NCBI GenBank assembly: GCA_943704425.1
Contig: CALSCP010002817.1
Span: forward strand, 1 to 34,655
Source: Ministeria vibrans ATCC 50519
Lineage: Eukaryota; Protista; Filasterea
Length of the DNA: 34,655 nucleotides
Direction: 5' to 3'
In this document: piece after piece, positions 1-34,655 of the stretch
How the letters are laid out: the number at the start of each line of letters is the position of its first letter
Numbering within the stretch: position 1 is the first letter of the stretch
Position numbers and translations under genes: made by a program
The notes under the pieces: generated by a model
Seen by the model: only the letters and a program-made list of their open reading frames with translations
What the model was told of the DNA's origin: nothing
Database searches by the model: none

Positions 1-27
1 TTTTGCTCGTTTTTAATCTGTGCGTAG

Positions 28-1150
28 TGGAGACTGAAACCTGGAAGACTGTGTACGAAAACCTTTTTGGCATGTACTCCACACATGCTTGCTCCGAGTA
101 TCAGGTACATATTAAACACCACGCGATATTCATGATGACAATCGTCCTAATAATAATTCTAATAACTTTTTGTTGTCATGTATTTTCCCGCAGGTCGCCA
201 TGAAGTCATTTCAGGACGAGTGCAACTTTTCGGCCGAGGCCATCCCGCAACAGGCGGTGATTTCGAGATTTCTCATGAGCCGCACAGGGTTTACTCTGCG
301 CCCAGTCGCTGGTCTCCTGTCCGCTCGCAACTTCCTGAACGGTAAAACAATGTTTACAGAAACAATAATAATAAGAATAATAATTATTTACATACCTTTC
401 TGCTGTTTCTCTACTATTTTTAGGTCTTGCATTCCGCGTATTTCACGCAACCCAGTACATCCGCCACCACTCTAAGCCCCTCTACACACCTGAGCCCGAC
501 GTCTGCCATGAGCTCCTTGGCCACGTGCCTCTCTTTGCCGACCCAACTTTTGCCGATTTCTCCCACGAAATTGGTCTTCTGTCAATCGGTGCGTCGGACT
601 GGGACATTGAACGCCTGGTAAGCAATAGCAGCACAAATAACGGTTCTAAACAATAATACTAATTTTTAATTGAAATTTTTAGTCCACTCTGTACTGGTTC
701 ACCATTGAGTTTGGTCTGACCAAGGAGGCCAACGGCGAAATGCGCGCGTACGGTGCGGGACTTCTCTCTAGCTTTGGTGAGCTGGAGTACTGCCTATCCG
801 ACAAGCCCGAGGTAACAGAGATGCCTTCCAACAAAATCAATCAATTAGTATCACATTAATTAATCCTGGATTCTCAGGTGCTTCCCTTTGACCCTGAGGT
901 CGCGTCGACAACCGAATACCCCATCACGTGCTTCCAACCCACCTACTTCTGCGCTGAGTCATTTGCCGATGCCCTTGCGAAAGTCCGGTAAGCTTATAAT
1001 TAAGCCCCACGTGCATTTCTGTCACACTTTGCTGTGTCATAACAATCATCTCCCTCTCAATTTTGCAGTGCATTTGCCAAGGGCATGAATCGCACCTTCT
1101 CGGTGACGTACGATGCCGAGACTGAGTCTCTCAAGGTTCACAAAGTGTGA
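28..1150 (+). CDS. PAH: Biopterin-dependent aromatic amino acid hydroxylase, most likely phenylalanine-4-hydroxylase; 5'-partial, last 6 exons
   Basis: Exons 28-104, 194-341, 424-617, 683-811, 878-987 and 1069-1150 join through GT-AG introns in a consistent frame. The product contains [54 protein letters not shown] (two Fe-ligand His), [10 protein letters not shown] (Fe-ligand Glu) and [22 protein letters not shown] and YPITCFQP fit PAH better than TH or TPH. Confidence 0.93.
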
Positions 1151-1358
1151 ATATTGGAGTTTGACGCCAAAGGAGAGTCCACGAGAGAGGAGAGAGAGAA
1201 AGCGAGAGTGGGAGAGAAATAACTGAATAAAAACAAACGGTATTTATATATAGGAAAGAACTGGCAGGAAAAATGCGATACGTGGGTTACAAGAATAACA
1301 AAGAGACACAATACTTCCGCCGTAGATTTCTAGATACTTTTGATTGTCTGTATTTGCT

Positions 1359-3464
1359 TTAATTAGTCTCTCTTGCCCAACACCACTTCAGAACAGTTTC
1401 TGCTCGCTTGTCGTGCGGCGTGCACTCTGAAAGCTCTTGCACGGACACACCGAGCGTTTTAAACATGTCCTATTAAAATATACAATGCCGTGCAAAATTA
1501 TTAATACTTATTCTTAACTTTTTTGTGTTATTATGATGATCAGCTTATGAGTATTATGATCTTGAATAATAATAATTATTATTATTATGGCTCACCTGAA
1601 ACACCAAGTCGAGCTGCTTGATCTCGGCAAAGTCGGACTGCCAGCGGACGTTGTCGTCGCGTACAAACTCCTTGACAGGCTCCAGTCTGACCACCAATGT
1701 GTTGGGTGCCTTGAGGATGTCCACGAGCTCACGGAACTCGGGGGCTTCGCGCAGTTCCTCCGCCAGACGCGTGCGCTTCTTCCACAGCGTGTACGCGAGA
1801 AAGTCAATGCCTCGATCCATGATGAACTTGCATCCTTTGACGGAGTGGTTCTCGTGCGCGCGCTTGCATTGCTCGCGCATGATCATGCGCTGCAACGCAT
1901 CAAACGTGTCCTCTGAGTACGTTGCTGACGTCGACATGATATCCTCGCGCGAAATGCCCTCTCTGACCATCACAGAGCGCGCCACCTCATCGACCACTGG
2001 CATGCCGGTGAGACGCGCCAGGTCACGTGCCAGCCACGTCTTTCCGGTCGAGTGCGCCCCGCACAACACAATTGTGTCAATTGTACGTGGGGTCACATGT
2101 ACAGCCACCGACTGCGACGGTTGCTGTGCGACGTTCCACTCAAGCGGCACCGTCTCAAGCGTTGGGGCGCCCGGTGCGAGGGTAAAGTCAACGGCACGCA
2201 GAATGCTGTGCAGGACACAGCGTGCCTCAGTCATTGCAAAGTGCTGACCGACGCACGACCGCTCGCCTTCGCCAAAGGGAAACACCGGCGTGTCCGCGCC
2301 TCTGAGACGAAGCTCCGTAATATTGCTAACTGGATCAAACTCGTGGGCGTTGAGGAATACGCTCGTGTCGTGTCCCAAGCCCTCGAGGTAGAGCACGGCC
2401 TCAGTGAAGTCACTCACAACAACACCGCTGGGAACGCTGCGCATTGCGACGGGACCAACGGGGCGCAGTCTCATCGATTCGTACAGCACGTCGTCAATCA
2501 AAGTCACGTTTGCATCTACGCCGTCTTCAGACGTCAAGCGCCACTTGAAGGGTTGCGCGACGGATGTGCTGCTGAGTTGGCCAACGCTGGCAATGCGCTC
2601 GGCGAGCTCTCGCTTGTTGGTGAGCCCATGGATGGCGTTTGATAATGTAGTGGCAGTCGTGTCAATTGTGGCCAGCGCCATCTCGAGCATCAGATGGACG
2701 CGCTGATGCTTCGTGAGATCTGTGTCGTCGTCCATCACGAGCGCTTGGAAGCTGTCAGCTCCCGACGCACTCACTGCAAGGTGCTTCTCAACCACAGCGT
2801 GAGCGTGCTCACTTGCTTTTGCATAGGCGTGACCCGGCAGGCCCGGAACCCAGCGCAACTTTGCCAGCCAGTTGGGACAGAGAAGGAAATGTTCCCATGC
2901 GCCAAAAAAGCCGCACACTGCGTCAATCAGTTCCTGTCGATCCCGCCTTTCAAGGTTGGCTCCCGGGAAAAAAACATCCAGTGATACGCGCAATGTAACG
3001 TGTTGCATAAAACTGTGGAGATCGACACCATCCGCGTTTGGGCTTAGGGGTGTCTCGCTCAAAATATCGTGGACAGCTTGCTCGCAAAGTTGCGGTAACA
3101 TTTCTCGTGTTTTCTTGTTGACAAACTTATCAAAGTAACGCTTGCGGTCGCGATGCCAAAGATCACGGTCCTGTTGCCAAATAACACCCTCTTTGAACAT
3201 GCCAAGGGCACGGAGCCCCTCGGGCGACCCAAAGCGGCTACTCAAGGTTGTTTTTCGAGTGACGCGCCGAATATGTTCCGCGTCGCGTGTCAACAACATT
3301 TTGCCGGCCAGCGTGAGCGTTTTCGTCTCCGCGAGCATTATTGCGCAGAATCGAGGCACGCGTACCCACCACATGAAAAAGCGCACAAGGCCAAAGCCCA
3401 ACAGAGGCATTTGGTCGAGGTGCAACTTCTGCAACGTCAACTTCACTAGGAATTCGCTGATCAT
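1359..3464 (-). CDS. Cytochrome P450 (aromatase/CYP19-like) fused to a C-terminal NadR/Ttd14-like AAA_28 P-loop kinase domain, about 659 aa
   Basis: Exon 3464-1596, intron 1595-1470 (CAG|GTGAG...TAG), exon 1469-1359 (DMFKTLG...WARETN*). P450 motifs: WxxxR (WHRDR), I-helix [11 protein letters not shown], ExxR (YESMR), heme loop FGEGERSCVG at 2247-2276. Kinase motifs: Walker A GAHSTGKT at 2037-2060, EVAR, MDRG, DDNVR. The start is uncertain because an upstream exon cannot be excluded. Confidence 0.88.
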
Positions 3465-4237
3465 CCAACTCCACTACGAATGAGAGGTGCTTAGGAGTTT
3501 GGATTCATACGCGAGACCACTGTACCCCAGGTAAACGTAAATGAGTAGAATTAAAGTGAGGAAGGAATTGCAGGTACGATTGAGAGACGTCGTCTAAATA
3601 GCGAAGTGGAGTTGAAAAAAATGAAACCGCCCCTGAATAAAATGATAAGAATTTTATTCATCGACCATTCCAATTTGAAATATAGCCACAATTAAAATTT
3701 TCTTGTCTTGTTCATATTTAACAAAAATATATCAAACTTGGGAAGTTGGGATCGGCGTTTGTGTTCAGTTATGTCATTTTTTTTTCTTTTCTTATTTTTT
3801 GACTGGAAATAATGTCGTTCAAAAGTCAACACGAAGTCAACACTCTTCATAAGAACTATAATCCGTCACCGCCTGGCGCCTGGCGCCTGTTGAGCGTTGG
3901 CTGTATTTTTTGACAATTTACAGATGTCATAATACATGACTAATAGTTATAAAGTGTGAAGAGGAGGGAGTACCTTATAGTGATTACATGAGTTCAGAGT
4001 TGGGTCTGACTCACTTCTTAGTTCTTAGTCTCTTGTGAGTCTTGAGTCTTGACCCTTTAGTCACTCACAAGTCATAAGGCTTTATAGTTTATTAAGCCAT
4101 GAAAAGCATTATATTTTTAACAATGATGATAACACATGATAATTGCTGATTCAGTTTCAGTTTGGTTTGGTATTATTTCAATTTTACAATTAATTATTAT
4201 TAATTTTAAAATTCAGTTTTCACACTTTTCTCTCTTC
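3465..4237. promoter_or_regulatory. Divergent (head-to-head) intergenic promoter region between the P450-kinase gene and the giant EGF gene
   Basis: AT-rich ~770 bp between oppositely oriented starts. It contains the direct repeats AAGTCAACAC x2 (~3823-3843) and CGCCTGG x~3 (~3870-3889), plus several TGA(C/G)T(C/A) motifs at 3937-4075. Confidence 0.5.
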
Positions 4238-5065
4238 ATGGCTGGGCGCCCTCTAACAACGCCAACCGCCCTGGCCTGTACCCTGGCTGCACTCCTTCTC
4301 TTCATCACATCCCCAGCGAGTGCTCAAACGCCAGGTACCGCTCACTCACACTCCATTTCAACTCCTACGCACCAATCATGGCTCGTGACGTCCCCATGGC
4401 AACCGTCCAAAAGCACCGCCCATCGGACTTTGCCTTTGTCGTCATACTTTATATCACTCACACAACACCGTGTTGGCGCCTACGGTGGGCTCAGCACACC
4501 CTTCACTCGTCGAATATCATCGAAAAATCGCATCATCATCGATTATTCGTTTCGCACCTCTCTCTCACTCTCCCGCTCTCCCCCCACCCCACACACCCCT
4601 CCTCAGTCTCGCCACTCGTCATCACTCTCACCATGCTCAACACAAAACAACACCCCCTTTTCTTTACCAGTCACTCAATCTCAGACCTATTAGGATTACA
4701 TACATGATTACCTGATGCTATGGAAGCTCCTACTCCTGTTTCAGCTTTAATCCCNNNNNNNNNCTCTCTCTCCCCACCCACCCCTGCACCTCCCCTGCAC
4801 TCCTCACCCTCCACCCTCCACCACCGCCCTCCGCCTCCCACCCCCTCCTTTGGCTCAACGGTCCTTCTTCTTCTGCCCATCCCCTCCTTCCCTCCCAGGC
4901 ATCCTTGCCGACCACTACAGCAACGGCAACCTCACTGCCCCGCTCGTCTTCACCCGTGCCTACGTCTGGGTCAACTTCTTCCTCACCAGCAATGGCTTCC
5001 TTGACCCTCGCTTGCCCAGCAACTACGTAAGACATACAGACAGACAGAGAGAGAGAGAGACAGAC

Positions 5066-5096
<31 letters not shown>

Positions 5097-8000
5097 AAAA
5101 AAGGCCGTTTCAAAATAGTTATTGTAAAATTCTCTGTCTCTTCTCTCAGTTCTCTGTGCGGTATCGAGGAGCAATCTCGCCGTCGGTGACGGGCATGTAC
5201 ACGCTGTACGTGCAGGCAGATGACGCGGCCATGCTGTACTTCAACGGGACGGCGATTCTGCCTTCACAGGCAGCGAGTGCGACGGGCTTGAACGAGTGGA
5301 CGGCCGTGCGCAGCGTGTTTCTGCAGACAGGCCGCTACTACCCCGTTGTGCTGGACTATTTTGAGAAGGTGGGCACTGCCGAAGCGCGTCTGTTGTGGTT
5401 CTCGCCGGCGACCGGCCACAAGGAGGTCATTCCACAGGCGTACTATTTTCAGTCGGGTGGCGTGTGCACTCCCAGTGCGTGCAGCCAGCGCGGCAACTGC
5501 ACCGAGGTGTTCGTGGGCAACGGCGTCCTCGAGGCGGCATGCAACTGCCCCGCTGGCTACACGGGTGCTGCGTGCGAGACGGCCACCAACGGCTGTCACT
5601 CCAATCCGTGCGCCAACGGTGGTGCCTGCGACTCCAACCCAGCCGCGCCCACCACCTACCTGTGCGCCTGTACCTCGGGCTTCAGCGGTACCCACTGTGA
5701 AATGGACCTCGACGAATGCGCCTCGAGTCCCTGCACCAATGGCGGCACTTGTGCCGACCTGGCCAATGGTTTTGTCTGCGCCTGCGTCGACGGTCGCACG
5801 GGTGCCACTTGCGCCAGCGACGTTGACGAGTGCAGTTCGACTCCCTGCCAAAATGGCGCCACTTGCACCACGCCCACTCTTGGCGTCTTTACGTGCGCCT
5901 GCGCTCCGGGCTACACCGACGCACAGTGCTCGACCGACATTGACGAGTGCACCTCGATTCCGTGCGCCCACGGTGGTACCTGCTCCGACGGCGTCAATGG
6001 CTACACGTGCGCCTGTGTGTCGGGGGCCGTTGGAACGCAATGTGAGACGGACGTCAACGAGTGTGGCTCGAGCCCGTGTCAGCATGGCGCTACTTGTATC
6101 GACTCGCTCGGCTTCTTCACATGCACCTGCCCATCGGGTTTCCAAGACTCTCTTTGCCAGACCAACATCAACGAGTGCGCGTCCAACCCGTGCCACAACG
6201 GCGCCACCTGTGTGGACCATGACAACTCCTACACGTGCACCTGTGCCTCGGGCTACACCGACGCACTTTGCCAGAGCAACAACAACGACTGTGACTCGTC
6301 GCCCTGCGCCAATGGTGCCACCTGCATCGACGGCATAAATACGTACACTTGCTCTTGCCTCGCCGGCTTCTCCGGCTCCCACTGCACCATTGACAGCTGC
6401 TCCAGCTCGCCGTGCGCCAACAATGGCACGTGTACTGTCGGCCAGCGTCTCAACAACACCTTTGTCGAGCGCGACTTTCGCACCGGCTCTCAACAGATCA
6501 ATCTCACCGACTTCTCGCCGTTCAAGCGACTCCACCTGAAAAACCGCCAGCAAGTGCTACTCCACCCTACCGAGCTTAACGACAGTGGCTTGCGCGCCGG
6601 CGATCTCATCTACCAGTTTGCCTTCTTTGTTGCTTCGGTTGGCACTTCCCTCGACTCCTTCACCGCCAGCGTCTTTTTCTCCACCGCTCAAGACCTTTCG
6701 GCGGGATTCCTCAACGACTCTAACGCGCTCGTAGCCTACCCCACGGCACCCTACACTCCCACGTTGGGCTGGAACCGTTTTGATATCTTCAACACACCGC
6801 TCGCCTGGGACGGCACCAGTAGTCTCGTGCTGTCGACTTGCCAGAGCAACTCCATCAGCGGCGTCGACTCGGCCGTCGAGTTTGACATTAACACAAGTGT
6901 GCGCAGCATGGCCTTGCGCTTCACCGACGACAACGGTATAGTTGCGTGCACCATGGACGCGTTTAACTCGCAGGGCACGCAGCTGCGTCCCGTCATCCAA
7001 CTCACTGCCTCCGTCTCCACCACCGATGGTTTCACCTGTGCCTGTTCCGCTGGCTATGCCGGCAGCCAGTGCGACAGCAACATTGATGACTGCGCCTCGA
7101 ACCCGTGTCTCAATGGCGCCGTTTGTATCGATGGCATTGAGTCGTACTCGTGCGCCTGCGTCAAGGGATTTGCCGGCACCTATTGCGAGACTAACATTGA
7201 CGATTGTACTTCGAACCCGTGCGCGAACGGCGGCGTCTGCAACGATCTCATCAATGCCTATCACTGTACATGCGCGTCGGGCTTCACCGACACCAACTGC
7301 GGCACGGACATTAACGAGTGCGCCTCAAACCCCTGTCAGAACGGCGCCTCCTGTCTCAACCTCATAGGTCAGTTTGCGTGCGTGTGCGCCGCCGGCTACA
7401 CCGGCACCACGTGCGCTGCAGATATCAACGAGTGCGCGTCGAATCCGTGTGTCAACGGCGCCACCTGTACCGACGCTGTCAATGGCTACACGTGTGCCTG
7501 TGTGCCTGGATTCGTTGGAAGCGACTGCTCGTCCAATGTGAACGAGTGCGCGAGTGCTCCATGCGCCAATGGCGGCACCTGTACCGATCAAGTGAATGCA
7601 TTCACGTGTGCCTGTGTGCCGGGCTTTAGCGGAACTGCCTGCTCCATCAACGTCAACGAATGCGCATCCAACCCGTGTCGCAACGGTGGCATCTGCAACG
7701 ACGGCGTCCACTCGTACACGTGCGCATGTCTCGCCGGCTACACGGGTGTTCTTTGCGAAGTGGACATCAACGAGTGCACTTCGAACCCGTGTGCCAACGG
7801 TGGCACATGTACAGACGGCATCAACTCATTTTCCTGCTCGTGTGTCACAGGCTTTGCTGGCGTCGACTGTCGCAGCAATATCGACGAGTGCGCATCCACC
7901 CCGTGTCAAAATGGCGGCGTATGCAGCGACGGTATTAATGGCTACTTGTGCACCTGTGTGGCGGGCTTCACCGACACTCATTGTCAGACCAACGTCAACG

Positions 8001-11000
8001 AGTGTGGCTCGAACCCTTGCCAAAATGCAGCAACATGTATTGATGGTATCAACTCGTACTCGTGCCAGTGCGTCGCGGGATTCGAGGGCGTTTTGTGTCA
8101 GACTAATACCAACGAGTGTGACTCAAGTCCGTGCCGCAACGGAGCGGAGTGCACTGACGGTATCAATGGATTCACATGTTCATGTACAAATGGCTACACC
8201 GACACACTATGTCAGTCGGACATCAACGAGTGCCTGTCAAACCCCTGTGTCAACGGTGCAACGTGTGTCAATAATGTGGGGTCGTTTTCGTGTTCCTGTG
8301 TCGATGGCTACGCTGGAGTCCGTTGCGAGACGAACATCAACGAATGCGAAAGTGCGCCCTGCGCAAACAATGGCGTGTGCACTGACCAAGTCGACGGCTA
8401 CATGTGTACGTGTGCTGCCGGGTTNNNNNNNNNNNNNNNNNNNNNNNNNNNNNNNNNNNNNNNNNNNNNNNNNNNNNNNNNNNNNNNNNNNNNNNNNNNN
8501 NNNNNNNNNNNNNNNNNNNNNNTGGAGTCCGTTGCGAGACGAACATCAACGAATGCGAAAGTGCGCCCTGCGCAAACAATGGCGTGTGCACTGACCAAGT
8601 CGACGGCTACATGTGTACGTGTGCTGCCGGGTTTACTGGCGTCGTGTGTCAAACGAACATCAACGAGTGCGTGTCGAATCCGTGTGCAAACGGTGGGACT
8701 TGCACGGACGCCATCAACGGCTACACGTGCAGCTGCTTGCCCGGCTTTCTTGGCGTGCGCTGCGACAACGACAACAACGAATGCGCGTCGAGTCCGTGTC
8801 AGAACGGCGGCGTGTGCTCGGACCATATCAATAGCTTCTCGTGCTCGTGTGCACTTGGGTACACCGGCACATTGTGCGGCACGGAGATTGACGAGTGTGC
8901 GTCAAGCCCGTGTGCTGCCAGTGCTACATGCAATGACCATGTTGGATCGTACTCGTGCTTGTGTGCGGCTGGCTCAACAGGCACGGGGTGCCAGATTGAC
9001 ATTGACGAGTGTGCGTCGAATCCTTGCGGGTCTCACGGCGTGTGTTTTGACAGTGCCAACTTCTACTTGTGTGTGTGCGAGGATGGGTTTGCCGGTGATG
9101 ACTGTGAAGTCAATGTCGACGAGTGCGCCTCGAACCCGTGTCTGAACGGTGCCACCTGCAGCGACCAAATCGATGCTTACACGTGCCTTTGCGTTCCCGG
9201 TTTTGTTGGCACACAGTGCCAAACGAACCTCAACGAGTGTGCCTCAAACCCGTGTCAGAACGGCGCCACTTGCGACGACGGTGTGAATTCCTACACGTGC
9301 ACCTGTCCGCCCGGGTTCACCGACACACACTGCGACACCAACATCAACGAGTGTGCATCAAACCCATGCCGGAATAGCGCGACTTGCAACGACGGAATCA
9401 ATGGCTTCACGTGCACCTGTGCGCCGGGGTTCGTGGGCACGCACTGCGAGACCAACGTCAATGAGTGCCTTTCAAATCCCTGCCATAATTCTGGTGTGTG
9501 CCAGGACCTTAAGAACGGCTACAAATGCTTTTGCCAGCCGGGCTTCACGGGCACTGGGTGCCAGACGAATATTAATGAGTGTGCGTCGAATCCGTGTCAG
9601 AATGGCGTCACTTGCAACGACGGCGTCAACTCGTTCACCTGCTCGTGCCTAGCGGGTTTCAGCGGCGTGCAATGTCAGACTAACAACAACGAATGCGCCT
9701 CAAACCCTTGTGTAAACGGAGCAACTTGTGCGGACGGCGTGAATTCGTTCATTTGTGCTTGTGCGCCGGGCTACGTTGGAACGGTTTGCTCGACGAACGT
9801 GAATGAATGTGCAAGTGACCCGTGCGCCAACGGCGGCACATGTACTGATGGCATCAACTCGTACACTTGCTCGTGCGTCACAGGCTATACTGGTCCATTC
9901 TGTTTGATCAACAACAATGAATGTGCGTCTACCCCCTGTCGTAATGGCGGTGTATGTCAAGACGGTATCAACTCGTACACATGCTCATGTCTGGCAGGGT
10001 ACACTGGTGTGAATTGCCAGACCAACGTGAATGAGTGTTCGAGCGCCCCGTGTGCCAATGGAGGGACCTGTTCCGACCAAATCAACGGATTCACGTGCGT
10101 GTGTCGGACCGGATTTACCGGTGTACGGTGCGCGACAAACATTGATGATTGTGTGTCCAACCCGTGTCGAAATGGCGCAACGTGCAATGACGGAGTGAGT
10201 TCGTACACGTGCACATGTGCTGCAGGCTACACCGACTCGCACTGCCAGACCAACATCAACGAGTGCGGGTCGACTCCCTGCCAAAATGGTGCCTTGTGCA
10301 TTGATGGCATCAACTTGTTCGCGTGTGCTTGTGCAGCTGGATACACGGGTGTCCTCTGTGAGACAAACATCAACGAATGCCGCTCAAGTCCATGTACAAA
10401 TGGCGGCAGCTGTAACGATGGGGTCAACTCATACGCGTGTTCGTGTGCCTCCGGGTTCACCGACACACACTGCGAGACGGACATCAACGAATGCTTGTCG
10501 AACCCGTGTGCCAATGGTGCCGTTTGCTCGAACCACGTTGGTTCGTTCTCGTGTTCCTGTGTCGATGGCTACGGTGGAGTCCGTTGCGAGACGAACATCA
10601 ACGAATGCGAAAGTGCGCCCTGCGCAAACAATGGCGTGTGCACTGACCAAGTCGACGGCTACATGTGTACGTGTGCTGCCGGGTTTACTGGCGTCGTGTG
10701 TCAAACGAACATCAACGAGTGCGTGTCGAATCCGTGTGCAAACGGTGGGACTTGCACGGACGCCATCAACGGCTACACGTGCAGCTGCTTGCCCGGCTTT
10801 CTTGGCGTGCGCTGCGACAACGACAACAACGAATGCGCGTCGAGTCCGTGTCAGAACGGCGGCGTGTGCTCGGACCATATCAATAGCTTCTCGTGCTCGT
10901 GTGCACTTGGGTACACCGGCACATTGTGCGGCACGGAGATTGACGAGTGTGCGTCAAGCCCGTGTGCTGCCAGTGCTACATGCAATGACCACGTTGGATC

Positions 11001-14000
11001 GTACTCGTGCTTGTGTGCGGCTGGCTCAACAGGCACGGGGTGCCAGATTGACATTGACGAGTGTGCGTCGAATCCTTGCGGGTCTCACGGCGTGTGTTTT
11101 GACAGTGCCAACTTCTACTTGTGTGTGTGCGAGGATGGGTTTGCCGGTGATGACTGTGAAGTCAATGTCGACGAGTGCGCCTCGAACCCGTGTCTGAACG
11201 GTGCCACTTGTAACGACCAAATCAACTCGTACACGTGTACATGTGCACCTGGATTTGCCGACTTCCATTGTGATCGAAACCTCAATGAGTGTGCCTCAAA
11301 CCCGTGTCAGAACGGCGCCACTTGCGACGACGGTGTAAATTCCTACACGTGCACCTGTCCGCCCGGGTTCACCGACACACACTGCGACACCAACATCAAC
11401 GAGTGCGCATCGACTCCGTGTCAGAATGGAGCGACTTGCAACGACGGAATCAACGGCTTCACGTGCACCTGTGCGCCTGGGTTCACGAGCACTCTGTGCC
11501 AGACGAACATCAATGAGTGTGTCTCGAATCCGTGTGCCAATGCTGGGGTATGCGCAGACGCCATCGACGGCTACACCTGCAATTGTGCTGCTGGATTTGC
11601 AGGCGCACAGTGCCAGACGAATATTAATGAGTGTGCGTCGAATCCGTGTGCCAATGGTGGTACATGTACTGACCAGATCAACGGGTACACATGCTCATGT
11701 ACTCCTGGCTTTGTGGGCTCACTTTGCCAGGCCAACGTCAACGAGTGCGCCTCAAACCCGTGTCAGAATGCTGCCACGTGCACCGACGTCGTCGATGGCT
11801 TCCTGTGCTCCTGTGTCGCCGGCTACACCGACACGTTCTGCCAGTCCGACATCAATGAGTGCGCTTCAAATCCCTGCCAGAATGGCGCTCCTTGTAACAA
11901 CCTCCTCAATGCGTACACCTGTTCGTGCCTGACAGGTTTCACGGGCACGCACTGCGAGACGAACATTGACGACTGCGCTTCTACCCCATGCCAAAACGCC
12001 GCGACCTGTCAAGATCTCATTGATGGCTATCTGTGTGGCTGTCTTCCAGGCTTTACAGGCGTCCACTGCCAGACCAACATCAACGAATGCGCCTCCAACC
12101 CGTGCCTCAACGGCGCTACTTGTACCGATCGTATCAATGGCTACTCTTGCACATGCGCCCCCGGGTTTACCGACACTCAATGCACCACAGACATCAACGA
12201 GTGTGCCTCCAACGCGTGCCAGAACGATGCCACATGCAACGACCTTGTCAACGGTTTCACCTGTTCCTGTCTCATTGGATTTACCGGCACCCTCTGTCAG
12301 ACCAACGTTGACGAGTGCGTGTCGAGTCCCTGTCAGAACGGCGCCACCTGTACTGATCTTGTGAATGGCTATTCATGCATATGTGCTGCCGGCTTTGTTG
12401 ACACTCTCTGCACGACTAACATCAACGAGTGTGCGTCACAGCCGTGCCTTAACGGTGCAAGCTGCGTCGATCTTGTCAACGGCTTCTCGTGCACCTGTGC
12501 CAACGGCTTCTTTGGTCAGTTGTGCGACGGCGACGTCGACGAGTGTGCCTCGTCTCCCTGCCAGAACACCGCCACCTGTGTACAGCGCATTGGCGAGTGG
12601 GCGTGCCTTTGTGCCGCCGGCTACACCGGCTCCACTTGCACCCTGGATGTCGACGAGTGCGCCTCGCAACCTTGCCTCAACGGTGGTATGTGTGCTCAAG
12701 ACACGCAACCAGACTTGTACACCTGCTCGTGCCCCTCAGGCTACACCGGCAGCCACTGTGAGACCAACATTGACGATTGTGCGCCCATCACCTGCCTTCA
12801 TGGTGGCACCTGCACCGATCTCGTCGACAACTTCCTGTGCACCTGTGCACCCGGCTACACCGGCTCCCTCTGCCAAACGGACATCAATGAGTGTGCGCTC
12901 AACAACTGTCTCAACGGCGCCACCTGTACTGACCTGGTCAACGATTTTTTGTGTACCTGCGCCCCTGGCTATACCGGTCGCAACTGCGAAATCAACATCA
13001 ACGAGTGCCTGTCGAGCCCATGCTTCAACGGTGCCGAATGCTTCGAAGGCATCGATCTCTTTGTGTGCTTTTGTTCTGACGGCTGGACCGGAACGCTGTG
13101 CAACGTGGACATCAACGAGTGTGCCTCAAACCCGTGCGTGACGGGCGCGTGCTTTAACGGTCTCAATGCCTTTGTGTGCACTTGTCCGTCGGGCTTCACC
13201 GGCACCCGATGCGAGACAAACATCAACGAGTGCGCCTCAAACCCGTGCCAGAATGGCGCTACATGCAACGACCAAACCAATGGCTACACGTGCGCCTGCA
13301 CGCCGGGCTACATTGGCCAATTGTGCCAGTTTAACATCAACGAGTGTGCCTCGGCACCTTGCGCCAACGGTGGCTCATGCTCCGACGGCATTGACTCGTA
13401 CACATGCGCCTGTCGCGATGGCTTTGTCGGAAGGCACTGCGAGATAGACATCAACGAGTGCCAGTCGTCACCCTGTCGGAATGCCGCCACCTGCTCAAAC
13501 GAGTTGGACGCCTATGTGTGCGCCTGTATCGCCGGTTTCACCGGTGTCCGTTGCGAGACCAACATCAACGAATGTGCTTCCGCTCCCTGCCAGAATGCCG
13601 CTACTTGCACCGATCTTATCAATGGCTACACTTGCGCTTGTGCTCCGGGTTTCACTGACACCCACTGCGAGACGAACATCAACGAGTGCGTCTCAGGCCC
13701 GTGTCAAAACAGTGCTGCATGCAGCGACCTTGTCAACGGGTACTCTTGCGCATGCATTGCCGGCTACACCGGCGTGCACTGCGAGACCAACATCAACGAG
13801 TGCGCGTCAACACCCTGCCAAAATGCCGCCACCTGTACGGATCTTGTCAATGGCTACACCTGCACTTGCACTCCCGGATTCACTGACCCGCACTGCTCTA
13901 CAAACATCAACGAGTGCGCCTCGACACCCTGCCGCAACAGCGCCACCTGTAACAACCTCATCAATGGGTTCTCGTGCAGCTGCATCTCAGGCTTTGTGGG

Positions 14001-17000
14001 AACCCTGTGCGAGACTAATGTCGATGAGTGCGCCTCGGCACCCTGTATCAATGGCGGCATTTGCTTTGACGGGGTCAACAGCTTTGCATGTGCTTGTCAG
14101 GGTGGCTTCTTTGGCGCACAGTGCGACGTCGAGACCAACGAGTGTGCCTCGCAGCCGTGCCTCAACGACGCGACATGCGAAGACATTATCAATGCGTACG
14201 TGTGCCACTGTGTACCAGGCACGACTGGCGCCGACTGTAGCCAATTCATCAACGAGTGTGCTTCGCAACCGTGTGTCAATGGTGCCGCATGCATTGACAA
14301 GATGAACGCCTTTGAGTGTGTGTGTCCCGCTGGCTTCACCGGTACCGTCTGCGAGACGGATATCAACGAGTGTGCCTCGAACCCGTGCCACAACGGCGCC
14401 TCCTGCCTCAACTCAATCGATTTATTTGCGTGCCAATGCCTTCCGGGCTACACGGGTATTCTATGCGAGACCAACATAAACGAGTGTGCATCGGCACCGT
14501 GTCAAAACGCAGGCGTGTGCATCGACGGCATCAACTTGTTTGCCTGTGTGTGCCGCGACGGCCTCACCGGCACGCTGTGCCAAACCAACGTTGACGAGTG
14601 CGCGTCAAACCCGTGTCAGAATGCGGCCACGTGCAACGACGGCGTCGACTTGTTTAGCTGCACTTGTGTTACAGGGTTCATTGGCAGGCTGTGCGAGACA
14701 AACATCGACGATTGCGCAGCCTTTCCGTGCGTCAACGGCGGCACTTGCTTTGACAATGTCAACCAATACTTTTGTCTGTGTGAGCCCGGCTACACGGGCG
14801 TGAACTGCCAGACCGATGTTGACGAGTGTGCATCAAATCCGTGCCAGAACAGTGGGACTTGCACCGACCTTGTCGACGGCTACGCGTGCACCTGTCCCTC
14901 TGCCTACGATGGTGACGAGTGCCATCTTGATCGAGACGAGTGTGCCAGCTCACCCTGTCTCAGTGTGGGCACCTGCGTGGAAGGGTTTGATCAATGGCGT
15001 TGTGTCTGTCCAGTGGGTCTCACCGGTGACCGATGCGAGGTGGACGTTGACGAGTGTGCGTCGGCACCCTGTCTCAATGCAGGCGCCTGTCAGAATCTCG
15101 CCACCATCAACGCCTTTGCGTGCTCATGCCTTGCGGGCTTTACCGGCGTTCTTTGCGAGACAAACACCGACGAGTGTGCCACAGTGGTGTGTTTGAACAG
15201 CGGAACGTGCGTTGATCAAATCAACGCGTTTGCGTGCACTTGCACGCCCGGTTTTACTGGTGTTCTTTGCGAAACCAACGTTGACGAGTGTGCGAGTGCT
15301 CCTTGCCAGAACGGTGCGACATGTGCCGATCGTGTGAATGGCTATTCGTGCACGTGTTCTATTGCCTTTACGGGCACCCATTGCGAGCAGGATGTGCTCG
15401 AGTGCGAGTCGAGTCCGTGTCAGAATGGTGCCACTTGCAACGAAGGCAAGGCGTCATTTGCGTGCGTCTGCTCGCCTGGATTTACCGGCACGCTGTGCGA
15501 GACAAACATCAACGAGTGCGCATCAAATCCGTGCGGCCAGGGAGGTGTATGTTTGGACCACATCAACGGATTCACGTGCTCGTGCTTTGGTGGCTACACC
15601 GGTGTGCGTTGCCAGGTCAACATCAACGAGTGCGCCTCGAACCCGTGCCAGAATGCCGCCGCATGCATCGACGGCATCAACTTGTACGCGTGTGTGTGCG
15701 TCGCCGGGTTTACCGGTGTCCATTGCGAGACCAACGTCAACGAGTGTGCGAGTGCTCCATGCGAGAATAGTGCCAACTGTATCGACCTGGTCAACACCTA
15801 CACCTGCTCGTGTCTCGATGGGTTCACGGGTGTGCACTGCGAGACGAACATCAACGAATGTGCGTCGCAGCCATGCCAGAACGATGGTGCCTGCTTTGAC
15901 TCGGTGAATCTCTACGTGTGCGTGTGCGTCGATGGCTACGCGGGTCTTCACTGCGAAACGAACATCAATGAGTGCGTCTCCAACCCTTGCCAGCATTCAA
16001 GTACGTGCCACGACGGCATCGACTCGTACACGTGCGCGTGTCTGCCTGGCTACACGGGTGTCCAGTGCCAGACCAATGTGAACGAGTGTGCGTCAAACCC
16101 GTGTGCCAATGGCGGCACTTGTGCCGACCAGATCAACTCGTACACCTGCTCGTGTGCACCGGGCTTCTTCGGCGCTCGCTGCGACGGCGACACCGACGAG
16201 TGCCTTTCGGCGCCCTGCGTCAACGGAGCCACCTGCCAGGACCGCGTGGATGGCTATGTTTGTGCTTGCCTGCCAGGCTACACGGGCGTACTCTGCGAGA
16301 CCAATGTAAATGAATGCCAGTCGAGCCCCTGTCAAAATTCAGGCGTGTGCTCAGACCAAGTCAACGGATACATCTGCTTCTGTTCCGCCGGCTACACCGG
16401 CGTTCGTTGCCACACGGACATCAACGAGTGTTTTTCAAACCCGTGCCAGAACGGTGCAACCTGCAACGACCTTGTCAATGGCTATACTTGCTCGTGCGTG
16501 CTTGGATTCGCCGACTCGCACTGCTCCATCAACGTCAACGAGTGTGCCTCCACCCCCTGCCAAAATGGCGCCACCTGCAACGATCAAATCAATGGCTACA
16601 CTTGTACTTGTCCCCCCGGTTTTACGAGTACTCATTGCGAGATCAACATCAACGAGTGCGCGTCGAAGCCTTGTCAGAATGTGGGTTTCTGTGTGGATCG
16701 CGTGGACGGTTTCACCTGCGAGTGTCAGTCGGATTTCACAGGTGTCCTCTGTGAGACGCGTCTGGACCAGTGCGAGTCGTCACCGTGCTCAAATGGCGCA
16801 ACCTGTGACGACGACATTCTCTCGTTTGCTTGCTCGTGCGCGCCCGGCTACACAGGTACACTGTGTGCCGATGAGATTGACGAATGCATTTCGATGCCGT
16901 GTGCCAACCAGGGCACTTGTACCGACCATCTCAATGGCTACACTTGTGTCTGTGCCGCCGGCTACACAGGCACCAATTGCCTCGGAGACGTGGACGAGTG

Positions 17001-20000
17001 TGCTTCGGCGCCGTGTATCAATGACGCTACCTGTGTACAGAGTCTCAACGTCTGGAGCTGTTTGTGCGCACCGGGGTATACTGGTAGCCATTGCGAAACA
17101 AACATTGACGAGTGTGCCTCGAGCCCGTGCGTGCGTGGTCTCTGCCTCGACGGTCCACTCGCCAATGAGCATACCTGTCTGTGTCCGGCGGGATTCACCG
17201 GGTTGCTATGCGAGACGAACGTTGACGACTGCCTTGCCAATTCTCATTTGTGCCTCCACGGCGCCTCGTGCGTCGACCAGGTAGACTCCTTCCGATGCAG
17301 CTGTGCCGCTGGCTACACTGGCACTTTTTGCCAGACGGACATTGACGAGTGTGCCTCGCAGCCGTGCCAGTACGTCGGCACGTGTACCGATTTTGTAAAT
17401 GCGTACACATGCGCTTGCGTTGCCGGTGTATCTGGTGTTCATTGCGAGACGGACCTCGATGAGTGTGTGTCGTCTCCCTGCGAGAATGGCGCGTCGTGCT
17501 TGCACGGCATCAACGTCTTCTCGTGCCAGTGCGCAGCCGGCTTCTTTGGTACGACGTGTGCGAGTGCCACGGACGAGTGCGCGAGTCAGCCGTGCCGCAA
17601 CGGTGCCACGTGCGTCGATGCACACCTGGCGTACGCCTGTGAATGTGTCAACGGGTTCACGGGTGCTCATTGCGAGACAAACATTAACGAGTGCGCCTCG
17701 AACCCGTGTCACAACAGCGCTACCTGTACCGATCTTGTCTTTGGCTACACCTGCACGTGTGCTCCAGGTTTTAACGGCGTTCACTGTGCCTCAAACATTG
17801 ACGAGTGCTCGTCAAACCCGTGTGCCAACGGCGGTGCTTGCCTCGACGGCACCAATGGCTACCTCTGCTCGTGTCCAGTGGGCTTTACGGGGATTGTGTG
17901 CCAGACTAACATTGACGATTGTGCGCCCACCAATCCCTGCCGCAATGGCGCCACTTGTGTGGACCGTGTGAATGCGGTCGATTGCATTTGTGCGGCAGGC
18001 TATGCGGGACCCCTGTGCGCCTCCAACATCAACGAATGCGCCAGCGTACCCTGTCACAACGGTGCGCTCTGTGTTGATGGTATCAATCTTTATGCATGCG
18101 GCTGTCTGCCAGGCTTTACCGGTGTGCATTGCGAGACAAACATCAATGAGTGTCGCTCAAATCCGTGTGAGAATGGCGGCGCCTGCACGGACGGCGTCAA
18201 TTCTTTCTCGTGCACGTGTGCAGCCGGTTTTACCGGCGTGCTCTGTGGCACCAACGTAGACGAGTGCACTTCGACGCCGTGCAACAATGGCGCTTCCTGT
18301 GCCGACGCCGTCGATGGCTACACTTGCAGTTGCGTACCGGGGTTCACGGGAATGCTGTGCGAGACCAACATTGACGACTGTGCCTCGTCGCCCTGCCAAC
18401 ATGGCGCCACCTGCTTTGACGGTGTTGTCTTTTACACGTGCCAGTGTGCCGATGGTTACACCGGCAGCCTGTGCGAGACAGACGTTGACGAGTGTGCGAG
18501 TCAGCCGTGCGTGAATGGCGGCACTTGTTCGGACGCCATCAACGCCTTTGTCTGTTCGTGTGTCGACGGCTTCTTCGGGGCGCGTTGCGAGNNNNNNNNN
18601 NNNNNNNNNNNNNNNNNNNNNNNNNNNNNNNNNNNNNNNNNNNNNNNNNNNNNNNNNNNNNNNNNNNNNNNNNNNNNNNNNNNNNNNNNGACGTTGACGA
18701 GTGTGCGAGTCAGCCGTGCGTGAATGGCGGCACTTGTTCGGACGCCATCAACGCCTTTGTCTGTTCGTGTGTCGACGGCTTCTTCGGGGCGCGTTGCGAG
18801 ACCAATGTGAACGAGTGTGGCTCGTCGCCTTGCCGCAACGGTGGCACATGCATAGACATTGTCAATGGCTATCAATGCACATGTGTCGCGGGCTATACGG
18901 GTGCGCAGTGTGCACAGGACATTAACGAGTGCGACTCGGACCCCTGTGTCAATGGCGGAATTTGTTCGGATGCCATTGGATTCTTCACGTGTACATGTCA
19001 AGCGGGCTTTACCGGCATGACGTGCTCCCAGAACATTGACGAGTGTCTTTCAAATCCTTGTGCCAACGCGGGCACGTGTGTGGACCAGATCAACTCGTTT
19101 GCGTGCGCGTGTGCCGCCGGCTACGCAGGCACCTTGTGCCAGTCAAACGTCAACGAGTGCGCTTCCAATCCGTGTGCCAACAGTGCTATTTGCACCGATC
19201 AAATCAACTCGTACTCGTGTGCGTGCTTGGCAGGATTTACAGGCGTCCACTGCGAGACCAATGTCAACGAGTGTGCCTCGAATCCCTGCCGCAATGGCGC
19301 CACTTGTACAGACGACGTCGCCGCACACACGTGTGACTGCTCGCCAGGCTACACAGGCTCGCAGTGCCAGATGAACATTGACGAGTGTGCTAGTGCGCCC
19401 TGTCAGAATGGCGCACTCTGTGTCGATGGCATCAACTTGTATGCCTGTGGGTGTATGCCTGGATTTGTGGGGGTTCATTGCGAGACCAACGTCAACGAGT
19501 GTGCCTCAAACCCCTGCCTCAACGGCGCCATTTGCGCCGATCAAGTTGACGCCTTTAGTTGTTTGTGCCTGCCCGGATTTACGTCGGCCAACTGCGCTGT
19601 GAACATTGACGAGTGTGCCTCAACGCCCTGTCAAAACGGCGCTACTTGCACCGATCTTATTAATGGCTTTTCCTGTTCGTGTGCCCCTGGCTTTGTGGGC
19701 GTCACGTGTGCCAGCGAGGTCGACGAGTGCACGTCAAATCCTTGCCAGAATGGTGGAGCATGCACCAACCTTGTCGACGGTTACAGTTGCGCGTGCAATG
19801 CTGCATACACGGGCACTCAGTGCGAGACGGACATTGACGAGTGCGCAAACGTTGTGTGCCAGAATGGCGCTGTGTGTGTCGATGGACTCGCCTCCTTCTC
19901 GTGTGTGTGTCTCAACGGCTACACCGGTGTATTCTGCGAGACCAACATCAATGAGTGCGCAAGCGCTCCGTGTCTCCACAACGGAGCATGCGCGGACGGT

Positions 20001-23000
20001 ATCGATTCGTTTGTGTGTGCCTGTCGTGCTGGTTACACCGGCTCGCTGTGCGAGCTGGACATTAACGAGTGTGCGTCGTCGCCGTGCCATGGCAGCGCCA
20101 CTTGCCTCGAAGGAATCAACTTCTTCTTTTGTGACTGCCCCGCTGGCTTTTTGGGCTCACGGTGCGAGACGGACATCAACGAGTGTGCAAGTGCACCGTG
20201 TCGCAACGGCGCAACTTGCCAGGACAACTCTGACAGTTTTGCCTGCACCTGCGCCCCAGGCTTCACCGGCCTTCATTGCGAGACGAACGTGGACGAGTGT
20301 GCCTCAGCACCGTGCCAAAATACCGCTACGTGCCAGGATATAGACAACGCCTACTCGTGCTTGTGCATAGCCGGGTTTGTGGGCAGTCAATGCGAGACTA
20401 ACATCAACGAGTGTGTGTCGCAGCCGTGTCGCAACAACGGTGTCTGCGTCGATCTGGTGAACGCCTTTTCGTGCATTTGTCTGTCGGGCTTTGCTGGCGA
20501 GTTGTGCGAGACGGATATTGACGAGTGCGAGTCGTCGCCCTGCCAAAACGGCGGCGCATGCAGAGATGGGGAGAATGGATTCCAGTGTACGTGTGTTCCT
20601 GGGTTCTTCGGAGCGGCGTGCGAGGCGGAGACGGACGAGTGTGCGTCATCACCATGTACGAGTGGCAGTTCGTGTACCAATGTGATCAATGGCTTTGTCT
20701 GTGAGTGTGCGCATGGCTTCACGGGCGTCACCTGCTCAGTCGACATCAACGAGTGTCTCTCGGCGCCGTGCGTTAATGGCGCGACCTGCCGTAACGAAGT
20801 GGGCGCATTTGTGTGCACTTGTATTCCTGGCTTCACCGGACTTCACTGCGAGACGAACATTGATGAGTGTGCCTCCAGCCCGTGCGTCAACGGCGGCTTG
20901 TGCGGCGACGTTGTCAACGCGTACGTGTGCCTGTGTCTGCCGGGATACACCTCCCTTCATTGCGAAGTGGACGTTGACGAGTGCGCATCAAGTCCGTGTG
21001 CCAGTGCGTCCACTGCTGCCTGCCTGAATAACATCAACGCCTTCTCGTGTGTGTGCCAGGCGGGCTTTACAGGCACGACGTGTGCCCAAAACATAGAGGA
21101 GTGCGCGTCGCAGCCGTGCGTCAATGGCGCGACGTGCCAGGACCAAATTGACGGGTTCACCTGCGACTGTCTTCCCGGCTGGACGGGCACTCACTGCCAC
21201 CTTGACATGGACGAGTGTGCGTCGAGTCCGTGCCACGCGTCGGCCACCTGTGTGAACGGTGCCAATATGTACGTGTGTTTGTGCGCGTCGGGTCGCACAG
21301 GTCTTCTCTGCGACTTGGATGTGATTGAGTGTGCCTCGCAGCCGTGCACCAATGGGGCGACGTGCTCCGAGGTGTCGCTTGGTTCGTTTGCGTGCGATTG
21401 TGCTGCGGGATTCACCGGTGAGATGTGCGAGACGGACATGAGCGAATGTGTGTCGTCGCCGTGTCTTCACCAGGGAGTGTGTGTCGACCAGGCGGGCTCG
21501 TATGCGTGCGTGTGCCGCACGGGCTACACCGGTGCACAGTGTGAGACGGACGTGGACGAGTGTGCGTCGAGTCCATGCCAGTCGGGTGCGACATGTCTGC
21601 AAGGCATCAACATTTGGGTGTGCATGTGTCCCGCCGGTTTTAATGGCGTCCAATGTCAGAACAACATTGATGAGTGTGCGTCTTCTCCGTGTCAGTCGGG
21701 CGGTACCTGCATTGATGGCGTGAATTCGTTTTCGTGCCACTGCGCCGCAGGGTTTTCGGGCTTCACTTGCAGCGGGGACATTGACGAATGCGCGTCGAGC
21801 CCGTGTGCCAATGCCGCGACATGCTTTGATCAAGTGGACGGATTCGTCTGTGGTTGTACCGGTGGCTGGGCCGGCGTGATGTGCACTGATAATGTCAACG
21901 AGTGCGCCTCCAACCCGTGCCAGAACAGCGCCACCTGTACGGACCTTGTCAACGCGTTCACCTGTGATTGTCCAAGTGGGTTCACGGGCCTCACGTGCGC
22001 CGCCGACATTGATGAGTGTGACTCGTCTCCATGCTCCAACGGCGCAGTGTGTACCAACCTAGTGGATGCCTTTTCTTGTGCATGTGCCTCCGGCTTCACG
22101 GGTGCCGGGTGCGCGTCGGACGTGAACGAGTGCCTCTCGGCGCCCTGTTTGAATAGCGGTATTTGCGTGGATGAAGTCAATGGCTACGCGTGTGTGTGCC
22201 TTGCCGGATTCACTGGTACAGTGTGCCAGACCAACATTGACGAGTGCGCTTCGGCACCCTGTCAGAATGGAGCAGGCTGTTCCGACGCTCTCAATGGCTA
22301 CTTCTGTATGTGTACCGCGGGCTTTACTGGACACCTTTGTCAGACTAACATCAACGAGTGTGCCTCCAACCCGTGCTTGAACGGCGCCGCCTGCTCCGAC
22401 CAGGTCAATGGGTATGCCTGTCAGTGTGCCAGCGGATTCACCGGAGCGCACTGCGAGACCAACATTAATGAGTGCGCAAGTATGCCTTGTGCCAATGGGG
22501 GTCTGTGTGGCGACAGTATCGACACCTTTTCTTGTGCGTGTGCATCGGGATTCACCGGCGCGACGTGTGAGACAGAGCTCAACGAGTGCGAGTCGCTGCC
22601 GTGCCATCATGGCGGCACTTGTACGGATGGCGTGGATGCGTTTGTGTGTGACTGTCCTCAGGGCTTCACCGGTGCCAACTGCGCCATTGACATCAATGAA
22701 TGCCCGAGTCTGCCATGTCGCAATGGTGCCACCTGCCGCGACAATGCGGGCGGCTACCTGTGCCTGTGTCCAGCTGGATTTACCGGCGTCGATTGTGAGA
22801 CGAACATTGACGAGTGTGCCAGTGTACCGTGTCTTCATGCAGGCACCTGTATAGACGCGGTCGACGAGTACACATGTGTGTGTGCAAGTGGACGCGACGG
22901 GGACATGTGTGAGGGCAATGTGAACGAGTGCACGAGCGCACCCTGTGCCAACGGTGCCACTTGTGTGGACGCACTCGATGCCTTTGTGTGTGAGTGCGCC

Positions 23001-26000
23001 TCGGGCTACCAGGGAACCCTATGCCAGCTCAACATTGACGAGTGTGCCTCCAATCCGTGTGCCAATGCCGGAACATGTATCGATCAAATTGCGGGCTACA
23101 CCTGTGCGTGTGCGGCCGGTTTCACGGGAACACATTGTGCCGACAACATTGACGAGTGTGCTTCGCAGCCTTGTTTGTTTAGCGGTACCTGTGTAGACCA
23201 TGTGGATAGCTACACGTGCCAGTGTGCGGCCGGTCGTTCGGGCCCAACTTGTGGCGTTGATGTGAACGAGTGCGCGTCGTCACCCTGTCGCAACGGTGCG
23301 TCGTGCTTTGAAACGGTCAATTTTTACCGCTGCTTCTGTATCGCGGGCTTCACCGGCCCGCACTGCGAGTCGGACATTGACGAGTGCGCTTCGAGTCCGT
23401 GCGTGCATGGAGCCACCTGCACCAACGGCGCTGCATCGCACTCGTGTACGTGTGCCGATGGCTACACGGGCACACAGTGTGAGACGGAGTTGTTTGAGTG
23501 TGCGAGCAGTCCGTGCCAGAACGGCGCCTCGTGCGCCGACGGCATTGACTCGTATGTGTGTGCGTGCTCAACCGGTTTCCATGGTGTCCACTGTACGACA
23601 GACATTGACGAGTGTGCGAGTAGTCCGTGCCAGAACGGTGCCTCTTGCACCGATGGCATTGGTTCGTTTGTGTGCGTGTGCGAACCCGGATTCAGCGGTT
23701 CTCTGTGCGACACCAATGTGCTCGAGTGTGACTCGACGCCTTGCATGAACGGTGCGACGTGCATTGACGCGGTCAATCAGTACACATGTCAGTGTCGTGC
23801 GGGTTTCACGGGCGTTGTGTGCCAGACCAACGTTGACGAGTGCGCGTCGCAACCGTGTTTGAATGGCGCTTTCTGTGCCGATGGAAGCGACAGCTTTGCG
23901 TGTGGCTGTGTGGTCGGATTTGCTGGGGTGCGCTGTGAGACCAATGTGAACGAGTGTGGTTCGAACCCGTGCCAGAATGGCGCAACCTGCTTGGACGGCA
24001 TTGCATCGTATGTGTGCGTGTGTCGCTCGGGGTTTACGGGCGTCAACTGTGCGCAGGACATTAGCGAGTGTGCCTCATTCCCGTGCCTCAATCAAGGTGT
24101 GTGTACGGATCGCGTGGATGCCTTTGCCTGCGCGTGCCCCGCCGGCTACACGGGCGTACAATGCGAGACAGACATCAACGAATGTGTCTCGTCGCCCTGC
24201 CAACATGGTGCGTCCTGTGAAAATCTGGTGAATTCCTTTGCCTGTACGTGTGTGCCCGGGTTTGCGGGCGAAGCGTGCGAGACGAACGTTGACGAGTGTG
24301 CGAGTCAGCCGTGCGTGAATGGCGGCACTTGTTCGGACGCCATCAACGCCTTTGTCTGTTCGTGTGTCGACGGCTTCTTCGGGGCGCGTTGCGAGACCAA
24401 TGTGAACGAGTGTGGCTCGTCGCCTTGCCGCAACGGTGGCACATGCACAGACATTGTCAATGGCTATCAATGCACATGTGTCGCGGGCTATACGGGTGCG
24501 CAGTGTGCACAGGACATTAACGAGTGCGACTCGGACCCCTGTGTCAATGGCGGAATTTGTTCGGATGCCATTGGATTCTTCACGTGTACATGTCAAGCGG
24601 GCTTTACCGGCACCCAGTGTGAGAGTGACATTGACGAGTGTGCCTCGTCGCCGTGTCAACATGGTGCGCCGTGCATTGAGCAGCCGCTGCGTGTGCGCGC
24701 GGGTCTGAGTGCATTTGTGCGCGAAGACTTGTCGGTAGTGTCGTCGCAGACGGTGACCATCGGTTGGACGTTTGTGGCGCTGACCAATGCAAGTGTGTAC
24801 GCTCTGGGCTACTACGACCACGACAGTCTGATTGTGAAGGGGGTCGCACTCGACGGTGGTCTGCAGACGGCGCATGCCGTTTCATTGTGGGACCTCACGT
24901 TGGACACGTTCGTGTCGCAAGTGACTGTTCCCGCCAGCACCAGTGCGACGATGTACTACAACGAGTTTTACTACGAGACGACAAGTGTGCCCGTGACGCT
25001 GACGGCAGGACACACGTACGCCCTTGCCGCCGAGGTACCCGCCAACAGTGGTGACAAGTACGCCGTGACCGCCACGAGCTCGGCCTACTCGAACGACGTG
25101 GCACAGCTCGAACGTTTCCGCTGCGCTCAGCAGAGTGCGAGTGTAAATCCCGCCGTGTGTATTGCGACGACCGCCGACTCGGCTGCTGTGGGTCGCTTTG
25201 GGCCCAACATTTTGTTGCGTGAAGTGGTGCCCAACGTTGACTATTATGAGTGCGCCTGTGCCTTGGGCTACACGGGGCTCAACTGCGAGACGTCTATTGA
25301 CGAGTGTGCGTCGATGCCGTGCACCAACGGTGGAACGTGTACAGATCAAGTGGGTGCCTTTGAGTGTGCATGTGTGGCAGGGTTTACCGGTTTGCGATGC
25401 GAGACAAACATTGACGAGTGCCTCAGTGGTCAGGAGTGCTCGGGCATGTGGATTGCGGACCAAGGACTCACGGTGACGCGAGGAGGCATGGCTGTGGTGC
25501 ACAGCGGTGCGCCTGCGGGTACCTGGTTGCGGGCGTACTGGCCGCAACCGCTGTCTGCCGGTCGCTTCTCATGGTCCATTCAAGTGACGGCTCTCGAGAA
25601 CTGTCCCGAGTCCGAGTGGGACATTCAGATTGGTGTGGCACGCGAGTCGGATCTCAACGACACGATGCGCTTTGTCTCGTTTAGCGGCTATGCCTACCTT
25701 GCGGAGAATGGCCATCGTGCCGGGTTTGGGCTCACCTCGTCTCCCTATGCAGGCGTGACGTATGGCGCAGGAGATGTGATTGAGGTTGAGATTGACTTTG
25801 AGTTGGACACGCTGTCGTTTTCGCGCAATGGTGTCTTCTTGGGCACCGCATTTGCGTTGCTTGCCAGTGGCAACTACCTGCCCGCCGTGTCGCTTGCGTG
25901 TCCGGGCGCTACCGTTGAGCTGGTGGACACGGGTGTGCTTAATGCAGTCTCGTGCACGCCTGCGTCGCCCTGTGGCAACGGTGCGGCGTGCTTCGACGGC

Positions 26001-29000
26001 CTCGACTCACACGTGTGTGCGTGCTCTGCTGGCTACACGGGATTGTTGTGCGAGACGGAAATTGACGAGTGTGCAAGCTCGCCGTGCTCCAATGCCGCGA
26101 CCTGTGTGGACTTGGTGGGGGCTTTTGCGTGTGAGTGTCTGACGGGCTTTGAGGGAGAGTTGTGTGAGAAGGACATTGACGAGTGTGCGAGTTCGCCGTG
26201 TGCCTTTGGCTCGGCCTGCCTGCACGGCACCAATCTGTTTGTGTGTCAGTGTGTGGCGGGGGTTACGGGCGAACAATGCGAAACGAATTTGGACGAATGT
26301 TCCTCCAATCCGTGTGCGCACGGCGCCACTTGCAACGACCTGGTGAATGCTTACACGTGCACATGTCCTTTGGGTTACACCGGTGTGCACTGTGAGACAG
26401 ACCTGGACGAGTGCGCGTCGAGTCCGTGTGCCAATGATGGCTCTTGTGGTCAGACAATTGTTGGCACCTTTGTGTGTGTGTGCTCGGCAGGGTTTACAGG
26501 CGCAACGTGTGCGCAGAACGTTGATGAGTGTGCGAGTGTGCCGTGTTTGCATGGTGGCACATGTGTTGATGCAATCCATGCCTACGAGTGTGTGTGTGCC
26601 ATGGGCTACACGGGCGTGCACTGCGAGGTGGACGTGGACGAGTGTGCTTCGAGTCCGTGTGCCAATGGTGGCGTGTGCTCCGACGAGATTGGTGCATTTT
26701 CGTGTGCGTGTGCTGCGGGATATACGGGCGTGCGATGCGACGGCGACAAGGACGAGTGTGCAAGCTCGCCCTGCGTACATGGACTCTGCGCCGATGGCAT
26801 TGACTCGTACTCCTGTTCGTGCGCAGTGGGCTTCACGGGTGTGCACTGTGAGACGGACATTGACGAGTGTGTTTCGAGTCCGTGTGCCCAAGGCGCAGTG
26901 TGCTCGACACCGCTGCTGGGCGCTTTTCACTGCGCGTGTCCCACGGGCTTCACTGGTGTGTCGTGTGCCGTTGACATTGACGATTGTGCGAGTGCACCGT
27001 GTGCCAATGGCGCGACGTGTTTGGACGGCACTGCGTCCTACACATGTCTCTGTGACGCCACCCACGACGGTGTGCACTGCGAGCGTACACTTATCAAGCG
27101 TGTGTGCGTGCTTGATGTCAACGACACACTCTCGACCACCCCCGAGTACGCACAGCCCTTTAGCATTGATGGCTCACTTTCGGCCGTGCGCATGTCAGCG
27201 ACAGACGTGTTCAATGTGCCGGCTGCCGACGCACCGACGCTGCCCATGAGTGGATTTTCCATTGGTGGGTGGGTCCAACAGGACGCAAACAATTTGGGCT
27301 GGCTCATGATCAAGTCGGATACGGTTGGAAGCTTCCGTCGCTTCTTTGGCGTCTTTCTGCACGGCGTGCGCGACGAACTCTGGTTTGTGTATCTGGCTCC
27401 TAATGGAACAACATTTATTCAGGAGGAATTTGCGCACGCTGCGATTGACGATGGCGCCTGGCATCACATTCTGGTGCGCTATTCGATTGTCAATGCGGCA
27501 GTTGAGGTGTTTGTGGATGGCGTTCCAGTGGGGTCTGCGGCAGTGCTCGCGGGGCTAGACGAGGGCGCTGCGGGTGAGCCGCTGACAGTGGGACGACGTC
27601 CACATGATGCGTTTGGCTACGCGGGCCTCATTGCGGATGTGGTGTTGTCGTCGGAGGAGACGGTAAGTGCCTGCGCACTGTCGGCGACGTGTCCCACACG
27701 CGTGCACATGTGTGGCACGCGTGGCACGTGTCTCGACGCCAACGGTGGAGGGTTCATGTGTGCCTGTGACGCGGGTCTGACGGGTCAGTGGTGTGACGAA
27801 GATGTGCGCGAGTGTGAATCGAATCCATGTGTGAATGGTGCCACCTGTGTCGAGGACGCGATGGTGCTTAATGCAATGCAGTGCGACTGTCCCGTTGGGT
27901 TCACCGGGGTGTTCTGTGAGGAGAACATTGACGAGTGTGCGAGTGGTCCGTGTGCGAGTGGCAGTACTTGCCACGATGGTGTGGACTCGTACGTGTGCGT
28001 GTGTGCTCAAGGGTTCTTTGGCGTGGCGTGCGAGACGAATGTCGACGAGTGCGCGAGCGGGCCCTGTGTGAATGGTGCAACATGTGTGGACGGCAGCAAT
28101 GGCTATGTGTGCGCGTGTACGCAGGGCTACACTGGGTTGGCATGCGAGACGGATATTGACGAGTGTGTGTCGCAGCCGTGCACTGTGGGTGTGTGCTTGG
28201 ATGAGGTAGGTGCATTCACGTGTGCCTGTCCTGTCGGCTTTACGGGCGATCTGTGTGAGTCGGACTTGGACGAGTGTTTGAGCTCACCATGCACCAATGG
28301 CGCCACCTGCATGAACAGCGTGGGATTTTTTGCGTGTGCATGTGCGCTTGGGTTTACGGGCACGTCGTGCGAGACGGACATTGACGAGTGTGCGAGCTCG
28401 CCGTGTGTAAACGGTGCGACGTGCTTGGAGGAGTCTATGAGTGGCGCTTTTGACTGTCTCTGTGTGCCGGGCTACACTGGTGCGTCATGTGAGACGAACA
28501 TTGACGAGTGTGCCAGTGGACCGTGTGCGAATGGCGCGACATGTGTGGACGCTGTGGAGGGGTTCACGTGTGCGTGCGGCGATGGTTTCCTTGGGGAGCG
28601 CTGTGAGACAGACGTGGACGAGTGCACGAGTGCACCCTGTGTGAATGGCGCAACGTGCCTGAACGAGCCGGGTCGCTTTACGTGTGTGTGTGCTGCGGGA
28701 TTCTTTGGCGTGCAGTGCAGCAGTGAGGTGGATGCGTGCTCGTCAATGCCATGTGCCTCGGGTGCAACGTGTGTGCAGGTGCAGAGTGCCTATACGTGCG
28801 TGTGTCCATTGGGCATGACGGGTGCGACGTGTGATATAGATATTGACGAGTGTGTCTCGGCGCCCTGTCAGAATGCGGGCACGTGTGTGAATGGAGCGGG
28901 TGCCTTTGCGTGCATTTGCACCGACGCGTTTGTGGGCAATTTGTGTGAGGACGCAGTGGATGCGTGCGCGAGCAGTCCGTGTGCCTCGACGGGTCTGTGT

Positions 29001-31088
29001 ACCAACGTGGTCAACGTCGACGTGGGCTTCCTGTGCACCTGCGATGACGGCTACACAGGGGTGCGGTGCGAGAGTAAAGTGGACGAGTGTGCGTCAAGCC
29101 CGTGTGCTAATGGCGGCAGCTGTACCAACCTGCTCGATGGCTATGTGTGTACATGTGTGGCGGGTCTCACGGGCGCACAGTGTGCGGACGAGTGTGCATC
29201 GAGTCCGTGTGCTAATGGTGCAACGTGTGTAGACGGCGTCACCAGTGCCATGTGTGTTTGCGCTGCGGGCTACACGGGCGCACAGTGTGCGGTGAATGTG
29301 GACGAGTGTGCATCGAATCCTTGTGCCAATGGCGGCACCTGTGTCGACGGCGTCAACGGCTTTGCGTGTCAGTGCACCGCCGACTTTGTCGGCAACACCT
29401 GTTCGTTTGTGGTAGATCCCTGCTCGAGCAGCCCATGCGCCTTCGCCGGCACGACCATGTGTGTGGTGAACAGTCCCTTTGTTGGCTTTGGCTGTTTGTG
29501 TCGCACCGGCTACACGGGCGACCTGTGCGAGTCGGACATTGACGAGTGCGCGAGCAGTCCGTGTCAGAATAGCGCCACCTGCGAACAAAGTGGATCCGTG
29601 GGCACATTTACGTGTGTGTGTGCGTCGGGATACAGCGGCACGGAGTGTGCGGTGGACGTTGACGAGTGTGCGAGCAACCCGTGTCGCAATGGAGCGACGT
29701 GTGTGGACGCAGTCGATGCATTTACGTGCCTGTGCACAGCAGCGTACGCGGGCGACACGTGCGAGATGGTCGTAGACGGCTGTGACTCGTCACCTTGTGC
29801 CAATGGAGCAACGTGCCTGCGCGACAACATGGCGGGTGCATGGTCGTGTGCGTGCGCGACGGACTATACGGGCAGCGCGTGCGAGGTACCCATTGACCGT
29901 TGTAAATCGTCGCCGTGCGCGAATGGGGGCACGTGCACTCTGCAGGGCACCGGCTTCACGTGCACATGTGCCAGTGGGTTTGAGGGTGCAACATGCACGA
30001 CGGACGTGATGCCGTGCCGTAGCAGCCCCTGTGCCAATGGCGGCACATGTGTGCGTACGGGTGGCGGTCTCTCGTACTTTTGCGTGTGCGCCAGCGGTCT
30101 GACGGGCGTCAGCTGCGAGAGCCATGTGGACGAGTGCTTGTCGTCGCCGTGCCTCAACGGCGGTTTCTGCAAGGCGGCCACGAGCGGCACGGGTTACGTG
30201 TGCGAATGCCCACCGGGTCTCGGCGGAGCACACTGCTCGGCGTGCTCAAGCAATCCTTGCGGCAACGGCGGCACTTGTGTCGAGGCAAATGGTGGTACAA
30301 CTTTCACGTGTACGTGTGCCTCGGGCTGGTCGGGTGCGGTGTGCGAGTCGGATATGGACGAGTGTGCAAGCTCGCCGTGTCAGAATGGCGGAGTGTGCGT
30401 CGACGAGGTGGACGCCTTCTCGTGCACCTGTCCCGCCAATGTTACAGGCACCTTCTGTGACCTGGTGGGTTCACCCTTGGGCACCGGCTCGAGTGGCACT
30501 GCATCATGGGTGGTCCCTGTGGCGCTGATCCTTGCGTTACTGCTGCTTCTTCTACTGCTTCTGCTGCTGTGTGTGTGCTGCCGCAAGCGCAACAAGACAC
30601 AGGTGGCCGAGGTAGAAGATGCACTTGCGACGGCCGCCATGACACCTTCGGGTCCCGTTCTCTACTGCCTGACCGACCTTAATGACTCGCGTCCGTACCA
30701 CGCGGCTGAGGGACGACGTCCCAGCAACCTGTCACAGTTGTCGCAGAACAACTTTGTCGGCGGTGGCTTTGCAGGAGCGGACGATGTGGGCGACCAGCTA
30801 AACGTGACGGCATCGAGCATGAACGATACGCTGCGTGACGGGGCCTACAATGTGGCGGCGGCAGAGCAGACACACGCGGCGCTGCAACGTGCGGCGAGTG
30901 GACAGTCTGCGGTGCAGCGACAGTCATCGTCGGTAGAGCAGTTTATCACAAAGATTGCGGTACAGGAGGAGGAGGTGACGGAGGAGGCGTGGAGCTCGGG
31001 TGGGGAGTACGAGGACGATGGAGAGGAATACGAGGAGAGCTATCCGCGATGGGTGCCCTCTGCGAACCTCAATGAGACCAATGTGTGA
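4238..31088 (+). CDS. Giant type-I transmembrane EGF-repeat protein (Notch/fibropellin/Crumbs-like ectodomain), about 8,580 aa after closing gaps
   Basis: Exon 1 is 4238-4334 (signal peptide [29 protein letters not shown]|QTP), exon 2 is 4899-5026, exon 3 is 5150-31088. Removing 98 N plus the 111-bp duplicated flank at each gap joins ORFs 4850, 8404 and 18492 in one frame (25,746 nt). The repeats are 38-aa calcium-binding EGF modules (D/N-I-D/N-E-C...). TM helix at 30507-30581; stop at 31086-31088. Confidence 0.88.
4690..4753 (+). pseudogene. nad5: NUMT: fragment of mitochondrial NADH dehydrogenase subunit 5 in intron 1
   Basis: TTA GGA TTA CAT ACA TGA TTA CCT GAT GCT ATG GAA GCT CCT ACT CCT GTT TCA GCT TTA ATC translates as LGLHT(W)[15 protein letters not shown], the conserved ND5/NuoL motif, with TGA at the invariant Trp. 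Third positions are almost all A/T. It abuts a 9-N gap at 4755-4763. Confidence 0.85.
4899..5450 (+). other. PA14 (putative carbohydrate-binding) domain at the N-terminus of the giant protein
   Basis: After splicing: [13 protein letters not shown]...VNFF...[33 protein letters not shown]...[26 protein letters not shown]...EVIP. This matches the PA14 pattern, including the DD motif. Confidence 0.85.
5033..5095 (+). repeat. (GA)n/(GACA)n microsatellite in intron 2 of the giant gene
   Basis: Direct reading. It lies in the 123-nt in-frame intron 5027-5149 (GTAAGA...CTCAG). Confidence 0.9.
6440..7024 (+). other. ~195-aa non-EGF beta-rich domain inserted between Cys3 and Cys4 of one EGF module
   Basis: [12 protein letters not shown] (Cys3 at 6431), then about 200 aa, then [15 protein letters not shown] (Cys4 at 7037). 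Insert motifs: [44 protein letters not shown]. Confidence 0.75.
8425..8522. other. Assembly gap (98 N) with overlapping flanks
   Basis: 8314-8424 is identical to 8523-8633 (111 bp). Confidence 0.95.
8523..9155 (+). repeat. Near-identical intragenic duplication, copy A (copy B at 10575-11207)
   Basis: About 630 bp match at offset 2052 bp (18 x 114 bp). I noticed only one difference (GACCAT vs GACCAC). A second tract, ~9227-9355, matches ~11279-11407 at the same offset. Confidence 0.9.
18592..18689. other. Assembly gap (98 N) with overlapping flanks
   Basis: 18481-18591 is identical to 18690-18800 (111 bp). Confidence 0.95.
18691..19017 (+). repeat. Near-identical intragenic duplication, copy A (copy B at 24286-24612)
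   Basis: 327 bp match at offset 5595 bp, with one difference noticed (CATAGAC vs CACAGAC). The ORF track shows identical shadow ORFs at 18701 and 24296. Confidence 0.9.
24684..25240 (+). other. DUF4082-like domain inserted between Cys3 and Cys4 of one EGF module
   Basis: [12 protein letters not shown] (Cys3 at 24672), then about 192 aa, then [15 protein letters not shown] (Cys4 at 25251). Insert motifs: [38 protein letters not shown]. Confidence 0.65.
25440..25950 (+). other. SPRY/B30.2-like domain embedded between Cys1 and Cys2 of an EGF module
   Basis: [46 protein letters not shown] and YLPAVSL are the typical SPRY strand motifs. The flanks are DECLSGQEC and [14 protein letters not shown]. 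Confidence 0.8.
27081..27680 (+). other. Laminin G-like / concanavalin A-like jelly-roll domain between EGF modules
   Basis: [33 protein letters not shown] and GYAGLIADV match the LamG-like pattern. Confidence 0.8.
30507..31088 (+). other. Transmembrane helix, juxtamembrane Cys cluster and 168-aa cytoplasmic tail
   Basis: [25 protein letters not shown] followed by basic RKRNK; acidic Tyr cluster [13 protein letters not shown]; C-terminus NETNV*. Confidence 0.9.
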
Positions 31089-31092
31089 TGAC

Positions 31093-31200
31093 GAAGAGAG
31101 AGAGAGAGAGTGTGTGTGTGAGAGAGAGAGAGTGACAGAGCGAGAGAGAGAGAGAAAGAAAAAAGATTTAAAGTGACAGAGAGAGAGAAAGGGAGAGAGA
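31093..31200 (+). repeat. (GA)n/(GT)n microsatellite just 3' of the giant gene stop
   Basis: Direct reading. Confidence 0.9.
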
Positions 31201-31291
31201 GTGATAGATGTATAATATTCAACAATTCAGTGCGTGTGAGTAAAAACATAAAGAAACGGATTTATATACAAAAGAAATGAAAAATGGGGGT

Positions 31292-33353
31292 TTAGATTGT
31301 CAGTGAGTTTTGTGGCAATTGATAGATGTGAATGTGTTCGTCCCAGGAACTGTCGACACAGAGACCATTTTGGTGGTTTGAGAGATCAAGACCACAAATA
31401 AACTCTGAGTGGCGCGAAATCAAATCGAGAGCAGAGCCCGTTCGGCTGTCAAAAGTGCGCACTGTCATATCGTAACCTATTGAATATTTTTATATTATCA
31501 TTAGTATATTAATTCAATTTTTCGAGCGAAAACTTCTATTCAATCACTCAAACACATGTATGGTAGCAGTTTAAGCGCGTGAGTTCTTACTGGCTGATGC
31601 AATGAGATGAGGAGAATGTGGAGAGAATTTGACACGACGGACGGCGAAACGATGGCCAAGACACACTGACAGAGGAGAAAATGGAGCGCGAATGTCCCAC
31701 ACTGCAAGAGAAACAAAAGAGAGAAAGAGAGAGGAGAGAGAAACAAAGTGAGAGAGAGAGAAACAAAGTGATAGAGAGAGAAACAAAATGATAGAGAGAG
31801 AAACAAGTGATAGAGAGAGAAACAAAGTGATAGAGAGACACACAAAGTGATAGAGAAAGAGGAGGGAGAAAGGATACAAAGTCGAGTGACAAAGTGATAG
31901 AGAGAGAAACAAAGTGATAGAGAGACACACAAAATGATAGAGAGACACACAAAGTGATAGAGAGAGAGAGGAGGGAGAAAGGAGGGAGAAAGAAGACAAA
32001 GTCGAGTGACAAAGTGATAGAGAGGGAAAGTGATAAAAAGAGTGACAAAGCGAGAGACAAAGTGATAGAAAGAGGTATTGAAGGAGGGTAGACAGTAAAT
32101 AAGAACGGAAATGACTAATAAGTAGAATGCGTGTAAGAATAAGAAACTGACAAAAGGACATTGTCTGAAGGAAAAAGAGTGAAAGAGACACTGAAATGCG
32201 ATCGGGTGTCGCGTGAAAAACTCGAGAACAAGGCATACCTCTGAGAGTGGAATCGGTTGAGCCAGACACACAAATGTTTGGGTCATATTTGGAGAAGTCA
32301 CACGAGAGAATTTCGGAATCGTGAGCGAAAATAGACTGAACGGGACTGGAACCGGAACGGGGATCCCACAAGCGAAGAGTGTGATCGCCACTGGCACTAA
32401 GAATGGTCTAAGAAAATACAAGTGAGTGAGTGATTGTGCAATCCAATGTGAGTCGAAGTTTAAGGTGTTGAGTCGTTACGTCTGGAAGATAGGGAGAGAA
32501 AATGGCGGAATATACGACATTTTCGTGACCTGTAAACTCATGAATAGGATCACTTCTTCGAGGGTCCCACTATGAAAAAGATGTAAATACGGCTATACAA
32601 GAGACACACACACATAGAGAGAGAGAAGGTTCTGCACGTACAAGTTTGATGGATTTGTCCCAAGACGCACTGACAAACGTCTGTTTGTGCACAAGATTCC
32701 AATCCACTCCGTACACCTACAGGATTGAGTAAGCACGCGCACGGCTATCGTAAGACACCAAGCTACCTCTTTGCTGTGGCCTTTGAAAATCAGTAACGGA
32801 GCATTCTACAAAAAATAAATAATAATAATAATATTAATCAATAAAAATTATTCGTGATCAATGGAAAGTGGTGCGCCAATGGATACCGTTGGCTGATTCG
32901 CATCCCACAGCTGTATTGAGCCATCGCCACAGCCAGTGACCACATGGTCCTCGACAAGCTCGCTCCAGGCCACATCGAAGAGCGCGTCGGGCGTCTCAAA
33001 CCTACAGTTCAAGAGAAAGAGAGAGAAAGAGAGAGAGAGAGAGTGAGAGAGAGTTTGGCGAACTTGGATCTGTTCAAAAGTGACCTCCTCTGCTCAATCC
33101 ACTCGCCACCGGGACGCGATTCGCCCATGAGAAGGAGTGCTCCACAGCCGGCAATGCCGTAGTACTGCGCAGCGGCAACAGCAACGCGTCCGGGAGTCCA
33201 CGGAGAGAATTCGGTCGCGTAACTTACGAGAGAGAGAGAGCGAGAGAGAGAGAGACAGAGTTTGTGTGTGTGTCAGCACAAGAAACAAATTATATAGAGA
33301 ACCGGCGAGCGTCACCCGTGAACGCCCGTGGTACGAGCGGCTGTAAACGCCAT
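31292..33353 (-). CDS. PEX7: Peroxisomal targeting signal 2 receptor (WD40 peroxin 7)
   Basis: Exons 33353-33316, 33222-33085, 33001-32887, 32805-32767, 32716-32642, 32569-32480, 32407-32239, 31701-31591 and 31476-31292, all joined by GT-AG introns. The product has [90 protein letters not shown] and SWDE, which are diagnostic for PEX7. Confidence 0.95.
31735..32070 (+). repeat. Intronic minisatellite, ~20-bp unit GAAACAAAGTGATAGAGAGA, with a 120-bp higher-order repeat
   Basis: Tandem degenerate units inside PEX7 intron 31702-32238. The block at 31861 (GGAGGGAGAAAG..ACAAAGTCGAGTGACAAAGTGATAG) recurs at 31981. Confidence 0.85.
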
Positions 33354-33670
33354 TTGAAGTGGAATGGAGAAAGATAATTGAAATTAATTATTAATTATTG
33401 AAGAGATCAAAATAATTATATTATTCTGCGGCATAATAAATAATAATTTATTTTAAAATTAATTATATTAGTTACTCATTAATCTATCGCCTATCCTAAT
33501 CCTTCCTTAAGGTCTCACCCACCTCTCCACTTCTTCCCTCACAACCCAAAAACTTGTTTACTTGGCAATTTTCACCGGATTGCGTATAGTGCAGTTTGTC
33601 CTCAAATTGCCGTTTGACTTATCAAATCTCTTAGATTCATTCTTAAGTTGTGTGTGACTACTGGAAAGAA

Positions 33671-33701
<31 letters not shown>

Positions 33702-33953
33702 TCGACACGCTTTTAAGACAGTCGACACTTGGGCTTGCTGGTCAGTTCAATAAGCTTATTGTTGATTGCTGATTATGATGGGTCCCATCCAGAAGCGCTT
33801 TCCGCTCTTCAGTACCTTTGTGATCTTTTCGTTTTGTGCGATTCAATGGAGTAGTGATAATAAAATAATTATTTTATATTCATCCACTCATAGTTCAGTG
33901 AAAGAGACAGAAAAAGAAGAGTTTAATTAACGATTAAACGGGGTAAATATAAA

Positions 33954-34477
33954 TCAGGTGACATGGACGAACATTCCATACTTGGGAATGACAGGCACGG
34001 TGTAGTCGTCTGCCTCACCCCCCTTACACTGGTCAATGGGTGTCAGGGTGAAGCGTTGAGTGAGCAGTGAGAGGATCACGCGAGCCTCAAGAAGCGCAAG
34101 ATGTTGACCAAGGCAGTTGCGTGGCCCTATGACACAGAAGGAAAAATTGAGTTGCGCGAGAGAGTAAGTGTGTTGTTGGTACCAATGATGAAAGGGAGAA
34201 ATGCGTTTGGATCGTGTTTCTCTTCGAATCGTTCGGGGTGGAACTCAAGGGGAGCCTCCCACACCTCAGGGTCAAGGTGGACAGAGCTGATACTAAAATA
34301 AGAGAAGGAAGAGAATGAGTGAGTGGGTGAAAGGAATAGCAAGAGATGAGAAAGAGCGAGTGTGTGTTCACCTGCAGAACATTCTTGTTCCGGGCGCAAT
34401 ATAGTTCCCGTCGAGTGTGTCCTCGTTGACTGCCTGACGCACAACCACCGGAACGGGAGTGTGGCGACGCAGAGTCT
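33954..34477 (-). CDS. Cytochrome P450, 3' exons only (5' part not resolved or outside the window)
   Basis: Exons 34477-34372 (ETLRRHTPVPVVVRQAVNEDTLDG...), 34292-34183 (HLDPEVWEAPLEFHPERF...FLPFIIG) and 34126-33954 (PRNCLGQHLALLEARV...HVT*). ExxR, PERF and FxxGxRxCxG are all present. Confidence 0.92.
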
Positions 34478-34655
34478 CTATGAAAAACAGAGCAAAAGAA
34501 GAAGAAGGCGGCAATCAGTCCATGCGCACTGTAAATGTAACCTCTATCACTTTGTTTCTCTGTCTCTGTCTGTCTGTCTGTCTGTATATCTTCTTTTAAG
34601 AGATATCCTCTCAGTGTCTAGGTGCAGGAAAGAAGAATGAGAATAAGATGTGACA

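Follow-up and report, generated by a model that had tools for sequence, protein, structure and literature searches.

The gene described here very probably encodes a two-domain enzyme, a clan-19 cytochrome P450 joined to an AAA_28 kinase-like domain, from an old and pan-eukaryotic family within which the aromatases of chordates (CYP19) are nested. It lies in a 34.6-kb stretch of DNA that we refer to as the window, meaning the whole 34,655 nucleotides analyzed. An earlier note on this DNA had read positions 2085-3464 as an aromatase-like P450 in an apparently non-chordate eukaryote. A complete P450 domain is found there, but the protein has two domains, of which that span takes in the first alone.

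Gene structure and expression

The window gene is real, intact and expressed, and it gives rise to one spliced, polyadenylated mRNA (Table 1). Two RNA-type contigs (2099 and 2088 nt) run from 3516 or 3536 to 1595, resume at 1468 and continue to 1327 or 1323, with a poly(A) tail. A separate DNA contig spans 1594-4654, and the window sequence recurs in 8 studies, seawater and algal-culture metagenomes among them. Read without splicing, the minus strand holds an uninterrupted open frame (1554-3464); the spliced product is 659 amino acids long and has two domains, the "TPR" that ends the P450 running straight into the AAA_28 domain with zero linker. The joined two-exon protein was used locally to fix coordinates and for comparison with the proteins of relatives, while database searches and fold prediction were run with exon 1 or the unspliced frame rather than the joined protein.

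Table 1. Features of the window gene, in window coordinates.
Feature	Positions	Strand	Details
5' UTR	3465..3536	(-)	RNA contigs stop at 3516 and 3536
P450 domain, residues 1-460	2085..3464	(-)	ATG start at 3464
P450 landmarks			ExxR E329/R332; I-helix D268-T269; heme-ligand Cys404, codon 2253-2255, inside FPFGEGERSCVG
AAA_28 P-loop kinase-like domain, exon 1 portion, residues 461-623	1595..2084	(-)	
AAA_28 motifs			Walker A G469-T476; E493..R496; D550-R551..D554; lid D603-D604-N-V-R607
Sole intron	1469..1594	(-)	126 nt, GT..AG, AT-rich; RNA contigs jump from 1595 to 1468
Exon 2	1359..1468	(-)	Final 36 AAA_28 codons and stop codon 1359-1361
3' UTR and poly(A) site	1327..1358	(-)	22 untemplated T (plus strand) before 1327 in one contig

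The P450 domain

Residues 1-460 match the P450 family in Pfam (PF00067; 112.6 bits; cut-off, 22.8), and when an AF2 model of exon 1 (pLDDT, 86.5; pTM, 0.85) was submitted to Foldseek, P450s made up all of the top matches listed. The heme-thiolate loop (F397-G398-E-G400-E-R402-S-C404-V-G406) follows the F..G.R.C.G pattern, and both the K-helix ExxR pair and the I-helix acid-alcohol pair are present. There is no PERF arginine (the sequence reads FDPVSN), a point that the earlier note had raised in likening the protein to aromatase. However, most relatives keep RF at this position, and thus the loss is independent of that in aromatase rather than jointly inherited.

The window protein is the most divergent member of its family and sits on a long branch; among 1.84 billion representative proteins, none other exceeds 31% identity to it. 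An exact-sequence look-up of the protein gave no match, and a word-indexed protein search, which is insensitive at such divergence, returned two generic P450s only for the P450 part and none for the kinase part. No clear N-terminal membrane anchor was found in the window protein (best 19-residue hydropathy, 1.28).

A relative of aromatase

By sequence, profile and fold, no named P450 comes as close to the window P450 as CYP19, which clearly outscores members of clans 2, 3, 4, 46 and 51 and mitochondrial, plant and bacterial P450s. A single-sequence search of the PDB gave CYP19A1 first (E, 1.6e-18; 69.7 bits) and CYP21 as runner-up (E, 5e-9; 38.3 bits). A profile built from 16 non-chordate relatives of the window protein scored human aromatase at 365 bits and the second-best P450 structure, whatever its clan, at 156 bits. 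The predicted fold is likewise nearest to 3EQM (TM, 0.79; next match, 0.69). Profile, tree (see below) and fold thus place the window P450 in the same clan as the aromatases (human, piranha, amphioxus and hagfish). Identity is low, at 23% over 427 residues to piranha aromatase and 23-24% to the piranha and amphioxus rows of the family alignment.

The likeness can be followed residue by residue. In alignment with human CYP19A1 (3EQM/4KQ8), SSRFGS...GL..GM...G.I of the window protein corresponds to aromatase 113-134, G.F.AW to 219-224, LEM.A..DT to 301-310 and YESMR..PV...MR to 361-375; held in common are a B'-C motif, RFG..GL..GM...GII.NN...W, and an F-helix motif, YF.AW. All of the segments quoted in the earlier note are present, and most of its pairings with aromatase are borne out. 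The aromatase pocket residues R115 (R77 in the window protein), I133 (I95), F221 (F187), W224 (W190), E302 (E261), A306 (A265), D309 (D268) and T310 (T269) are kept, as is M374 (M341), in agreement with what had been claimed for R115, F221, W224, E302, D309/T310 and M374. The terminal "TPR" pairs with "IPR" in piranha aromatase and marks the domain junction in fused relatives.

Four positions differ. The P308 of aromatase is Ile267 in the window protein, as had been noted, F134 is W96, V370 is G337 and S478 is A446. At all four positions, every non-chordate row of the alignment differs from the two chordate rows, the family having W for F134, I or T for P308, G for V370 and A for S478. The chordate sequences examined also do without the C-terminal kinase-like domain, whereas the window protein has one and has no clear membrane anchor. 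CYP families are by rule drawn at about 40% or more amino acid identity to named members (PMC4229089). The window protein, at 23%, falls below the CYP19 family level and has W96, I267, G337 and A446 in place of the residues of chordate aromatase. Judged by its identity and by these residues, the window protein is best described as an aromatase relative and not an aromatase; lacking the pocket residues that only chordate aromatases have, it bears out the earlier remark that its substrate need not be an androgen.

Phylogeny and distribution

A careful maximum-likelihood (ML) tree (LG+C20 PMSF) unites the window protein, its family and chordate CYP19 in one clade (99/95), with the split from the outgroup at 100/99. 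Two quick trees likewise bring the window protein, its relatives and the chordate aromatases together (SH-aLRT, 91 to 99). Within the careful tree, the crinoid sequence is sister to chordate CYP19 (100/97), and chordates, crinoid and rotifer form one group (99/95). As outgroups, the trees had the 34-65 non-family P450s closest to the query rather than curated representatives of every named clan. The branch of the window protein is very long (1.73 changes per column) and pairs with a second long branch near the root of the family; its exact position within the family is therefore unreliable. In total, the 365- versus 156-bit profile scores, the ML clade and the fold nearest to 3EQM support placing the window P450 in clan 19, as a specific CYP19 relative outside chordates, which is what the earlier note had inferred.

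Members of the family were found in Stenamoeba, Rhizamoeba, Rhizophlyctis, Astrephomene, Mesostigma, Rhynchopus, Digyalum, Rotaria, Anneissia and chordates, a range that takes in amoebae, a chytrid, green algae, a diplonemid, a rotifer and a crinoid and at least five eukaryotic supergroups. When the tree is rooted on outgroup P450s, chordate CYP19 nests inside this pan-eukaryotic family. Given that nesting and the span of at least five supergroups, CYP19 is the derived form, and the choice that had been left between an ancestral and a horizontally moved relative is narrowed accordingly.

The classical view repeated in the earlier note, that CYP19 is restricted to chordates, is outdated: the crinoid protein is labeled "aromatase-like" in databases and the chytrid protein "aromatase," and a 2024 paper placed amphioxus Cyp19-like1 with hydroids and sea lilies (PMC11047327). 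The names of the crinoid, chytrid and Rotaria "aromatase(-like)" proteins are products of automatic annotation. The proteins themselves (Anneissia japonica XP_033105836, Rhizophlyctis rosea KAJ3053522 and the Rotaria CAF proteins) belong to the family of the window protein, to which they are 25-27% identical, and they have the same set of residues (W134, T/I308, G370 and A478, which we call ancestral) and a linked AAA_28 of the same subfamily. In the crinoid and the rotifer, the kinase is a separate neighboring gene or is fused to an RNA-dependent RNA polymerase (RdRP), whereas that of the window is fused to the P450.

What is the host? The genome assembly to which the window belongs amounts to 29.7 Mb in 2860 contigs, and an assembly gap interrupts its HSP90 gene. 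Of its several diflavin reductase genes, the single locus inspected resembles NDOR1, not CPR; the identity of this NDOR1 to its counterparts in animals and protists is no more than 41-46%, with 44-46% for those of animals, a choanoflagellate and an ichthyosporean, which may be taken as a weak holozoan signal. No light-harvesting-complex gene was found in a search of the genome, which makes an alga unlikely; the host is described as a marine, non-photosynthetic, single-celled eukaryote. Based on the 29.7-Mb genome and an NDOR1 without a close chordate relative, the host is not a chordate, as had been supposed.

The fused kinase-like domain

The second domain matches AAA_28 (PF13521) at 59.4 bits against a cut-off of 27. 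Its Walker A (GAHSTGKT), DR..D and DDNVR motifs are conserved across 18 fused relatives, the family pattern being GxxSxGKT, E.AR, DR..D and DDGxR. A sequence search of solved structures gave no significant match for the kinase domain, including to solved kinases of the NMP-kinase fold, and the ESM Atlas held generic AAA_28 clusters only. The predicted fold, in contrast, is nearest to NadR ribosylnicotinamide kinase, shikimate kinase and deoxynucleoside kinase. NadR-type, shikimate, gluconate and deoxynucleoside kinases have the AAA_28 Pfam assignment, Walker A, DR..D and the DDGxR lid-like motif in common with the window domain, although the latter is set apart by its fusion to a P450. The partner of the P450 thus has, in the predicted model, a small-molecule-kinase fold, and we infer that it would transfer phosphate to the hydroxyl of a small molecule.

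The pairing is a property of the family. Fusion of P450 to AAA_28 occurs in at least 20 family representatives, and in 10 of the 11 loci examined the P450 is linked, by fusion or adjacency, to the family-specific AAA_28; in members that appear "unfused," a domain of this AAA_28 subfamily is encoded by the adjacent gene or was cut away by the gene caller. Both orders of the two domains occur (P0046 and L053). Two further AAA_28 loci of the window genome did not match the family-specific model. A count of 10 fusion-state changes, drawn from predicted protein lengths, reflects gene-calling artifacts in part and is unfit as a count of losses. Coupling of the P450 to a specific kinase-like domain was probably the ancestral state of the clan.

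P450 BM3 (CYP102) is a natural fusion of a P450 with its reductase. In oomycetes, CYP5619 is a P450 fused with a peroxidase/dioxygenase (PMC5919972). Like these, the window protein unites a P450 and another, putatively catalytic domain in one polypeptide, but unlike these, its partner is a P-loop kinase-like domain, neither redox partner nor oxidase. We found no paper in the literature describing a fusion of a P450 to an AAA_28 kinase-like domain.

The RdRP-helicase neighborhood

In 6 of the 11 loci examined, the window not being one of the six, a gene for an RdRP (PF05183), usually with an SF1 helicase, directly adjoins the P450/AAA_28 pair or is fused to AAA_28. The RdRP is of the eukaryotic cellular type, which includes the divergent bdelloid clades. 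The adjacent RdRPs are 35-39% identical to one another, and the genes of these modules are 86-370 bp apart. In Rotaria and at one further locus (L050), the AAA_28 subfamily of the family is fused to RdRP and not to P450. The amphioxus locus, the sole chordate locus examined, has neither an AAA_28 nor an RdRP neighbor. For the window, tblastn found no RdRP in the 34.6 kb, and a search of its genome with PF05183 or a related RdRP protein, run without a positive control, gave no match. Based on this lack of a detected RdRP, the P450-kinase pair may work alone in the window organism, which would fit its fast-evolving sequence.

The recurrent adjacency suggests an ancestral tie of the P450/kinase pair to an RNA-directed process. 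It could be, with somewhat less than an even chance, that the clan-19 P450, AAA_28 and RdRP-SF1 helicase were one ancient coupled module, that aromatase is its P450 with both partners lost and four pocket positions remodeled, and that the window gene is a survivor for which no RdRP was detected. One possibility is that such a module served as the small-molecule arm, perhaps sterol or nucleoside derived, of an RNA-silencing or antiviral system.

Proposed mechanism and alternatives

For the window enzyme, we tentatively propose a mechanism of oxidation followed by phosphorylation, to which we give rather less than an even chance. In this model, the P450 would draw electrons from a microsomal-type diflavin reductase and would hydroxylate a hydrophobic substrate of about steroid or sterol size. 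The substrate would be held in the family-wide, aromatase-like pocket (R77, I95, F187, W190, E261, A265, D268 and T269), which would depart from that of aromatase at the defining positions (W96, I267, G337 and A446). The fused kinase-like domain would phosphorylate a hydroxyl on the same molecule.

Could the kinase-like domain instead belong to the RdRP-helicase, with the P450 as a co-regulated passenger? AAA_28 would then be a nucleotide-dependent regulator or component of that machinery, acting, e.g., on RNA ends or nucleosides, and it is true that its subfamily is fused to RdRP instead of P450 in Rotaria and L050 and that nucleoside kinases, NadR and dNK, are among the solved structures closest to it. 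We nonetheless regard this as unlikely. The fusion to P450 is linker free in most lineages, both domain orders occur, and the pairing persists without RdRP in the DNA examined at the window and at L054 (the DNA of L052 ends at the end of the gene) and in a genome where RdRP was not detected; these observations argue for a direct partnership of the P450 and the kinase-like domain. A different reading concerns descent rather than function. In it, P450 and kinase travel horizontally as a mobile module, which may or may not include the RdRP-helicase gene, and the window gene, perhaps along with those of animals, was acquired from another eukaryote or through large DNA viruses instead of being inherited vertically from an early eukaryote. 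The patchy distribution of the module, its compact and tightly spaced genes and the lack of a close relative of the window protein would suit such a history, as would a family tree that departs from the species tree (an unknown fused protein clusters with that of the diplonemid, and a metagenome protein with that of Mesostigma), and ancient transfer has been considered possible for the divergent bdelloid RdRP clades (PMC7943196). On balance we doubt it, given that the grouping of chordates, crinoid and rotifer at 99/95 fits descent within animals, that the window gene has a host-style AT-rich intron and a G+C content like that of its neighbors, and that no viral genes were seen across the loci examined.

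Two further readings fare worse. It is very unlikely that the window protein is a true steroid aromatase, that is, a protist estrogen synthase, even though aromatase is its best match by sequence and fold and R115, F221, W224, D309, T310 and M374 are kept; these residues are invariant across the non-chordate family and hence ancestral rather than marks of aromatase, identity to the fish enzyme is low, and I, A, G and W stand in place of the chordate-only P308, S478, V370 and F134. It is extremely unlikely that the CYP19 likeness is an artifact of long-branch attraction or chance, or that the contig is chordate or contaminant DNA. The long branch and the fragmented assembly might invite that suspicion, but the profile search does not depend on a tree and leaves a gap of 200 bits or more, and the motifs behind the match come from the variable B'-C and F-helix regions rather than from the generic P450 core. 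Likewise, the RNA-type contigs are spliced and polyadenylated and the same runs also cover the neighboring gene, the same stretch is met in all 8 studies noted above, and a gene on another contig of the genome is without a close chordate relative. The two-domain clan-19 P450-AAA_28 enzyme of an old family is thus the best explanation overall.

Implications

The adjacency to RdRP-helicase genes and the exchange of domains with them would, if functional, tie a P450 to RNA-directed processes, for which we know of no precedent. More broadly, the family of the window protein bears on the origin of aromatase and hence of estrogen synthesis: clan 19 is old and pan-eukaryotic, and chordate aromatase looks like a pared-down offshoot of an older system. 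Given that four pocket positions part the two aligned chordate aromatases from every non-chordate row, both the ancestral substrate and the changes that created aromatase activity become directly testable.

Gene structure and host

A single open frame on the minus strand runs from 3464 down to 1554. Pfam models recognize two domains in it, a P450 at residues 56 to 439 (112.6 bits, cut-off 22.8) and, at residues 465 to 630, an AAA_28 P-loop domain (59.4 bits, cut-off 27). The final codons of this frame run into the sequence of an AT-rich GT..AG intron. Two RNA-type contigs from public runs (2099 and 2088 nt) extend from 3516/3536 to 1595 and then straight on from 1468 to 1327/1323, one of them ending in an untemplated poly(A) tail at 1327. 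Because both span the spliced exons, the gene structure is fixed; with no upstream exon, the short N terminus of the protein is real. An independent DNA contig spanning 1594-4654 differs from the window at two positions, both in the kinase-like domain. The query in all database searches and fold predictions was exon 1 or the unspliced frame.

Features of the P450-AAA_28 gene, the rest of the window and one further contig
Feature	Position	Strand	Remarks
5' end of P450-AAA_28 gene	near 3516-3536	-	RNA-type contigs
Start ATG	3464	-	
Sole intron, 126 nt	1469-1594	-	RNA-type contigs
Stop codon	1359-1361	-	product 659 aa
Single-base difference versus other runs	1944		C>G (E507D)
Single-base difference versus other runs	1962		T>C (silent, R501)
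Biopterin-type aromatic amino-acid hydroxylase gene, 3' part	1-1257	+	phenylalanine-hydroxylase-like by eye from translation; 81-nt intron 987-1067; poly(A) site 1257
Giant EGF-repeat surface protein gene	4136-31088	+	signal-peptide exon from near 4240; 10-N assembly gap near 4754-4763
WD40-repeat exons	31290-33012	-	PEX7-type peroxisomal receptor-like by eye only; low-G+C stretch rich in TC/CT simple sequence
Exons of a second, unrelated multi-exon P450 (right end)	34032-34444	-	PERF and haem-loop region
Cytosolic HSP90 gene (L047), contig C1392 of the window's genome (G000)	1935-4505	-	broken by a long N run, an assembly gap

The hydroxylase gene converges on the P450 gene, with poly(A) sites 70 nt apart, and its contig depth in RNA-type runs is about 10 times that of the P450 gene. 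The EGF-repeat and P450 genes are divergent, separated by about 780 bp of AT-rich sequence. The genome as a whole holds about 15 P450 loci.

The assembly comprises 29.7 Mb in 2860 contigs. In it, several diflavin reductase genes were found and light-harvesting-complex genes were not. The nearest matches to its NDOR1 come from animals, the choanoflagellate Savillea and the ichthyosporean Amoebidium, with identities of only 44-46%, and a set of 5.8 billion proteins contains no closer relative. The size of the genome and the divergence of NDOR1 show that this is not chordate DNA, in keeping with the non-chordate, unicellular host proposed in the earlier note. The window stretch is present in runs of eight studies, seawater and algal-culture metagenomes included, and the host is a marine heterotrophic protist, probably a holozoan.

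A family around the aromatases

All the protein segments that the earlier note quoted are present, and HMMER alignment confirmed four of its five pairings with human aromatase; the fifth, a TPR at the domain end, is matched only in piranha aromatase. Among solved structures, the best match is aromatase (E 1.6e-18, 69.7 bits), followed by CYP21 (E 5e-9, 38.3 bits). The predicted structure of exon 1 (pLDDT 86.5, pTM 0.85) likewise ranks human aromatase (3EQM) first, with a TM score of 0.79 against 0.69 for the second match. The resemblance is thus specific and goes beyond generic P450 similarity. The missing PERF arginine, correctly observed, is not a likeness to aromatase by descent: most relatives keep RF, so that the two arrived at this state independently.

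When 1.84 billion representatives were searched exhaustively with HMMER, no close relative turned up (best match 31% identical, E 1e-39). The search did return about 45 cluster representatives with the same diagnostic motifs as the window protein: RFG..GL..LGM...GIIWNND...W, LEMLLAGTDTSSVT, ESMR.KPVGPV..R.A and PFG.GPKGCVGQ. Based on source names, their hosts include Amoebozoa (Stenamoeba, Rhizamoeba), a chytrid fungus (Rhizophlyctis), green algae (Astrephomene, Mesostigma), a diplonemid (Rhynchopus), an alveolate (Digyalum), a bdelloid rotifer (Rotaria) and a crinoid (Anneissia); the true aromatases of piranha, amphioxus and hagfish appear from about rank 26 onwards. With a profile built from 16 non-chordate members, human aromatase scored 365 bits (E 4e-108) and the top P450 structure from outside its clan 156 bits, in a search whose other-clan structures included CYP11A1, CYP97, CYP17, CYP3A, CYP46, CYP2, CYP4, CYP24, CYP90 and BM3.

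A careful ML tree, built on 75 rows under LG+C20 PMSF, separates the 34 nearest non-family P450s, used as the outgroup, from the rest at 100/99 and unites the window protein and its family with the chordate aromatases in one clade at 99/95. Within it, the chordate aromatases (100/99) have the crinoid sequence as sister (100/97), and the next to join them, at 99/95, are the rotifer sequence and a fused metagenomic protein. Two quick trees agree. The window protein falls near the base of the clade, and its branch measures 1.73 changes per column; because this long branch is paired with another, its exact position is untrustworthy, in contrast to its membership of the clade. Profile scores, trees and host together bear out a clan-19 relative outside chordates.

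Does membership of the clade make the protein an aromatase? It does not. We mapped the aromatase pocket, in native numbering taken from alignment to the 3EQM chain, onto 30 sequences, including two chordate rows. R115, F221, W224, E302, D309 and T310, which the earlier note had as kept, are indeed kept and are invariant or nearly so in all rows, as are I133 and A306. Four positions split the alignment, namely F134 (W in the others), P308 (T/I/V/A), V370 (G) and S478 (A), and the two chordate rows alone match aromatase at every one of them. In the window protein the residues are W96, I267, G337 and A446, the isoleucine at P308 being as first read; this is the ancestral set. Identity is 23% with fish aromatase and 26% with the crinoid protein; as CYP nomenclature requires 40%, the window protein lies outside CYP19, as a new family within the aromatase clan.

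The existence of non-chordate aromatase look-alikes is not new, and the view of CYP19 as chordate-restricted is already outdated in the databases: they label the crinoid protein "aromatase-like" and the chytrid protein "aromatase," and amphioxus Cyp19-like1 has been grouped with "hydroids and sea lilies" (2024; PMC11047327). Apart from that paper, we found no literature on the family's spread across eukaryotes, on CYP19 as a lineage nested within it, on its dedicated kinase-like partner or on the RdRP linkage, and none on a P450-AAA_28 fusion.

The kinase-like partner and its RdRP neighbour

The AAA_28 domain starts directly after the conserved "..PR" that closes the P450 domain and is carried by at least 20 family representatives, in one of which the order is reversed. 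Its motifs (Walker A GxxSxGKT, E.AR, DR..D and DDGxR) are kept across the fused proteins, with Walker A at G469-T476 and DDGxR at D603-R607 in the window protein. A separate model (pLDDT 86.8) has as its nearest folds NadR ribosylnicotinamide kinase, shikimate kinase, deoxynucleoside kinase and gluconate kinase, all small-molecule phosphotransferases. Beside several "unfused" relatives, the neighbouring gene is an AAA_28 of the same subfamily: at L048/L049 and L054 it lies 50-66 nt downstream of the P450, the gap probably being an intron at which the gene caller split one gene, and at L053 and in the crinoid it is a separate upstream gene. A family-specific HMM matches all of these neighbours (E 1e-22 to 1e-39), and the window's own genome has two further AAA_28 loci that it fails to match. 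The partner is thus present at 10 of 11 loci examined, the sole exception being the amphioxus aromatase locus, where neither AAA_28 nor RdRP was found within 10 kb. The upstream neighbour there is a large NACHT-WD40 (NWD1-like) gene. The pairing is ancestral and persistent.

At six of the 11 loci (L035, L048, L050/L051, L053, L055/L056 and L058, from a rotifer, a chytrid and several protists), a PF05183 eukaryotic-type RdRP gene adjoins the pair, in most cases with an SF1 helicase (AAA_11/AAA_12) fused to it or beside it. The RdRP gene is divergent and 86 bp away at L035; at L048, RdRP and helicase lie directly upstream; at L050/L051, an AAA_28-RdRP fusion diverges from an unfused P450; and at L053, an RdRP-helicase gene diverges from the AAA_28 and P450 genes. 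In Rotaria, an AAA_28-RdRP-helicase gene lies 2.6 kb downstream of the P450, and in Rhizophlyctis, an RdRP-helicase gene diverges from the fused P450-AAA_28 gene. AAA_28 is fused to RdRP rather than to P450 in two cases, and the module-adjacent RdRPs are mutually 35-39% identical. Could this adjacency be a matter of chance? That is unlikely, because RdRP genes are rare (an average of 0.6 per genome in a reference set of eukaryotes; PMC7943196), the hosts are so distant and AAA_28 moves between P450 and RdRP. The linkage could quite possibly, if still short of probably, reflect shared function. RdRP was not found within the 34.6-kb window or, with the Pfam model and a related RdRP protein as queries, in its genome; the latter search had no positive control, and absence is not claimed. 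The organism may lack RNA interference.

We hold the identity and evolutionary placement of the gene to be highly probable: it is expressed and belongs, as a divergent member, to an undescribed P450-kinase family within the aromatase clan. Based mainly on the ancestral, persistent pairing, we propose that both domains act on one substrate. We speculate that the P450 domain would add a hydroxyl, which the kinase-like domain would then phosphorylate; such oxidation and phosphorylation of a sterol-sized substrate is a tentative, rather doubtful mechanism for the family.
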